Shown here piece after piece: positions 1 through 64,000 of a stretch of 64,000 nt of DNA (position 1 is the first letter of the stretch; every line of letters begins with the position of its first letter). Source of the DNA: a virus. Made by a program: the position numbers and the translations under genes. The notes beneath the pieces are model-generated. The model was not told the DNA's origin, did not search any database, and saw only the letters and a list, made by a program, of their open reading frames with translations. Location of the stretch: positions 1 to 64,000 of IMG/VR virus record IMGVR_UViG_3300021092_002038; one strand, written 5' to 3'.

Positions 1-675
1 AGAGCCTTGTCCGTATGTAATTGTTTGAAATCCTTCAGCGTGTGAATACAGTCCACTTGCAATTGTTTGAAATCCTTCAGCGTGTGAATACTGTCCACTT
101 GCAGTCGTTTGGTTTCCTTGTATAAAATTACTCGCCGTTAAATTGGTAAAATTACCTAAATATTTTCCTATATATTGTGAAGCTGTTATAGAATGAGGGA
201 TGACGCTAGAGATGGGGTTTGATACATAAAGTATTCCTGTTTTATAATCAAAATACCAATTTATTGCGTTCGCGTCAAATATTCTAGTTCCATCTGCAGC
301 ACGTATTTCAACAAGGTACTCAGCTCCGTATTTATCACTTATGAAGTTTTTTTGAACAAAAGATGCACTAATTTTTAAAAACTCAGCGTTAAAATTAGTT
401 GTTCCTGGAACATATCCACTTCCTGATATAACATGATATGTATTATTACCATAAGCATAGTCTTTAGTTAACACAGATTGTATTTTTCTAGCAATTTGTG
501 AGGTATATGCAGAACTGGTTGAACTCGGAATAATATCTGTCCAAACATCTCTAGGGCTGACTTCTATAGTTGAATCGCCAAATTCTTCATAAAACTTTCT
601 AGTTGAATTTGTAAATTTTCTGTTAATTAACTTTTTAAAAGCTAAATCTGATTTATCTGAAGTTGATAATGACAT
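1..675 (-). CDS. Tail fibre/adhesin-like protein with YadA-head-type repeats (partial, runs off window start)
   Basis: Not in the ORF track. ATG at 675 opens MSLSTSDKSDLAFKKLINRK... and the frame stays open to base 1. It ends in repeats TASGQYSHAEGFQ / IASGLYSHAEGFQ. Confidence 0.75.
   Translation of the reverse strand, partial: MSLSTSDKSDLAFKKLINRKFTNSTRKFYEEFGDSTIEVSPRDVWTDIIPSSTSSAYTSQIARKIQSVLTKDYAYGNNTYHVISGSGYVPGTTNFNAEFLKISASFVQKNFISDKYGAEYLVEIRAADGTRIFDANAINWYFDYKTGILYVSNPISSVIPHSITASQYIGKYLGNFTNLTASNFIQGNQTTASGQYSHAEGFQTIASGLYSHAEGFQTITYGQGS
19..102. repeat. 42-bp tandem repeat (2 copies) encoding the 14-aa ASGxYSHAEGFQTI unit
   Basis: aattgtttgaaatccttcagcgtgtgaatac(a/t)gtccacttgc occurs at 19-60 and 61-102. 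Confidence 0.9.
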
Positions 676-703
676 ATGTTGTTTTTATATATTAAAATTT
701 ATT

Positions 704-2827
704 TTAATTAAATGTTATAGTGAAATCGTCAATATAATTATTGTTAGCGGTTTTAAATCGAATCCACAATATTACATTAAAATTTGTAGTTGCGGTTCCA
801 AGCGTCCAACTGCATATTATTTTTCCACTATTAACTGTTGGAGCGGTGCCGATAAAAGAACCAAAAACTTGTTGTCCTTCTACAATACTATTGTCATTAA
901 AAGTTCTTCCTAAATCGTATATTTCTGAAGATGCAGTTTGTGACGTTAACAATACACTTGATGATTTTATTAATGAAACTTGTAGACCAGTTGTATCGGA
1001 TCCCCACTTGTTTATTTTATCGAATAGAGATCCAACAACCGACATGGTTATACTACCGCCCGAACTGTTAGAACCTGATATTCTTCTAAAATAATTTGCG
1101 TATCCCGTGCCAGAAGAACCTGAAGTAAAGTTACTGTAACTTCCACTCCCGTTCGGCGCTCCACCTGCGATTAATCTTCCATTCTGAACCTGAAGTTGAG
1201 GTGGATTAGTTAAAATACTGGCCGTTAAATTACTCGATGACGGAAACTGATTAATACTGGCCGTTAAATGTGTTACTCTATAATATTCATCTAGAAAATG
1301 TTCGGTGACTGAACTCGCCGCATTGGTAGAAATTGACGCGGGATTTCCATAATTATTTATCGGATATATAGATCCGGTAATGGTAGACGTAACCGAACTT
1401 TTTCCTGGTTTTGAAGCGGTTACAATTATTGTAGGAATAGTATTATAAGAAGATGTTACATTTGACGTTGTATTGGCCGTCGTAGAAACCAAGACTCTTA
1501 TGGTGTCATTATAATTTGGAATAGTTGCGCTTCCTGTAGATGTTGAAGCTCTCCAGTTAGATGGATTTCCTGAGCTTATCGTCAGCGGATTTGTAAGATA
1601 TACAGGATTATGTAAATTACTAGCTGTTATAAATGTATTACATACAATTGAACCGCTTAAATACGGTATTCCACTTAAATATTTTAAAGTAGGATTGCTA
1701 GTAATACTCGCGGAGATAGATGTTAAGCTTTGATTGGGAAAATTGTTGGTGGAGTCGTTACTAGTATACCAAACTGTAAAAAGGCTACTAGTATTAGCTC
1801 CGTTATCTGCTGCCATTACGAAAGAATACGAGCCAGTATCAATTAACGAGGCTGATAATGATGCGGAAGTTTGCGTCCAAAATGTATTATATCTTTTAGT
1901 ACCATTAATAAATAATGTGGGTGGTACTCCATTACCTATTGAATTCGAACTTGACACTATAGACGCAGTAGAGTTTCGTAAAGGTACAGTTGAACCCGCG
2001 TTTAAATTAATAAGTAAATTACCTTTTACACCGCTAGCAGTTACACCGCCTTTTAAATTAGAGAAATCTGAAAATTTTCCTGATCTAAAATGTGATGACG
2101 ATGGGCTTACATTATAAAAAGGCGAATGTAATTGAACTCTTGGTGCAGAAATAATAGTTGTTACATCGGACCCTGCAACAGAAGATCCGCTATACCATTC
2201 AGAATTTAATCCGCCGGCAAGTTTTCCTGAAAAAAATGACATATTCGATGCAGATAGAGACATGCCTGTTAAGGTGCCTGCTTTAGGTGGAGCCAGATCT
2301 AAAAATGCCTCACTAATTTCATCTAAAGCGTCTGCAAGATTTGTTTTACTTGTAAATTCGTCAAAAAATCCATCTCCATATGAATTATCATTAGGAACCC
2401 CTATATTAATTTTACTAGCAGATAATTCGGTTAAAATCCAATGATTTTGGAGGCTATCCCATAAAAATGACGAAGATGGATTTGGGCTGCTACCTGAATC
2501 TATAACCTCTATACCTGCATATCGTTTAGCCGGAGCGTTTGTATTTAATAAAATTGTATTATCTCCTAACTCTACTGTGCTTGAAGAAACGATTCTTTCA
2601 GCGACTAAACTTCCTGTTATATATAAGTTTCCAGTAATGAAAGAATCGCCTATTATTTGTATACCATTTTCTCTGAAAAGTTCGTCTTTTAAAGTTCCGA
2701 GAGTTATATTTTTATTGACAAAATCATTAGCGGCATTGTCGAATTGAAGAACGGGCATTTTGTCGGTATCATTTAAAGACGATGTAGAAATAGTACCGAA
2801 TTGACTTAATTTAACTTTTAGTGCCAT
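704..2827 (-). CDS. Virion structural protein, probable tail fibre/spike-associated (Ser/Thr-rich)
   Basis: 707 aa, S/T/G-rich with beta-strand character. It lies next to the adhesin-repeat gene and is preceded by two TATTTATA motifs. Confidence 0.55.
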   Translation of the reverse strand: MALKVKLSQFGTISTSSLNDTDKMPVLQFDNAANDFVNKNITLGTLKDELFRENGIQIIGDSFITGNLYITGSLVAERIVSSSTVELGDNTILLNTNAPAKRYAGIEVIDSGSSPNPSSSFLWDSLQNHWILTELSASKINIGVPNDNSYGDGFFDEFTSKTNLADALDEISEAFLDLAPPKAGTLTGMSLSASNMSFFSGKLAGGLNSEWYSGSSVAGSDVTTIISAPRVQLHSPFYNVSPSSSHFRSGKFSDFSNLKGGVTASGVKGNLLINLNAGSTVPLRNSTASIVSSSNSIGNGVPPTLFINGTKRYNTFWTQTSASLSASLIDTGSYSFVMAADNGANTSSLFTVWYTSNDSTNNFPNQSLTSISASITSNPTLKYLSGIPYLSGSIVCNTFITASNLHNPVYLTNPLTISSGNPSNWRASTSTGSATIPNYNDTIRVLVSTTANTTSNVTSSYNTIPTIIVTASKPGKSSVTSTITGSIYPINNYGNPASISTNAASSVTEHFLDEYYRVTHLTASINQFPSSSNLTASILTNPPQLQVQNGRLIAGGAPNGSGSYSNFTSGSSGTGYANYFRRISGSNSSGGSITMSVVGSLFDKINKWGSDTTGLQVSLIKSSSVLLTSQTASSEIYDLGRTFNDNSIVEGQQVFGSFIGTAPTVNSGKIICSWTLGTATTNFNVILWIRFKTANNNYIDDFTITFN

Positions 2828-2834
2828 AGTATAA

Positions 2835-2853
2835 TATAAATATAATATAAATA
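2835..2853 (-). promoter_or_regulatory. Tandem TATTTATA putative late promoter
   Basis: tataaata on + at 2835-2842 and 2846-2853, which reads TATTTATA on the coding strand 7 nt upstream of the ATG at 2827. Confidence 0.6.
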
Positions 2854-2944
2854 TAATTTAAACGGACATAAACTGTGTTTTTTACTTCAATTTAAAAGTT
2901 AAATAAATATAAAATTTATTAAACTAAATATTTGTTATGATTCT

Positions 2945-3406
2945 TTAAAAAGGAGTGGAATCATCCGGATCATCCGAATCATCCGAATCATCCGAATCAT
3001 CAGAATAGTCTCGCATGTTGTCAAAATCTTTTTTAGTAAAACCAAGGTGACTTACCAATGAGATTATAAAAAATAACATTTCTGGTTTAGTTAATTTTTT
3101 TTCAAATTTTAACTTATAAGCAAATTCTGCGGCGTCTTTATAAATTTTAATTGAACTTTTATCATGAACGTTAAATTCGCTTTTATTTTTAATGATTAAT
3201 CCTGGAATTTTATGAGTTTTTATATAATTGTCGGTATATTCCACGATTTTTTCTTTTAAAATTTCATCAAAATCGTCGGTGTATGAATTTTCTAATTGTA
3301 TATTTTCTTTTAGTTTATTTATTTCTTTTGAAGAAATATATTTAGAAATACTAAAATTTTTTAATATTTTTTCTTTATTTAGAATATGATCAACGTTATC
3401 CATCAT
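2945..3406 (-). CDS. Hypothetical protein with acidic (S/P)DD repeat tail
   Basis: 153-aa ORF. C-terminal YSDDSDDSDDSDDPDD is encoded by 9-bp repeats, and TATTTATA lies at 3408-3415. Confidence 0.6.
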   Translation of the reverse strand: MMDNVDHILNKEKILKNFSISKYISSKEINKLKENIQLENSYTDDFDEILKEKIVEYTDNYIKTHKIPGLIIKNKSEFNVHDKSSIKIYKDAAEFAYKLKFEKKLTKPEMLFFIISLVSHLGFTKKDFDNMRDYSDDSDDSDDSDDPDDSTPF

Positions 3407-3419
3407 CTATAAATAGATA

Positions 3420-4160
3420 TTAAAATTTCTGAACAGTATCTCTTGCGGATCCTTGTAATCTATCAGGATCATTTAACCATCTTTTTCTGTCTTTTATTTT
3501 TACCCAAATTCGTCCTGATGTAAACGAACAATTATAACAAAACACCTTCATGTTTTCGAGTTTATGATTTTTTTCGTTATTGTCCTCGAATACTAATAAT
3601 AATGGAATTTTATTATCTGTTAATCTTCTTTCACAGTAACCACATTGTTCACATGCGGCAGGTTTTAATCCTGATCTAATAAGTCTGTCTTTTAATTTCC
3701 AAAGCGGATAATCTGGAAACTTACCATTTAAAATGTCGTCAAGTGGATATTTTCCTGTTTTTGGATTTTTTGTTTTTAGTACACCTCGGCCTGATTTGTT
3801 TGTAAATGTGGTGTGTAAATTATAAAGTTTGGCATATTTTTTATAACACGCATAACTGACATTCAAATGCTTGGCCGCCTGTGCTGCGCTTTTTGATTTT
3901 GTTTGTGCTTCTTTAATTTCACTTTCTAATAATGGAACTGCGCCTTTTCCTCGTTTTCTTTTAAGTTTAAAAGGCTTTATAGTAAAATTCGAATATTTTG
4001 TAAGTTTTATTTCTTTTGCTACCTCTTCATTGGTGGGGATGTCTGTTTTGAGATTGTTCAATTCTTTTTTTATCGAATCTAGTTCTTCTACTTTTTTTGA
4101 CAAAGTAGACACTTGTTCCAATAAAGATTTAAGTATTGCGTCTTGATTTTCTTGTTGCAT
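3420..4160 (-). CDS. HTH plus HNH-like zinc-binding protein (catalytic His apparently lost)
   Basis: HTH-like SAAQAAKHLNVSYACYKKY, followed by CEQC...LLLVFEDNNEKNHKLENMKVFCYNC, which matches the HNH scaffold. Confidence 0.65.
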   Translation of the reverse strand: MQQENQDAILKSLLEQVSTLSKKVEELDSIKKELNNLKTDIPTNEEVAKEIKLTKYSNFTIKPFKLKRKRGKGAVPLLESEIKEAQTKSKSAAQAAKHLNVSYACYKKYAKLYNLHTTFTNKSGRGVLKTKNPKTGKYPLDDILNGKFPDYPLWKLKDRLIRSGLKPAACEQCGYCERRLTDNKIPLLLVFEDNNEKNHKLENMKVFCYNCSFTSGRIWVKIKDRKRWLNDPDRLQGSARDTVQKF

Positions 4161-4161
4161 A

Positions 4162-4467
4162 TTAACCTCTTATAGGTTCATATTTTAAATCTATCCTAGT
4201 TTGATTTTTGAAATTGGATCTCAAGTTTTCTGCATAAGTATAATATCCGGCATTCATTAATATTTTATAGGTATTATATATAAAAACGTTTTTTCCTGAT
4301 TTGAGTTTGGCTTCCATAAACGGAGATACCGTCATATTTTTATCTTTTATATTATCCGTTATTGCTCTAGTACATGCTTCTCCTAATACGTCATCAAACG
4401 TATCATCGTCAATTATTAAATTTCTTTCCCAGTTAGCACTGTGAACCCATACTTTTTTATTTGCCAT
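4162..4467 (-). CDS. Hypothetical protein
   Basis: 101-aa ORF tightly packed between its neighbours. Confidence 0.6.
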   Translation of the reverse strand: MANKKVWVHSANWERNLIIDDDTFDDVLGEACTRAITDNIKDKNMTVSPFMEAKLKSGKNVFIYNTYKILMNAGYYTYAENLRSNFKNQTRIDLKYEPIRG

Positions 4468-6079
4468 AATTCAAATCTCCATCATTAAGTAAATCCAAGT
4501 TATTTAATTTTATATTCACCGTTTCACATACTTTTTCTTCTACGGTGTTAGCCACAAATACAATTTTTTGTACAGATTTGCTTTTGGCGCTATCTCGCCA
4601 AACTCTACCAGTGGCTTGTCGCATTTGTACGGCCGAATAAGATGGTGAGATTAAAGAAAGTCTAGGATAATTTCCATTTAAATCGTGTAAAGAAAGGCCT
4701 GCTCCACCTGCCGCGATATTAACTAATATAATTCTTTCTTTATCTGCTTGAAAATCGTCGATATGTTTCTGTCTGTCTTTATCGGAAACAATTCCGTTTA
4801 CAATACATTTGGTGTTTAATCTTTTAGAAATAGCTTCAATGCTTTCAGTAAAATTCATGAATACCACTACACTCATACCATTTTCTAATCCTTCTTCAAT
4901 CATTTCAATAAATAGAGGTACTTTTACTAATTCAATTTTTTGTCTTGCTCTAAGAATTGCCGTTAACTGTGAACCATTATCTTTGCTTTCTTTTTTTATT
5001 TTTTTGCTTAATTTTAACAATTCTCTTTCCATTTCTTCATACAACGCGATTATTTTCTTTCTACTTTCTTCTTCCATATTATAACAATCCGCAATAATTT
5101 GGCTTTCTGGAAAGTTTGGAATTGAATCGCGGGTCAAACGAACTCCCCTATCTACAAAAATATCTTTATGTAATTTAGTTAAGACTTCTTTATTTCCTCG
5201 ATATTCTAAACCAAATCGTCCTTTTACTACGCCGTGTCTATATAACCACGTATAATATTGTTTATTATTATCAAATAATTTTAAACACATTCCCACCGTT
5301 TTTAATTCTAATGGATTGGTTGCATTTGTAGCACTACAAAAAATCATTTTATAACCACTTTTTAATGCAGATATACACGTTTCGCTATTCTTAGTTTTAG
5401 ATCCTTTTAGTTTTTGACTTTCATCCCAAACAATTAATGTGTTTTTGGAAATCTTCCACGTAAATTCATTTACGTGAGTTTTTTTATTTCTTACAAATGA
5501 TGCTATCGGAGACTCATGTTTTCCCAATCTCAAAGATTCGTAATTCACGATTCCTATCAACTTTGAATTCATATTAAAATGATTTTTTATAACTCTTCTC
5601 CAAGATTCCATGACGGCTTTTGGACATACAATTAATATATCCATATCTAGCTCTCTGGCTACTCCACATGCCGTATAAGTTTTACCCACCCCCACATCTG
5701 ACCCATCTATTGCACAGCCCCATTTTTTAATTGCTGCGCACATCTTTCCAACTGCTGTAATTTGCCAAGATCTTAATCCTGTATTTATCTTTACCTCTAC
5801 AGGTTCTAATACGAATTCATTTTGTTTTTCTATAGGTTTTAAATGTTCATATTCTTTAAAAAGATGTTTTTCTGGTTTAGTTTCATATAAATACCACCCC
5901 TCATCTTTCTTAGAAACACCGTAGCCTTTATCTTTAAGTTTAAATGAATTTTGTCGCCAATAATTAAAGAACGGAGATAGATATTCTTTTTCAATTAACC
6001 AATCTCTTTTCCACCAAATACCATATTCAGTCTTATATGAATAAGGCTCTGACCATTTTATGTTTAAATCTAACATCAC
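4457..6079 (-). CDS. Superfamily 2 (SNF2/DEAD-like) helicase
   Basis: Walker A DVGVGKT, Walker B VWDESQ, motif III SAT, and helicase C-terminal motifs AGGAGLSL and QATGRVWR. Confidence 0.9.
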   Translation of the reverse strand: MMLDLNIKWSEPYSYKTEYGIWWKRDWLIEKEYLSPFFNYWRQNSFKLKDKGYGVSKKDEGWYLYETKPEKHLFKEYEHLKPIEKQNEFVLEPVEVKINTGLRSWQITAVGKMCAAIKKWGCAIDGSDVGVGKTYTACGVARELDMDILIVCPKAVMESWRRVIKNHFNMNSKLIGIVNYESLRLGKHESPIASFVRNKKTHVNEFTWKISKNTLIVWDESQKLKGSKTKNSETCISALKSGYKMIFCSATNATNPLELKTVGMCLKLFDNNKQYYTWLYRHGVVKGRFGLEYRGNKEVLTKLHKDIFVDRGVRLTRDSIPNFPESQIIADCYNMEEESRKKIIALYEEMERELLKLSKKIKKESKDNGSQLTAILRARQKIELVKVPLFIEMIEEGLENGMSVVVFMNFTESIEAISKRLNTKCIVNGIVSDKDRQKHIDDFQADKERIILVNIAAGGAGLSLHDLNGNYPRLSLISPSYSAVQMRQATGRVWRDSAKSKSVQKIVFVANTVEEKVCETVNIKLNNLDLLNDGDLNYGK

Positions 6080-6379
6080 TCAGTTACCGTATTCTTTTCT
6101 ATACTTATTATGATTTATCGACTCATGAATATTGGTTCTAAGATATTGTCCAGCTCTTATTACTCCAATATCAAAATGTTCAGAAAGAGAACTAACAAAA
6201 TTAGCGCCTTCCTTATCATCATAACCATATCCTAAATCAATCAAATTTTGCATATATTGTGATCTCGTCAAGGAAAACTTCCTACGAACAGTTCCCTCTA
6301 AATGATTTATAATTTCTGATAAATTGTCAAAAGATATTGGCGTATTGGATATTGTAGTATCTATTATATAAAATTTCAT
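6080..6379 (-). CDS. Hypothetical protein
   Basis: 99-aa ORF abutting the helicase start. Confidence 0.6.
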   Translation of the reverse strand: MKFYIIDTTISNTPISFDNLSEIINHLEGTVRRKFSLTRSQYMQNLIDLGYGYDDKEGANFVSSLSEHFDIGVIRAGQYLRTNIHESINHNKYRKEYGN

Positions 6380-6422
6380 AATTTATTATTAATATATACT
6401 TTATGGGTAAAATTACAATTAA

Positions 6423-7382
6423 TTATATTTTCCAATTCATTTCTTTTAAACATTCTTTTACCGCATCTTTATCTTTTTCATCCAAGACCTTACTTAAATT
6501 TTCAAATAAATCTTCTAGCGTATATTTTTTATCATCGGATAACATTTTGTTTTTATTTTTCATATCTTGAATGGTATCAACAATTTTATCTAATGTCACT
6601 TTGTATTTATCGTAATGTTGTTTATCTACGAAATTAGACATAGTAAAAGATTTGGGTGTTATTGATTTTATTAAAAACAATATACTACTGCCTATAAATT
6701 CAAATATTTTGAATACTGCAGCTGCTATAGGATTTGACATCGCAGCTAGTTTTAAAATAAAAAACATAACTGCAAATATAAGAATTCCAACCAATAAAGA
6801 TGTAATAAATTTTTTAACGCCATAAAATATAGCCCCTAAACCAAACCACTTATCAAGTTCATTTACCTTTTGTGTATTTTCATCATTTTTTTCTGCAATT
6901 TCAGAACTTAACGCTTGATACTCTTTGGATGTTTTATCTAACTGTGATTTAAGTTTACTTCTTTCAGACTGAAGATATTGAATTTCTTTGTCTAGTTTAT
7001 TTAATTCAGCTCTGCCTTTTTCTCGTTCTATTTTTACCGCCGAAATTAAATCATCTACGATTTTTTGAATTCTTTTAAGATCGTTAATTTCAGGATTACC
7101 AGCTATAGATACGACCCGTTCATTCAATTCTTTTGCAACTTGAACTTCTTTAGATGGATCTTTTTCTTGATCTAACGCGTGATGTGTTCCTGCAGCTAAT
7201 ATGCCTATTTGATTCAATTTTTTATCGTTATTAACCGACAACGCATCTTTTTTACTTTGCATTTCGTTTGCTTTATCATTTAATCGGTCGGCGGATTCCG
7301 TAGTTGACCGTTTAAATAAACTTATACAGCCGGTGAAACAAAATACCGTCACCATTAAAAATAATATTAATAATCTTTTCAT
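6423..7382 (-). CDS. Lipoprotein with coiled coil and C-terminal membrane segments (spanin-like candidate)
   Basis: Signal MKRLLILFLMVTVFCFTG-C with a lipobox, a long heptad region, then hydrophobic FITSLLVGILIFAVMFFILKL and IAAAVFKIFEFIGSSILFLI. Confidence 0.55.
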   Translation of the reverse strand: MKRLLILFLMVTVFCFTGCISLFKRSTTESADRLNDKANEMQSKKDALSVNNDKKLNQIGILAAGTHHALDQEKDPSKEVQVAKELNERVVSIAGNPEINDLKRIQKIVDDLISAVKIEREKGRAELNKLDKEIQYLQSERSKLKSQLDKTSKEYQALSSEIAEKNDENTQKVNELDKWFGLGAIFYGVKKFITSLLVGILIFAVMFFILKLAAMSNPIAAAVFKIFEFIGSSILFLIKSITPKSFTMSNFVDKQHYDKYKVTLDKIVDTIQDMKNKNKMLSDDKKYTLEDLFENLSKVLDEKDKDAVKECLKEMNWKI

Positions 7383-7438
7383 AAAATTTAACCTTTATAT
7401 TTTTTATAACACTAAAATTAAAAATTTTAACAATCTTT

Positions 7439-7801
7439 CTATTTTTTGGGTTCATAGCTCACTCTAACAGGAGCGTTTCCTTTTGATGACGACCCCTTTT
7501 TTCCGTGTCCAGCCTTTCGTTGCGCAGACTTTTTTCTTCTAACAAAAGACGCACGTCCTTTTTTACCAAGTTTTTTTGCATATTTTTTGCCTAAGCAAGC
7601 ACTATAAGAGCTACCTTTTTTAGCGTCTCCACACTTACCGGTTTTTTCTCCTTTACTGTTGTATCTGTCCCATCCACCGCCTGAAGAACTACCTTTTGAA
7701 CCTTTTCCGAACCACGCTCTCAATCCTCCACTATATTTTTCTTGTACAGAGTCTATTTCCTCTATCTTAGCCAACAGTTTCTCTTCAATAATATTTTCCA
7801 T
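7439..7801 (-). CDS. Small basic protein, probable internal head protein
   Basis: Acidic leader ending VQE, then a K/G-rich GLRAWF...CG...CL...RRKK module of a type recalled from T4-like phages. Confidence 0.5.
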   Translation of the reverse strand: MENIIEEKLLAKIEEIDSVQEKYSGGLRAWFGKGSKGSSSGGGWDRYNSKGEKTGKCGDAKKGSSYSACLGKKYAKKLGKKGRASFVRRKKSAQRKAGHGKKGSSSKGNAPVRVSYEPKK

Positions 7802-7807
7802 ATAGTT

Positions 7808-8155
7808 TTATCCGTTTAATAATCGTTTATCTTTTTTATTTAAATTTGGAACCTCATATATTCCCATTTTATTCTTTAACATCCTCAATGCTGCGGCCGG
7901 TGGTATATTTCCAAAATTAGCCGCCAAAATACCATATTTTTTACAAAATTCTTCCAATTCTATAACGTCAGACTTATTGTGTTCTGTCGGAATTAATTCT
8001 ACATCTAGTTCTTTTATTTCTTTTTTCTTTTTATTTAAAAACGCTGCATAAATAGGATCGTCATTATTAACAGAATATACGTTGTCACACCCAAATTTCG
8101 ATGTTGTAAATTTTGAATTTTCGGTATTATAATTTATAGACTTATATTCATTCAT
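7808..8155 (-). CDS. Hypothetical protein
   Basis: 115-aa ORF within the operon. Confidence 0.6.
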   Translation of the reverse strand: MNEYKSINYNTENSKFTTSKFGCDNVYSVNNDDPIYAAFLNKKKKEIKELDVELIPTEHNKSDVIELEEFCKKYGILAANFGNIPPAAALRMLKNKMGIYEVPNLNKKDKRLLNG

Positions 8156-8157
8156 AA

Positions 8158-9993
8158 TTATTTTTTACTTTTTTTATTAGGCGAATTCAACTTTAAAAAT
8201 GTATGTAGTCCTATAACCGTAGTTACTTTCTCAGAATCATACCAGCTAGGTAAACTAGATGTTTTTGATTGTTTTTTAGTTAAAGCTACATTTAGAAAAT
8301 GGTCGGCTCCACCGGTGATATCTTTTAATTCTCCACTTCTAGCTTTTGAAACAATCTCCAATGCAAGAGTAAACTTTGAATGCGTTCTTTTAGAATCTAT
8401 AAAATTTTTAACACTCTTTATGTCGGATTTATCTATTGCATTCCACCCACTAAATTGTTGTGGTTTTAGACATTCAGCTCCCACTTGACTAAAATTGCCT
8501 TTAGCACGATTCATCAATACATTCATCACGGCAGTCATTCCCCTTTCCGCGTCCTTTTCTCCACCAGCCTCATCAACTAAAGTTGAAGCTATAACATCTT
8601 CATATGTATATGGGTGTGTTGGCGTCTTTACTGTTTGTGTCTTTGCTGTTTGTGTAATTTTGTCCGGTTCGACTGGTCCGTTCGCAGACACTTCAGGAGA
8701 ACCAACTAATGATCCTGCTACTGCGGCCAGACCTAATATTTTATTGAAACCTTCATCTAGTTTTCTTCCTTGTGGACCAAAGTGATCAAGGTGGTGATAC
8801 ACATCATCTAGATATTCACCAGCTAAATTTAACTTAGCTTTTACCCAGTCTTCTAATTGAGTGTTTGGTTTTAACATACTTTCTAGTTCTTTTGCGTCAT
8901 TATTTAATTGTTTTAATGCTCCTATAGCCATACTACTATTTTGTTCTTTTAATAGTTCACATATAGCTTCTTTATAATATTCTTTAACAGATTTACTTGA
9001 TGTTTCCCCACCAGCTTGTCTTTTTCTACGAGCCGCACAATGTGCTTTTTGACTAAATCCTTTTGGGTTACTACAATTTATACTCTTTTTATACTTATTT
9101 GACCACTTTTCTTGTATATTGGTCTTATCCTTTTCTTCATTATAAAACTTAAGATAATCTCTTACAGTAGCTACATAATCACACGCATGATTCAATTTAG
9201 CCTTTACCCAGTCTTCTAAATTATCATTGACCGTAAACATTGACTGTAATTTTTCACTATAATCTATGATTTTTGTAATATCACTCTGAGCCATCTCGGC
9301 GTTTTCCGAAGTCAATTTATTCGCATGAGGGTTTTCATGATTGACAGGATGTTCTAGGTCGCCCAACCCAGTTGATTGACTATCTAGCCATTGTTTGTGT
9401 GTTAATTCCTTCATAGATAATCTTCTTAATTGTTTTGCATATGCAGGTGGAAGCACAGGTGCAAGTAAATGGGGTGTTAAATCAATTTTTGAATTAGTAG
9501 TTGGTGTTGTTATCCGATCATATGGTTTATAATCTTTTTGATTAGAAGGAAACTCAAAGAGAGTATTATCATAAGATAATCCATTCTGTTTCATAAATTT
9601 ATCTAATAATCTCCGATTGTTATCTACAGTGGATTTAGAGTTCCAAAAAGATATAAACGAATTTGGTGAATGTTTCCACAGCCGGCCACTAAAAATAAAT
9701 TCATCTCGAGCCGTGTTATTTTTTATTAAATCTGGCTTTATTAAATGAATTAAATTTGCTAAACTTTCATGATCAAGCGCAATTTTAATATACTCTCGAT
9801 ATTTTACTTTTACCGGCTCTGAAATGTCGACGTCTCCTATTTTTAAGAAAAAATCAGCGCCAGAATTAGCGGTTTGTGCGATATATGATTTTCCAGCAGG
9901 AGTTTTGAATGCAAAAAAAGTTACTCCTCGTTGCCACTCAATCGTCTCATCAGGCAAAATTAATCTATCTGGAGATTCATTTAACATATTCAC
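8158..9993 (-). CDS. Modular protein with C-terminal SleB-like (Hydrolase_2) cell wall hydrolase
   Basis: C-terminus has TLVDEAGGE, GMTAVMNVLMNR, QFSGWN, DITGGADHF, PSW and IGLHTF. The middle has a duplicated LEDWVKAKLNxAxxY module and a KWSNKYKKSINCSNPKGFSQKAHC module. Confidence 0.8.
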   Translation of the reverse strand: MNMLNESPDRLILPDETIEWQRGVTFFAFKTPAGKSYIAQTANSGADFFLKIGDVDISEPVKVKYREYIKIALDHESLANLIHLIKPDLIKNNTARDEFIFSGRLWKHSPNSFISFWNSKSTVDNNRRLLDKFMKQNGLSYDNTLFEFPSNQKDYKPYDRITTPTTNSKIDLTPHLLAPVLPPAYAKQLRRLSMKELTHKQWLDSQSTGLGDLEHPVNHENPHANKLTSENAEMAQSDITKIIDYSEKLQSMFTVNDNLEDWVKAKLNHACDYVATVRDYLKFYNEEKDKTNIQEKWSNKYKKSINCSNPKGFSQKAHCAARRKRQAGGETSSKSVKEYYKEAICELLKEQNSSMAIGALKQLNNDAKELESMLKPNTQLEDWVKAKLNLAGEYLDDVYHHLDHFGPQGRKLDEGFNKILGLAAVAGSLVGSPEVSANGPVEPDKITQTAKTQTVKTPTHPYTYEDVIASTLVDEAGGEKDAERGMTAVMNVLMNRAKGNFSQVGAECLKPQQFSGWNAIDKSDIKSVKNFIDSKRTHSKFTLALEIVSKARSGELKDITGGADHFLNVALTKKQSKTSSLPSWYDSEKVTTVIGLHTFLKLNSPNKKSKK

Positions 9994-10754
9994 ATTCTCC
10001 AGCCTCCACCTTTTGATTTATACCACTTGGCGGCCCATCCGTTGGCATAAGCTGAGGGATAGACGTCAAATTTAGATCTAGCGGCAGATTTAGCTCTGGC
10101 CCAAAGCGCAGGATTAGTTGGCTTTGGTTTCTTAGACTTTTTCTTAGATTTCTTTTCATTTAAATTACAATCACATCCTTTTGTATTATCAGAACTGTGA
10201 TCTTTTTTTATTATCGGTTCACTTCTACGACCCAAAACTTCTCCATCAGATGTATCTCCAATGGTTCCGATTGCGTTTTTTATTATATTGTTTGAGTTTC
10301 CTATTCTAGGTATATCATTTATAGGATGATCGGCGTCTCCCAGTCCTGAATTTGTTGATGGAATAAATTCTTTTGCTAGTCCTGCCTTTACCAATTTAGT
10401 ATAATATTTAGGATCTTTTGCCAAATGATCTAAGGCTATTTCGGTAGCCACGTTTATATCGTTAGTATGTTCCATCTCAACTTGAACACCTGTAGATAAT
10501 TCCGAGGTATCTACATCCTCAGTAGCTGTGGTATCGCCACTGCCACCTTTTAATTTATTATTTTGTTCAGATGGTTTGTTTTCAAATTCACTAAAAAAAT
10601 CTTTATATTTCATAGATTCATCCTTTAATTTTTCAAAAGTTTTTCCGGTATCATATCCATAATCAATCATCCATCGTCTACCTTTCATAGCAGGATGTCC
10701 AATTATCGGGTCATTTAATTGTTCTTTACCTAAAGTTTTATAATTATTTGCCAT
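9990..10754 (-). CDS. DUF5661-like modular protein, probable internal head protein
   Basis: GVQVEMEHTNDINVATEIALDHLAKDPKYYTKL motif plus a basic C-terminal PTNPALW...YPSAYANGW...KGGGW module. Confidence 0.65.
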   Translation of the reverse strand: MANNYKTLGKEQLNDPIIGHPAMKGRRWMIDYGYDTGKTFEKLKDESMKYKDFFSEFENKPSEQNNKLKGGSGDTTATEDVDTSELSTGVQVEMEHTNDINVATEIALDHLAKDPKYYTKLVKAGLAKEFIPSTNSGLGDADHPINDIPRIGNSNNIIKNAIGTIGDTSDGEVLGRRSEPIIKKDHSSDNTKGCDCNLNEKKSKKKSKKPKPTNPALWARAKSAARSKFDVYPSAYANGWAAKWYKSKGGGWRM

Positions 10755-11616
10755 AATTTCTTTTAGACTTTATTTTTTCTTCAGTTTGTCTATACGCATC
10801 AACAACTCTTTTATCCACGTTTCTGTTTTTCAATTTGGAATTTTTTTCAATTATACCGTCAAAAATTTGTTTAAAAATTTGTTTTTTACCAATACCCGCC
10901 TCTTTAGATTCCTCGATGGCTGGTGTTGCGTTGTCAATTTTTGACTTTACTTCTTCTGAGGAAAGTTTTTCTCCTGTAAATGTGTCACCTTCTTCCGATT
11001 TGAACCAATAAATTCCATCAGGAGACACATTCTGCAAAACCATTTTGCGGCCATCGACATACAGAATGGATTCAACTACATGACCGGGAACTGAAACTTT
11101 AATTATTTCGTCGAAATCAACAAATGAACCGAAGTATTTACGTTTGCCGTTACCCAACGAGCGGGTCTTTGAAATATAAACGTTATTCGATTTTCCTTTG
11201 GTTTCATTGATGACAACCCTTGACGATTCTTTCATAAAATTATCGTCTATATTTAACATATTTAATTTTGAATAATACGTAGGGTCTTTTTTTAGATTAT
11301 CAATCACCATTTGTTTTGCGTATGATTTATTTTTATAAAACATACGTTTTAATTCATAATTTAATCCGCACAAAATTTCATCAGGAGTAACTTTGTCTTT
11401 AATGAAATCTATATCCTTTTGATCGGGTCCGGTAACTCGTGTAGAAGTATAAGAATCTATTTTATTTTGACCGGCAGGATAAAAATTAATTGGATGTTGA
11501 GAGACATCCGGCGAGGTATAAGTAGAAACTCCAGGATTTACAATTCCTGAAGTGCCGTATGATATTCCCGTGGCCATTCTATCCCCAAGATCGGTTTCGT
11601 TTACACTTTGATTCAT
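10744..11616 (-). CDS. Hypothetical modular protein (degenerate DUF5661-like segment)
   Basis: GLNYEL...AKQMVIDNLKKDPTYYSKL resembles the adjacent gene's motif. TATTTATG lies upstream at 11621-11628. Confidence 0.55.
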   Translation of the reverse strand: MNQSVNETDLGDRMATGISYGTSGIVNPGVSTYTSPDVSQHPINFYPAGQNKIDSYTSTRVTGPDQKDIDFIKDKVTPDEILCGLNYELKRMFYKNKSYAKQMVIDNLKKDPTYYSKLNMLNIDDNFMKESSRVVINETKGKSNNVYISKTRSLGNGKRKYFGSFVDFDEIIKVSVPGHVVESILYVDGRKMVLQNVSPDGIYWFKSEEGDTFTGEKLSSEEVKSKIDNATPAIEESKEAGIGKKQIFKQIFDGIIEKNSKLKNRNVDKRVVDAYRQTEEKIKSKRNYGK

Positions 11617-11767
11617 AATGCATAAATATCAAATAAAAATGTATTTATACAAACTAAAAACTATCTTTTACAGTGACAACTTAATTATTTTATCTATAAC
11701 CATTTTCTAGCAGTAAAAATTACAAGAAAACCAACAAAACTATAACTTGGGTTGATCTAGCTATGTC

Positions 11768-12307
11768 TCATCTATATTCAGGTAATAATAGTCGCCATCT
11801 TCTTAAATCTATAGGTTTTATTCCTGAATCTATCTTTTTTATCATTTCCAATGCTTCGTCTATGGTATTATAGATATAATGCGGTGGAAGTAATCCCATT
11901 AACCAAAGAGGAGTCTGTTTTTTGTTATTTACTACCAAAAAAATCGGTTTTTTTTGTTGATCGGCTATCACTATTTCATGCATTGTTCCAAAAGTGGGTT
12001 TTTGTATTTCAAGATTGACAATAATATAATCCGATAAGTCTATAAGTCTTAAATCTTTTTGAACTACTCCCCTCATATAATTATGAACATATTCGTAGTC
12101 TTCATTTTCTCTTGCCAATTTTAATTTTTTTCTATCTTCATCCGCCTCGTTATTCTGAAACATAAACATTGTATCTAGTGGAGACAATACTTTAATTTCT
12201 AGTTTTTCTAATTCATTAGCCACATAACTTCTCCAATTTGTTGCGTCATTGGTATACTCCATGTTTCCGGCCAAATACACCTTTGTATTTTTTAATATGT
12301 TTTTCAT
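11768..12307 (-). CDS. Nucleoside 2-deoxyribosyltransferase-like protein
   Basis: KVYLAG, NWR, VLSP, DLRLIDLSD and GTMHE motifs. The start is moved to the ATG at 12307, which gives an ATGA overlap with the upstream stop. Confidence 0.8.
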   Translation of the reverse strand: MKNILKNTKVYLAGNMEYTNDATNWRSYVANELEKLEIKVLSPLDTMFMFQNNEADEDRKKLKLARENEDYEYVHNYMRGVVQKDLRLIDLSDYIIVNLEIQKPTFGTMHEIVIADQQKKPIFLVVNNKKQTPLWLMGLLPPHYIYNTIDEALEMIKKIDSGIKPIDLRRWRLLLPEYR

Positions 12308-13260
12308 TTTGTGACGGTTTTCAATATTGAAGCTATACATGCCATAAAAGTGATTTCTTTGTCTACAACCAAACTGCTTTGATGAATATACTCAGCAATT
12401 GTAATTATTACACTTATGTCTTTTCCCCGAGCATATTCCGATACTTTATCATACATAACAGAATAATATTCTTCAAATATCTTTATATCATTGTCGGCCA
12501 CTAACTGTCTAATAGTATTGAACGAACTTAATGTGTTATTTGACGTTTTTAATAAATCTATTAATTTGTTTTTAACGTCGACGCCTACTGCGTTATACGA
12601 GTTTACCTTCAACTTTGAATCTAAAGTGTTTTGTTGAGCAAAATTAAGTATCTTACGAATATCAGGATAATAATTGTTTATTATACTTCCAATATCGTCT
12701 AATGTATATTCTACTTTTTCCATATCTAAAATTTTCTTTAAGTGTATGGCAATTTCTTTTTTACTGATAGGGTTTATTTGATAAGTTTGACATCGTGAAA
12801 TAATTGGCGCGATAATTTTCTCTTGATAATTACAAGTTAATATAAATCTTGTAGTCAGACTAAAGGTTTCCATCAAGTTTCTCAATGCTCCCATTGCTTC
12901 GGCACTTAAAAAGTCACATTCATCTAGAATAATTACTTTTAAATTATTAAATCCTGTTGTTGATGCGAATCCCTTTATTTTTGTTCTTACACTTTCTACA
13001 CTATTTTCATCGCTTGCGTTTATGTACATTACATCACACGGTATGTTTTTTGTAATTAATTTGGCCAGAGTGGTCTTTCCTACTCCTGCGGTTCCGTAAA
13101 ACATTAAGTGGGGAATATCTTTTTTATCTATAAAAGATTTTACTGTTTCTTTAAGATGTTCACTTCCAATATAACCATTCAACGTATCAGGTCGATATTT
13201 TTCAACCCAAAGATAGTGCACATCTTGTTTTTTTATTTCTTCTTCAAATATAAAGCTCAT
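12304..13260 (-). CDS. Clamp loader AAA+ subunit (T4 gp44 / RFC-small-like)
   Basis: LWVEKYRP, GTAGVGKTT, INASDE, ILDECD and SRC motifs. Confidence 0.95.
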   Translation of the reverse strand: MSFIFEEEIKKQDVHYLWVEKYRPDTLNGYIGSEHLKETVKSFIDKKDIPHLMFYGTAGVGKTTLAKLITKNIPCDVMYINASDENSVESVRTKIKGFASTTGFNNLKVIILDECDFLSAEAMGALRNLMETFSLTTRFILTCNYQEKIIAPIISRCQTYQINPISKKEIAIHLKKILDMEKVEYTLDDIGSIINNYYPDIRKILNFAQQNTLDSKLKVNSYNAVGVDVKNKLIDLLKTSNNTLSSFNTIRQLVADNDIKIFEEYYSVMYDKVSEYARGKDISVIITIAEYIHQSSLVVDKEITFMACIASILKTVTK

Positions 13261-13282
13261 ATTGATATGATCACATAAAAAT

Positions 13283-13313
13283 ACACATATGTAAATTTTT
13301 TTTACATATGTGT
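13283..13313. terminator. 13-bp inverted repeat, probable terminator after the sliding clamp gene
   Basis: acacatatgtaaa-ttttt-tttacatatgtgt, followed by a T-rich tract on the minus strand. Confidence 0.6.
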
Positions 13314-13329
13314 TATTGTCTAATATACA

Positions 13330-14070
13330 TTAGTCTAGACTTTTAATTTCAACCATATAATATGTAGATTCAAATTCGTCGTTTGTAAACGTAATGGTAG
13401 CTAACCCACTGTTGCTGACTTTTAGTACGGCTGATTCACAGTCATTATTAACCGCCAATATTTCTTTAAAATACGTTGCGTTGAAACTTAAATTTTTATC
13501 AACGGTTTTTTTGTCATTTAAACAGTTTACCGCAAGTGTGATACGATTGCTATTTAATTTAGAATATCCCATCACCATTTCTAATTTCTTTTTCTTATTC
13601 ATTAATAAAGTAAAAGTGTCAACTTCAGGAAGAGCAGATTTAGCTTTACAAAATCTTGTTACAAACTCCGAATTAATTTCAATTTCTGCGTTAAACTCAG
13701 GAAGTTTTTTCAAATTTGGAGCGGTAGGAATTATATTTAAATCGGCCGTTATAAATTGGGCCTCCGCATTTGTATCCATAATACTCAATGAAGTAATTTT
13801 ATTATCTTTTTTATTAAGATTCAAAGTAACATCATTATCCATTACAGATAACATCTTTACCAATTTACCTGTATCATACACACCGATTTCGGAATTTTCT
13901 TCTATTGCTTCAAAGTTCTTTTGTGTTACATCCAATAACACATTTTTTTCTTCGGTAATACTCTTAGTGTTAAGAATTTTCTTATCTGAATCCACCATCC
14001 ATTTTACCGAGTCGATTACGCCGTTCAAAGAATATTTTTTGATAAATTTTTCGAGTGTTTGTTTTTTCAT
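13330..14070 (-). CDS. Sliding clamp (T4 gp45-like)
   Basis: 246 aa with IGVYDTGKL and FNATYFKEIL...LKVSNSGL motifs, located between DNA polymerase and clamp loader. Confidence 0.8.
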   Translation of the reverse strand: MKKQTLEKFIKKYSLNGVIDSVKWMVDSDKKILNTKSITEEKNVLLDVTQKNFEAIEENSEIGVYDTGKLVKMLSVMDNDVTLNLNKKDNKITSLSIMDTNAEAQFITADLNIIPTAPNLKKLPEFNAEIEINSEFVTRFCKAKSALPEVDTFTLLMNKKKKLEMVMGYSKLNSNRITLAVNCLNDKKTVDKNLSFNATYFKEILAVNNDCESAVLKVSNSGLATITFTNDEFESTYYMVEIKSLD

Positions 14071-14132
14071 ATTTTTTATATTTTTTATACTGTATTTAGA
14101 TTAACATGGTAAGTTGAAGTTGTAAACTTGTT

Positions 14133-14284
14133 TTATAGTTCAAAAAACTGTTCTGAGTATTTGTTTATAGGAGTGAGTTTAAGGCCAGTCAAATCCAAAT
14201 CTCCCAATTTTCTAAATACCAGTAAATATTTATGTGTTTTTAAGGTTATTCTTTTTGAAGCACACTTAAGTTTTTATATTTCAT
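14133..14284 (-). pseudogene. Remnant of a probable DNA methyltransferase (internal deletion)
   Basis: ATG at 14284 (MKYKNL...) stops after 12 codons. An out-of-frame piece KCASKRITLKTHKYLLVFRKLG...QFFEL* resembles the K.HEY.LVFRK motif of N4/N6 MTases. Confidence 0.5.
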
Positions 14285-14287
14285 ATA

Positions 14288-16816
14288 TTAAAAATTAAAG
14301 AACTCTTCTGCCTTACGACTTTCAACGCTTGGATAATCCCATTTTAAAATCGAATAAAAGTCGGCCAATTTGGTTTTTAACTCTTGTTCATACATCGCAT
14401 TTCTGTCTACGTATTGTTCAATGAACTCTATTATTTGTTTTGGATCTGTACCGTCGGCTTTCATCGCCAACGCGTCTATACCAAATTCATTTTGTTTTAT
14501 ATATACCCATTTAATTTTTTGACCATCAAAAATTGGAGGAATGAATTTATTTAATTTCCAATAGCCTATCAAATCGTTATACATTAGTGCAGATTTTACT
14601 TGAGCCGGCGTTCCTTTTATCGTTTGAAATGGTTTTCTAGTTTTTGGATTATAAGTTTTAATTTTATCTTGACTAACAAATTTTACGGATGTGTTTTTTG
14701 CTAAATCAATAACCGGCACATTTTTTAATTCCTCAACAAAATTAATTATAGAATTATCTATTTGTCTAGCGTCAACCTTCTTAAGAATATTTATTAAAAA
14801 TTCATTCATGAATTTCCTAAACTTGATAGGAAAACTTGTTCTAACCACGTCGATTCCCTTAACTTCAAGTTCATCACATTCAATACCACCTTTATTTATG
14901 ATGAATTGACAATATCGTTTTTTCGCCAACCAAAAACTACTCTTGGAAATCACTTCTTGTTTAGCATCAAATCGATGTTTGTCAATATTAAAAAATCGTT
15001 TAGCCATCACATTATAAAAATCATTTACAAATTGTTGAACTTCGGATGTGACTTTTAAAATAGCACAAGTCATTTGAGATTCGTCATTTCTATCAATATC
15101 AGGCATGGTTTTTTCTATAATAGGCACAGCACTAGAAAAACAAGAATCGGTATCAACATATATCACGTAATCACCATCTTCGTTTAAAACTTTTTTATAA
15201 TAAAGATTTATAGCTTTATTTGTGGTTTTAATAATATCCTGACCTGTTAGTGTTACTGCTTCCGCATTGTTTCTGTTATAAAATCTAAATACAGGCAATC
15301 CCAATACTCCATAAGCACTATTTAGTAGAATTTTTTGAACTCTTTGTCGACCATCAAAAAATTCATACTTATCCCACTCTTTTTTATCCGCGTGATTTTT
15401 CGCTAATTTTCTTAAATTTTTTCTCTCATCGAACCACTTAATTAAAATCGAAGGAATCAAGCCGACTTTTTCTGTATTATACATCACCCCATTTGATGCG
15501 ATTGATAATTTATTTTTTGACAAAAATTCTTTAAATTCTTCAGATTCGTATTTTGTTCCTGATATACTTATATCTTTCAGTTCTCCTTTCAAATATTTTT
15601 CTATATCCCAGTTATCCACTTTTGAAATAACTGTTTCAGGACTAATATTTAGACTAATCATTATATTTGGATACATAGATGTCAAATCCAAATCAAATAC
15701 CCAATCATATCTTCCTGGAATAGGGTCTTTTACGTAAGCTCCTTCAAATCCCTCTTGTTCACCATTTTCGACGTCAGTTAATTCGTCGGTTTCAATCAAA
15801 GGTTTATTTGGTGCCACCAATCCATTACGACGAAGATAAATTAGCATCGCACCTTCAATATATCTACTACTTCTACCGAAACACTCATACGGAACGTGGC
15901 CGGTATGGCAAATGTTTCTAGCCAAATCTATAAATTTTAATTTTTTATCAATCGCTACCACAATTTTAACGTCGTTTAAGTTGTATTCAATATATTTGTT
16001 TATATCGTTTTTATACAAATCATTCAAACTACCTGTATAAGTAATTTTATCCATGCCTACTACTCTTTTACCCACCGCCGACAAAGCATAACTGGGTTCA
16101 TTCCTCTGAATAAACTTCTTGTAGAGTTCCATATAATCCAAAACTGATACTCCTGCTATTACCAACTCACGAGAGAATTTGTTTATATAAACACATTTTA
16201 TCGTCGACAATCTTTGAATTTCAGTTTTTCCCATTACTCTTACAATTCGATTATATAAATAAGGCATATCAAACTGAGCAACATTCCATCCAGTAAGAAT
16301 AGTCGGTTGAATTTCTTCAATTTTTGTCAGAAATGCTGAAATCAACGATTCTTCATTATTAAATGATCGAATCTCTACACTGTCATTTGTGGAGTCTTTA
16401 ATTTGCGCATCTTTATCTAAAATTAATGCAAGATATTTGTTTGTAATATCGTCATACAATGCAATTGCAGTAATTTTTTTGTCTCCTTCGTCTATGTTAG
16501 GAAATCCATCTTCAGTGTCGACCTCAATATCTAAAAATACAATTCTATGTCCGGTTGAGGGTTCGTCGGAATTTTCGTAAGCATCTATTAAAACTTTGGT
16601 GGTTATAGGCACATCGCTTTCAAACAAACTCGGATCTCTAGGAGAAAACTTTGTGATTTTTTCAAGCTCATCACCATATAAAGATTTATATCTTCCTCCG
16701 GATTTTCTTCTGTAAGCATAAGTTACGTCTGATTCAGGAATCGTCATTTTCCCCCGTTGGTCATCCCAAACGTAAATTATTCCTTCTTTTTTACTATGAA
16801 AAATATTTTGATACAT
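14288..16816 (-). CDS. DNA polymerase family B (T4 gp43-like)
   Basis: Exonuclease motifs FLDIEVD, GWNVAQFD and YNLND; polymerase motifs DLTSMYP, KILLNSAYG, YVDTDS and KKRY. Confidence 0.97.
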   Translation of the reverse strand: MYQNIFHSKKEGIIYVWDDQRGKMTIPESDVTYAYRRKSGGRYKSLYGDELEKITKFSPRDPSLFESDVPITTKVLIDAYENSDEPSTGHRIVFLDIEVDTEDGFPNIDEGDKKITAIALYDDITNKYLALILDKDAQIKDSTNDSVEIRSFNNEESLISAFLTKIEEIQPTILTGWNVAQFDMPYLYNRIVRVMGKTEIQRLSTIKCVYINKFSRELVIAGVSVLDYMELYKKFIQRNEPSYALSAVGKRVVGMDKITYTGSLNDLYKNDINKYIEYNLNDVKIVVAIDKKLKFIDLARNICHTGHVPYECFGRSSRYIEGAMLIYLRRNGLVAPNKPLIETDELTDVENGEQEGFEGAYVKDPIPGRYDWVFDLDLTSMYPNIMISLNISPETVISKVDNWDIEKYLKGELKDISISGTKYESEEFKEFLSKNKLSIASNGVMYNTEKVGLIPSILIKWFDERKNLRKLAKNHADKKEWDKYEFFDGRQRVQKILLNSAYGVLGLPVFRFYNRNNAEAVTLTGQDIIKTTNKAINLYYKKVLNEDGDYVIYVDTDSCFSSAVPIIEKTMPDIDRNDESQMTCAILKVTSEVQQFVNDFYNVMAKRFFNIDKHRFDAKQEVISKSSFWLAKKRYCQFIINKGGIECDELEVKGIDVVRTSFPIKFRKFMNEFLINILKKVDARQIDNSIINFVEELKNVPVIDLAKNTSVKFVSQDKIKTYNPKTRKPFQTIKGTPAQVKSALMYNDLIGYWKLNKFIPPIFDGQKIKWVYIKQNEFGIDALAMKADGTDPKQIIEFIEQYVDRNAMYEQELKTKLADFYSILKWDYPSVESRKAEEFFNF

Positions 16817-16822
16817 TATTCT

Positions 16823-17050
16823 TTATTGTATTTGAAATTTTTCTTTGAGACAACTAAATATATGTCTTCCGGCCTCTGCAATCTGTGGTTCAGCGTTTTT
16901 AATTATAAATTCTAAATATTTAGTTTTTAAAAATGGAATTATAGATTTTGTGAATTCATAAGGTAAAATTCTAGGCTGAGTTGTATTTAGGATATACAAC
17001 AACATATTTAACTCGTCTTCATTTAAGGAATTCAATCGTTCTAATTTCAC
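16823..17050 (-). CDS. Hypothetical protein
   Basis: 75 aa with a GTG start 6 nt below a sigma70-like -10 box. Confidence 0.55.
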   Translation of the reverse strand: MKLERLNSLNEDELNMLLYILNTTQPRILPYEFTKSIIPFLKTKYLEFIIKNAEPQIAEAGRHIFSCLKEKFQIQ

Positions 17051-17056
17051 GATTAA

Positions 17057-17084
17057 ATTTTACCACCTAAAAAAAACATGTCAA
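17057..17084 (-). promoter_or_regulatory. Sigma70-like promoter (TTGACA-N16-TAAAAT) driving the DNA polymerase operon
   Basis: Reverse complement of tgtcaa 17079-17084 and atttta 17057-17062, with an extended -10 TG. Confidence 0.7.
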
Positions 17085-17848
17085 CGAATTTTTATCCCAA
17101 TAACTTTTTTATCGATCAAAACAAACATTGTTTCGTTTGAAAGTGAAACCAAATCATTGCAACTCTGTGTAATAGTTTTAACGTCATCCGGTTGTATTGG
17201 TTTAATAACAGCCGTTGGTCTGCCGTTATTCATGGTATCCATTCCTTTTAGAGAAAGACTATAATATGTAGATACGTGTGCAAAATTTCCTTCTGCGATT
17301 TTTAATTCTTTACTCTCAATAACCTTATGAATTGTAGCAGATCCTTCAAGAACCGCGATCACCGTCGTTTTATCTTGAACTACTATACGAAACTTTCCGA
17401 CTTTTAAAGTCATCGATACTCTAGGAGTTTGCAACATAAATATTCCGTTTGTGGATGTATTAACCACATCTAATACTCCTGACATTAAACTGAATACATA
17501 ATTTTGGTTATCGCACACGAGTATCGAAGGTACTGTCGTATTATTTTTAATGGTTGATGAAAAAGTATGCAATTTTAGCTGTGAATTTTCATTCAAAGAA
17601 ACTAATGTTCGATCTGAAAATTGAAATTTAAATGTGGAATTGGTAGTTGTTTCAAAATCAATCTGACAATTTTCGTGTTTATACGTATTTCCTAAAATTA
17701 TATTGTTGGTTATAATTTTACCATCGTCTTGAAAAATCAGATTGTTTATCGTACCTACTTGTTTTAAAGGATAGTAAGACACGGTGTCTTGTGAAAAAGC
17801 TGACACAGTTAGTAATAAAAGAGTATAAATTATGTTTTTCATAATCAA
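17081..17848 (-). CDS. Secreted FecR-domain protein
   Basis: Signal peptide MKNIIYTLLLLTVSAFS, then FSDRTLVSLNENSQL, LMSGVL, LQTP and VAVLEGSA-like FecR motifs. Confidence 0.75.
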   Translation of the reverse strand: MIMKNIIYTLLLLTVSAFSQDTVSYYPLKQVGTINNLIFQDDGKIITNNIILGNTYKHENCQIDFETTTNSTFKFQFSDRTLVSLNENSQLKLHTFSSTIKNNTTVPSILVCDNQNYVFSLMSGVLDVVNTSTNGIFMLQTPRVSMTLKVGKFRIVVQDKTTVIAVLEGSATIHKVIESKELKIAEGNFAHVSTYYSLSLKGMDTMNNGRPTAVIKPIQPDDVKTITQSCNDLVSLSNETMFVLIDKKVIGIKIR

Positions 17849-17893
17849 ATATAAGTAGTAGACATCTAAGATAAAAGATGATATTCATAAAGT

Positions 17894-18772
17894 ATGGATG
17901 AAAATAATAAGAAAAAAGTAAGTTACTCTCAATATTCTAACTGGTTTAAATGTCCTCATAGATGGTATTTAGACTACGTAAAAAATCTCAGAACATTTGA
18001 GGGTTCGATAAATACATGCTTTGGCACCGCTATACACGAAGTTATACAAACTTATGTAGAAACTTTATATACAAAAGGACATGAAGAGGCCGAGAAATTA
18101 AATGTAAATGCACATTTTAAAGAGGTATTCGAGAAAGAATTGAAGAACGAAAAAAATGCAGTCAAATATACTGAAGAAGAATTTGTTGAATTTTGTTTTG
18201 ACGGCGAAGATATTTTGACCACCTTTTTATCTACGGCGAATCGACTTAAACATTTTCCCAGTAAAAAATATGAATTTATAGGCGCAGAATTGCCCTTGGA
18301 AGTTGATATAAAAAACAATGTGGTATTTGTAGCATTTATAGACTTGGTATTAAGAGATAAAGAAACAGGAAAATATAAAATAATTGATTTTAAAACTTCT
18401 TCAAGTGGTTGGAACAGTTATATGAAAGAAGATGAAAGTAAATATAGTCAATTGCTTCTATATAAGGCTTTTTATAGTAAGAAATTTAATGTGTCTCTGA
18501 GTGAGATAGAAGTGGAATTTTTAATTCTAAAGAGAAAATTATATGAGAGTGTAAACTTTCCACAAAGTCGTATTCAAAAATTTGTTCCAACAAATCATTC
18601 TCCCGCGATTGCACAATCTTTGAACGGATTTACTTTATTTATAAATGAATGTTTTAATTCTGATGGAACTTATAAGGTCGATGGAAAATATTTAAAAGTC
18701 CCTGGAAAAGGAAAGAAAAATTGCAAATACTGCAATCATAAAAAAGTAAATTGTGATGCAAAGGAAGATTAA
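17894..18772 (+). CDS. PD-(D/E)XK nuclease, RecB/Cas4-like exonuclease
   Basis: SYSQ...CP, FGTAIH, E-LP, FIDLV and IIDFKT motifs, with a C-terminal CKYC...C. Confidence 0.9.
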   Translation: MDENNKKKVSYSQYSNWFKCPHRWYLDYVKNLRTFEGSINTCFGTAIHEVIQTYVETLYTKGHEEAEKLNVNAHFKEVFEKELKNEKNAVKYTEEEFVEFCFDGEDILTTFLSTANRLKHFPSKKYEFIGAELPLEVDIKNNVVFVAFIDLVLRDKETGKYKIIDFKTSSSGWNSYMKEDESKYSQLLLYKAFYSKKFNVSLSEIEVEFLILKRKLYESVNFPQSRIQKFVPTNHSPAIAQSLNGFTLFINECFNSDGTYKVDGKYLKVPGKGKKNCKYCNHKKVNCDAKED

Positions 18773-19050
18773 TATGTTGCTATTAAATTGCCGTCATTAT
18801 AAAATTTCAAAAAAGAAACAGAGTGTTTTATTTTTATAGTATATGCATATGAACTTATATATGTTACAGCTATGTATTCATACATTTGTTTACATTCTTT
18901 TAGCTTTATTTCCTTTTCTCGGGGTTGTGCACAGTTGCATAAAGCAATATATTGATCTACAGTTTTTACAAAATTATCAAATGGAGAATTATTTTGTAAT
19001 CCTGATTCTTTTATTAAATTATACAATTGTGTAAAATTGTTTATGTTCAC
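18769..19050 (-). CDS. Hypothetical protein
   Basis: 93-aa ORF overlapping both neighbours by 4 nt. Confidence 0.55.
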   Translation of the reverse strand: MNINNFTQLYNLIKESGLQNNSPFDNFVKTVDQYIALCNCAQPREKEIKLKECKQMYEYIAVTYISSYAYTIKIKHSVSFLKFYNDGNLIATY

Positions 19051-19388
19051 TGTATATTAATTAATTTTGATAATAAATAGTAACTCGTCAAAATAATTAA
19101 AACGTGAAAACAATATATTCCTAAACTAAAAGTATAAAACAGAATCGGCAAACACAACCATACTGACAAGCATATTGGGCAAGTAATTAGTCGTGTAAAA
19201 AAATTATTGTGATATTTTCTTAAATATAAATGATAGTTTAATTCAAAATCTTGAAGTTTTTCTTTTTCAAATTTATCTACCTTAAATAATTTAGACAAAC
19301 GAAATAATTTTACATATTCCAAAAATGCATCAGTTTTGAACCACACTATTAATAATAGCACAAAAATAAATATATAATTGTATTTCAT
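19047..19388 (-). CDS. Small membrane protein (DUF1360-like CPxC motif)
   Basis: Hydrophobic segments and the LITCPICLSVW motif. Confidence 0.6.
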   Translation of the reverse strand: MKYNYIFIFVLLLIVWFKTDAFLEYVKLFRLSKLFKVDKFEKEKLQDFELNYHLYLRKYHNNFFTRLITCPICLSVWLCLPILFYTFSLGIYCFHVLIILTSYYLLSKLINIQ

Positions 19389-19443
19389 AATATTTAATGA
19401 TATAAATGTCGTATATATATATGTGTGTAAATATTAATTTGTT

Positions 19444-20286
19444 ATGAAAGGAATTATTTTATCTGGCGGTAATGGTAGTAGATTATATCCGCTTACGACA
19501 GCAATAAACAAACAGTTGCTTCCCGTATATGATAAACCAATGATATATTATCCTTTAAGCACCATGATTGGGTGCAGCATAAGAGAATATTGCATTATAA
19601 GCACACCTGAATATTTGCCTTTGTATAAAAAAATGTTTGGCGCCGGACAACATTTGGGTTTGGATATTTGTTATAAAGTTCAAGAATACCCTCGTGGAAT
19701 TTCAGAATCATTCATAATCGCGGAAGATTTTATTGGGAATAACGATGTGGGTCTAATACTCGGAGACAATATTTTTCACGGTCCAATAAAAATTAAATCT
19801 GATTTAAACGATGCGATTATATTCGCGTATCAAGTAAACAATCCACGTGATTATGGCGTAGTCGAATTTGATGAAACTAATAAAGTTATTTCTATTGAAG
19901 AAAAACCTATAAATCCAAAAAGTAATTTCGTTGTTCCAGGTTTATATTTTTATAACAATGATGTGGTAAAATATTCTAAAAAATTGAAACCTTCTTCAAG
20001 AGGAGAATTAGAAATTACCGATCTAAACCGAATTTATTTAAAACAGAATAGGTTGTCTGTTATTAAATTTTCTAGAGGCACCGTGTGGTTGGATGCCGGC
20101 ACTCCAAGTTCTTTATATCAAAGCGGAGCCTACGTTCAGACTATACAAGAAAGACAAGGTATAAAAATTGGATGTGTTGAAGAAGAATGTTATAGAAAAA
20201 AATTTATAAATAAAAAACAATTATCTAATATAGTTGATAAGATGCCTAAGAGCGAGTACAAAGATTATTTAAACAAAATATTATGA
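19444..20286 (+). CDS. rmlA: Glucose-1-phosphate thymidylyltransferase
   Basis: GIILSGGNGSRLYP, KQLLPVYDKPMIYYPL, LILGDNIF, EEKP, RGELEITD and WLDAGT motifs. Confidence 0.97.
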   Translation: MKGIILSGGNGSRLYPLTTAINKQLLPVYDKPMIYYPLSTMIGCSIREYCIISTPEYLPLYKKMFGAGQHLGLDICYKVQEYPRGISESFIIAEDFIGNNDVGLILGDNIFHGPIKIKSDLNDAIIFAYQVNNPRDYGVVEFDETNKVISIEEKPINPKSNFVVPGLYFYNNDVVKYSKKLKPSSRGELEITDLNRIYLKQNRLSVIKFSRGTVWLDAGTPSSLYQSGAYVQTIQERQGIKIGCVEEECYRKKFINKKQLSNIVDKMPKSEYKDYLNKIL

Positions 20287-21149
20287 TTATATTATTCGGA
20301 TCAAGTGGATATATTGGAAGTGAATTTAAAAGACAATTAGAACAATTAAATTTGGATTTTTACTGTTGGCCTAATACAGCAAACACTACTATTTTTCAAT
20401 TAAACGAATGGTATAAAAATTTTGGATGTAAAAAAATTGATATTGTAATTAACAGTGCGGCTTATATAGGAAAACCTAATGTTGAAGTGTGCGAATACAA
20501 TAAAGAATTGACTATATTAGGAAATATTGTGTGGCCTAATACTATTACTACTTGGTGTAAGATGAATAATATTCCATTGGGACATATTTCCTCTGGTTGT
20601 ATTTATTCTGGTTGTAAATCTGATGGAGAATCATTTACTGAAGAAGATGTGCCTAATTTAACATTTATACAAAATAATTGCAGTTTTTATGGTGGCACAA
20701 AAGCATTATCAGAAAAAATAGTTAAAGAATGGGAAAACTCTTACATTTGGAGAATCAGATTGCCGTTTGATGAATGTGATAATAATAGAAACTATCTAAC
20801 TAAATTAATAAACTACGATAAATTGTTGATAGCCGAAAACTCTTTATCAAATAGAAAAGAATTAGTTACTGCGTGTATAAAGACATTTACTAAAAAAGTT
20901 CCGTTTGGAATTTATAATGTAGTGAACGATGGTTATATTACTACTGAAAAAGTAGTAGAAAAAATTAAAAATACTATTAAAAAAGATAAAATATTTAATT
21001 TGATAACTGAAAAAGAGTTTTATAATACTATAAGTTCTCTTCCACGATCAAACTGTATTATAAGTAATAATAAATTAAAATCGGTGGGTATTAATATGAT
21101 GGATGTATACGACTCAATTGATTACTGTCTATTGAATTGGAAATATTAA
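20283..21149 (+). CDS. dTDP-4-dehydrorhamnose reductase-like SDR (RmlD/NRS-ER-like)
   Basis: GSSGYIG, GKPNVEVCE, HISSGCIY, YGGTK and RIRLPF motifs; translationally coupled to rmlA. Confidence 0.85.
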   Translation: MIILFGSSGYIGSEFKRQLEQLNLDFYCWPNTANTTIFQLNEWYKNFGCKKIDIVINSAAYIGKPNVEVCEYNKELTILGNIVWPNTITTWCKMNNIPLGHISSGCIYSGCKSDGESFTEEDVPNLTFIQNNCSFYGGTKALSEKIVKEWENSYIWRIRLPFDECDNNRNYLTKLINYDKLLIAENSLSNRKELVTACIKTFTKKVPFGIYNVVNDGYITTEKVVEKIKNTIKKDKIFNLITEKEFYNTISSLPRSNCIISNNKLKSVGINMMDVYDSIDYCLLNWKY

Positions 21150-21916
21150 TGTAATGTTTTTAAATTTGTTTCTGAATTATGTTTTATATAAGACCCCCAT
21201 TTATATTTTGAATATTCGTGGCCGATCATTTCTGTAGTTTGTCTTTTCAAATTTGATTCTGAATTGATATTAGTAGTTAAACTGACAAAATGATAAAAAT
21301 GTGTTCTGTATGTTCTTAACATTTTTAAACCTGCCAGTTGACATTTAAGAAAAAATTCCCAATCAGCAACAACTCCTAATTCATAATTTTCATCCCACCC
21401 TCCTAATTTTAAATAATCTAATTTCGACATAAATATAGGAGGAGTTGACCCGGTTTCTTCAATCACATTTTTGTTTATAGAATTTACATATTCCCATAAA
21501 TTTTCCAGATCAAATGTTTTTGGATCCCTTCCTAAATTTGTAATTACAAACTGTTTAAACATACTAGGAATAGGTTCTATATGATTTGGTGTTAATACTG
21601 TATTTGGTCTATAATCTTCGTTTAAGATTACATCCCAATTTTTTGGAAATACATTATCATCGTTAACTAATAAAATGTTTTTAAATGAACTATTATATAC
21701 TCCTAAGTTCATTCCTTTACATAATCCGACATTTTGTTCTAAGTTTAGAATTTCTATAGAATCTGCATATTTTTCTAATACATGTTTATTAAGATCATAA
21801 AATCCATCAACCACTACTATAATTTGATTTTTATATTTTTGACCTAGTACAGCCGATTTAATGCATAAGTCTAAAGACTCTGGCGATTTATATGTTGGTA
21901 TTATTACAGAGATCAC
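21146..21916 (-). CDS. Glycosyltransferase family 2
   Basis: ISVIIPTY, VVVDG, LVNDD, GGWDE and DWEF motifs. Confidence 0.9.
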   Translation of the reverse strand: MISVIIPTYKSPESLDLCIKSAVLGQKYKNQIIVVVDGFYDLNKHVLEKYADSIEILNLEQNVGLCKGMNLGVYNSSFKNILLVNDDNVFPKNWDVILNEDYRPNTVLTPNHIEPIPSMFKQFVITNLGRDPKTFDLENLWEYVNSINKNVIEETGSTPPIFMSKLDYLKLGGWDENYELGVVADWEFFLKCQLAGLKMLRTYRTHFYHFVSLTTNINSESNLKRQTTEMIGHEYSKYKWGSYIKHNSETNLKTLH

Positions 21917-21918
21917 AT

Positions 21919-23145
21919 TTAGATTACTTTTATGTCCGGCACTAAAATTATAAATTTATTTTCATAAATATTTTCAAGTGATTTGATAATATAATTCGCA
22001 AAATTATGCGCTAATATTAGAATATAATCTGGCGTTTTTTCTTTTAATATTTCTTTAGATACAATTTGAATTCCAGTTCCTGGTATAAACTTACCTTGTT
22101 TTATATCGGTGTCATCAATTACATAATCAATATGAGTGTAATCAATACCCATAGCGTTTAAGTATATACATCCTTTTGCTGCGGCTCCAAATCCAAATAT
22201 AGTTTTATTCTCTTTTTTGATCGATTTGATAAAGTCAGAAGAACTTTTAATATGACTATACACATTATTACCCCAATTTAAATAATACTCTAAATTGTAT
22301 TTCTTTTCGTGCGTTAAGAACTCTTCGACTGTATTATCTGAATTGAAATTTGAGTTTTTCTTAGTGATGATTAACCTCAAAGATCCACCATGCATGTTTT
22401 GTTTTGTGATGTTAACTATTTTTAGATTATGTTTTTCCATCAACATTTTAATTGGAGTAACTGAATGATAATACATATGTTCATGATAAATTTGATCAAA
22501 TTGATTTGTTTCCATATTATGGATCCAATATGGAAACTCTAATAACCAAATTCCATTATCTGATAATAGGTGTTCTATTCCTTTTGCAAAACTATTTATA
22601 TCTTTTAAATGTTGAAATACATTTGTTGATGTTATTACTTCAAATTTATTTTTTATAGTTAAAGATACTTCGTAATTAAAAAAATTGACATTGACAGGAA
22701 TACCTTTTTCAAGACACAACTTTGTTAAGTTTTGTGAGGGGTCTATATTTAGAAGATTCAATTTTTTGTTTGTTGTATTTTTAAACATTTCTAATAAAGT
22801 TCCATCATTTCCACCTATGTCTGCTATGTTAATACCGTCTTGAACGTTCACATAATTTTGAATATATTGAAACATAGTTTTACAATGTGTATGATATGGT
22901 ATATTTACTTGAGATTTAAATAAATAATTTGAAAACAATAGATTGCTATCAACGGCAAAGTCTAAGCTAGATTGTCCTGATGAAGGATAGTAATTTACAT
23001 TTAGAGGAAATGTAGTCGCAGTAAGAGATTCTTCTTTAGTTAGACATAAATTATTTACTAAAGGAATTTCTCCTAAACTAAAGTATTTTATTTTATTAGT
23101 ATTACCCGTAATCGGACAATTATTTATAACAGAATGATTATACAT
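21919..23145 (-). CDS. SAM-dependent NDP-sugar C-methyltransferase
   Basis: DIGGNDGTLL, NVFQH, FDQIYHEH, HGGSLR, FGAAAKG, KQGKFIPG and ILAHNF give the Methyltransf_13/23/14 architecture. Confidence 0.9.
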   Translation of the reverse strand: MYNHSVINNCPITGNTNKIKYFSLGEIPLVNNLCLTKEESLTATTFPLNVNYYPSSGQSSLDFAVDSNLLFSNYLFKSQVNIPYHTHCKTMFQYIQNYVNVQDGINIADIGGNDGTLLEMFKNTTNKKLNLLNIDPSQNLTKLCLEKGIPVNVNFFNYEVSLTIKNKFEVITSTNVFQHLKDINSFAKGIEHLLSDNGIWLLEFPYWIHNMETNQFDQIYHEHMYYHSVTPIKMLMEKHNLKIVNITKQNMHGGSLRLIITKKNSNFNSDNTVEEFLTHEKKYNLEYYLNWGNNVYSHIKSSSDFIKSIKKENKTIFGFGAAAKGCIYLNAMGIDYTHIDYVIDDTDIKQGKFIPGTGIQIVSKEILKEKTPDYILILAHNFANYIIKSLENIYENKFIILVPDIKVI

Positions 23146-23146
23146 A

Positions 23147-23848
23147 TTAAATTTTTTCCCACTCTATAAATGGACTTAACCAAGGCAATTCGCTATGTGT
23201 AGACTTTCCTGGCACGGAAGAAATTACAGATCTATCCTGAATTTGAACTAATTCACAAAAAGCGTCGTAGTCTCTTGGATACGATGTTAATAAATATTTT
23301 TCCCATATTTGTTTATCTTTTTTTATTGTAGAACCTTTTGATCCAAATGTCATTGTAGTTGAATTTGTTAATTTCCAATGAAAATGTTCAGTTCTTACTA
23401 ATCTTGTTATTTCACCGCCATTTTCTATCTGTGGATTGCCGCCAAATTGAGCATCAATATACTTATCTGGACAATCATACAACGTAACATAATTTGCTAT
23501 ATCCAATCCCTCTTTTAAAGCTAGAAAACATCCATCTACATATAGGTAATCGTCTTCTGCAAAATAAACAAACTCATTATCAGCAACTTCTTCACATGCT
23601 CTATAAAGACAGTGACGAAATGAATGTGCGTTATTTAACGATGTATTTTCTCTTATTATGTTTGATTTACATTTTGAGTCTATAAATTTACTCAAATTTG
23701 GATCGTTAACATTATCTGCAATTATATAAATCTGATTTTCTGTTACATCAAAATATTTTAGAAAAATTTCTAAACAATGTTCTTTAGTTGCATTTGGTAA
23801 TCTATTCTTTTTATAAGAATTATTGCTAATACGATAATATATTTTCAT
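23147..23848 (-). CDS. GT-A fold glycosyltransferase-like protein
   Basis: IIADN, YFAEDDY, VTLYD-PDKY and STTMTF motifs. Confidence 0.7.
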   Translation of the reverse strand: MKIYYRISNNSYKKNRLPNATKEHCLEIFLKYFDVTENQIYIIADNVNDPNLSKFIDSKCKSNIIRENTSLNNAHSFRHCLYRACEEVADNEFVYFAEDDYLYVDGCFLALKEGLDIANYVTLYDCPDKYIDAQFGGNPQIENGGEITRLVRTEHFHWKLTNSTTMTFGSKGSTIKKDKQIWEKYLLTSYPRDYDAFCELVQIQDRSVISSVPGKSTHSELPWLSPFIEWEKI

Positions 23849-23857
23849 ATTTATTGT

Positions 23858-23980
23858 TTACTTATAATCAGATAAATCGTAAATGCCTATAACATTATAT
23901 CCTGGTTTATTTTGTAAAACCCAATCCGTAAATCTTGCTCCAATTAATCCTGCCACTACTGTAATTATTACATTTTTCAT
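23858..23980 (-). pseudogene. N-terminal stub of an NAD-dependent epimerase/dehydratase
   Basis: 40-aa MKNVIITVVAGLIGARFTDWVLQNKPGYNVIGIYDLSDYK*. This is the Rossmann start with TGxAGxIG mutated to TVVAGLIG, then truncated. Confidence 0.75.
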
Positions 23981-23984
23981 ATGA

Positions 23985-24806
23985 TTAAATTTCTATTACT
24001 GGTTGATCTGACCAATGTAAATGACACAAATTTCCAAATCTTTTATATAAAACATTTTTATGACTGCCATCTATTATTTTAGAAAATTTTATCAAATTTA
24101 TAATTGAATCTATCTCTGCATCATTTAGTAACATATGACTGGATAGTTTGTTTTCAACTACGGTCTTTTTGAGAAATGATTCACAATCACAGTTTGGAAT
24201 ACATTCCCATGGTTTTTGATTTATATCTTTTCGATCTTTATATATTTTATACAATTCATATATAGATTCTTTATTCGGATAGAATTTTATTTTATTTTTT
24301 ATGATATAAAAATAGGTTTGTGGGTAAAAATATTCTTTAGATTTGACCTTTTCTTTTAAAGTATTATTATCTTCATCTTTATTCTGAATAAAGTAATAAT
24401 ATCCTAAATTATTAATATAATAAAAGTCAGATGGAACGATGTCTATGTTGAATATATCAGTATTTACTATAGTATCGTTTGAAAATTTCCATATATATTC
24501 ATATTGACCTAATTGACTTCCTCGTTCGTATATCACATATTCAATTAAAAATGTACCAAATGTATGACCTAAATTTTCTGAAAATATAAACTCTACAATA
24601 GAATCAGGAAACATTTTTTTTATTGTTTTTTCAGAAAAGTCGCATAGATTTTTGTCACCATTAACACTATAAATAATATAAGGAAATTTACTTAAAAAGT
24701 CTTTATTATATTCTACATACTCAAGGAATTTAATTACATCTTCTTCTTTTATTAAAGTTCCGACTGAAGAAAATATTGATTTTTTTAAAATGTCGTTTAG
24801 TGTCAT
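23985..24806 (-). CDS. Hypothetical protein, possible glycosyltransferase
   Basis: ENLGHTFG and YIWKFSND motifs, located inside the glycosylation island. Confidence 0.5.
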   Translation of the reverse strand: MTLNDILKKSIFSSVGTLIKEEDVIKFLEYVEYNKDFLSKFPYIIYSVNGDKNLCDFSEKTIKKMFPDSIVEFIFSENLGHTFGTFLIEYVIYERGSQLGQYEYIWKFSNDTIVNTDIFNIDIVPSDFYYINNLGYYYFIQNKDEDNNTLKEKVKSKEYFYPQTYFYIIKNKIKFYPNKESIYELYKIYKDRKDINQKPWECIPNCDCESFLKKTVVENKLSSHMLLNDAEIDSIINLIKFSKIIDGSHKNVLYKRFGNLCHLHWSDQPVIEI

Positions 24807-24832
24807 AATTATATTTTAAATTAGGTAATTTA

Positions 24833-24991
24833 TTAAATTATAGTAAAACAGTCATTTTTATTTAATTTAAACGATTCTATTACCCATGATATAATTTTTT
24901 TTCCAAAAACAGGAGTTAATACTTTTGGTAAATTATAGTCTGCAATTTTAAATCGTTCTCCTTTTCCTCCAAGTGGAATCACTATATTCAT
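24833..24991 (-). pseudogene. N-terminal stub of a sugar nucleotidyltransferase
   Basis: 52-aa MNIVIPLGGKGERFKIADYNLPKVLTPVFGKKIISWVIESF...*, carrying the GxGxRF...PK signature, then truncated. Confidence 0.75.
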
Positions 24992-25022
24992 GTTATTTGA
25001 AATTTGTATTTTTTAGGATTAT

Positions 25023-25691
25023 TCACAATCCTCTATTTTCTTCCTCTGTAAAGTCTCTATTATATCTTAAATTTGTGTTTTCTTGTTTTTCAATTGTTTT
25101 ATTATGAATTAATGCAAAATCAAGATCCTCTGGAAATCTAGAATATGTCTTTGTATGTTCAATTCGTTCATGTAATTTTCTTTCCCATTTTATATATTCT
25201 TTATTTTGAAAAATTCTACTTTGATAATCCGGCCAATTAACAATCTTTCTATCTTTATATTCCGTCAGTCTCCATCCCCACTTATTTGCATGTTGTTGAG
25301 TAACACCAACAAAATCGTTAATTCTTGGAATCCAGAACAATTCAACATCTTCGTTTTCTTTCAAAATATCTTTTAAGTTTTCCATTAAAATTTTCGAGGG
25401 AATTTCATCGGCATCAATTTGAAATACCCATTTTCCTTTGCACAAAGATTTTCCATAATTTTTATGTTCGCCATAATTTTTATCTAAATGGTGTTTATAA
25501 ACTTTAAAAAATCCATTAGAATTTTTTTCTACATTTTGCAAAACCGACAAAGTATCCACGTCATCGCTATAATCGTCTAAAATAATAGTTTCTGCGTCAT
25601 CCTTGTATTTGAAAAGAGTGTCAAATAAAAATTGTAATGAATATCCTTCATTTTTACACGTAACTAAATAACTTATAAAAGGTTTATTCAC
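25023..25691 (-). CDS. Glycosyltransferase family 2
   Basis: ILDDYS, WVFQIDADE, WPDYQSR and LHE motifs. Confidence 0.9.
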   Translation of the reverse strand: MNKPFISYLVTCKNEGYSLQFLFDTLFKYKDDAETIILDDYSDDVDTLSVLQNVEKNSNGFFKVYKHHLDKNYGEHKNYGKSLCKGKWVFQIDADEIPSKILMENLKDILKENEDVELFWIPRINDFVGVTQQHANKWGWRLTEYKDRKIVNWPDYQSRIFQNKEYIKWERKLHERIEHTKTYSRFPEDLDFALIHNKTIEKQENTNLRYNRDFTEEENRGL

Positions 25692-25694
25692 AAT

Positions 25695-27023
25695 CTATGA
25701 CGTGACCGTTGTTGTCTTTTCCGTTTGTATTTTACTAATTTTCGGTAGTTCAATCTTCTTTAACTTCGGCAAAACAATTTTCTTTTCAACTGCAAATTCA
25801 GGAACATGTTTATCCAACATAGCGTGAAACTGTTTGTCTATGGCCGACTCGTTAAATTTTTCAACTAAACTTGTTACTGATTCTTCAGACTTTTTCAAAA
25901 GCTTATCATAATTAACAATCATCCCCACAAATTTTTCTTTGGCTTTTTCATAATCAACATAAAACCAACTTGATTCTTTGATAAGATACTGATTTACTGA
26001 TTCTGGTGAAATTGTTTTGACGTCTCCTCTCAATAAATATGAATTGTCTTTATTTAGAAATTCTAAGTGTCCGCTCCAATCAGATGCCATCACCGGCTTG
26101 CCGCTCATTGCAGATAACAATAATGGATGTCCGTATCCTTCTCCATGCGTAAAACTCACATGACACTTAACCTTTTTATGATTAAATAATGCATTCATTT
26201 CAACGTCACTCAATTCGCCGTGTAGTAAATACACGTTGGGTAAATCTCCGTTCACATCATTTTTAATTTGATTTATCTTGGATAGACATTCATATTTATC
26301 AATTTTAGAAAAAGTAGCTCCGCTCGTTTTTAATATCAAAGCAGGCCTGTATTTTGAATTTTTGAAAGTTTCTAAAAATGTCTTGATTAACATTCCTATA
26401 TCTTTTCTATCTCCATATGCAGAGCCGTGCGTCCATTGTCCTACAAACAAAAAACAAAAATCTTCTTTTATGTTTGAAAGCTCATTTTCTATTGATGAAA
26501 CGGTTTCATCGGTTTTTTTATATATGTTAGTATTAACTCCCCAATTAACTACTTCTGTCGGTTTTATTAACTTAATTTCTTCTTTTTGTCCATTCGGATG
26601 TTGTTTTAAAAAATTTACTTTTTCAAATACTTCTTTTACAAATTTAGAAAGAACAAAATTTACATTCATTCGGTTCATTCCTTCAATCCAATCTCCTGAT
26701 GGAATAGTTGTCTCTATTCCTGCCGTCATACCAATATTAAATTTTGCTGGGGATTGGAATTCGCTGGGAATACTAATTTGAATAAATAATTCTGGTTGTT
26801 TATTCAAAGGTTCACGAATAATTCTGTTAAATAACTCCTTTTCGACCACATCCGTAATTTCTTCCGCACTATTTTTAGATGGACATGCTCCCCATCTTGT
26901 TGGCGCAATTCTTAAATCAAATTTATCATAACGTAACATCGATTTAGCCATTGCCATACTCCACTCACCATATCCGCTTCTAGTAAAAAGTGGAGACTGT
27001 AATATACAAATTGGTTTACTCAT
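25695..27023 (-). CDS. Glycosyltransferase, GT-B (family 4-like)
   Basis: TRSGYG, AGIET, FLFVGQW, RKD, HGEGYGHP and SDWSGH motifs. Confidence 0.9.
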   Translation of the reverse strand: MSKPICILQSPLFTRSGYGEWSMAMAKSMLRYDKFDLRIAPTRWGACPSKNSAEEITDVVEKELFNRIIREPLNKQPELFIQISIPSEFQSPAKFNIGMTAGIETTIPSGDWIEGMNRMNVNFVLSKFVKEVFEKVNFLKQHPNGQKEEIKLIKPTEVVNWGVNTNIYKKTDETVSSIENELSNIKEDFCFLFVGQWTHGSAYGDRKDIGMLIKTFLETFKNSKYRPALILKTSGATFSKIDKYECLSKINQIKNDVNGDLPNVYLLHGELSDVEMNALFNHKKVKCHVSFTHGEGYGHPLLLSAMSGKPVMASDWSGHLEFLNKDNSYLLRGDVKTISPESVNQYLIKESSWFYVDYEKAKEKFVGMIVNYDKLLKKSEESVTSLVEKFNESAIDKQFHAMLDKHVPEFAVEKKIVLPKLKKIELPKISKIQTEKTTTVTS

Positions 27024-27028
27024 ATAAA

Positions 27029-27709
27029 TTAATTTTCTCTTTCTTTTATTAAATCGCTATATCGTTTCCTTGGTGCAGAAACATTTGTTTTTTCATACAT
27101 CTTTATTAAGTGTTCAGGAATCGAAACTTTATTTTTTTCGGTATTATTTTCAGTGGTGCTCCCAAATCCACCTTTACCTCTTTCGGTGGAGTCTAAAACA
27201 TTCACTAATTCAAATATAACATTTTCTATTTGAGTTACTTTTAATTGGCATATAGTATCGCCTTTTTTATAAATTTTATTTAAATTTGGTCGGCCTACAA
27301 TTAAAGCTGATCCTGTATTTGGTTCCGTTGTGGGAACATATAGAAAATCGTCGGGTTGCCAAATATATTTGAATCTTAATAATATTTCTCCTCTATAATC
27401 CGCGTCAATTAAACATATCGAGTTGGCCAACATCAAATTATACTTGGATATTGAAGATCTGGGAAAACCTAAAATATCATAATCAGATATATTATTCATT
27501 TGAACCGAAGTAAACAAATTGGTTCTATATTGAATATAATCAATTGATTTATAATAGTATCCTGATCCGTCTTTATTTTGTTTTGTTCCAACAATTTCTG
27601 GTTCCGATGTAGCAATTATATCTCGGCCCGTCGAACGAGATGTGGCCGGTTTTGGCAATTTTTCTTCTGACGAATACGTTTCATTCTTTAAAATTTGAAT
27701 TTTTGTCAT
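27029..27709 (-). CDS. dut: dUTPase (trimeric type)
   Basis: FPRSSIS, LIDADYRGEI, GDTICQL and ERGKGGFGST motifs. Confidence 0.92.
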   Translation of the reverse strand: MTKIQILKNETYSSEEKLPKPATSRSTGRDIIATSEPEIVGTKQNKDGSGYYYKSIDYIQYRTNLFTSVQMNNISDYDILGFPRSSISKYNLMLANSICLIDADYRGEILLRFKYIWQPDDFLYVPTTEPNTGSALIVGRPNLNKIYKKGDTICQLKVTQIENVIFELVNVLDSTERGKGGFGSTTENNTEKNKVSIPEHLIKMYEKTNVSAPRKRYSDLIKEREN

Positions 27710-27729
27710 ATTTTAATAATTATAAGTTT

Positions 27730-28713
27730 TTATTTCACATTTTCAATTTCTTTTATTTCACGCATAATTTTGTCCACATCAATTTTTGGCATTTTAAATC
27801 CCAAACAATTTTTTGGCATTTTATGGCCAACATGTTCGGTCGGAGTGTGCAGTGAAAACGATTTCTCAGGAACAAAATTTTCTAGTGTAAAATCCATGGC
27901 TTTAATAAATTGGTGCGCAAGATTTTTATGATTTAACCCCCCCTCATTCATAGCCCATCGGCGACCTTCTAATCCAAACTTTTCTCGAATTTCTTCGGAC
28001 ATCATATACCAATACATCATTGCGTTAGCCACATCTTCCCATTTGCACAAATCATCAAAAATGTATGGCGTTGGTGGTGACCCCTGAACTACTCTAGTTA
28101 CCGGCCATATTGGTTTGGCCCACACACCGTGACGGCTATATTTTTTTTCGTTATTTGATGAGAAATCAACATCAAATTCTACTGGATTTCCTTCATCATC
28201 TAGTTGACCAATTTGATCTTGTAATCCTCCTGTAACATTTACAATAACAGGAGTTCCTGCCATTATAGATTCTGCTACGCTCAACCCAAACCCTTCATTT
28301 GAACTGACGTTAATCGTTACATCTGCGATATTATAAAGAACATTCATATCTTCAGGCGAAAATCTATCTTGAATTACCAAAAAATTATGATCTGGTAAAA
28401 ACGCTTCTTGAATAGCTTTTAAATCGGTGCCGGCATCTAATACTTGTTCGGTATGACATACCAAAATACATTTTTCCGATTTTTCTTTTGGTAAATTGTC
28501 ACAAAACATTTTGAACGCCAATGCTATATTAGATGTTCTTTTTCTTTGAATGTTTCTACTATTGTAAAAAAATACAAAATCATAATCAATATCTTTAAAA
28601 ATATTTTTTTTCATCACGACGAGTTTCTCGTCGGTTTTATTTAGTGGTTTAAATACTTCACTATTAATTCCATGAGGAACGTAATGTAATAGATGTTTTC
28701 CTTTTACTGACAT
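27730..28713 (-). CDS. GT-B glycosyltransferase, C-terminal half
   Basis: Starts near YVPHGI; contains SRNIQRK, LYNIAD, NEGFGL and TGGLQDQ. Confidence 0.85.
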   Translation of the reverse strand: MSVKGKHLLHYVPHGINSEVFKPLNKTDEKLVVMKKNIFKDIDYDFVFFYNSRNIQRKRTSNIALAFKMFCDNLPKEKSEKCILVCHTEQVLDAGTDLKAIQEAFLPDHNFLVIQDRFSPEDMNVLYNIADVTINVSSNEGFGLSVAESIMAGTPVIVNVTGGLQDQIGQLDDEGNPVEFDVDFSSNNEKKYSRHGVWAKPIWPVTRVVQGSPPTPYIFDDLCKWEDVANAMMYWYMMSEEIREKFGLEGRRWAMNEGGLNHKNLAHQFIKAMDFTLENFVPEKSFSLHTPTEHVGHKMPKNCLGFKMPKIDVDKIMREIKEIENVK

Positions 28714-28723
28714 ATTTTTCCTT

Positions 28724-29269
28724 TTAATTTTTGATTAACTTTCCATCTGTGTTAAACTCGCCGTCTACGGTTAGACAGTTTTCCGGTCTGAGCACCCACT
28801 TATTTATATTCATAGTTTGTTTACTAATAGAAAATAACGTGTCGCAGCTTTCATAAAAAGGTCGATTCCACATAGGATATGGAATGTCATCCCAAATGTT
28901 AAGATACGTCAATGGAATTTTTTGTCTAATCTTTTTTTCAAGTTGATACAACCACCCCCAAAATCTAGGATCGGTAAAGTGTAAAATTGCGTCAGGCTTT
29001 TCCATATTCATAACCGCCATTAATACATCTTCATTGCCATATCCGTCTACCGGGTACAATTTTAAATATGCGTCTTGTAGTTTTGTATATTCGTTTGCGG
29101 CAGCTGACATGTCTATTATTTTTCCCTTTTCGTAATGATTAATTGCGCCTGCGATTTGTACCCAATCATAATGGTGAATTGTGTTTAAAACAAGTTCACG
29201 TGATTGACAAGCAATTCCACTAAACATTCTTAAATCGTCGCTCAGTAATAATATTTTTTTCTTTTTCAT
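28724..29269 (-). CDS. GT-B glycosyltransferase, N-terminal half
   Basis: KILLLSDDLRMFSGIA, EKPDAILHFTDPR, IWDD and ISKQT motifs. Confidence 0.8.
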   Translation of the reverse strand: MKKKKILLLSDDLRMFSGIACQSRELVLNTIHHYDWVQIAGAINHYEKGKIIDMSAAANEYTKLQDAYLKLYPVDGYGNEDVLMAVMNMEKPDAILHFTDPRFWGWLYQLEKKIRQKIPLTYLNIWDDIPYPMWNRPFYESCDTLFSISKQTMNINKWVLRPENCLTVDGEFNTDGKLIKN

Positions 29270-29284
29270 TTTAAATCATGTAAG

Positions 29285-29464
29285 TCAAGGAGTTTTTACG
29301 CCACTAGAATTATAATCTTCAATAATTGCTTTTATTTCCGATTCAATGTCTTTGATTTTTTCTTTGTATCCCGCATTAACATCTTTTTGATCTAACTTAA
29401 CCTTTATTAATTGTTCAGTCAATTCGTATACCTTTTGTTCAGCTTGTTGTTTTGTCAATTTCAT
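29285..29464 (-). CDS. Small coiled-coil protein (59 aa)
   Basis: Not in the ORF track: MKLTKQQAEQKVYELTEQLIKVKLDQKDVNAGYKEKIKDIESEIKAIIEDYNSSGVKTP*. It fills the gap in the operon. Confidence 0.6.
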   Translation of the reverse strand: MKLTKQQAEQKVYELTEQLIKVKLDQKDVNAGYKEKIKDIESEIKAIIEDYNSSGVKTP

Positions 29465-29618
29465 ATGATTTTACTTTATAACTTCCGGATATTGCATCTA
29501 AAATTGCTTTTTCAGCAAATCGATTCATTTTATAACCATTATCATCGCAAAATTCTTTGAGAAGATCTCGTATTGTAGTCGAAACTTGTATAGATGTTTT
29601 ATCGTTATTATCCGTCAT
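29439..29618 (-). CDS. Small ribbon-helix-helix-like DNA-binding protein
   Basis: KTSIQVS strand followed by two helices (IRDLLKEFCDDNG, MNRFAEKAILDAI). The likely start is MTDNND at 29618. Confidence 0.6.
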   Translation of the reverse strand: MTDNNDKTSIQVSTTIRDLLKEFCDDNGYKMNRFAEKAILDAISGSYKVKSYEIDKTTS

Positions 29619-29641
29619 TTGATAATACATAGTATTAAACT

Positions 29642-29677
29642 TTAGAAAAGATTAGAAAAAATTAGAAAAAATTAGAA
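29642..29677. repeat. Four TTAGAA direct repeats with 10-bp period
   Basis: ttagaa starts at 29642, 29652, 29662 and 29672, directly upstream of the RHH-like gene. Confidence 0.85.
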
Positions 29678-30424
29678 TTCATTTAATATATTTTTCCAAT
29701 TAAAAACCAACGGTTTTACAAAAACTATCTTTTTTTTACTTTCAGTAACCTTATATCCACTCTTGCTATATTCGCCTAAATAACTTCCGTATTTTTTCAA
29801 ACACTCTTCTTTATTTTCTCTAGCCAGTCTGCCTCGTTCGCCTTTTTCTTTAGCCCATAAAAGTAAAGGAGACTTTTGAATACTTGATCCTGAGGTCATT
29901 CCTATTTCAATCCAATTGTCAGCTTTATAACAGCTGCCGTTTCTATTGGCATTTCCATTATATTCAACGTCTCTTTCAGGTTGTACGAATGTTTCTATTA
30001 AAATTAGATTATCATTATAACGTTCTTTCCAATCTCTGCGTCCAGAAATTCTTAACTGTTTTAAAGTTGAACTCGCAATGTTTTTTATAGTGGCGTTTTT
30101 TTGAATTATGCAAAATCTACTATTATTTGCTACTTTGTTAAGATGTTTCATTTTTGTTGTATTATTCCACCCAATATAATTATCTCTACACGCTACCGCA
30201 ATTGTAGCACTACTTAAACCAACGGCTCCTACAAAATTTCCACTCTTAGATTCGTATACCAAATATCTTATGTTTCTAGTCGGAGAATCTTTATATTTCA
30301 CATAAGAATGATATTGATTTATAGTGTCTCTAAATAATTTATTTTGCCGTGAATTTTCACAGTTAAATAGTATAATATTATCCTTAACTGATTCTATATT
30401 AAAAAAACTGTGATTGTAAATCAT
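29672..30424 (-). CDS. DUF4338 (DruA-like, Mom-related GNAT-fold) protein, short form
   Basis: YHSY, IRYLV, GAVGLSS, RDNYIGW, NNSRF, DWKERY, LIETFV and GSCYKADNWIEIGMTSG motifs. Confidence 0.85.
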   Translation of the reverse strand: MIYNHSFFNIESVKDNIILFNCENSRQNKLFRDTINQYHSYVKYKDSPTRNIRYLVYESKSGNFVGAVGLSSATIAVACRDNYIGWNNTTKMKHLNKVANNSRFCIIQKNATIKNIASSTLKQLRISGRRDWKERYNDNLILIETFVQPERDVEYNGNANRNGSCYKADNWIEIGMTSGSSIQKSPLLLWAKEKGERGRLARENKEECLKKYGSYLGEYSKSGYKVTESKKKIVFVKPLVFNWKNILNEF

Positions 30425-31071
30425 ACTATTTTAGTTAAAACATCGTCTACTGTTTTTAATAATATTTCATCTTTTAAAGCTAAACTGTATAATTCGTGGG
30501 TTCTATCAGTGGAATCTTCCCATTCAATTTGAATATCACTGCCACGTTTAATAATTGGATCATTTATCATTTCTTGATCATTTGCTGGCTCCATATATAA
30601 CTTTTTTTGTTGTGGTTGTTGAAACCGATTTGTTTTCATTCCTGCAAAGTAATATTTAGACAGATGAACAAGTGTACCTTTTAATTCGTTTTTTATCCAA
30701 TAAACCTCATCCTTATCGTAGATAGAATATCTAATGTCCGTAATTATGTTTATATCCGCATTTGATTTTTCAAGATCTTTTTGCAACATTTCTATCCAAT
30801 ATCTTCCTTCTGTTTGTTTTCTTTTTATGCCGCCATACCATACTAATAAAGGTCTAAATACATTTTTTTCCTCTGTTAATTCAGACCACACGTTCATATT
30901 TAGTTTTTCTTTAACAAACTGTTCACAATCTTTTTTCAAATAATACGCCAGTGCAAAAGATTTGCAGGTTTTGTTATATTTTTCTTTTAAAATATTACTT
31001 GCAATATCTGCAAATAAATTTTTGCCTGTTCTAGCTACTCCGCCAATACCTATAATTTTTTTATTCTTCAT
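30421..31071 (-). CDS. Deoxynucleoside monophosphate kinase (T4 gp1-like)
   Basis: IIGIGGVARTGKN P-loop, plus RPLLVWYG, YWI and ITDIRY motifs. Confidence 0.85.
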   Translation of the reverse strand: MKNKKIIGIGGVARTGKNLFADIASNILKEKYNKTCKSFALAYYLKKDCEQFVKEKLNMNVWSELTEEKNVFRPLLVWYGGIKRKQTEGRYWIEMLQKDLEKSNADINIITDIRYSIYDKDEVYWIKNELKGTLVHLSKYYFAGMKTNRFQQPQQKKLYMEPANDQEMINDPIIKRGSDIQIEWEDSTDRTHELYSLALKDEILLKTVDDVLTKIV

Positions 31072-31546
31072 CTTTATTTATAATTTTATCTATTTGTTTA
31101 TCTTCCATTCCATATCCTCTACAATCCTCGTATAGTCGATTCAGTCCTATTTCAGTCTTGGACATAATCTCACAATATTCGTTAGCTTCAGATTTGCTTA
31201 TCCGATATCTATCACTAATTAACTCTAGAATAGATTTATTAAATTTTTTATTTTTACTTTTTATATAAGGTGTAAATTTAACGGGTTTAATAACTTCACA
31301 ACAAACTTTATAAAAAGATTTACTGTCCATTTTATCAAAAATTTTACTAAGATAACATACTTCGTCAATCACGTTTGGATCCATGCTTAAAAATCTACAA
31401 ATCATATAATGATTAAATGATTTTTTTTCTACGTCTGTTAAACTATCGTAATAACCCGGATTTTTTACGTTCCTTATTTGATTAATATGATCAAACAATC
31501 CTTTTGGTTTAACTTTATTTTCGTTCGTTTGTTTTTTTCTTGCCAT
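31061..31546 (-). CDS. Clamp loader small subunit (T4 gp62-like)
   Basis: LFDHINQI, FNHYMICRFLSM, YIK and YRISKSEANEY motifs. Confidence 0.75.
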   Translation of the reverse strand: MARKKQTNENKVKPKGLFDHINQIRNVKNPGYYDSLTDVEKKSFNHYMICRFLSMDPNVIDEVCYLSKIFDKMDSKSFYKVCCEVIKPVKFTPYIKSKNKKFNKSILELISDRYRISKSEANEYCEIMSKTEIGLNRLYEDCRGYGMEDKQIDKIINKDEE

Positions 31547-31784
31547 AAATTATTTTAATGCATTTATTAATATTATCATTCAATACATTTTGATTTTGTT
31601 TTAAATCATCTATATTTTTTCTAAATGTAATATTGTTTTCGTCTTGTATTATAAAGTTTTTACTTACAAATTGTTTATTTGTCAAAATAAAATACACCGT
31701 TGCTCCTAAAAACAACGGTGTAATATTTTGAAACCAAAAACAAATAAGTGATACGCCAAAACTAATTATAATTGGAATAATCAT
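31515..31784 (-). CDS. Small membrane protein
   Basis: Two N-terminal hydrophobic segments and a short coiled coil. Confidence 0.5.
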   Translation of the reverse strand: MIIPIIISFGVSLICFWFQNITPLFLGATVYFILTNKQFVSKNFIIQDENNITFRKNIDDLKQNQNVLNDNINKCIKIIYGKKKTNERK

Positions 31785-31812
31785 TCATTTATTTACTTGC
31801 TTACGTGCTTGA

Positions 31813-32058
31813 TTAAGCTGCCAATCTAGTAGCCTTGGTCAGAACCTTTCTCAAGGTGTTAATTTGATGTCCATTCAAATCAATTCGGACATCATCAGAT
31901 TTAATTGTTAGACGATTACGACCCTTAGAACCAGCATAAGATTGATTAATATATGTGGCCACATTGCCATAATCGGCACGAACAAACACGCTCTTTTTTC
32001 TATCGTTCTTAATAACTTGCATATTTTTTTCCCCTTTGTTTTTATTTTCAATCTTCAC
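31813..32058 (-). CDS. Hypothetical protein
   Basis: Basic ORF. The true start may be the internal MQVIKN ATG. Confidence 0.55.
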   Translation of the reverse strand: MKIENKNKGEKNMQVIKNDRKKSVFVRADYGNVATYINQSYAGSKGRNRLTIKSDDVRIDLNGHQINTLRKVLTKATRLAA

Positions 32059-32288
32059 ACAATGTAAAGATTAAATATTATGTTTTATAGTTTAGTTCAA
32101 AAATTACATTAGTCAACAGTAAATTTGATATAAAAATTTATTATATTTTTATGTTATAATTAACTCTGCACGTGAATTAATCCACGATGTATTTCTCTAT
32201 TAGTTAAGTTATTCATTATATATAAATTATTTTAATATTTTTATTTTCGGCATTTATTGTTTAATCTTCATAATTTAAAGGTTATATT

Positions 32289-33212
32289 TTAACAATTAAA
32301 AGTTTTTTCAAATTTTTTAATAGCTAGATCTTTTGCTTTAAATTCAAATTCTAAATCTATTTTATCCGCATTATTATATTCTTCTGGAATTTGAGATACA
32401 TAATCTGCGTGTGCTCTAGGGTTTTTCGCATTTTTTTCACAATCGCTGAAGTGAAATAGTGGGATGTAATTTCCCCACGTCGATTTGGCTAAATTATACG
32501 CTTCAATATTTGACAAATTTCCAGTATTATTTTTGAAGTGTAAATTGTCATACGTAATTGGTATATTCGTTTTAACATATATGTGATCATAAAGTTGTTT
32601 TACATTCCAGCTATTAAGTTTGTCTTCGTTTTCCAAAACCAATCTAGATTTTACATTATCGTTTAAAGAATTATATATTGTTATAAATCTATTAGCGGTG
32701 TCTTCTAACGGGCTGCCTTTATAGCAATTCATGTGAATATTAATAGGCGATTCATAACTTTTTGGCAGTTCAAATAAATCCATGATGTCACCGTGATGAT
32801 GTAATTCTAAAATTGATTTTTTTACAGTATTTAAATTCATAGATGCAAGAACCACAAATTGATCAGGATGTGTACTACATCTCAAATTATTTTTACGAAT
32901 TATTTCTGCACATTTTTTAAATTCTTCGTAGATTTGATCTTTATCAGGTAATATATCAATACTTATGTTTGCTTCTGGGAGAGTAATTAGGGGGATGATA
33001 CCACTACTTATTCTGTAATTCCATTTGTTTTTTACACAATGTTCTATTGTTTTCAAAGTGACTCGTAAATTATTTAATGTTCTTTCGCTGACAATTTTCA
33101 ATGCAGTTTTTCGTTCAAGCATCAAAAATCTTTTTTTAGTCATGCACGAAGCTCCTACATCATCCGGTAACATTAATGATATGCAACAAAGACTTTTTCT
33201 TTTATTTTTCAT
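32289..33212 (-). CDS. uvsE: UV DNA damage repair endonuclease
   Basis: YRISS, HPDQFVVL, INIH, RLVLENED, ITYDNLH, HFS, HAD and EFKAKD motifs. Confidence 0.92.
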   Translation of the reverse strand: MKNKRKSLCCISLMLPDDVGASCMTKKRFLMLERKTALKIVSERTLNNLRVTLKTIEHCVKNKWNYRISSGIIPLITLPEANISIDILPDKDQIYEEFKKCAEIIRKNNLRCSTHPDQFVVLASMNLNTVKKSILELHHHGDIMDLFELPKSYESPINIHMNCYKGSPLEDTANRFITIYNSLNDNVKSRLVLENEDKLNSWNVKQLYDHIYVKTNIPITYDNLHFKNNTGNLSNIEAYNLAKSTWGNYIPLFHFSDCEKNAKNPRAHADYVSQIPEEYNNADKIDLEFEFKAKDLAIKKFEKTFNC

Positions 33213-33218
33213 TTTTAT

Positions 33219-33246
33219 ATTATATTATTTTATTTAAAACAGTCAA
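33219..33246 (-). promoter_or_regulatory. Sigma70-like promoter TTGACT-N16-TATAAT, leaderless uvsE
   Basis: Reverse complement of agtcaa 33241-33246 and attata 33219-33224; the ATG is 6 nt downstream. Confidence 0.75.
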
Positions 33247-33267
33247 ATGATTTATTAAATTTTAAAA

Positions 33268-34455
33268 TTACCTTCCTACTTCATGAAAATAATTTTCTTT
33301 TGCTTCATTATACGGCATACCAATCATTGAATTATAATAAAGAATATCAGTCTTCACTTTATTTTCTGATAAAAGTTTTTTGTATCTTTCTATGGCTTTG
33401 GGTTTCCACCATTCCAATATTGCGGTTTTGTCATTTGCGTATAATTCTTTCATCTTTAATTGATTGTCGTCGATTTTATTTTGAAGAAATTCTTTGGTAT
33501 TTTGATAAAATTCTGAATAATATACGCCTCTTTCATAACCATGAACATAATCTGATGTTTTAATACCTAACTCATTAAATATCATAGATATGGACTTTTG
33601 TTTTGCGCCTGTAACAGGACCAGACACTCCTTCTTTTTGAGTCATTGCTTTTTCATATTTTTCTTTTTTATTTTCTTGAATCCAATGATGCCATATTTCG
33701 TAAATTTCGTCATCAGGCTTTATAGGAATTTTTCCTGCACTGCTACCACATTTATGCCACCATTTTAAACTGTTATACATACTATAACTTCCGTATAAGC
33801 TGGTAGTGGTCATTCCGACCAACGTATTTTCGTATAATTTTTTCCAAACATCTCTTACTGTAGAAGTAGTAATTAAACATGCTATGAGCTTTCCTCCTAA
33901 AAAATTGTATCCAAATGGTTGCGTAGACATGATGCAGCTTCCAATGGCACTATTATTTATACGTTTAGATTTTTTTAATTTATCGTCGACTGTCCATTTT
34001 AGATAATTGTCTCTATCACTTATACAAATCACATCGCTAGATACCGATACCGCACCTAAATACCTTTTGTTGGAATCATTGCCGTCGTGAATTAAAAATT
34101 TCAAAAATCTACCTGGAGTTTGACTGAATTCCATAGTGTGACAAAAAACTCGCAACATTATCCAATCTATCTCTTGAAATTCTCCATTTACAAGTTCAAT
34201 TGTAGGATTGATTTTTTCTATTTCTTCCGTCGTTTTTTTAAAATTGTTTATGTCGGTGGGAACCCAAATTTTTGCTTTTATTTGAGCAGATACACTTGCA
34301 TACTTTCTATAACTTTGTACCTCATACCATTTTTTATAGAAAGTTTGTTCTTCAACGCTCATACGTTTAAGAAAATTCATATTTTCTATAAATTTATTTT
34401 TGTTTCCCTGATAGTCGAATTCAATAATATCAAAAAAATCGTTTGCAACGTTCAT
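33268..34455 (-). CDS. DUF4338 (DruA-like) protein, long form
   Basis: PGRFLKFL, YLGAVSVSSD, RDNYLKW, QPFGYNFLGGKL and TTTSLYG motifs. Confidence 0.85.
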   Translation of the reverse strand: MNVANDFFDIIEFDYQGNKNKFIENMNFLKRMSVEEQTFYKKWYEVQSYRKYASVSAQIKAKIWVPTDINNFKKTTEEIEKINPTIELVNGEFQEIDWIMLRVFCHTMEFSQTPGRFLKFLIHDGNDSNKRYLGAVSVSSDVICISDRDNYLKWTVDDKLKKSKRINNSAIGSCIMSTQPFGYNFLGGKLIACLITTSTVRDVWKKLYENTLVGMTTTSLYGSYSMYNSLKWWHKCGSSAGKIPIKPDDEIYEIWHHWIQENKKEKYEKAMTQKEGVSGPVTGAKQKSISMIFNELGIKTSDYVHGYERGVYYSEFYQNTKEFLQNKIDDNQLKMKELYANDKTAILEWWKPKAIERYKKLLSENKVKTDILYYNSMIGMPYNEAKENYFHEVGR

Positions 34456-34469
34456 ATTTATACAATACT

Positions 34470-34697
34470 ATGACATTTAAAAAAGTCAATTCTAATGAAA
34501 AGGAATTCCATTATATAGAATTACAATCAACCATGTATGTATTATTTGACTCACAATTTGATATTCCTATAGCAAGAGGCAGTAAAGTTATTGTTGGAAA
34601 AGAAATTACAAAGTTAAATGAAAATGTGACCGTTCATTACTATAAATTGGATAAAAATAAAATTATGTATAAAATGACACATGGACAAAAAAAATAG
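34470..34697 (+). CDS. Hypothetical protein
   Basis: Start placed at ATG 34470 (MTFKKV), 7 nt after TATTTATA at 34455-34462. Confidence 0.55.
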   Translation: MTFKKVNSNEKEFHYIELQSTMYVLFDSQFDIPIARGSKVIVGKEITKLNENVTVHYYKLDKNKIMYKMTHGQKK

Positions 34698-34723
34698 TTC
34701 TGTATTTTATTACAGAACTATTT
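34692..34723. terminator. Bidirectional terminator between convergent genes
   Basis: 13-bp stem aaatagttctgta-ttttat-tacagaactattt. Confidence 0.75.
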
Positions 34724-34739
34724 ATCGTTTTTATGTCAA

Positions 34740-35102
34740 TTATACGGTTTGCAAATTCTTGTCCGATTTAACTTGCGTGGCCTCAGTCTTGTTTGCATTA
34801 AGATCTACAACCTTGACAGTTGCCGATTCATGAAGAACAACTCCGTCATTCTTAGCTTGTTCAATAGTCTTGGTGGAAACAGGAGCCATAGAATATACAG
34901 AAAGGGGTCGTCCCTTACCGAAATTCTTGGTGCCCAATTCAATAACGGTACCTTCATTCTGAGCCTTTGCGAGTCGAACTCTAAGAGTAATTTCCTTATC
35001 GAAATGACTGTTCTGCTCGAGAAGTTGCTTGAACGTAAAAATTACATTTTTTGGCCAAGTAACAGTCTGCTTTGTTTTGTTTTTTCTATTTGTTTTATTC
35101 AT
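34740..35102 (-). CDS. Winged-helix DNA-binding protein
   Basis: FTFKQL, ITLRVRLAKA...G and GKGRPLSVYS wing motif. Confidence 0.6.
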   Translation of the reverse strand: MNKTNRKNKTKQTVTWPKNVIFTFKQLLEQNSHFDKEITLRVRLAKAQNEGTVIELGTKNFGKGRPLSVYSMAPVSTKTIEQAKNDGVVLHESATVKVVDLNANKTEATQVKSDKNLQTV

Positions 35103-35174
35103 ATTTTATATTTATCCCTTTCACTTTCTATATTATAACAGTGTGTTTTTAAGTCAACTACTTTTTTAATATTT

Positions 35175-37289
35175 TTAATTTTCTTTTTTTAAAAACATAA
35201 TATTCAACGTTTTAGCGATTTCTAATAAATTTTTTACATTTATAAATGATGCGTTTTTACCATACATCATTCTAAATTGTTCCGTAATTTCGTTGGTATC
35301 CACATCAGAGATACCTATATTTCCATTATTTAATGTGTTAATATGTATAAAATAAGATAGAACTTCGTATCCTGATCGAATTACTTTTTTAATTTGATTT
35401 CTAGTGTGTTCTGCCGCTTTACGCCCTTGATACATATGAGTTAAATTATTAATTTCAACGGACAAATATGGAAGTCCGTCAGATAAATTTATAAAATAAT
35501 AATCTTCGTCTGAATTTTTTGCGGGTAAGTTTTTTACTATTGGTTCAAAACATAACCCTTCAGGAGTTGTATTAGCCGGATAAATGTGACTAAAATCATT
35601 TTTTATTTTATTAAAAGAGTCTTTAGTTGAGTCGTATGCAATTACAACGTATGGCGTATATGTATTGGTACTAACTTTTACAGAGGTTCTAAAACTTACT
35701 ACTACATTTACGTTATTAATCATTGAACATGCCTTACAAATAGCCACTACGGTTGTAAGTGTATTTCTCCACTTTTCTCCGCCCATCGAACTGCTAGCGT
35801 CTACACTAATATGAATGTTAGCGTTTTTATATTTATCCATTTGATTTGTAAAAAATACGGTTGGAGAATCAAAGGCAAGATCCGATAAAGTTCGTCTATC
35901 AATTTTTCCCGAAGACTTTCTCATGAATTTTGTTGTGTTTACAGAATTTCTAATTTGAAGTCGTTTCCCCAAAAGCTGTCCTAGACTGATTCCATTTCTA
36001 ATACAGTTTTCATTTTCTCGATGAGTTAATACGTTATTACCATCGTTCAATGGAAATTTTTCATCCATCAATAATTCTCGTGTGAGATTTTTAACAAAAA
36101 CGCAATCAACGTTTGTTCCGAAAAAATCTTCTCCCACTTTTATTAAGGTCATTCCGCTATTTTCTATATTAGATATGGTGTTATTATCTAATTTATTCAA
36201 ACTCTTTTTAAGGAACTGATGATCCATAAATTTTTTTTGATTTTTAAAACTGTTTTTTACTTTTTCTATCAGAGTTTTTGTCAGTTTTTTAACGTTGCCG
36301 TTTTGTTTTTTCTCAGATTTAGATTCATCAGTTTTATTATCTTGGTCTGTATCATCGTTTGTATCGTCGTTTTTTACATTTTCTTCCTTGTTGTCTGAAT
36401 CTGCGAGTTCTACATCTTTATTACTATTATCTGAATTTTTATCTTTTAAATTTGTGGATGGTTCGTCGTTATCCGCCTGTTCAGATTTATTTAAATGATT
36501 GTCACATTTAGATGTTGTTTTTGATCCTATTTCCGATTTTGTTTCTGTAGTATTAACATCTGATATATTTTTCAATATCAATTTAACACATTCGACGGCA
36601 GTTAAAAATCTATCGCTCGGAGTTTTCAAACGACTAATGTTTTTGTAATCTATCATTTTATAAATTTTTTCAAGATCTGGTAATGCTGCCAAATCGGTAT
36701 TTTCGTTTGTAAAATTAAAAATTCTGAACGTATATGATTCCACGTCTAAACTTCTGTACAATTCGCTTTTTAACGCAACATTATTTATTTTACTGTTAAA
36801 ATATTTGTTATATAATTCTATGTAGTATCCTTGATAGCCTACGGATGTAGTATATACATACCAATCAATATATCTGTCTTCGACATAATTTATCATATCT
36901 TTGGTTAATTCCCACACCGATTCTTTGCTCATGTTAATTTTTTCGGATAATTCGTATATTTCTCTAGGAATTCTTTGCCATAAGGTCTTTAAAATGTTCA
37001 TATCCGACAAAACTATATGAGCGGATTCGTGTAACGCCAATCCAACAGTCACGTCGAAATCTTTTTTGCAACTTATCTTTGATGTAATGTAAATTGTTTC
37101 ACCATCGGTTGAACTGTTTCCCGATGTCTTAAATTTTACAGGTACATTTTTATTGGTTAATATTTTTACGAAATTTGAAATAGCCAGTCTATATGCGGCT
37201 AATTGTATCAAATTTAAATCTAATTTAGAATAATTTTCTTCTTCAACCGATTCCTCATTCAACCAAAAATCTGAATAAGTATCATTCAT
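35175..37289 (-). CDS. VWA-domain protein with N-terminal HExxH metallopeptidase-like domain (MoxR partner)
   Basis: STDG...LHESAH...NYVED, an acidic linker, SGKID, and MIDAS motifs VDASSSM, TPEG and LSDG. Confidence 0.85.
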   Translation of the reverse strand: MNDTYSDFWLNEESVEEENYSKLDLNLIQLAAYRLAISNFVKILTNKNVPVKFKTSGNSSTDGETIYITSKISCKKDFDVTVGLALHESAHIVLSDMNILKTLWQRIPREIYELSEKINMSKESVWELTKDMINYVEDRYIDWYVYTTSVGYQGYYIELYNKYFNSKINNVALKSELYRSLDVESYTFRIFNFTNENTDLAALPDLEKIYKMIDYKNISRLKTPSDRFLTAVECVKLILKNISDVNTTETKSEIGSKTTSKCDNHLNKSEQADNDEPSTNLKDKNSDNSNKDVELADSDNKEENVKNDDTNDDTDQDNKTDESKSEKKQNGNVKKLTKTLIEKVKNSFKNQKKFMDHQFLKKSLNKLDNNTISNIENSGMTLIKVGEDFFGTNVDCVFVKNLTRELLMDEKFPLNDGNNVLTHRENENCIRNGISLGQLLGKRLQIRNSVNTTKFMRKSSGKIDRRTLSDLAFDSPTVFFTNQMDKYKNANIHISVDASSSMGGEKWRNTLTTVVAICKACSMINNVNVVVSFRTSVKVSTNTYTPYVVIAYDSTKDSFNKIKNDFSHIYPANTTPEGLCFEPIVKNLPAKNSDEDYYFINLSDGLPYLSVEINNLTHMYQGRKAAEHTRNQIKKVIRSGYEVLSYFIHINTLNNGNIGISDVDTNEITEQFRMMYGKNASFINVKNLLEIAKTLNIMFLKKEN

Positions 37290-37322
37290 AATATTATATT
37301 TATATTTGCTTACGACAACTAA

Positions 37323-38294
37323 CTAAAATGGTACATTTACGTTATTTGATGGAATTGTAGATGGAACCGACGCCGTTTTTTTACCGCTAAAGGGATTTTC
37401 TGCCGTTATTCTAGGGTCTTTTATATATTTTTGTACCAATTGTTTGACATATGTTCTTTCGCTATTAACTCCACCATCGTTATCAAAATTAGGATAAATT
37501 GCGCTTTCGGCAATTTCTTCTAAATTAAATCCGTCCACTAATAATTCTGTCATTTCTACAGACGCTCTAGTTGATAGAAAGTTAGTAAGTTTAGAATCTT
37601 CTTTTTTAATATTTATACGTGTATGAGCACAAATCTCCAAAATGTTTTCTAGTATAGATATTTTAGATGTGTCACTTATATTAAATCGTTCAGTTAATAA
37701 TTTTAATTCTTCTTCAATTTTCAATGGATTCATTTCAATTTTAACCGAAAATCTATTAAGTAATGCTCTATCCATTACCCTAGTAGATGTGTATTCATTA
37801 CCTATATTAGCCGTGGCAATAAAACTTACATTTTTAGCTACCTTGACCGTTTCTACATTGGATTTTTCGTCTAACCTCAGATATCTTTGAAGATCATCTA
37901 ATACCGTCATTAAAATGTTCCATGCATCAGGATGAGCTCTGCTTATTTCATCTAATAAGATGATTGCGCCTTCAGTTCTAATTGCAGATACAAATGCGCT
38001 TTCATTAAAAACTGTTCCTGTGTTTTTGTCGAATTGGGTATTTCCTATCAAACTACATCTCGCATCTTGTGTGCTTCCCAAATTAAAATAAAAAAATTTA
38101 TCGATTTTCTTTAAGGCTTTTGCAGCGCTAATAGCGGCCAATGATTTTCCACATCCTGTGGGTCCTACGATTAAGATATTTTTTCCACGTAAAACATTTC
38201 TTATCAAATATTTCCATTTCAAATCATCAATAATGAGTTCGGATGGTTTTATGTCTTTACACGAATTTATTATTTTTTTAATGTCGTTATTCAC
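37323..38294 (-). CDS. MoxR/CbbQ-family AAA+ ATPase
   Basis: GPTGCGKS, LLDEISR, ATAN, MDRALLNRF and STR motifs. Confidence 0.92.
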   Translation of the reverse strand: MNNDIKKIINSCKDIKPSELIIDDLKWKYLIRNVLRGKNILIVGPTGCGKSLAAISAAKALKKIDKFFYFNLGSTQDARCSLIGNTQFDKNTGTVFNESAFVSAIRTEGAIILLDEISRAHPDAWNILMTVLDDLQRYLRLDEKSNVETVKVAKNVSFIATANIGNEYTSTRVMDRALLNRFSVKIEMNPLKIEEELKLLTERFNISDTSKISILENILEICAHTRINIKKEDSKLTNFLSTRASVEMTELLVDGFNLEEIAESAIYPNFDNDGGVNSERTYVKQLVQKYIKDPRITAENPFSGKKTASVPSTIPSNNVNVPF

Positions 38295-38300
38295 GATAAC

Positions 38301-38329
38301 ACTGTATCACCGACGGGTATCAGTGTCAA
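38301..38329 (-). promoter_or_regulatory. Sigma70-like promoter TTGACA-N17-TACAGT, leaderless AAA gene
   Basis: Reverse complement of tgtcaa 38324-38329 and actgta 38301-38306; the GTG is 6 nt downstream. Confidence 0.7.
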
Positions 38330-38346
38330 TTTTTAAAAATTATAAT

Positions 38347-39333
38347 TTACTTACTTTTAATTTTATGTGCGGGTAGATTTAATTCTTTGCCTTTTCCACC
38401 TTTTAAAACGTGTTTCTTTTCGACTTTACTCTGTTTAGGATATGTGTATTTAACTTTCTCGCCTTCACTTGGGTGTTCCGATTGTTTATTTACCTTGTTT
38501 ACTTCTTTCATAGGTTGATTAGGTAAATCTTCTTCATTTACTACTTGATTTTCTTTATAGTCTTTTTGTTCGTTTTTCTTATCATTCAAAGATTTAATAG
38601 GATTTTGTTTGGTTTCAGGAAGTTCCGATCCTTTTACCTGATCATTTGTTTGTTCTGCGGATTTATTATAAGCTTTTTGAACGTAGTTGCCTTTTTCGTT
38701 TAATTTTTCTTTTACGAACTTTTTTAATTCATCTAAACTGTCATTCATATGTCTGGTTCTGTCGGTCCCATCTTTCGTATGAATTATATCATATGAATCC
38801 ATATAATTTGGTCGAATGTGAAAATAATGCGGGAAACATCCAGAAATTTCGTATCCGCCGAGTTTACTTGGTTTCACACAATAATCTTTGCTATATTCTT
38901 TAACTACCTTATCTAAAGCGACCATGGATTCCTCAATGGATTTCTGAGTTTCCAATTTAATTTCTTCAATTGATTCTTTAATCAATGATGTTAGAATTTT
39001 TCTTTTAGACTCTTCTAATTTAGAAAGTTCCTTTTCCGCATCCAATTCGTGTTTTTTTACATATCCATCGGATCCCAGATACACATAACCTTTATCTTTA
39101 GCGACTTGATCAGCAAATGTCAAAATTTCTTCTTGAACGGATTCCGCTTGAGCGACATCTTTGATATGAGAATAAATTATATTAGATATATCATCATGAT
39201 CCAAATATGTTTCGTTTTCATTAAATAGTTTTTCGACCTCGGATTTTATAGTATCTACCATAGATTCAAGATGTGCTGGATTCATCTCGTTCAAAACTTC
39301 TTGTATCAACGACTTTAACTCAGAAATATTCAT
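38347..39333 (-). CDS. Hypothetical protein, probable internal head protein
   Basis: N-terminal MNISELKSLIQEVLNE, E/K-rich body, and TATTTATA at 39338-39345. Confidence 0.55.
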   Translation of the reverse strand: MNISELKSLIQEVLNEMNPAHLESMVDTIKSEVEKLFNENETYLDHDDISNIIYSHIKDVAQAESVQEEILTFADQVAKDKGYVYLGSDGYVKKHELDAEKELSKLEESKRKILTSLIKESIEEIKLETQKSIEESMVALDKVVKEYSKDYCVKPSKLGGYEISGCFPHYFHIRPNYMDSYDIIHTKDGTDRTRHMNDSLDELKKFVKEKLNEKGNYVQKAYNKSAEQTNDQVKGSELPETKQNPIKSLNDKKNEQKDYKENQVVNEEDLPNQPMKEVNKVNKQSEHPSEGEKVKYTYPKQSKVEKKHVLKGGKGKELNLPAHKIKSK

Positions 39334-39345
39334 ATATTATAAATA

Positions 39346-40119
39346 TCATATAAAAAAAGAATCGTTAATATTATTTTCGACATCAAAAGTCTGTATTTCG
39401 TCGGAATAAGTAGAAAGTTTTGGATATGGTAAAATTGGATGTTTTAGAGATTTTTTTAATTTTTTGTTTAAAATCTTATTGGATATAAATTTTATATATC
39501 TGTGTTTAGAACTTTCTTTCTTTCTCCAAAAAGTTTTACCTATTCTTTTTTTGAGATGTTCAATATTATGACTGCCCCACTTGGAAAACACCGTTCGACT
39601 GTGAATCCATTTATAATTTGGAGGACCATCTAAACTTATGCTATAATTAGGCATTAAACACAAACTATTGTTGCCTTGATATAAAAAGCCTGTAGCTTGA
39701 TATATGATTCCTGAGTGATTTACTTCTGAATCCGAATAACTTACCACCGATTTTATATGTGGAAAATCTTTATTTAATTGTTTAAAAGATTCTGCAATAC
39801 AATAACTTTCTATATTTTTACCATATCCGTCATGAATAAACAGTCTTACCAATTCAAATACTTCGTCTTTTGATAATAAATCGGATAATGAACTCGACAC
39901 ACTTCTTCCTACAGGTTGACTATAAACCACGCAACCAATTAATTTATCTACTGTGTCGTTAAAATATAAAAACTTCTCTTCAGTTTTATAAAAAATACCG
40001 TATGCTATCCTGCATAACGTCCATTTATGAGTATAATGGTTTTTTATAATAATATCTTTTGCTACTTTGCTGCTTATTGGTTTTAAATAAACTTTTTCAA
40101 CATCACAATATTTTTCCAT
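39346..40119 (-). CDS. mom: Mom-family adenine-modification enzyme (GNAT fold)
   Basis: IIKNHY, LIGCVVY, ELVRL, NIES and VSYSD...HSGIIYQATGFLYQG motifs, plus KHRY. Confidence 0.85.
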   Translation of the reverse strand: MEKYCDVEKVYLKPISSKVAKDIIIKNHYTHKWTLCRIAYGIFYKTEEKFLYFNDTVDKLIGCVVYSQPVGRSVSSSLSDLLSKDEVFELVRLFIHDGYGKNIESYCIAESFKQLNKDFPHIKSVVSYSDSEVNHSGIIYQATGFLYQGNNSLCLMPNYSISLDGPPNYKWIHSRTVFSKWGSHNIEHLKKRIGKTFWRKKESSKHRYIKFISNKILNKKLKKSLKHPILPYPKLSTYSDEIQTFDVENNINDSFFI

Positions 40120-40155
40120 TAATATATGATGATGAAATAAACGAAAAGGTCAATT

Positions 40156-40725
40156 TTATTTAATTTTTAAACTTCCTATATAACCGTTATTATGAGTTTT
40201 TATCGCATTACACTCTACTAAGAATGTGTTTCCGTTGTCTCCAACCATTCTATAAGTATCTTGATACATTCTTCCATCCGTTACACAATCGTTCCAATGA
40301 TCTACAACCCTTTCTCGATCTTCTTCATGTATTACGTTTTTCCAACCGTGTTCTAAAAAATAACTAATATCATGTTTAAATAATTTTGTGTATGCCGAAT
40401 TTACCCATATACATTTTCCGTCATCAGAACTTTCAAAAATAGGCTCTTCTCTGTTATCCAAAATCCATCTCTGTCTGTGAAATATTTTTTCTGTAATTTG
40501 TGTGTTAATCGCCATCTGTTCGGACAAATGATTTATTTTATCTTTTATAGAGCCACCGCCGTTAGGTATAACTTCTTTGAAAATAACGTCTAGTTTATTT
40601 TGAAACGATAATAATTTTTCATACTGTTTTTTTATCCATGTAATTATCCACGTAATCGTTTTATAAAGAGTACCTATCAACCCCAGTATTAGTATAGTGA
40701 TCTGTAAATTGTTTTCGATATCCAT
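40156..40725 (-). CDS. Membrane-anchored PAS-domain protein (holin-like N-terminus)
   Basis: N-terminal TM, then IPNGGGSIKD, then PAS motifs DDGKCIWVN and GWKNVIHEEDRERV...W...YRM. Confidence 0.75.
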   Translation of the reverse strand: MDIENNLQITILILGLIGTLYKTITWIITWIKKQYEKLLSFQNKLDVIFKEVIPNGGGSIKDKINHLSEQMAINTQITEKIFHRQRWILDNREEPIFESSDDGKCIWVNSAYTKLFKHDISYFLEHGWKNVIHEEDRERVVDHWNDCVTDGRMYQDTYRMVGDNGNTFLVECNAIKTHNNGYIGSLKIK

Positions 40726-40771
40726 ATATCAATTATAAATATAATTAATTTTTATAAAAGTTAAAAATGAT

Positions 40772-42745
40772 TTACCTTATAGGGCAAAATCCACCGTCGC
40801 ATTCTATTCCTTGAATAAGTTCTCCTGTAATAACTGTGTTAAAAATTCTGTGTTTTATTTTTTCCGTTCCACGGATATATTCTTCCTCTGTAATTTCTTG
40901 ATAAGGAGCTTGTTTGAAACCATGTTCTTTGTGTAATAAAAAACTTACACTTTTAATGTTTTGTTTATAATTTTCAGATAACCACTTTTTTAATTTTTCT
41001 AATTCTTCCGATTTATAATAAGCCGTAACACTAACTGCATTGTCACTCCAAATCGATTGCAATTTCTTTACCATTTCCAATTGTTCGATTACGTTCATTT
41101 CTTTAGCGAGAATAGCGCCTTCTGGAGTTTTACATGGAAAATATACAACTACCGTGTCGTGATTTTCTGATCCATCAAGGTTTAACAAATATTCCACGTG
41201 ATATCCGGAATCTTTACATATTTTTACTAATTTATCGCTAGAAGACATCCGGATGGTTCTCATGTAATATTTACTATATGACGGATGAATTCCAGGAGTG
41301 GCGCCTCCTAAAAGAGACAATGTGCCACTTGGTTTTATGGTGGTAAGTTTTATACTTTCAGGCCAACCTTTTTGTTTGCTCCATTCTCTATCAAATTTTC
41401 TCAACATTACATAAACTTTATCTAACCATTCTATTTTATTTAGTGATTGACAAATTCCTGTCACACCTAATCCCAACCTCATATTTTTATGAACAATTTT
41501 ATTAGTTTCGTCGTGGATAAAAGGAAGTGCAGCGATGGCTTTTTGAGTCTTATACAGTAATTTTGCACAATCAAAAAGTTCTTCTTGACTATCTATGTTG
41601 TTCAAATATAATTCAGATAAATTGCAACATTCATAGCTAGATAAAGAAATTTCTGAACAAGGGTTAGTGCCTATGACATTATCGACGTCAGTAGGATACA
41701 TTTCGTTTCCCTTTAACGGTCCATCTTTTAATCTTCCATACGTCTGAGATAATGGCAAATTAAACAATCCATAAGGTTCTCCATTTGCATATCCTGTTTC
41801 TTTGTTTACTATATATCCATTTTTCCACACTTCTTCCATTATATGTTCAAATTCATCAACATATATAGTGTTATTGCTCATAGCTCGCCAGTTTGGGATA
41901 TTCCCACTAGACCAATTTTTTGCTCTTAAATACAAAATATCATCAGGATCACCTAAAGCGATTTCAGCACTTCTTCTTACGTTTCCAGCCACTACTATAC
42001 TTCCAATAATATTACATACATCTAACACATCTACGCTTCTTAATTTTTTTCCTTCTCGATTTTGAAAAATAGTTTTTATTTTTTCTATACCTTCTACTAA
42101 AATTGCGGGCCCACTAGCTTTTCCACCAAAACCGTTAATAGGTTCGCCGGCTCCTCTAATTAATATGGTGGAATAATTAAATGATTTTCCGGTTTCGTAG
42201 AATGATTTTAAAACGTATTCCAATAGTTTAACCCATCCTTCTCGAGTATCAGGAACAATAAAATCCGCATCTTTAGTTAATTTGTGAATTACATTTACTC
42301 CTTTTTTAATTTTTGGAAGCTCGTGAACATCTTCTCGTCTAATGCTATAACCTACGCCGCCACCAAGCATTAAATTTTCAAACAAAAACGTAAACGCTTT
42401 TGGTTCATTAATACTTACATACCAACAATTCAATAAACTATTTGCGCCAAATCTATCAACTGTAGATGTTCCTAACTGCCATAACATTCTGCCTGCAAAA
42501 TTGCATTTTAAATTAAAAATTAAATCAAACAGTCTCTGTGCTTCTTCTTTTGTGTAGCTCGCTCCGAGTTTTTGAGCCCCGTTTATACAACGAGCCACTG
42601 TCTCATGCCACTCTTCGGTGTTTCCATCATCTTTAGTTCTGGCATAAGTTCTTTTGTATACGATATATCCTAGTCCGTTAAATCCCCAGTTAGGTTGTTT
42701 GTTCTTATAATTTTCCAAAAAATCTTTTTCAATAATCTCATTCAT
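40772..42745 (-). CDS. nrdJ: Class II (adenosylcobalamin-dependent) ribonucleotide reductase
   Basis: YKRTYAR, LLNCW, GGGVG, VRRSAEI, TNPCSEI, CCNL, TTIKPSGT and C-terminal CDGGFCP motifs. Confidence 0.95.
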   Translation of the reverse strand: MNEIIEKDFLENYKNKQPNWGFNGLGYIVYKRTYARTKDDGNTEEWHETVARCINGAQKLGASYTKEEAQRLFDLIFNLKCNFAGRMLWQLGTSTVDRFGANSLLNCWYVSINEPKAFTFLFENLMLGGGVGYSIRREDVHELPKIKKGVNVIHKLTKDADFIVPDTREGWVKLLEYVLKSFYETGKSFNYSTILIRGAGEPINGFGGKASGPAILVEGIEKIKTIFQNREGKKLRSVDVLDVCNIIGSIVVAGNVRRSAEIALGDPDDILYLRAKNWSSGNIPNWRAMSNNTIYVDEFEHIMEEVWKNGYIVNKETGYANGEPYGLFNLPLSQTYGRLKDGPLKGNEMYPTDVDNVIGTNPCSEISLSSYECCNLSELYLNNIDSQEELFDCAKLLYKTQKAIAALPFIHDETNKIVHKNMRLGLGVTGICQSLNKIEWLDKVYVMLRKFDREWSKQKGWPESIKLTTIKPSGTLSLLGGATPGIHPSYSKYYMRTIRMSSSDKLVKICKDSGYHVEYLLNLDGSENHDTVVVYFPCKTPEGAILAKEMNVIEQLEMVKKLQSIWSDNAVSVTAYYKSEELEKLKKWLSENYKQNIKSVSFLLHKEHGFKQAPYQEITEEEYIRGTEKIKHRIFNTVITGELIQGIECDGGFCPIR

Positions 42746-42853
42746 AAAATACGTCTGTAAAAAATAAATATTTTGTTTTTTTTAAAACTTTTAAAATACC
42801 ATAAAATTTTAAAAATAAATTCTGTTCGTTTTTATTTTTTCTTACTATGATCT

Positions 42854-44239
42854 TTAATTGTCATCATCTTCACTATCCATGTGCGATTTCCATTTACTTG
42901 CCATCATTCTTTTAACTACATTTTCACCTTCGTTCATTTCTTGAATAGCGGCGATACCATCTCTCGATTTCTCATCGAAAATTTGAATATCTCCACAGCC
43001 TGCGTTCATTCGGCTTGGAAAAGTCATTCCATCTGGACCAAAACGATTCTTGATAATATGAAATCTTGCGGTATTACTCACTTTGTCGTTTACTTTTCTA
43101 GAAAGACTCATGACAAAATCCGCCGTCATTATTTTTCTGTAGCTATCGCTGATGTTATTGGCTTGAATAATATCTTCATCCATTGCCGCTCTATTGCTTT
43201 GTGATGCGGTCCAGATTGGTATTTGCAATTCTCCCGCAATGCTTCTTAATTCTTCATATATTCCGCCCGCCTCACTATAACTATTAGAGTTCTTATCGGA
43301 AGAAGTTGGCTTTAAAATATCAGCATAATCTACAATTATCATGTCGATCTTGGTCCCTAAAGTTTGAATTCTTTCAGTATGAATTTTAAGACTGTGTGCG
43401 CTGACTGTTTTTAGTGGAAAATATTTGATTATTAATTTTCCAGGAATATTTGAAATTTTATCTTTAACAACATTTACGTTATTTCTAATATTTTGAAAGT
43501 CTATACCTGTAAAACAACTATCATATCTAAGCCCCACGTAGTTTTCATTTAATTCTAGAGTAAAATGTAACACGTTTTTTCCATTCTTCATTGCTTCTGC
43601 GCCGATTTTTGCTAATACCCAACTTTTACCACTGCCTGCACATGCCGTTATCACTCCTAACTCTCCTGAAGCTAATCCTCCATCCATTATAGCATCGACT
43701 ACTTCCCACGGAGTTCTCATCGTGTTTCTTGCCATTACACTCATACGATTGTCTATATCGATCATATAATCATGTCCGATGTTTCTTTCCATGCCTGCTT
43801 TCAACGCTTCTTGAACTACATGCGAAATTCTATCATAATGGCCTATTTTAATCAATTCGACGCTACTAAGAATAGCATTTTTCATTTTTTGATTTTTACA
43901 AAATTCTAAATACTGTTCCTTCACATATTTTATATCGCTCTCGCTTATTTTTTGATATACTAACTTTAGTTGGTCGACTACTGTTTTTTTAAGCAATTCA
44001 GTTTCGATTGTATCTACTTGAACTTTAAAAGCTGTCATCGTAGGTAAATCTTTATATTTTATAAAATATTCTACAATAGTTTTTACTATCCATTGGTGAG
44101 CATCCATTTCAAAGCTATTGAAATCTACAATGTCGTATATTCTTTCTAAAAAAGTCTTATCGCTCAAAAGACTTGAAATACATTTTAATTGAAAGTCGTT
44201 TCCGTATTTTTTAAGGTTGTTTATTATTTGGTTTTCCAT
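42854..44239 (-). CDS. Replicative DNA helicase (T4 gp41/DnaB-like)
   Basis: GGLASGELG, AGSGKS, FTLEL, IVDYAD, WTASQSNR and KNRFG motifs. Confidence 0.95.
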   Translation of the reverse strand: MENQIINNLKKYGNDFQLKCISSLLSDKTFLERIYDIVDFNSFEMDAHQWIVKTIVEYFIKYKDLPTMTAFKVQVDTIETELLKKTVVDQLKLVYQKISESDIKYVKEQYLEFCKNQKMKNAILSSVELIKIGHYDRISHVVQEALKAGMERNIGHDYMIDIDNRMSVMARNTMRTPWEVVDAIMDGGLASGELGVITACAGSGKSWVLAKIGAEAMKNGKNVLHFTLELNENYVGLRYDSCFTGIDFQNIRNNVNVVKDKISNIPGKLIIKYFPLKTVSAHSLKIHTERIQTLGTKIDMIIVDYADILKPTSSDKNSNSYSEAGGIYEELRSIAGELQIPIWTASQSNRAAMDEDIIQANNISDSYRKIMTADFVMSLSRKVNDKVSNTARFHIIKNRFGPDGMTFPSRMNAGCGDIQIFDEKSRDGIAAIQEMNEGENVVKRMMASKWKSHMDSEDDDN

Positions 44240-44365
44240 ATGAAGGTATCAATATGTAATTACAATACTATTATAAAAACAAAAGACAATTTTTTTTATG
44301 TCGTTTTACTATTTATAGTTGAAATCGGATGTATGATCCGCTTTCTACAAAAAGAAAGATAAATT

Positions 44366-45052
44366 ATGAATAATTATTACAATACTGTGGATGTAAATAT
44401 CCTTGTTAAAGGAAATCCTGTCGCTACCTATTTTAAAGACGAAAAAACTTATATAGAAGCAAAAGATGGAAGCGAATATGAAATTCAAATAAAAAATAAA
44501 AATTTCAATCGAATACTTGCTTTAGCTAGTGTAGATGGTTTAGATGTTCTGACAGGCGAACCGTCTTCTAACGACGATGGTGGTTACGTTATAAATCCAT
44601 ATGACTCATTTAAAGTTAAAGGATTTAGATACAGTAATGAAAAGGTGGGTTCGTTTAAATTTGTAAGCAATAAAAAATCGTCCGTCTCGAATCAAATTTT
44701 AAAAAATTGTGGAACTATAGTCGTAAAAATTTTTTGCGATGCATCCGCTTACACGTATACTGCCACCAGTCCCACATTTGTTAAAAATTCAGAAACATGT
44801 AATTTTGATATAAATCACAATTTAAACGAAAATTGCAGATTTAACATGGGTTCTACGTGGGGTTCTTCAAAAGAAAGCAAAGTAACCTCCACAGACTTTG
44901 ATCGAGGTTATATAATTCATTCATTTGAATTTCATTACGCGTCTAGAAATACGTTATTAGAAATGGGAGTAATAGGAAATTCAACTCCCAAAGTTTCTTT
45001 TCCTAAAGGTTTTATAAAATATGCCGTTCCACCCAAAGATTGGATAGGATAA
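44366..45052 (+). CDS. Conserved hypothetical protein
   Basis: YIEA...YEI.IKN, SVDGLDV.TG and GYVI...KGFR motifs. TATTTATA at 44310-44317 and a leader hairpin at ~44321-44345 lie upstream. Confidence 0.65.
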   Translation: MNNYYNTVDVNILVKGNPVATYFKDEKTYIEAKDGSEYEIQIKNKNFNRILALASVDGLDVLTGEPSSNDDGGYVINPYDSFKVKGFRYSNEKVGSFKFVSNKKSSVSNQILKNCGTIVVKIFCDASAYTYTATSPTFVKNSETCNFDINHNLNENCRFNMGSTWGSSKESKVTSTDFDRGYIIHSFEFHYASRNTLLEMGVIGNSTPKVSFPKGFIKYAVPPKDWIG

Positions 45053-45058
45053 TAATGT

Positions 45059-46132
45059 TTATTTTATAAAATTATCTAGTTTAGTAAACACTTCGCTGAG
45101 CCATACATTTCCATTTGGAATATTATTCCAAATTTTATCCTCTCGCATTAACCCTATAAATTGCATTCTATTTAATCTAGAAATTTGAGAATCTATTATT
45201 TCGTTTATTCTTAATTGTGTAAAACTTTGAATCTGAGTGTCATTCAACTGCATTAAATCATAATTTCTTTGTGCAACAGATTTGTTGTCTAAAATGGTAT
45301 CGTGCAACTTATATTTTCCCTTATGACTTTCACAGTAATTAAATATCTCATCCAAGCTATATCGATAATTATGTTCAAATATAGGAAAACACTTTTTTAT
45401 AGTTTTTAATCCTGCTCCGTATATTCCATCAATATTATCACTCACATCGCCTTCTAATACTCTATAATTTATGAAATTTTCACAACTTATTCCATACTCA
45501 GATAAAATTTCCGCACAACCATAAAGTTTTTTCTTTGTGGAACTCCAAATTTTAACTCGATTACTTGCTAATTGTAAAAAGTCTTTATCAGAAGACATTA
45601 TTGTAATATTACTGTCTTTAAATTTGTCTAATGACAAATATGCAATTACATCATCCGCCTCAACGTTATCTACACACAACACAGTTACAGGTAAGTTTTT
45701 TAAATAATCTACCGTTCTAATTAATTGTTTCTTTAAATTCTTTTCTTCGGTATCTGCATCGGCGTTATCTAAATAAGTTCTATTTATTCTGATTTTAGTT
45801 ACCCGTTTATTTTTGTAATCGGGATAGATTTTTCTTCTTTTTTGACTTCCTCCTGAACCGTCAAAAACAATTACGCATTTTGTAGGGTTAAAAAGTTTGA
45901 TGGCATATCCGATACTCTTTAAGAATCCGGATATGCCACCTGTGTGTATTCCATCTGCGTTCATATATGGTGATACGCAAAAACTTTTTATGAAAGTATT
46001 TAATCCATCAATTATTAATATATCCGACAGTTGATTTTTTTGTAATCCTGTTGTCGATGTTTCTTCATTTTTATTTACACTTTCAAATAAAGAATACAAT
46101 TTTTTTTTATCTGAAGAATTAATACTTTCCAT
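45059..46132 (-). CDS. 5'-3' exonuclease / RNase H (FEN-like)
   Basis: IIDGLN, VFDG, YK.KR, EADDVI, SSDKDFLQ and GDVSDNIDG motifs. Confidence 0.93.
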   Translation of the reverse strand: MESINSSDKKKLYSLFESVNKNEETSTTGLQKNQLSDILIIDGLNTFIKSFCVSPYMNADGIHTGGISGFLKSIGYAIKLFNPTKCVIVFDGSGGSQKRRKIYPDYKNKRVTKIRINRTYLDNADADTEEKNLKKQLIRTVDYLKNLPVTVLCVDNVEADDVIAYLSLDKFKDSNITIMSSDKDFLQLASNRVKIWSSTKKKLYGCAEILSEYGISCENFINYRVLEGDVSDNIDGIYGAGLKTIKKCFPIFEHNYRYSLDEIFNYCESHKGKYKLHDTILDNKSVAQRNYDLMQLNDTQIQSFTQLRINEIIDSQISRLNRMQFIGLMREDKIWNNIPNGNVWLSEVFTKLDNFIK

Positions 46133-46134
46133 TT

Positions 46135-47286
46135 TTACTCCTCGTCAGATTCGTCCTCATTAGTATCTACAACTGTATCGTCAACAATTATACTGTTCGG
46201 GTCTTTATATTTCATTATTACAGACTCAGATATTTTATTATACAATTCTTCCTTAAACAAAGGATCTTTTGTCATCATATCAACCAAATCTTTAGATTGA
46301 AACTGAATTTCTTCTCCATTTACTTTAGTATATTTATAATAAGCGCCGGCTTGTTTTATTATGTTTTGTTCTTTTAATACTTTTAACCAGCTCGCATAAT
46401 CCGCAATGCCACTATCAAAATAGATATCAAAACTTGCTTGTCGTTGTGGTGGCCCCATTCTATTTTTTACAACTTGTGCTTTGCATTCATTACCAATTAC
46501 TTCTTCTCCCTTTTTAAGTTTTCCAGTATTATTAAGCCTCACTCTAACTGAACAATGATAGGCTAACGCCTTACCGCCACTTACAGTATATTTGTCTCCG
46601 AATGCCATCGCATTGAGATTTTGTCTTAATTGATTAGTGAAAACAATCAATACTTTTTGTCTACCAATCATGTTAGTAATTTTTCGCATTGCTTTACTAA
46701 TAATAATTGATTTAGCCGTTGCAAATCCATCTTTGCCATGTTCGCTTTCTTGTTCAGTTTTAGTCGACGCAGCCGCCACAGAATCTACTATAATCGTAAG
46801 AATTCTATCTTTATTACTTTTTCTAACCACGGATATTAGTTTTTCCATCTGTTCAAAAATATCTTCTACCGTTTCGCATGGAGAATACGGAAGATTTTTT
46901 AAATCTACACCTAAGCTTTTCCAAAACTCAGGCGCGGCTGCATTCTCCGTATCGATAACTACTGCAATGCCACCTTTCTTTTGTGTATTTGCTACAATAT
47001 GAGCAGAAATCAAACTTTTTCCCGTTCCTTCTAATCCGTTAAATTCTACCATTCTGCCAACAGGAAGTCCTCCGTTTGGACGATTACTTATCGCTAAATC
47101 TAACAAAGATGAACCTGTGGAAATCCAGTCGGATATTGTGGAAGGATCGTCTTGATCATCTAAGAAATATACTTTTTTTCCTTCTTTGGAATCTTTATTT
47201 AAAGCATCTGCTAATTCAGATACTAATTCGTCTCGGTCTTGTTTAGATTCAATTGTTGCGTTTTTTGTACTTTTATTTTTTGCCAT
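46135..47286 (-). CDS. recA: RecA/UvsX recombinase
   Basis: ISTGS, GGLPVGR, GLEGTGKS, IDTE, VDSVAA, NQLR, SGGKAL and KNRMGPP motifs. An AAGGAG SD lies upstream. Confidence 0.95.
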   Translation of the reverse strand: MAKNKSTKNATIESKQDRDELVSELADALNKDSKEGKKVYFLDDQDDPSTISDWISTGSSLLDLAISNRPNGGLPVGRMVEFNGLEGTGKSLISAHIVANTQKKGGIAVVIDTENAAAPEFWKSLGVDLKNLPYSPCETVEDIFEQMEKLISVVRKSNKDRILTIIVDSVAAASTKTEQESEHGKDGFATAKSIIISKAMRKITNMIGRQKVLIVFTNQLRQNLNAMAFGDKYTVSGGKALAYHCSVRVRLNNTGKLKKGEEVIGNECKAQVVKNRMGPPQRQASFDIYFDSGIADYASWLKVLKEQNIIKQAGAYYKYTKVNGEEIQFQSKDLVDMMTKDPLFKEELYNKISESVIMKYKDPNSIIVDDTVVDTNEDESDEE

Positions 47287-47304
47287 AAAACTCCTTTTAA
47301 AAGG

Positions 47305-47333
47305 GGGGAGAGGCGAGTATTTCGCCTCTCCCC
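47305..47333 (-). terminator. Rho-independent terminator after the ssDNA-binding protein gene
   Basis: Stem-loop ggggagaggcga-gtatt-tcgcctctcccc followed by TTTT on the minus strand. Confidence 0.85.
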
Positions 47334-47354
47334 GTTAAGTTTACCAAATGTATA

Positions 47355-48176
47355 TTAACTATTAAACAAATTATCAAATGCTTTGGTAACGTCTTCAACA
47401 TTTGATTTTGCGGCGGTCGCGCTAGGCGATTTAGTAGTAGGATTTTTAGCTGCTTCAACTGCGGCCGTCTCTACCTCTTCGGCTGTAGGAACGGGTTCTT
47501 CAGTTCCGCCATTTTCGGCATCATTTGATGCCAACCAAGCTTCCATAACTGCCTTAAGCTCGTCATAACTAAGCTCAGGAAATATTTCAAGAAGATTTGG
47601 CTGACTGCTGATCATTGAAACCATTTCTTTATTATTTGGATCAACCGCTGGAGAAACGTTTGGCTTAACTCTGATAGCCGTCTCAGGATATTGTTTACCC
47701 GTCTCATTGGCCGTCTTAAACTCTACAACCACGTCACGTCCCTTAACTAGATCGGTAATGTCACCAAAATCTGGATCTGCGATGATTGCCAAAATCTCTT
47801 GGTATACATTCTTACCAAATCCCCAGAACTTAACACCTTCAAATTCTTGTCCACGGACAATTACTGGAGCAAAAGTTCTCATTTTTGGTTCAATTTTTCG
47901 ACCAAACTTCCATTCCTCTTTATCTCCGCTTCTCTTTAGCTTATTGGAGAATTCTACAATAGGATCTGGTCGATTGAAAGAATCTGGACTCAAATAAGTT
48001 TTTCCGTTAAGTCCATAATGAAACTTCAATTCAATAAATGGGTTTTCAATATTGTGCTTGTAGGGAACGATTCGAATAACTTGTTTACCAGGTGATGGTT
48101 TCCAAATTAAATTGCTTTTGGTATTGTTTGAAAATGAGTTCAAACGACTCTTAATTTTTTCTATGTTTAATGGCAT
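47355..48176 (-). CDS. Single-stranded DNA-binding protein (T4 gp32-like)
   Basis: IWKP, IRIVP, NPF, DPI, GVKFWGFGK and DITD..GRD motifs, with an acidic tail ending FDNLFNS. Confidence 0.9.
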   Translation of the reverse strand: MPLNIEKIKSRLNSFSNNTKSNLIWKPSPGKQVIRIVPYKHNIENPFIELKFHYGLNGKTYLSPDSFNRPDPIVEFSNKLKRSGDKEEWKFGRKIEPKMRTFAPVIVRGQEFEGVKFWGFGKNVYQEILAIIADPDFGDITDLVKGRDVVVEFKTANETGKQYPETAIRVKPNVSPAVDPNNKEMVSMISSQPNLLEIFPELSYDELKAVMEAWLASNDAENGGTEEPVPTAEEVETAAVEAAKNPTTKSPSATAAKSNVEDVTKAFDNLFNS

Positions 48177-48278
48177 AATGTTATTTTTTAATTTTTAATT
48201 AGTAAATAAGTTAATTATTAACTACTCTGTTAAGTATTTTCTTATCACCAATAAATAGTATCGTATACTAGTATTCAA

Positions 48279-49193
48279 TCAGTTGGAAGTTATTTTAACT
48301 AAAATTTTTTTAGAATAATTATATCTATAAAATTCACAGTTTAGATGTGAGATTATTTTTTTATGACGTGCTTCATCTTTTTCAGTTAGTTTACCGTTTT
48401 TATAATGCCTGGGCTCATCGTATTCTACCACAATATTTTTATCTTTGTCGTATCCATCAACCCAATATCCCAATTCTTTTATATAATACTCTCCACCATT
48501 CATTGCATGAATAAGATTCCATCCGTTTTTAATATTAAGTTCATCCAAATAACGGCACGCTTCTATATTAAAATTTGGAGCAGATTGTCCATTATATAAT
48601 TGTTCTCGTCGTTTATTATGAGACATTCTTATTTTATTGCGTACTTCGTCTCGTTTAGCCGGATTTAATTCTCCTGTTCTTTTTCCTGAATTTGATCCGC
48701 TTATTTTTTTCTTAGCATCCTCTGTGTGATGTTTTCCAAAAAAAGGATGTCGTGTTCCTGATCGACCCATACATGGTGCATTATCTCCAGAATTTGATTG
48801 GCTTATTTTTTTCTTAGTATCTTCTGTGTGATGTTTTCCATACATCGGATGATTTTTTCCACAATTTTTTAAACTTATTTTATTTTTAGTTTCGTTTGAT
48901 AATTTTTTACCAATTTTTATGTCACGCATTTTATTTTTAGACTCCACTGTATGTTTTTTACCGTACATGGGGTGTTTTTTTCCAGAAAAATCTCTACACG
49001 CCATACAATTTCCGTTTAATCGGCGTATCAAATCCGTCTTCAATCCGTAAAACATAAAGTTTTCACATTTTTTACAACGTCGGAAATATTTTCTTTTTGA
49101 ATCGACTAAAATATATGGATAATTTTTTGTTCTGTCAAAATTAATATAATATTCGATTTCATTATATTTAATTTTGGTCATGTTAATTGACAT
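48279..49193 (-). CDS. Free-standing homing endonuclease (NUMOD3 repeats plus PD-(D/E)XK/Vsr-like domain)
   Basis: Three HP(M/F)(Y/F)GK(K/H)HT...K repeats, then GGEY, YWVDGYD and VVEYDEPRH. Confidence 0.85.
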   Translation of the reverse strand: MSINMTKIKYNEIEYYINFDRTKNYPYILVDSKRKYFRRCKKCENFMFYGLKTDLIRRLNGNCMACRDFSGKKHPMYGKKHTVESKNKMRDIKIGKKLSNETKNKISLKNCGKNHPMYGKHHTEDTKKKISQSNSGDNAPCMGRSGTRHPFFGKHHTEDAKKKISGSNSGKRTGELNPAKRDEVRNKIRMSHNKRREQLYNGQSAPNFNIEACRYLDELNIKNGWNLIHAMNGGEYYIKELGYWVDGYDKDKNIVVEYDEPRHYKNGKLTEKDEARHKKIISHLNCEFYRYNYSKKILVKITSN

Positions 49194-49235
49194 AAAGCTT
49201 AATCGTAATTTATCATAATAAAATAACCGCGTAGA

Positions 49236-49664
49236 TTATTTGGTTAATTGATTCACTATTTCTTTTTTAAAATCAATATATTTGTTGTTAATTTCTGGAT
49301 ATTTTTCAGCTATACTATTCCACTCAACATCTAATAACTTTATATTTTTATTATAGTTATCTAAATCTATGTTACCGATTGCGTGTACAACCGCATCTAC
49401 AATTTTTTGTGTTTCGCTTATACCGGCTTTTATATCTATTCTTTTTTTTCTATCAATATAATTTGTTATTACATGTAACACTTTAGACTTCATTGCAAAA
49501 TCTTTATCATCATACGGATTTATTTTTGTGGCTGGAAAAGTTCCATTTTTATCATCTTGCGAGTTTGTTGAATCGAATGGGTCACGGGGTTCATTTTCCA
49601 ATCCTTGTAAATTCATTTCGTATAAAACTTCTTGTATCAACGATTTTAGTTCTTTTTTTTTCAT
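49236..49664 (-). CDS. Hypothetical protein, probable internal head protein
   Basis: N-terminal MKKKELKSLIQEVLYEMN is nearly identical to that of 38347..39333. Confidence 0.55.
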   Translation of the reverse strand: MKKKELKSLIQEVLYEMNLQGLENEPRDPFDSTNSQDDKNGTFPATKINPYDDKDFAMKSKVLHVITNYIDRKKRIDIKAGISETQKIVDAVVHAIGNIDLDNYNKNIKLLDVEWNSIAEKYPEINNKYIDFKKEIVNQLTK

Positions 49665-49682
49665 GATATTTTTTAGTTATTT

Positions 49683-50072
49683 TCAAATTTTTATAATGTC
49701 AATTAGTTCAAGATTAATAGTTCGATAACCAATATCTGTGGTTATGATCAATGTGTTTTGAAATAAGTTCCAATCTATCTGATAATTTTTATCTAATCTT
49801 CCTCCGGTTTCTTCTTGAATAATTCTATTTAAAGAATTTAATGTGTAAAGTGTGTTTGTTTGTTTTTTTCTATGAATTGAAATTGTAGCAGGAAATTTTT
49901 TGTAAATTCCTTCGGAAAAAATATTGTAAGTCAAAATTATAGAGTCATCTTTTGATTTATCTTTAAAAATGAAAAATTTTTTATCCGATAAAGTATAGAA
50001 ACTTTTTATGGTTGTTATTAATCCGACATACTCTTTAACATTAGAAAATGTACATAACAATTGAATTTTCAT
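49683..50072 (-). CDS. Conserved hypothetical phage protein
   Basis: QLLCTF, LTYN and TISIHRKKQTNTLYTLNSLN motifs. Confidence 0.65.
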   Translation of the reverse strand: MKIQLLCTFSNVKEYVGLITTIKSFYTLSDKKFFIFKDKSKDDSIILTYNIFSEGIYKKFPATISIHRKKQTNTLYTLNSLNRIIQEETGGRLDKNYQIDWNLFQNTLIITTDIGYRTINLELIDIIKI

Positions 50073-50791
50073 TTTCTAATTAAAAAAGTGTTGTTAGATT
50101 CGTCAAAAAATTGAGTGCCGATTAATTCTCCGTCTTGAGTATACCAACGTTTGTCTTTTTTATAAAAATTAAGTTTTTTCGCTTCTTCAATAGTATACGT
50201 TATTGACTCGTTAGTTAAAATCTTTTCTACATATTCTTCTTTAGCTTTTTCAATTTCTTTATCTGCCATCATAGATTTTACGTCAGGTGTCGAACCGGAA
50301 ATAGGTATAGATGCTGGATCAGACGTGGGTGTAGAAACGTTTATGGTTGAAGAATCCGGATCGGCCGCTGGAGCTGCTGGAGCTGCTGGAGCTGCTGGAG
50401 CTGCTGGAGCTGCTGGAGCTGCTGGAGCTGCTGGAGCTGCTGGAGCTGCTGGAGCTGCTGGAGCAGTGATTGGTGTTGAAAATTGAAGGTTTGTTTGTCC
50501 GGCTTTAGGATTTTTTTCAAAATGGGTGCCTCTTTGTATAGCTCGTTGTTTATATTCTGCGGTCGGAAACGTCACTAATATTCCATTGTTATTATAAGCT
50601 TGTCTTTCTGGAAATCTTCCTTCTAACATGCGATTTCTCACGGCAATAGATTCTTCTTTGGAAGCTCCCATATTTTGTAAATATTCTTGAAATATATCAA
50701 GATGATCGTTATTATCAATTTCAAAAGTTCCGTTTGAAATTCTTTCATCCAATGAGATTTTATTTAAAAATTTTTCAGCTATAGTATTCAT
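50069..50791 (-). CDS. Hypothetical protein with (PAA)11 linker
   Basis: 240-aa ORF in the operon, with a Pro/Ala repeat linker. Confidence 0.6.
   Translation of the reverse strand: MNTIAEKFLNKISLDERISNGTFEIDNNDHLDIFQEYLQNMGASKEESIAVRNRMLEGRFPERQAYNNNGILVTFPTAEYKQRAIQRGTHFEKNPKAGQTNLQFSTPITAPAAPAAPAAPAAPAAPAAPAAPAAPAAPAAPAADPDSSTINVSTPTSDPASIPISGSTPDVKSMMADKEIEKAKEEYVEKILTNESITYTIEEAKKLNFYKKDKRWYTQDGELIGTQFFDESNNTFLIRK
50363..50464. repeat. 9-bp tandem repeat, 11 copies (Pro-Ala-Ala)
   Basis: tggagctgc units; Pro codons fall at 50369+9k up to 50459. Confidence 0.95.
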
Positions 50792-50793
50792 AA

Positions 50794-51990
50794 TTAATTA
50801 ACAAGTGTAACTTGTGGTCTAACAGATTGGTTTATAGAAAAGAACTTGAATTTTGGATTACTCAAAAAATTATTATTTTCATCAATAATAATCAATTTTA
50901 AATCGGGCGTGTTGTAAATTTGATTTATTTCCTTTACAACCTGTTCTCCAAAATTTTCTACATTTGGATATTGATTTAAAAAGCTATTTACAATGACCCC
51001 CACATCTTCCGAAAAAGATACAATTTCTTCGGTGTCTTGTTGATCCAAAGTTGGTTCGATTTGCGTGGGTGTTTTTTGTCCCGCCGACGTTGAAGCTGAT
51101 TTTTTAATATCATCAAACGGCAATTTAAAATAAACATCTTTGTCGACATCATTAACTTTAAATATAAAGTTTTTTCCTGTTGTCGTGGATGAACTTATAC
51201 TCTTTTCTTTCTTTTGTTCAACGGTATACTCTTTTAATTGTTTCAAAAAGTCGTAAAATTTTTGTATTTTTTTTGTTGTCCAAGAAGCTCTTGATCCTTC
51301 CCCGAGATCATCTGTCGATCGCCCTCTATCTTTATAATTTAAGATTGAAAAAAATATATTATTAAACTCTACTATTAATTTGCCTTCTTTATATTTTTTA
51401 GATTTTAATAAGCTTTCCAGATTTAATATTAATTTATTAAAATCGGTTATGGTATTCAAATTTAAATTGGTACCAAATCGTATTGCTTCTTTAGGGGTTT
51501 TTATTTTTTTAATCTCGTATGAGATTCCTCCAACTTGAACGTCTCCCTTTTTTCCTTTCGGAATTTTAGTTGCGCCATTTACAAGTAAAAGAATCGCAAA
51601 CTCGCCTTCTCCAACTTCCTTTTTTTGAAAACTTAAAAGTGTGGGATTTTGTTGTAAAAACTTAAATGCATCTCCTAATGTTTGAGATGGATAGTTTGTT
51701 TTAAAATTAACTAATTGATTATTTACGGTGTTTAAATACTCGTCCGATATATCGGTTCCCATGAATTTTTTCCAAGTGGCTTTTACATATTCTCGTGTGC
51801 CATTTATATCAACACTATTTTCAAACAATTGTTTAATTGTGTTTTCTTTAAAAAATGAATTGTAGTTACTTTTAATTAAAAAATCCTCAAAATCTAGAAA
51901 ACTGTTGCGATCTTTTATATTGAAATTAACTCCGCCATCATGTCGGTTCATGAAATATTCATTTAATATTTTTTCCAAACTAAGGTTCAT
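50794..51990 (-). CDS. Hypothetical protein with restriction-endonuclease-like motif
   Basis: VGEGEFAI...KGDVQVGGISYEIK resembles an E...D...ExK core. TATTTATA lies at 51999-52006. Confidence 0.5.
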   Translation of the reverse strand: MNLSLEKILNEYFMNRHDGGVNFNIKDRNSFLDFEDFLIKSNYNSFFKENTIKQLFENSVDINGTREYVKATWKKFMGTDISDEYLNTVNNQLVNFKTNYPSQTLGDAFKFLQQNPTLLSFQKKEVGEGEFAILLLVNGATKIPKGKKGDVQVGGISYEIKKIKTPKEAIRFGTNLNLNTITDFNKLILNLESLLKSKKYKEGKLIVEFNNIFFSILNYKDRGRSTDDLGEGSRASWTTKKIQKFYDFLKQLKEYTVEQKKEKSISSSTTTGKNFIFKVNDVDKDVYFKLPFDDIKKSASTSAGQKTPTQIEPTLDQQDTEEIVSFSEDVGVIVNSFLNQYPNVENFGEQVVKEINQIYNTPDLKLIIIDENNNFLSNPKFKFFSINQSVRPQVTLVN

Positions 51991-52032
51991 CGATACAATA
52001 TAAATATTAAGAGATATAGTAAAAAGTGTTAA

Positions 52033-53394
52033 TTATATATCAATTGATACCAAGTCTTGATAATTCTTACCAATGTGACATTTTACGGGAAATTGGTTGT
52101 CTACCATGATAGTTTTTATATTTACTAAGGTGTCTTTTTTATCATCTTTACACACATCAACCAAGATAGAATCGTATGTGTATAATACAACCTTTGACTT
52201 CTTGTTTTTTAAATAGTGATTGACTCGGTTTATATTTTGAATACTAAACTCAGTTTCTGCTGCTTGCAACAAATAGTTAAAAAGTTTATTTGGGTTGGCA
52301 TCGTGAATATGTTTATTTGTTATTCTTCTTTTAAATATCGGCGTCTCAACATATTGGTTTTGATTGAAGAAATCCCATCGGTGTGTGATGTATTCGTCTA
52401 CTTTTTTAAAATAATCAATATTTTTATATTCTTCTCTAACGCCACCGTAAAGATTTTGAAAAGTCAAATTTTTAGCCTTTTTTAAGTCTTCCACAGTTAT
52501 TTCTTCTTTTTCAAAATACTGTTTTGCCAAATATTCATAAATATTAAGTGATAAATCAAGTTTGTAATTTATTAAATTCGCAATAATGTGTGGGTGATAT
52601 GCGCTATAATCTATACTTAAAAGCATTCCGTCGTCGCCAAATCTAGACACAAAAGCAGATCTACAGCCATCTTCTTTATTTAATGCCGCGTAATTTATTT
52701 TTCCGAATCTATTGCTTGGTCTACCCGTCGAGGTGAAAAGATTGTATTCGGTATAAACAAAATTGGATTTTTGCTCAATTTCTTTTTCCTTAAAAAATTC
52801 ATTGAATTTAATCACATCAACATATAACCCATTCGATTCAACTTCAGCTAATGTCTCAGTGATAATTCCATTTAACTGTGAAAAAGACTCATCTATATAA
52901 AAATCAGTCATAGATGATCTCATTTTTTTATAATTTTTTTCAAACAATTCTATATGTTTGCTCACAGGTATTATATAATTAACATCAACTCGATCATCTA
53001 TATTTTTATATTTTATAAAATCGTGATAATTGGTCGTGGTCACTTCATCCAAAGAATCGGTTCCTTTTTGAAATTTAAAAATTAAAACGTCGTTTACGTT
53101 TTTGATTTTAAATAAATGTATAAATTTCTTTTTATCTGTTACAAATATTTTTTTTGATTTTTGTATAATTAAATTTAAAGTGTTGTTTATATTTAAATTT
53201 GAAAAATTTAAATCCTGATGAGTTTGGTTTAACAAATATAGCTCGTCAGTTTTTATATTTTTTATAAATAACAAAATTATCTCGTTTTTAATAGAATGAA
53301 CATTATGATTTTTTACAACGTAGTCTATAAATACTTCTTGATTGCATATATTGTTTAAAAAACTATTATAGTTTGTTGTATTCAACGACATCAT
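52033..53394 (-). CDS. Short family A DNA polymerase (polymerase domain, degenerate N-terminus)
   Basis: TSTGRPSN, motif A IDYSAYHP, motif B KAKNLTFQNLYG, NYLLQ and motif C YTYDSI. The TTG start at 53430 in the ORF track coincides with a -35 box, so ATG 53394 is preferred. Confidence 0.85.
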   Translation of the reverse strand: MMSLNTTNYNSFLNNICNQEVFIDYVVKNHNVHSIKNEIILLFIKNIKTDELYLLNQTHQDLNFSNLNINNTLNLIIQKSKKIFVTDKKKFIHLFKIKNVNDVLIFKFQKGTDSLDEVTTTNYHDFIKYKNIDDRVDVNYIIPVSKHIELFEKNYKKMRSSMTDFYIDESFSQLNGIITETLAEVESNGLYVDVIKFNEFFKEKEIEQKSNFVYTEYNLFTSTGRPSNRFGKINYAALNKEDGCRSAFVSRFGDDGMLLSIDYSAYHPHIIANLINYKLDLSLNIYEYLAKQYFEKEEITVEDLKKAKNLTFQNLYGGVREEYKNIDYFKKVDEYITHRWDFFNQNQYVETPIFKRRITNKHIHDANPNKLFNYLLQAAETEFSIQNINRVNHYLKNKKSKVVLYTYDSILVDVCKDDKKDTLVNIKTIMVDNQFPVKCHIGKNYQDLVSIDI

Positions 53395-53441
53395 CGTGTA
53401 AGAATCTAACATCCAAAACAAAACAGTCAATTATTTTATCA

Positions 53442-55907
53442 TTATAAGATTCCTGCAATTGCAGAACTCGGTCGCACAGTTGCGGTTACGCTAGTTATCC
53501 ACCCATCTCTATTTATTGAATGTTTTACCTCTCTTACTTGAAAAATAACTCCCGTATCATATGGTTTTGGTAAATTTTTTGCAGTAAAAATTTGAAACGA
53601 TCTAAAGCCTGATATTCCTAAAATAGTAAAATCTATTGTGACACCCGGCATTGGCATAGTACTTATGTTTGCAAATAGCGGGCTTTGATTGTCTGAAATC
53701 AGTTGGACCAAGAAAGATTCTGCGGTTTTTGGTAATTTAAGTCTGACTTTCTCTTCTGATTTTTCCTTTACTTCTACCGTACGAGATCTAAAAGTTGTTG
53801 GCTTAAACCCTAGAGGAGGAGACGATATCATCATGCTGTCTTCATCTATATTATTGTATTTTTGAGTTTTTGATGTGGTTGATGTGGTTGGATCGCTTTT
53901 TGTAGATGATCCTAAGTTCACCGGTTGGTTTTCTTTTGCTGCTGATAACATTTCATCGACTCCCATTTGAAATTTTCCTATATAACTTTGTCCTGTAGAA
54001 ATATCACTGTCTGCCGCCGAAGAAGTTTTCGGTAAATCGGTAACTGGCGCTGACTGTGATTCCGCATCGTAAAGTACCATATTGGCTACCTTATCCGACA
54101 GTTTCACATTGAAATTAAAACTTTTCAATATAGAATTTTGTGAATATACGTCAAACGGATATATTGTCGGATCCGTATCGGTTAATCCAAGGCTTGTTCT
54201 TAACTCTTTAATATGTTCGAGATTTAAAAATCTTTCGTCTCTTATAGAGAGAAGAAGTGGCTCTTGTTCGCATAATTTCAAATCCCATATTTTTGCAAAA
54301 CTGTTTAGATCTTGACACAGTGATTGAGCAAATTCTTTTATTGATCTATTTTTATCAAGTAATTCTAATACGCGTACATATTTAATATATACATCTTTTA
54401 AATTGCCTTTAAATTTTTCAGATTCTCCTCCTGTATAAGGAAAAGAGTATCTGCCTTTCTGGCCAGGAAACATTTTATATCTTAACCAGTTTATCACTTC
54501 ATCTAAATTTTGTCTGTTTGCGGTCTTTAATGCTTTAATCATTAATCTATTTTCAGGTTTTTTGAACGATGCGGGAGGGATAAATTCGTTAAGATCTGCT
54601 TGTCCGTTTAAATTCTCCGAGGTAAAACTGGGTGCGTTTTCGTTTGGTATTAAAAAATTAGAGGTGGTGGATATTAAATTGGGATGGGCTCCTATTATAG
54701 AACTATTTAGGTCTAGTTTTATAGCTGGTTTAGTACTTGGAAGTTCTATGTTCAATATATCAGCTAAAAGTCCTAAACTTATATAAAATGATTCGTCGCC
54801 TCTAAATTTGGTAGCGGATTCTTCTGTGATTATATTTGTATAGTTTTCTAAACTAAACAGTCCCCCCGCATTTACAACTGATTTTTTTTGGGACCACTGA
54901 ACTGCCTTGGAAAATATTTTAGAATAATCTGCATCATCCGCATTCATTGGAAACTGTGAGTTTGGTTTTGGAGAGTTATAATGTTCATACAATCGCTTAG
55001 TCAACCCTTTTAAATAAGAAAAAATATCACTTTTCATTCTCTCATAAATGGTTTGTTTGGGTTTGTTGTCTGCTCCGGTTTTTTCTTGGCCCTCCGGTGA
55101 GGCATCTTTTACAGATAATCCATAGTAAAATTTACTATTTGAATATAATTCAGTAGTACAATTAAATGACATATCGGAGGAGTCAAACGAGTAGTCGAAA
55201 TTTACTATGTGTCCAACTAAAGCGTCGTATTTTCCTTCTGACTTTTTAAGGTTTTCTTCTATTAATCCCGCGTTCGTATATGCTCCTAAAGTTCCTGAAC
55301 CTTTTTGTGTTATGTTTCCGGAATCATCTCTTTTGAGAGGCGTGCCTATTTCTGTTATGTCGATTAAACTCTCAGGATTATAAGTATTCCAACCCCATTC
55401 TAATAATACGGTGTTGTATGGTGAAAAAAAATAAGGAGTCATGTAATTTATCTGACTTACGGTAAAACATTTCCACTTTATTGTGGCTTTTCTAAAAATT
55501 TCTCGTTGAATGTCTACATCTATGCTTATAATTCCCGGAATAGGTCGGTGTTTTTGATATTCGTTTGTTATATTATTTTCAATATAGTGTGGTTTTCCTT
55601 TTCTGTCGTATCCGATTATTGTTGCGTTTTTTACGTTCTGACCATTCAACGAGGAATCAAAAGAGTTTTGAATTCCGTATTTATCTTTAAAAGAGTCGCC
55701 TCCATATAATACAAATCCGCTATATTGATTTACCTTAGAATTAGACACGGCGCGAATCCATGGCGTCATCGCTCCTTTATAATCTTTTATTTTTGAAAAA
55801 TCGCTTGTATAGTTGTTGCCGTATTTATCAGACCGACGTTCTATTTCGTTACGCATATATTTGGGTAACGGAACCGCTGCATACGGTGGATATAGTGTAT
55901 CAGACAT
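53442..55907 (-). CDS. Baseplate hub-like structural protein
   Basis: RPIPGI, ATIKWKC, LLEWGWN and C-terminal FTILGISG...FQV..VKH...GWIT motifs, located in the tail module. Confidence 0.65.
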   Translation of the reverse strand: MSDTLYPPYAAVPLPKYMRNEIERRSDKYGNNYTSDFSKIKDYKGAMTPWIRAVSNSKVNQYSGFVLYGGDSFKDKYGIQNSFDSSLNGQNVKNATIIGYDRKGKPHYIENNITNEYQKHRPIPGIISIDVDIQREIFRKATIKWKCFTVSQINYMTPYFFSPYNTVLLEWGWNTYNPESLIDITEIGTPLKRDDSGNITQKGSGTLGAYTNAGLIEENLKKSEGKYDALVGHIVNFDYSFDSSDMSFNCTTELYSNSKFYYGLSVKDASPEGQEKTGADNKPKQTIYERMKSDIFSYLKGLTKRLYEHYNSPKPNSQFPMNADDADYSKIFSKAVQWSQKKSVVNAGGLFSLENYTNIITEESATKFRGDESFYISLGLLADILNIELPSTKPAIKLDLNSSIIGAHPNLISTTSNFLIPNENAPSFTSENLNGQADLNEFIPPASFKKPENRLMIKALKTANRQNLDEVINWLRYKMFPGQKGRYSFPYTGGESEKFKGNLKDVYIKYVRVLELLDKNRSIKEFAQSLCQDLNSFAKIWDLKLCEQEPLLLSIRDERFLNLEHIKELRTSLGLTDTDPTIYPFDVYSQNSILKSFNFNVKLSDKVANMVLYDAESQSAPVTDLPKTSSAADSDISTGQSYIGKFQMGVDEMLSAAKENQPVNLGSSTKSDPTTSTTSKTQKYNNIDEDSMMISSPPLGFKPTTFRSRTVEVKEKSEEKVRLKLPKTAESFLVQLISDNQSPLFANISTMPMPGVTIDFTILGISGFRSFQIFTAKNLPKPYDTGVIFQVREVKHSINRDGWITSVTATVRPSSAIAGIL

Positions 55908-55909
55908 AC

Positions 55910-56209
55910 TTATTTATTTAAATTGTTGTATTCTTGCATTATAGAATCTATGTTAATAGGAATTCTTAATTGTAACCCAACAGGTATACTCAGTCTTCCG
56001 TTTCCAAGATTGTTAGATAAGGCTATAATCCACCATAAAGATGCGTCTTTATAAAATTTATATGCCAATGCATCAAGATAATCCGTTTCTTTTGAAATAT
56101 AAATAATATCCGAGTCTTGTGGCTGAATCGTAGGATATAATCTTGTTCCTAAGAACCTTTTACCATCAAATGTTTTTTTGACGTTTTTATTGTTGTCGTA
56201 TCGTGTCAT
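55910..56209 (-). CDS. LysM-like baseplate wedge protein (gp53/tail X-like)
   Basis: DYLDALAYKFYKDASLWWIIALSN...LQLRIP motif. Confidence 0.8.
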   Translation of the reverse strand: MTRYDNNKNVKKTFDGKRFLGTRLYPTIQPQDSDIIYISKETDYLDALAYKFYKDASLWWIIALSNNLGNGRLSIPVGLQLRIPINIDSIMQEYNNLNK

Positions 56210-59085
56210 GCTACAATTAATTGTTTAGAGAAACCACCACCGCTTTCACCGCCACCAAAGTTTCTTCCTCCGGTACGAGGCCTTTCTGTTTCTAATATAT
56301 CTGTACTTATTTGTATTTCACATTCGGTGGGAAATTGTGCGTATTTTCCGCCACTGTTGTTCCATTCAATTTGATTGTTTAAATACTTCCACGTATTAGA
56401 TTCATTATTTAATTCTGGAGTAATTTCCCAAATAACGTCTTCTGGTATAGATATGGTTACACTTTTTAAAATAACTGGTTGTTCTTTATATAAATCTCCA
56501 ATTGTTATAGTTATAAGCGGAGGTACTATAAAATTACTGACAGATGGAATCTTTTCTTTTATATACGTATAATCAGTGTATTTAGCCGGTTTAGTCAAAC
56601 CCACTAGGTAATTTATTCTCTTCCACATAGGTAATAATTCTTGTATGCTCATTGCAACTGCTTTGAAATTAAAACCTAATGTTCTGGTAAAACCTGTATA
56701 GTTACATAATTTATCCGCTCGACCTATATAGTTTATGTCTGCCCAATTGGCGTTAGCGTTCTCTTGAATTCCTTTGACTGTTGCTCTGAATGGAATGTAG
56801 GTTTCGTTTACAAGATCGTGAAAGTAAAATGCTATGAAATCGTCTTCATAGGGATTATATTTTTGCAAGGTTATCATCGACTCGCTTAATTTTCCTGGTT
56901 TATTATAAATTATAGATGAGTCGTCTACTCCCGGAAAATTTTTCACCATTATGGATAAAGAATTTATTGTATCCGATTTTCCTGTTGTTGATAATCCTTT
57001 TTGCGGGTTTGGGTTTTTATCATTTATGCTTTTTTCATATGAGCCAGATAACGGGCTCTGCGGATAACGATGATTTACTAATTTATTATATGTAACGTCT
57101 ACACGACTTTCATACGAAGTAGTATTATAGTCTGTATTTATTTTTTTTAATGCGTCATTTAAAGAATTTATTATATTTTTTTTATGTTCGTTTACTTCAG
57201 GTGAACCGCGAACAGATATAACTTTTCCTGTTGCGTCGAATGCGGAATCGGGTAAAAATTCTTTATTTTCGTTTCTTCCAGAAAGTCCGGTCCCCATGCC
57301 TGCGCCGTGGAGTGTTCTAACTCCTGAATTCGGATCTTCTTTTATTTTATTCGAATATGTACCTTTTATATTGTAGGCCGATTCATTTTTTTTATTTTTA
57401 TGTTCGTTTAATACAGATTCAACGCGAACAGATATAGGTTTTCCTGTTGCGTCTACACTTCCAGAAATTCCAGTCTCCATGACTGCGCTATGGTGTTTTA
57501 AAACTCCGAAAGGCGGATTTCCTGTTTCTGATGAGCCGGAAATCTTATATTCATTCGAATATGTACCTTCTATATTGTGGGCCGATTCATTTTTTTTATT
57601 TTTATGTTCGTTTAATACAGATTCAGCGCGAACAGATATAACTTTTCCTGTTGCGTCGAATGCGGAATCAGGTAAAAATTCTATTTTATTTCCGCTTCTT
57701 CCAGCCATTGCGCCTTGGAGTGTTCTAACTCCTGAATTCGGATCTTCTTTTATTTTATTCGAATATGTACCTTTTATATTGTAGGCCGCGTTACCGGAGT
57801 TTATTATAAATTTGATTTTATTATTTGCTTCTTGTCGATATCCCCAACTCTTTCCTTTGTTCTCGTCAGAAATATCTCTTGGAATTTGCGTATTGGGTTT
57901 TTCGGCTGTATCAGACGGTAATCTATAAGAACGAAAAGCTGGTTTACCTTCAAGGGTGGTATAAATGGATAATATATCCGAGAATTGATATGGTCCGGCT
58001 CCGGGTTCTAAATCCGATCTCTCTTTTCCTACATTACTACCATATTTTTTGTATCCGTGTGTATCATCTTTGATGTCATATCCCAACGGTGAACCGAAAT
58101 ATTGAGATTTCATCGGAATAGATTGTCCGAATATTTTTATTTTTTTATCGCTATCAGATGTAGAAGTTTGACCGAATTTTTTAATATTTTCTTTGGCCTT
58201 GCCTGTATTTTTTCCTGCCTCAAATCTTTGATAAAAATCTGTTCCCCAAGTTATAGGTTTTCCATTTTTATCAAAATAAGAAAATTTTTGAGGTTGCGTC
58301 AAAAATATTCCATAAGCTCCTTCATCCGCCCTGTATTTTGCGTTTCCTGGATGTTTCAGAGGACCAAATCCACCAAATAAACTTTTTGCAAAAGATACAA
58401 TTGGTAAAGAGGCTAAAAATCCACCCTTTGAAGATTTGGGATTCTTGATAGACAAACTATTATATGCACTGATTGCAGTTCCTGCTCTAATTAATCCCTT
58501 TGAATTATTTTGATTTAAAGTGGATAATGCTTGGGGTCCGACGGTGCCTTTAGGTGGAGTTGGTTTATTTAGTGCCGATACACCAACAATACTTGCTAAT
58601 GCTCCTAATAGTCCACCGCTCGTATCTATATGTCGGAGTGGATTTTTATCGGAGAATGGATTTATTTTAGTCGAAGCTGCCAGTATTGAACTCAGCGGAT
58701 TGTATATTCTTGTTTCGTTAAATGCTTGACTTTTTTGTAATAAAAATTGTTTCGTTAAAAAAAGTATGCCGTTTCCACCTATTAAAAATTTACTGACTCT
58801 TATAGTATCTTGCAATGTGCTTGCAAATGGAAATGCTCGACTTTCAAATCTTTTTAAACCGTTTATTCCTTTTCTTCCTTGATTTGGATTTACATAAACA
58901 TAAGGCTGTCTAGGTCCAAAACTAAAAAGTCCACTGTTTTCGGTATATGGAGATAGTTTCTTATACAAATTATTATTATTAGCATCGTATAATTGTTGTA
59001 TTTTACCCACCAAAGGCGAATTACTATAACCACTAGGCACTATAACCGTCGGCGGCACTATATTTGTTGTATTTTGATTTGCCAT
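56206..59085 (-). CDS. Baseplate/tail-tube initiator-like protein with internal repeats
   Basis: C-terminal IPFRA...W...YIGR...YTGFTR...F...PPLITITIGDLY tube-like domain; directly follows the tape measure gene. Confidence 0.65.
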   Translation of the reverse strand: MANQNTTNIVPPTVIVPSGYSNSPLVGKIQQLYDANNNNLYKKLSPYTENSGLFSFGPRQPYVYVNPNQGRKGINGLKRFESRAFPFASTLQDTIRVSKFLIGGNGILFLTKQFLLQKSQAFNETRIYNPLSSILAASTKINPFSDKNPLRHIDTSGGLLGALASIVGVSALNKPTPPKGTVGPQALSTLNQNNSKGLIRAGTAISAYNSLSIKNPKSSKGGFLASLPIVSFAKSLFGGFGPLKHPGNAKYRADEGAYGIFLTQPQKFSYFDKNGKPITWGTDFYQRFEAGKNTGKAKENIKKFGQTSTSDSDKKIKIFGQSIPMKSQYFGSPLGYDIKDDTHGYKKYGSNVGKERSDLEPGAGPYQFSDILSIYTTLEGKPAFRSYRLPSDTAEKPNTQIPRDISDENKGKSWGYRQEANNKIKFIINSGNAAYNIKGTYSNKIKEDPNSGVRTLQGAMAGRSGNKIEFLPDSAFDATGKVISVRAESVLNEHKNKKNESAHNIEGTYSNEYKISGSSETGNPPFGVLKHHSAVMETGISGSVDATGKPISVRVESVLNEHKNKKNESAYNIKGTYSNKIKEDPNSGVRTLHGAGMGTGLSGRNENKEFLPDSAFDATGKVISVRGSPEVNEHKKNIINSLNDALKKINTDYNTTSYESRVDVTYNKLVNHRYPQSPLSGSYEKSINDKNPNPQKGLSTTGKSDTINSLSIMVKNFPGVDDSSIIYNKPGKLSESMITLQKYNPYEDDFIAFYFHDLVNETYIPFRATVKGIQENANANWADINYIGRADKLCNYTGFTRTLGFNFKAVAMSIQELLPMWKRINYLVGLTKPAKYTDYTYIKEKIPSVSNFIVPPLITITIGDLYKEQPVILKSVTISIPEDVIWEITPELNNESNTWKYLNNQIEWNNSGGKYAQFPTECEIQISTDILETERPRTGGRNFGGGESGGGFSKQLIVA
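57180..57788. repeat. Three imperfect ~204-bp internal repeats
   Basis: NIKGTYSNKIKEDPNSGVRTL x2, EFLPDSAFDATGKVISVR x2 and ESVLNEHKNKKNESA x2, plus NIEGTYSN and DATGKPISVR variants. Confidence 0.85.
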
Positions 59086-59094
59086 ATGAATATT

Positions 59095-62000
59095 TTAATA
59101 AGATGCTTGCGCTAATAATTCGCTCGCACGTTTGCCGTCTATATTTACTGCAATTCCTCCAGATTTCATTAAATTTATAAGTTCATCTAATTTTCCGATC
59201 ATCGTTGTATTATCTTGGCTGGACTTAGCGTTTTTATTTTCTAATTTATCTTGGTCGGACTTAGCGTTTTTATTTTCTAATTTATCTTGGTCGGACTTAG
59301 CGTTTTTATTTTCTAATCTATTACCTAACACAGATGACGTAACTAACTTTAACGTATCGAGTTTTTCTACACTCGAATTTAATTTTTCTAAAGACGTCGC
59401 GAGTTTTGATATTGCATCACTAAAAGTGTTCACTGATTCAAATTCTTGTGCGACTTTTGATATATTCATAAGTGCATCTGCTGTAAATTTCAATTTACTT
59501 CCGATGTCTGCCAAGTCTCGTATTTTCTTTATCGGATCTCCTCCTAAAAACTTTCCAACAAACGAACCAATTCCTGCAACCGCAGATCCCTGTCCAAATG
59601 CCGCTAACGCTAACGAAATAGCACCAATACCTATTGCAGCTTTTAAAAGATCTATCTGAGTTAGTTGAAGTACGGGATCTATTGCTTTTGCAATGCCCTC
59701 GCCGAATAACGTCATTCCTGCGCCCGCCGCGAGTGCGGCCAAACCAAATGGAATAAGTGCTAAACCAAGTGCCGTTATAGCTAATACTCCTGCACCAAAA
59801 ATTAATCCGCCGGGACCTGAAACTAAAGCTCCTAATCCAAATGCTGCTGCCGTAAATCCAATTAATGCTAGTGCGCCAATTCCAACTTGTGCCCAGTCTA
59901 GCTCACTAAACATTTTCATAGCAAATGTAAATGGAAGTAAAGATAATCCAAAGGCCGCAATGCCTAATGCTCCCTTGAAAACTTCGGGTTTTCCCATTTT
60001 TGATATTCCCTCTGATAAACCAGTTAATAATTTTTTTGCAGCGCTTCCGCCTCCAGCTGCACCTGCTATAGATATTGGTATAGCTGCAGCTCCTATTAAT
60101 AACAATCCAGGTGAAGCCAATATCATTGCGGCTGATCCTATAAATACTTTCCCACTTCCCATTGCTTTTATCCCTTCAGCTAAACCTTCGAGAGACTGTT
60201 TTAATTTTTCTCCATTCAAAGTTTGTAACAATTTAGCTCCAAGAAATCCAGGTATCATTAAAGTTAATCCCGCCGATGCTGGAATAAGATTAAATGCGCC
60301 CTTTAAAACTCCGTCTTGTCCCATTTTTTTCAATCCCTCCGCAAGCCCAGTCAAGAACTTTTTAACACCTGGCCCATCAGATCCGCCCATTCCTTTAGTT
60401 TTACTTGCAGTAGAAGACGCATCTGGAGTAGCTGTTGTCGCAACGCCTGATCCTAAAGCCGTTTTCATACGATCTTTTATAAATGTGAATGGTTTTTTTA
60501 TCATGGACATAAGTCCTGAAAGACCCATTTTTCCGAACAAAGCGATAGTAATAATTCCTGCACCACCGAGCACTAAGTTGGTCAGAATCTTCCCCACGTT
60601 CCCAAACGATTCATACAACTTACGAGTGTCTTCAATCGTCTCGTTTATCCACTCGTTAAATGATTGCAATACACTGTTTGACTCCCGAATCAAACCGAAC
60701 AATTCTTTAAAGGGAAGTAAAAGCGCTTTTGCAATTTCTACAACTACTTTTAAAGTAGGAATAAAAATGCCGCCTAACAATTCTACAACAGGGAAAAATA
60801 CATCGCTTAAACTATTACCAAGTGAATGCATTGTGTCGTTTAGTTGGTTTAGCAAGCTTTGCATTTTTGCTTTTTTTAACAAATCGTCTTTGGTTACTTC
60901 TACATTTTCTTTATTTTTTGTGATTAAATCGTCGTATTCTTTGCGTTCCTTCTCACTCATTTTATCCAATTCTTTTTCCATCATCAACATTTTGTTTATC
61001 TCTCCCACCGACATACCTGCAGCTTTTGCAATCGCTTCTTGTTGAAACATGTTCATCTTTTGAAACTCTCCAGTCGACTTTATGGTTGCTAAAGTAGCTT
61101 TTGCTGCCTCTTCGAACTTTCCTGCATATGAGAGTCTACGAGATTCCATGAAGTTTAAATTTTTTCCTACTAAAACTGATGCTTCCATTTCGTCTCCGAT
61201 ACTAGTTTGAAAGTTAAGCATACTTCTTGACGATTCCGTTAAAGTTTTTAAACTTGTTCCAAGTCTCGCTGCCGCTGCGGCTCCTTTTATAAGTTCCAAC
61301 GTGCTGCCTCTAACCATCGAAAGCGCCTGCTCGCCGGCTTCGGCCACATCTTTCATTAATTTATCCAATGGAACACCTGCGGCTTTAGCTAAATTACCTG
61401 CATATGAAGCATAACTTGTAGCAACTTTCGAACTAACTCCACTCAAAGCCATAGTTTGTGTTAAAAACTTTGCACCTGTATCACTGGATACACCTAAATT
61501 TTTACTTAATAAGGCTGTAGTTTCTACCAGTTGTTTATTGTTATTTAATACTTTTACATTTCCAAGGTTATTCATTAAATCTCCTGAGGCTTTGTATCCA
61601 TCCTTTAGCGTCACTCCAAATTTTTGATACTCTTGATTTAACTTTAAAGCTGTATCCTCAAGTTCTTTGGTTTGATCAACGTTTAACTTAGTTTCTTTTC
61701 TAAACTCTTCGGCCTCTTTCTGAAGATCGATAAAACGATCTACGGCTAGCGTTAGTAAATCAGCTATTACTTTTAATGCCAGCGCATATATATTTCCGGT
61801 TTTTGCCACATCCATCCAACCTTTAGCTAAATCTACAACTTTTTTTCCTTGTTCGCCTAAAAGGTCTGCTCCTTTTTTCTTGAGATCTACTTGTGACTGA
61901 GTCATAGAATTCTCCGCTTTAAGAGCATTGATTGTATCCATGAGGGGGCCCGTCTTCTCTACGGATGCGTTCTCTTCACGTAGTCTGTTCAATTCTTCTT

Positions 62001-62268
62001 GAAGACTATTTATAACTGATTGTCTAGTTGATATAGATTCGAGTTGGTGCTCAGTGGTTCTATGTGATCCTTCCATCATCTTAGACAGATCTTGTGTTTT
62101 AGTAATTTTTTCTTCTATTTCACGGATGCTTTTTTTCGCTAACTCCGACGCTTGCTTTTGAAGATTTAACTCTTTAGCCGCTCCTTCTCGCTGTTCGGGT
62201 GTCATTTTATCGACCAACTCTTTACCTGTTTTTTGTGCCTCGGATTTATTTTCGTTTGGATCACTCAT
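59095..62268 (-). CDS. Tape measure protein
   Basis: 1057 aa, helical and A/G/L-rich with a hydrophobic repeat region and C-terminal VNIDGK; lies upstream of the baseplate genes. Confidence 0.85.
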   Translation of the reverse strand: MSDPNENKSEAQKTGKELVDKMTPEQREGAAKELNLQKQASELAKKSIREIEEKITKTQDLSKMMEGSHRTTEHQLESISTRQSVINSLQEELNRLREENASVEKTGPLMDTINALKAENSMTQSQVDLKKKGADLLGEQGKKVVDLAKGWMDVAKTGNIYALALKVIADLLTLAVDRFIDLQKEAEEFRKETKLNVDQTKELEDTALKLNQEYQKFGVTLKDGYKASGDLMNNLGNVKVLNNNKQLVETTALLSKNLGVSSDTGAKFLTQTMALSGVSSKVATSYASYAGNLAKAAGVPLDKLMKDVAEAGEQALSMVRGSTLELIKGAAAAARLGTSLKTLTESSRSMLNFQTSIGDEMEASVLVGKNLNFMESRRLSYAGKFEEAAKATLATIKSTGEFQKMNMFQQEAIAKAAGMSVGEINKMLMMEKELDKMSEKERKEYDDLITKNKENVEVTKDDLLKKAKMQSLLNQLNDTMHSLGNSLSDVFFPVVELLGGIFIPTLKVVVEIAKALLLPFKELFGLIRESNSVLQSFNEWINETIEDTRKLYESFGNVGKILTNLVLGGAGIITIALFGKMGLSGLMSMIKKPFTFIKDRMKTALGSGVATTATPDASSTASKTKGMGGSDGPGVKKFLTGLAEGLKKMGQDGVLKGAFNLIPASAGLTLMIPGFLGAKLLQTLNGEKLKQSLEGLAEGIKAMGSGKVFIGSAAMILASPGLLLIGAAAIPISIAGAAGGGSAAKKLLTGLSEGISKMGKPEVFKGALGIAAFGLSLLPFTFAMKMFSELDWAQVGIGALALIGFTAAAFGLGALVSGPGGLIFGAGVLAITALGLALIPFGLAALAAGAGMTLFGEGIAKAIDPVLQLTQIDLLKAAIGIGAISLALAAFGQGSAVAGIGSFVGKFLGGDPIKKIRDLADIGSKLKFTADALMNISKVAQEFESVNTFSDAISKLATSLEKLNSSVEKLDTLKLVTSSVLGNRLENKNAKSDQDKLENKNAKSDQDKLENKNAKSSQDNTTMIGKLDELINLMKSGGIAVNIDGKRASELLAQASY
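59210..59317. repeat. 36-bp tandem repeat (3 copies, LENKNAKSDQDK)
   Basis: ggacttagcgtttttattttctaat starts at 59221, 59257 and 59293. Confidence 0.95.
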
Positions 62269-62272
62269 AATA

Positions 62273-62280
62273 TATAAATA
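62273..62280 (-). promoter_or_regulatory. TATTTATA putative late promoter of the tail operon
   Basis: Motif lies 4 nt upstream of the tape measure ATG. Confidence 0.6.
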
Positions 62281-62332
62281 TCAAATGCTAAAGGTTATTA
62301 ACGATTTAGTTGATTTAAAATTATAATAAATT

Positions 62333-62560
62333 GCGGATTCTACAGTTAAGGCTTATCGACCTTAAAGAATGTCGGTTATTATAGCGATTTTATGTATAAC
62401 TTGTAGAAGTCGTCAACATCCTGCGGCATCGATACGGAGAAACGAATGATCCGATGTTCACAAAAACCGGAGACAGTTAATCTCTGTCTGTTATTTTAGC
62501 TAGACCGAATTGTTGATAATCGATCTTTTACAGAGAGACGTATTGGGTCGACTCTATGCT
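62333..62560 (+). ncRNA. Putative structured non-coding RNA of unknown class
   Basis: GC-elevated island with no ORF in the track and at least seven nested stems, with G-U pairs that favour the + strand. TATAAT lies at 62322-62327. Confidence 0.6.
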
Positions 62561-62587
62561 AATTTCGTTGTTTATATTTTAAATTTA

Positions 62588-64000
62588 TTAGATAAAAAAC
62601 TTCCTATAATCTGATAGGTTGTATGGTGATCCTTCTTTGATTTGATTGCCAACATCGGAACTTATACCCTTACTTTTATCATTTTTTTTGGTTTTGATTA
62701 ACCCCTTTGCTTTGTCATAGTCATTTCTACCAGCTTTTGACAATGTGTTCAGTTTTTGAATCAATTCAGCTTTACCCTTTACATCAAGTGGTTTCAAACC
62801 ATCTTTTGTAACAATATTCCACTTGTCTCCAAAATATTGATACAAAGACTTTGGAGTTAATGGATCTTCTTCTTGACCAGCCATGACCAATGTCTTTTCT
62901 TTTGGTTTAAATCCATCTTGTTTTGGTTGAGCTTGGCTTGATCCCAACAAGTCCAATCCTTGTAGTGCGTTATCAACCATTTTGTTTGTCTTTTTACTAC
63001 CCTTCTTATATACCAACACATCACCAATGTCCAAACAAGTAATTATAAGTTGTTTTAGATTTGCCTTAGTAAAGCCGTTTGGATTCAATCCTTGTAGAAT
63101 TAGACCTAAATCAATCAATTTAGCAAACATTGCTCTAGCATTTGCGATATCTGGGCCGGTCAAGTTTCCAATAGCGCCAGTATTTGGAACAACTGGCTTA
63201 CCCTTGGTCTCCAAATCTTCGTTCATTGGTAACTTAGGTGGCTGTGCAGGTGCCACGCTAAAATTATAAACACTATTTGGATTCTTTTTGTTGAACACTT
63301 GACGAAGTTCAAAAGTAGCACCCACTAGGTTTGGAATAACAGCGGTAAAGTCGTTGATAAATGCTTGACGTGCTTTATTTTGTGCCAATAAATCTTTAGC
63401 TGCTTCAGCCAGCGAAGTAAACTGAGGATCTTGTGTTATTTCAACACGAACATTATTTGGATCACCAACCTTTTGACGATATTGAGCAGACGCATCACTA
63501 ATTGCTTTACTGAACTTAATCAAGAAGGTCTTTAATGTAGCAATACTAGCCTTAGCCTCTGGACTTTTTGGATCATCAACAGCTTTTAACATATCTACCA
63601 CCCGTTGTTGTAAATTACCAGAGAATAACGGACTTCCCTTCAATCCAGTTACATACTTTGCCAAATTTTTATTTGCATAACTGCCGCCTGAATCACCAGC
63701 ACCAGTAGTTGCACCAGGAGTTGCATCAGAATTTTTGCATTTTGCGATGTCGAGTTGTCCACTCTTCGTATTTTTATATTTTTCGTATATTTTTGGATAT
63801 TTCTTTTCAAATTCATCTAGAAAAGCACAAAAAACAGAACGATAATAGTTATCATCATCTATAACTTTTCCAGTTGAATCAACTTTTACAAAATCGTATT
63901 TTTTGGGATTGTTATATACATTCTTACCAAACTCGTTCCGAAACGCTAGAAGTGTATTTTCTTCTTCACGTGTCAAAGGTTCGCCTGTTGCGGAAGTCTG
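62588..64000 (-). CDS. Hypothetical protein (partial, frame open to window end)
   Basis: The frame of the 462-aa ORF stays open upstream of 63976 (QTSATGEPLTREE), so the real start lies outside the window. Confidence 0.65.
   Translation of the reverse strand, partial: QTSATGEPLTREEENTLLAFRNEFGKNVYNNPKKYDFVKVDSTGKVIDDDNYYRSVFCAFLDEFEKKYPKIYEKYKNTKSGQLDIAKCKNSDATPGATTGAGDSGGSYANKNLAKYVTGLKGSPLFSGNLQQRVVDMLKAVDDPKSPEAKASIATLKTFLIKFSKAISDASAQYRQKVGDPNNVRVEITQDPQFTSLAEAAKDLLAQNKARQAFINDFTAVIPNLVGATFELRQVFNKKNPNSVYNFSVAPAQPPKLPMNEDLETKGKPVVPNTGAIGNLTGPDIANARAMFAKLIDLGLILQGLNPNGFTKANLKQLIITCLDIGDVLVYKKGSKKTNKMVDNALQGLDLLGSSQAQPKQDGFKPKEKTLVMAGQEEDPLTPKSLYQYFGDKWNIVTKDGLKPLDVKGKAELIQKLNTLSKAGRNDYDKAKGLIKTKKNDKSKGISSDVGNQIKEGSPYNLSDYRKFFI

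What the first reader, a model, noticed from the sequence alone, without database searches (positions are those of the whole stretch)
40156..40725. Holin-like membrane protein fused to a PAS sensor domain
Seen: one N-terminal TM, a PNGGGSIKD motif with a short coiled coil, then a complete PAS domain and no output domain, under a TATTTATA motif. From memory, PNGGxSxxD occurs in small phage lysis-cassette membrane proteins. Established: T4 holin T has a single TM plus a soluble regulatory domain. Inference: a lysis timer gated by a ligand or by redox state.
Basis: inference. Interest (0 to 1): 0.7.

Follow-up and report, generated by a model that had tools for sequence, protein, structure and literature searches.

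The report
Phage lysis-cassette membrane module fused to PAS
A large uncultured phage encodes a small membrane protein that joins a conserved module, normally found next to phage cell-bursting genes, to a cytoplasmic PAS sensor domain, so some phages may tune host lysis to the cell's internal state, though this has not been tested.

Summary
Window 40156-40725 (-) encodes a 189-aa protein with one N-terminal TM, an invariant ExxPNxGxS[IL]KD loop, a helix and a complete PAS_3 domain. It has no output domain, and TATTTATA lies 8 nt before the ATG.

The TM+motif module is phrog_9869 (unknown function, no Pfam family), with 2,180 representative clusters. Stand-alone forms sit in lysis cassettes: Streptomyces phage mu1/6 gp52 follows endolysin and holin, and 33 of 37 metagenomic loci precede a putative peptidase.

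PAS-fused forms (45 unique loci, about 15 contexts) lie in verified lysis cassettes in three distant lineages (next to a GH19 endolysin, a PG-binding protein, or an Rz-like spanin with an M15_4 endolysin). Two more contexts are plausible.

The window's own lineage (16 unique loci) places the gene in the replication module (RNR-[PAS]-Mom-MoxR), 30 kb from the only detectable cell-wall hydrolase.

Cassettes nearly always hold a second small TM protein, and in mu1/6 that one is the holin. Predicted topology is N-out/C-in, opposite to T4 holin T.

Best reading (about 0.45): a PAS-gated accessory or regulator of holin-dependent lysis, not the holin itself. No function is shown. This is a new variant of a known kind.

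The parts
40156..40725 (-). Whole gene: 189-aa membrane-anchored PAS protein (P0001); the stop codon is 40156-40158
   Evidence: ORF and translation. 45 full-length homologues. AlphaFold2 mean pLDDT 84.9.
40636..40701 (-). N-terminal transmembrane segment (about residues 9-30), predicted N-out/C-in
   Evidence: Kyte-Doolittle 1.71. Helix 3-52. K/R count is higher after the TM than before it in 174 of 179 family members, mean 3.6 versus 0.4. The topology is an inference from the positive-inside rule.
40540..40575 (-). Invariant juxtamembrane loop E51-x-x-P-N-G-G-G-S-I-K-D62, the signature of the phrog_9869 module
   Evidence: Invariant columns. phrog_9869 E=2.3e-4 for residues 49-77, and 8e-15 for the stand-alone form. 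The motif is present in 147 of the top 150 representatives. The loop has low pLDDT, between two helices.
40456..40548 (-). Linker helix (residues 60-90) ending in the invariant RQRW junction into the PAS core
   Evidence: Helix 60-90. R84, Q85, R86 and W87 are invariant.
40159..40455 (-). PAS domain (PAS_3 type, residues about 91-189); nothing follows it
   Evidence: Pfam PAS_3 E=7.1e-9, plus PAS and PAS_4. PDB profile hit 3nja E=1e-4. Foldseek hits to PAS/LOV/FixL at E about 3e-7.
40734..40741 (-). TATTTATA (core ATATTTAT) element 8 nt upstream of the ATG; a candidate promoter or start-proximal element
   Evidence: ATATTTAT[AT] is conserved upstream of the orthologue in group-A loci, often after a hairpin plus T-run. 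In the 80-kb contig, 10 of 35 copies lie within 35 nt upstream of gene starts in the sense orientation. Its function was not tested.

Best explanation
The gene encodes a single-pass inner-membrane protein with a short N-terminus outside and everything else in the cytoplasm. Its membrane-proximal part (TM, basic stretch, helix, invariant ExxPNxGxS[IL]KD loop, helix) is a module that phages normally encode as a small stand-alone protein inside holin-endolysin lysis cassettes. Here, and in many other uncultured phages, that module is extended by a cytoplasmic PAS sensor domain.

The most likely role is an accessory or regulatory partner of the holin-dependent lysis pathway, either antiholin-like or co-holin-like. 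In this reading the PAS domain binds a ligand, a cofactor or a protein partner that reports the state of the infected cell. The signal passes through the linker helix to the motif and TM region, and so advances or delays membrane permeabilisation.

Shown: the architecture, the conservation, the homology of the module, and its lysis-cassette neighbourhoods in other phages.

Inferred: the topology, the regulatory rather than pore-forming role, the direction of signalling, and that the function is kept in the window's lineage, where the gene sits in the replication module behind its own start-proximal ATATTTATA element.
For: 1. Module identity. phrog_9869 matches P0001 (E=2.3e-4) and other PAS-fused forms (E=4.6e-8 and 1.4e-7), and matches stand-alone forms more strongly (E=8e-15 and 4.7e-13). 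The motif is invariant across lineages. The family has 2,180 representative clusters.

2. Stand-alone forms lie in lysis cassettes.
- mu1/6: endolysin gp50, holin gp51, then gp52.
- TurkishDelight: endolysin 35, holin 36, then gp37.
- Sonali: gp22, then lysin A gp23.
- P1312: gene 040, then the amidase 041.
- In 33 of 37 metagenomic loci the 67-aa protein directly precedes a VldE/M15-clan-like protein. In 22 of those loci a 62-aa 2-TM protein was also found, usually next.

3. PAS-fused forms lie in lysis cassettes.
- L110: [PAS], a 2-TM 111-aa protein, then a GH19 endolysin (E=3.2e-28 to solved endolysin 9ms6).
- L113/L114: a PG-binding protein, a TM 69-aa protein, then [PAS].
- L062: an M15_4 + PG_binding_1 endolysin, then an Rz-like spanin, then [PAS]. 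L061: an Rz-like spanin, then [PAS].
- Group C (44% identical to the window protein): a 2-TM 70-aa protein, a distant Peptidase_C92 protein, an OmpA-like protein, a TM/lipoprotein pair, then [PAS].

4. Most of these cassettes hold a second small TM protein. In mu1/6 that one is the annotated holin, backed by a published functional study (reference seen). This argues for an accessory role rather than the sole holin.

5. The positive-inside rule puts the motif and the PAS domain in the cytoplasm, where PAS_3 domains normally act.

6. In group A the gene is preceded by a hairpin plus T-run and a conserved ATATTTAT[AT] element. The same element precedes several very large unannotated ORFs in the contig. 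The gene therefore need not be co-expressed with RNR.
Against: - No experiment exists for any member of the module, and PHROGs lists it as 'unknown function'.
- In the window's own lineage (16 of 45 unique loci) the neighbours are SSB, UvsX, an exonuclease, DnaB, RNR, Mom and MoxR. Group H is also a nucleotide-metabolism context, and group B lies between terminase/HNH and portal.
- The only detectable cell-wall hydrolase in the window (8158-9993, Hydrolase_2) is 30 kb away.
- The verified lysis-cassette examples are only 23-28% identical to the window protein.
- The PAS ligand cannot be guessed. Foldseek ranks LOV, heme and ligand-free PAS domains equally.
- The contig is only about 28% complete, so the phage's real lysis cassette is unknown.
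Confidence: 0.45

Rival explanations
1. It is itself the pore-forming holin. The single TM oligomerises into the lethal membrane lesion, and the PAS domain gates triggering.
For: It has generic holin traits: it is small, has one TMD and has a charged juxtamembrane region. It has a weak match to phrog_15431 'holin' (E=0.009; up to 1.4e-5 for an actinobacterial member). RefSeq labels the LiSara homologue 'holin'. Some cassettes show no other obvious TM protein (P1312).
Against: In mu1/6 and TurkishDelight a different gene is the holin. A second small TM protein accompanies it in most cassettes. No Pfam holin family matches. GenBank calls the same LiSara gene only 'membrane protein'. A folded 100-aa cytoplasmic domain is atypical for holins.
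Confidence: 0.15
2. In the window's lineage the protein has been recruited away from lysis. It would be a membrane-anchored PAS sensor acting on replication or nucleotide metabolism, for example reporting redox or oxygen state relevant to ribonucleotide reductase, or tethering a replication or host-takeover factor to the membrane.
For: It sits directly downstream of RNR in about 18 of the 22 other group-A loci, whether RNR is class II (c12) or class I alpha+beta (c16+c17). A second lineage places it between a pyrophosphatase and a dCMP-deaminase-like gene. PAS domains commonly sense O2 or redox state (established knowledge).
Against: All group-A loci are syntenic over more than 15 kb, so the adjacency may simply be inherited. 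A terminator-like hairpin and a separate start-proximal element lie between RNR and the gene in many loci. The N-module motif stays invariant in this lineage, which suggests its original biochemical role is kept. Other lineages lack any RNR link.
Confidence: 0.2
3. It is a membrane-located superinfection-exclusion, defence or counter-defence factor, and lysis cassettes are merely a common place for such accessory (moron-like) membrane genes.
For: Small single-pass phage membrane proteins often act in exclusion (established knowledge). Its genomic position varies between lineages. A stand-alone member has an insignificant SieB match (E=0.056).
Against: The tight, often overlapping coupling to endolysin genes (Sonali, P1312) and the 33-of-37 conserved cassette order are more typical of core lysis components than of morons. 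There is no significant match to any exclusion family.
Confidence: 0.1

Closest known systems
phrog_9869 stand-alone proteins (for example Streptomyces phage mu1/6 gp52, TurkishDelight gp37, Arthrobacter phage Sonali gp22, Thermobifida phage P1312_040, and 67-aa proteins of freshwater viral contigs)
   Same: A homologous N-terminal module: one TM, a basic stretch, a helix, the invariant ExxPNxGxS[IL][KR]D loop and a second helix, with the same predicted N-out/C-in topology.
   Different: These end after a short helix or coiled coil and lie in lysis cassettes. The window protein carries a C-terminal PAS domain and lies in a replication module. None of them has a tested function.
T4 holin T and its antiholins RI/RIII (lysis inhibition)
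   Same: The concept is the same: a single-TM lysis protein whose soluble domain receives a signal that resets lysis timing (established knowledge).
   Different: There is no sequence relationship, as P0001 has no Phage_holin_T match. T's sensor domain is periplasmic (N-in/C-out), whereas here the soluble domain is predicted cytoplasmic. The T4 signal is superinfection, whereas here the sensor is a PAS domain with an unknown ligand.
VqmA-Phi of vibriophage VP882, a phage PAS-domain receptor that triggers lysis (from my own knowledge: Silpe and Bassler 2019)
   Same: A phage-encoded PAS sensor that links a small-molecule cue to the decision to lyse.
   Different: VqmA-Phi is a soluble transcription factor with a DNA-binding domain. 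The window protein has no DNA-binding domain, is membrane-anchored, and would act post-translationally at the membrane.
Short PAS/LOV proteins without an effector domain (for example PpSB1-LOV, W619_1-LOV), and the FixL and Aer-type PAS sensors
   Same: The same PAS fold with flanking helices as the only 'output' (Foldseek hits 5luv, 8a36 and 1d06, E about 4e-7).
   Different: Sequence identity is 15-20%. There is no LOV Cys motif (GxNCRFLQ) and no recognisable FixL-type heme histidine. Those proteins are soluble or belong to kinase or chemoreceptor systems.

Membership tests
PAS fold (Pfam PAS_3 / PAS clan) | HMM match above the curated cut-off | tested here: met
   PAS_3 scores 36.3 bits against 25.6, PAS 26.4 against 22.6, and PAS_4 23.9 against 23.1.
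PAS fold (Pfam PAS_3 / PAS clan) | Five-stranded antiparallel sheet with flanking helices | tested here: met
   The AlphaFold2 model has strands 96-99, 105-108, 154-161, 167-176 and 182-188 with helices between them, and pLDDT above 90 over the domain. Foldseek probability is 1.00 to solved PAS domains.
PAS fold (Pfam PAS_3 / PAS clan) | Bound cofactor or ligand (FMN, FAD, heme or other) | not testable with these tools
   No LOV or FixL signature was seen by eye. Foldseek does not discriminate between cofactor types.
phrog_9869 lysis-cassette membrane module (no Pfam family) | Profile match | tested here: met
   E=2.3e-4 for residues 49-77. This is marginal for P0001 alone but is backed by E=4.6e-8 and 1.4e-7 for other PAS-fused members and 8e-15 for stand-alone forms.
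phrog_9869 lysis-cassette membrane module (no Pfam family) | Invariant ExxPNxGxS[IL][KR]D loop about 30 residues after a single N-terminal TM | tested here: met
   The median gap from the TM to the motif is 30 residues; in P0001 it is 28.
phrog_9869 lysis-cassette membrane module (no Pfam family) | Encoded within or next to a holin/endolysin cassette | tested here: not met
   In the window the neighbours are RNR and Mom, and the nearest PG hydrolase is 30 kb away. The feature is met in other PAS-fused lineages.
Holins (functional class) | Small membrane protein with at least one TMD, encoded next to the endolysin | tested here: inconclusive
   The TMD is present. Adjacency is absent in the window and present in some homologues, but those cassettes also contain another, more holin-like TM protein.
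Holins (functional class) | Match to a curated holin family | tested here: not met
   No Pfam holin family matches at E<=1. The only hit is phrog_15431 'holin' at E=0.009 over 34 residues.
Holins (functional class) | Forms lethal membrane lesions that release endolysin | not testable with these tools
   This needs expression and complementation assays.
T4 holin T family (PF11031) | HMM match, with N-in/C-out topology and a periplasmic C-terminal domain | tested here: not met
   P0001 has no PF11031 hit. The positive-inside rule predicts the opposite topology.
PAS-domain transcription factors of the VqmA type | C-terminal DNA-binding (HTH) domain | tested here: not met
   The protein ends with the PAS domain.

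The most novel reading that the evidence does not exclude
A widespread, undescribed class of phage lysis regulators. A conserved single-pass membrane module (ExxPNxGxS[IL]KD; 2,180 clusters; no Pfam family) works with holins. In dozens of uncultured phage lineages it has acquired a cytoplasmic PAS sensor. This would let the phage read host redox, energy or metabolite state and reset the lysis clock post-translationally, as a cytoplasmic, ligand-gated counterpart of T4 lysis inhibition.
Probability: 0.3. Interest if true: 0.8.

Novelty: new variant of a known kind. Interest (0 to 1): 0.6.

Why it matters
Lysis timing sets phage fitness, yet apart from T4 lysis inhibition and holin/antiholin ratios, little is known about how phages adjust it to the state of the host.

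A sensor domain attached directly to a lysis-cassette membrane protein would be a simple, testable route for doing so. The module it is attached to is itself an uncharacterised, very common cassette component with a strictly invariant motif.

Working out either part would add a new player to the holin-endolysin model. It could also give a ligand-controllable lysis switch for biotechnology. If the protein instead proves unrelated to lysis in this lineage, it would still be a rare case of a phage-encoded membrane PAS sensor embedded in a replication module.

Tried and rejected
I used the search for related loci instead.

Searches that found nothing useful:
- tblastn of P0001 against 50,697 cultured-phage records found no relative, even at E<=10.
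- Amidase_2 and Phage_lysozyme searches of four source records found nothing, but those records are only 28-53% complete, so this says little.
- The group-C C92-like protein is absent from those records.
- No paper in the library mentions the motif strings or a PAS-holin fusion.
- There are no tRNAs in the window.

Jobs that gave no usable result:
- The homodimer prediction of P0001 gave 'no answer' (score 0.10). It is not used as evidence either way.
- m18, the 308-aa neighbour in the L119 group, had no match in PDB or in cultured phages. None of the 120 listed homologues (of 1,590 found) carries a Pfam domain. Its AlphaFold2 model had pLDDT 41 and was not fold-searched. Its papain-like Q/C/H/NSWG pattern is seen by eye only, so that group stays ambiguous.
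- The sigma-70 promoter and terminator scan around the gene was uninformative, with fewer hits than in shuffled sequence.

Ideas considered and rejected:
- T4 holin T homology or analogy: rejected on the lack of an HMM match and on topology.
- A functional RNR operon link: considered less likely because terminator-like hairpins and a separate start-proximal element intervene, and other lineages lack RNR adjacency.
- Guessing the cofactor from Foldseek neighbours: rejected because LOV, heme and apo PAS domains score the same.

Full report
**1. The observation**

Window 40156-40725 (minus strand) is a 189-aa ORF. It has the following features.

- One hydrophobic segment at about residues 9-30.
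- The sequence PNGGGSIKD at residues 54-62.
- A Pfam PAS_3 match (E=7.1e-9, above the cut-off), with PAS and PAS_4 also above their cut-offs.
- Nothing after the PAS domain.

An AlphaFold2 model built with 24 homologues is confident, with mean pLDDT 84.9. It shows helix 3-52, a low-confidence loop at the motif (53-59), helix 60-90, and a canonical PAS fold at 96-188. Foldseek matches solved PAS/LOV/FixL domains at E about 3e-7.

TATTTATA lies 8 nt upstream of the ATG on the gene's strand. All elements of the observation are confirmed.

**2. The protein family**

A database search found 45 full-length homologues of 188-221 aa. In an alignment of 24 of them three things are invariant:

- the loop residues E51, P54, N55, G57, S59, K61 and D62;
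- the junction R84-Q85-R86-W87;
- several PAS core residues.

The TM segment is conserved only in its hydrophobic character.

The window is part of an 80,467-bp IMG/VR viral contig estimated to be 28% complete. It appears to come from a large uncultured phage with about 30% G+C. Its class II RNR is closest (50% identity) to that of Maribacter phage Panino. No cultured phage encodes a detectable relative of the PAS protein.

**3. The N-terminal module is a lysis-cassette component**

The region around the motif matches phrog_9869 ('unknown function'). It matches a 'holin' PHROG (15431) only weakly. No Pfam family covers it.

A profile of the module from 19 divergent sequences finds 2,180 representative clusters at E<=1e-3. 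Among the best 150:

- 147 carry the motif;
- about 125 of those 147 have a TM segment before it by the hydropathy criterion used, nearly always a single one;
- the C-terminal extension is absent, a coiled coil, or a PAS domain (two PAS domains in one case).

Stand-alone members in cultured actinophages lie in lysis cassettes.

| Phage | Gene order |
|---|---|
| Streptomyces phage mu1/6 | endolysin gp50, holin gp51, then gp52 |
| Streptomyces phage TurkishDelight | endolysin 35, holin 36, then 37 |
| Arthrobacter phage Sonali | 22, overlapping lysin A 23, then membrane protein 24 |
| Thermobifida phage P1312 | 040, overlapping the amidase 041 |
| Arthrobacter phage LiSara | 70, called 'holin' in RefSeq and 'membrane protein' in GenBank |

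In 37 metagenomic viral loci the 67-aa form directly precedes a 160-180-aa protein in 33 cases. In 22 of them a 62-aa 2-TM protein was also found, usually right after it.

That 160-180-aa protein has a weak VanY match over the metal-site region. Its nearest language-model clusters are VldE/ARB-07466-like, with Extensin-like_C in one. This makes it a lead for an M15-clan peptidase, not a proof.

Two further points matter:

- Where a holin has been identified, it is another gene. The mu1/6 gp51 functional study is cited.
- A second small TM protein is almost always present in the cassette.

**4. Where the PAS-fused forms sit**

I combined IMG/VR, GTDB-genome and metagenome scans. This gave 45 unique PAS-fused loci in about 15 context groups.

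Verified lysis cassettes:

- **L110:** tail-fibre-like genes, [PAS], a 2-TM 111-aa protein, then a GH19 endolysin (E=3.2e-28 to solved endolysin 9ms6).
- **L113/L114:** a protein with the phiKZ-gp144-type PG-binding domain, a TM 69-aa protein, then [PAS].
- **L062:** a Peptidase_M15_4 + PG_binding_1 endolysin, then an Rz-like spanin, then [PAS]. **L061:** an Rz-like spanin, then [PAS].

Plausible lysis cassettes:

- **Group C** (44% identical to the window protein): a 2-TM 70-aa protein, a 143-aa distant Peptidase_C92 relative (homologues carrying PF05708 at E=1e-7 to 6e-4; atlas lead), an OmpA-like protein, an overlapping TM/lipoprotein pair, then [PAS].
- **Group G:** a 319-aa lipoprotein with a coiled coil and C-terminal TMs, a TM protein, an ankyrin-repeat protein, then [PAS].

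Ambiguous:

- **Group F:** [PAS], a 2-TM 71-aa protein, then an abundant unannotated 308-aa protein with a papain-like residue pattern seen by eye only.

Not lysis:

- **Group A** (the window's group, 16 unique loci): SSB, UvsX, exonuclease, DnaB, RNR (class II or class I), [PAS], Mom, c4, MoxR-type AAA, then a 704-aa protein.
- **Group H:** pyrophosphatase, [PAS], then a dCMP-deaminase-like gene.
- **Group B:** terminase, HNH, [PAS], then portal.

**5. The window's own lineage**

The only detectable peptidoglycan hydrolase in the window is the 611-aa protein at 8158-9993 (Hydrolase_2, E=6e-10; phrog_938 'endolysin'). It lies 30 kb from the PAS gene.

Two genes from that hydrolase lies a 319-aa lipoprotein (6423-7382). 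It is homologous (37% identity, E=3.5e-67) to the group-G lipoprotein that neighbours a PAS-fused gene.

Between RNR and the PAS gene, many group-A loci have a hairpin plus T-run followed by a conserved ATATTTAT[AT] element 4-18 nt before the ATG. In the 80-kb contig, 10 of 35 copies of ATATTTAT lie within 35 nt upstream of gene starts in the sense orientation. These include several very large unannotated ORFs.

The PAS gene therefore probably starts its own transcription unit. Whether this element marks late genes is unknown.

**6. Topology and mechanism**

In 174 of 179 family members, K/R residues are more frequent in the 15 residues after the TM than before it (mean 3.6 versus 0.4). By the positive-inside rule the N-terminus is outside, and the motif, linker helix and PAS domain are cytoplasmic.

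This is the opposite of T4 holin T, and no Phage_holin_T match exists for this protein.

The most economical model is a membrane-anchored, PAS-gated accessory of the holin pathway. A cytoplasmic signal sensed by the PAS domain passes through the invariant RQRW junction and linker helix to the motif and TM region, which modulates a partner holin or the membrane.

The alternatives are that it is the holin itself, that it has been recruited to nucleotide or replication control in this lineage, or that it is an exclusion or defence factor. They are scored in the rivals section.

The PAS ligand is unknown, because LOV, heme and apo PAS structures score equally.

**7. Novelty**

No paper in the searchable library mentions the motif or a PAS-holin fusion. 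PHROGs lists the module as unknown, and Pfam has no family for it.

Phage lysis regulators and a phage PAS receptor (VqmA-Phi; from my own knowledge) are both known. I therefore rate this a new variant of a known kind, with moderate to high interest. Function remains entirely untested.

**8. Limits**

- All source contigs are incomplete.
- The homodimer job gave no verdict and is not used as evidence.

Noticed in passing
window, minus-strand copies at 2835, 2846, 3408, 39338, 40734, 51999 and 62273; also 10744-11616 and 40772-42745 upstream regions: The element (T/G)ATATTTAT(A) ends 1-19 nt before start codons. TATTTATA occurs 28 times against 17.2 +/- 4.6 expected. For the core ATATTTAT, 10 of 35 copies in the 80-kb contig lie within 35 nt upstream of gene starts in the sense orientation. 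It is too close to the ATG for a classical -10 box with a leader, so it may be a promoter for leaderless or short-leader mRNAs, or a translation-start element. It reads as the reverse complement of the T4 late promoter TATAAATA.
   Followed up: partly
window 8158-9993 (-), 7808-8155 (-), 7439-7801 (-), 6423-7382 (-): This is a candidate lysis region of this phage. It holds a 611-aa protein with a C-terminal Hydrolase_2 (SleB-type) cell-wall hydrolase domain, two small unannotated ORFs, and a 319-aa protein with a lipoprotein signal, a coiled coil and C-terminal TMs. That last architecture resembles a unimolecular spanin. The 319-aa protein is 37% identical to a protein two genes upstream of a PAS-fused gene in L099.
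   Followed up: partly
window 38347-39333 (-) and 49236-49664 (-): Two otherwise different proteins (328 aa and 142 aa) begin with nearly the same roughly 18-residue sequence (ELKSLIQEVLxEMN). I did not examine it further.
   Followed up: no
window 37323-38294 (-) and 35175-37289 (-), next to RNR class II at 40772-42745 (-): A MoxR/CobS-like AAA_5 ATPase (phrog_249 'porphyrin biosynthesis') is followed by a conserved 704-aa protein with no family match. This pair is syntenic in all group-A loci. It may be a CobS/CobT-like pair beside a B12-dependent RNR.
   Followed up: no
window 39346-40119 (-): A Mom-like DNA modification protein (Pfam Mom E=1.9e-40) lies immediately downstream of the PAS gene, suggesting DNA hypermodification in this phage.
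   Followed up: no
window 19047-19388 (-): A 113-aa protein with three hydrophobic segments has a sub-threshold Phage_holin_T hit (E=0.002, 18 bits against 22.2). It is a possible holin candidate or simply a membrane protein.
   Followed up: no
L119:5136-6059 and homologues (P0196-P0315): A 307-309-aa protein is very abundant in marine (Tara) viral contigs of up to about 173 kb, with 1,590 homologues and no Pfam domain on any of the 120 listed. Its invariant Q...GDC...H...NSWG pattern resembles papain-type peptidases. It sits after a PAS-fused gene and a 2-TM protein. It may be an unrecognised endolysin class.
   Followed up: partly
P0160 (396 aa): One family member has one TM followed by two successive helix+PAS units. 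The first has the canonical motif and the second a degenerate one.
   Followed up: no
L023:1073-1683: In one group-B contig the PAS-fused gene is split into 123-aa and 71-aa ORFs. This could be a frameshift or a pseudogene.
   Followed up: no
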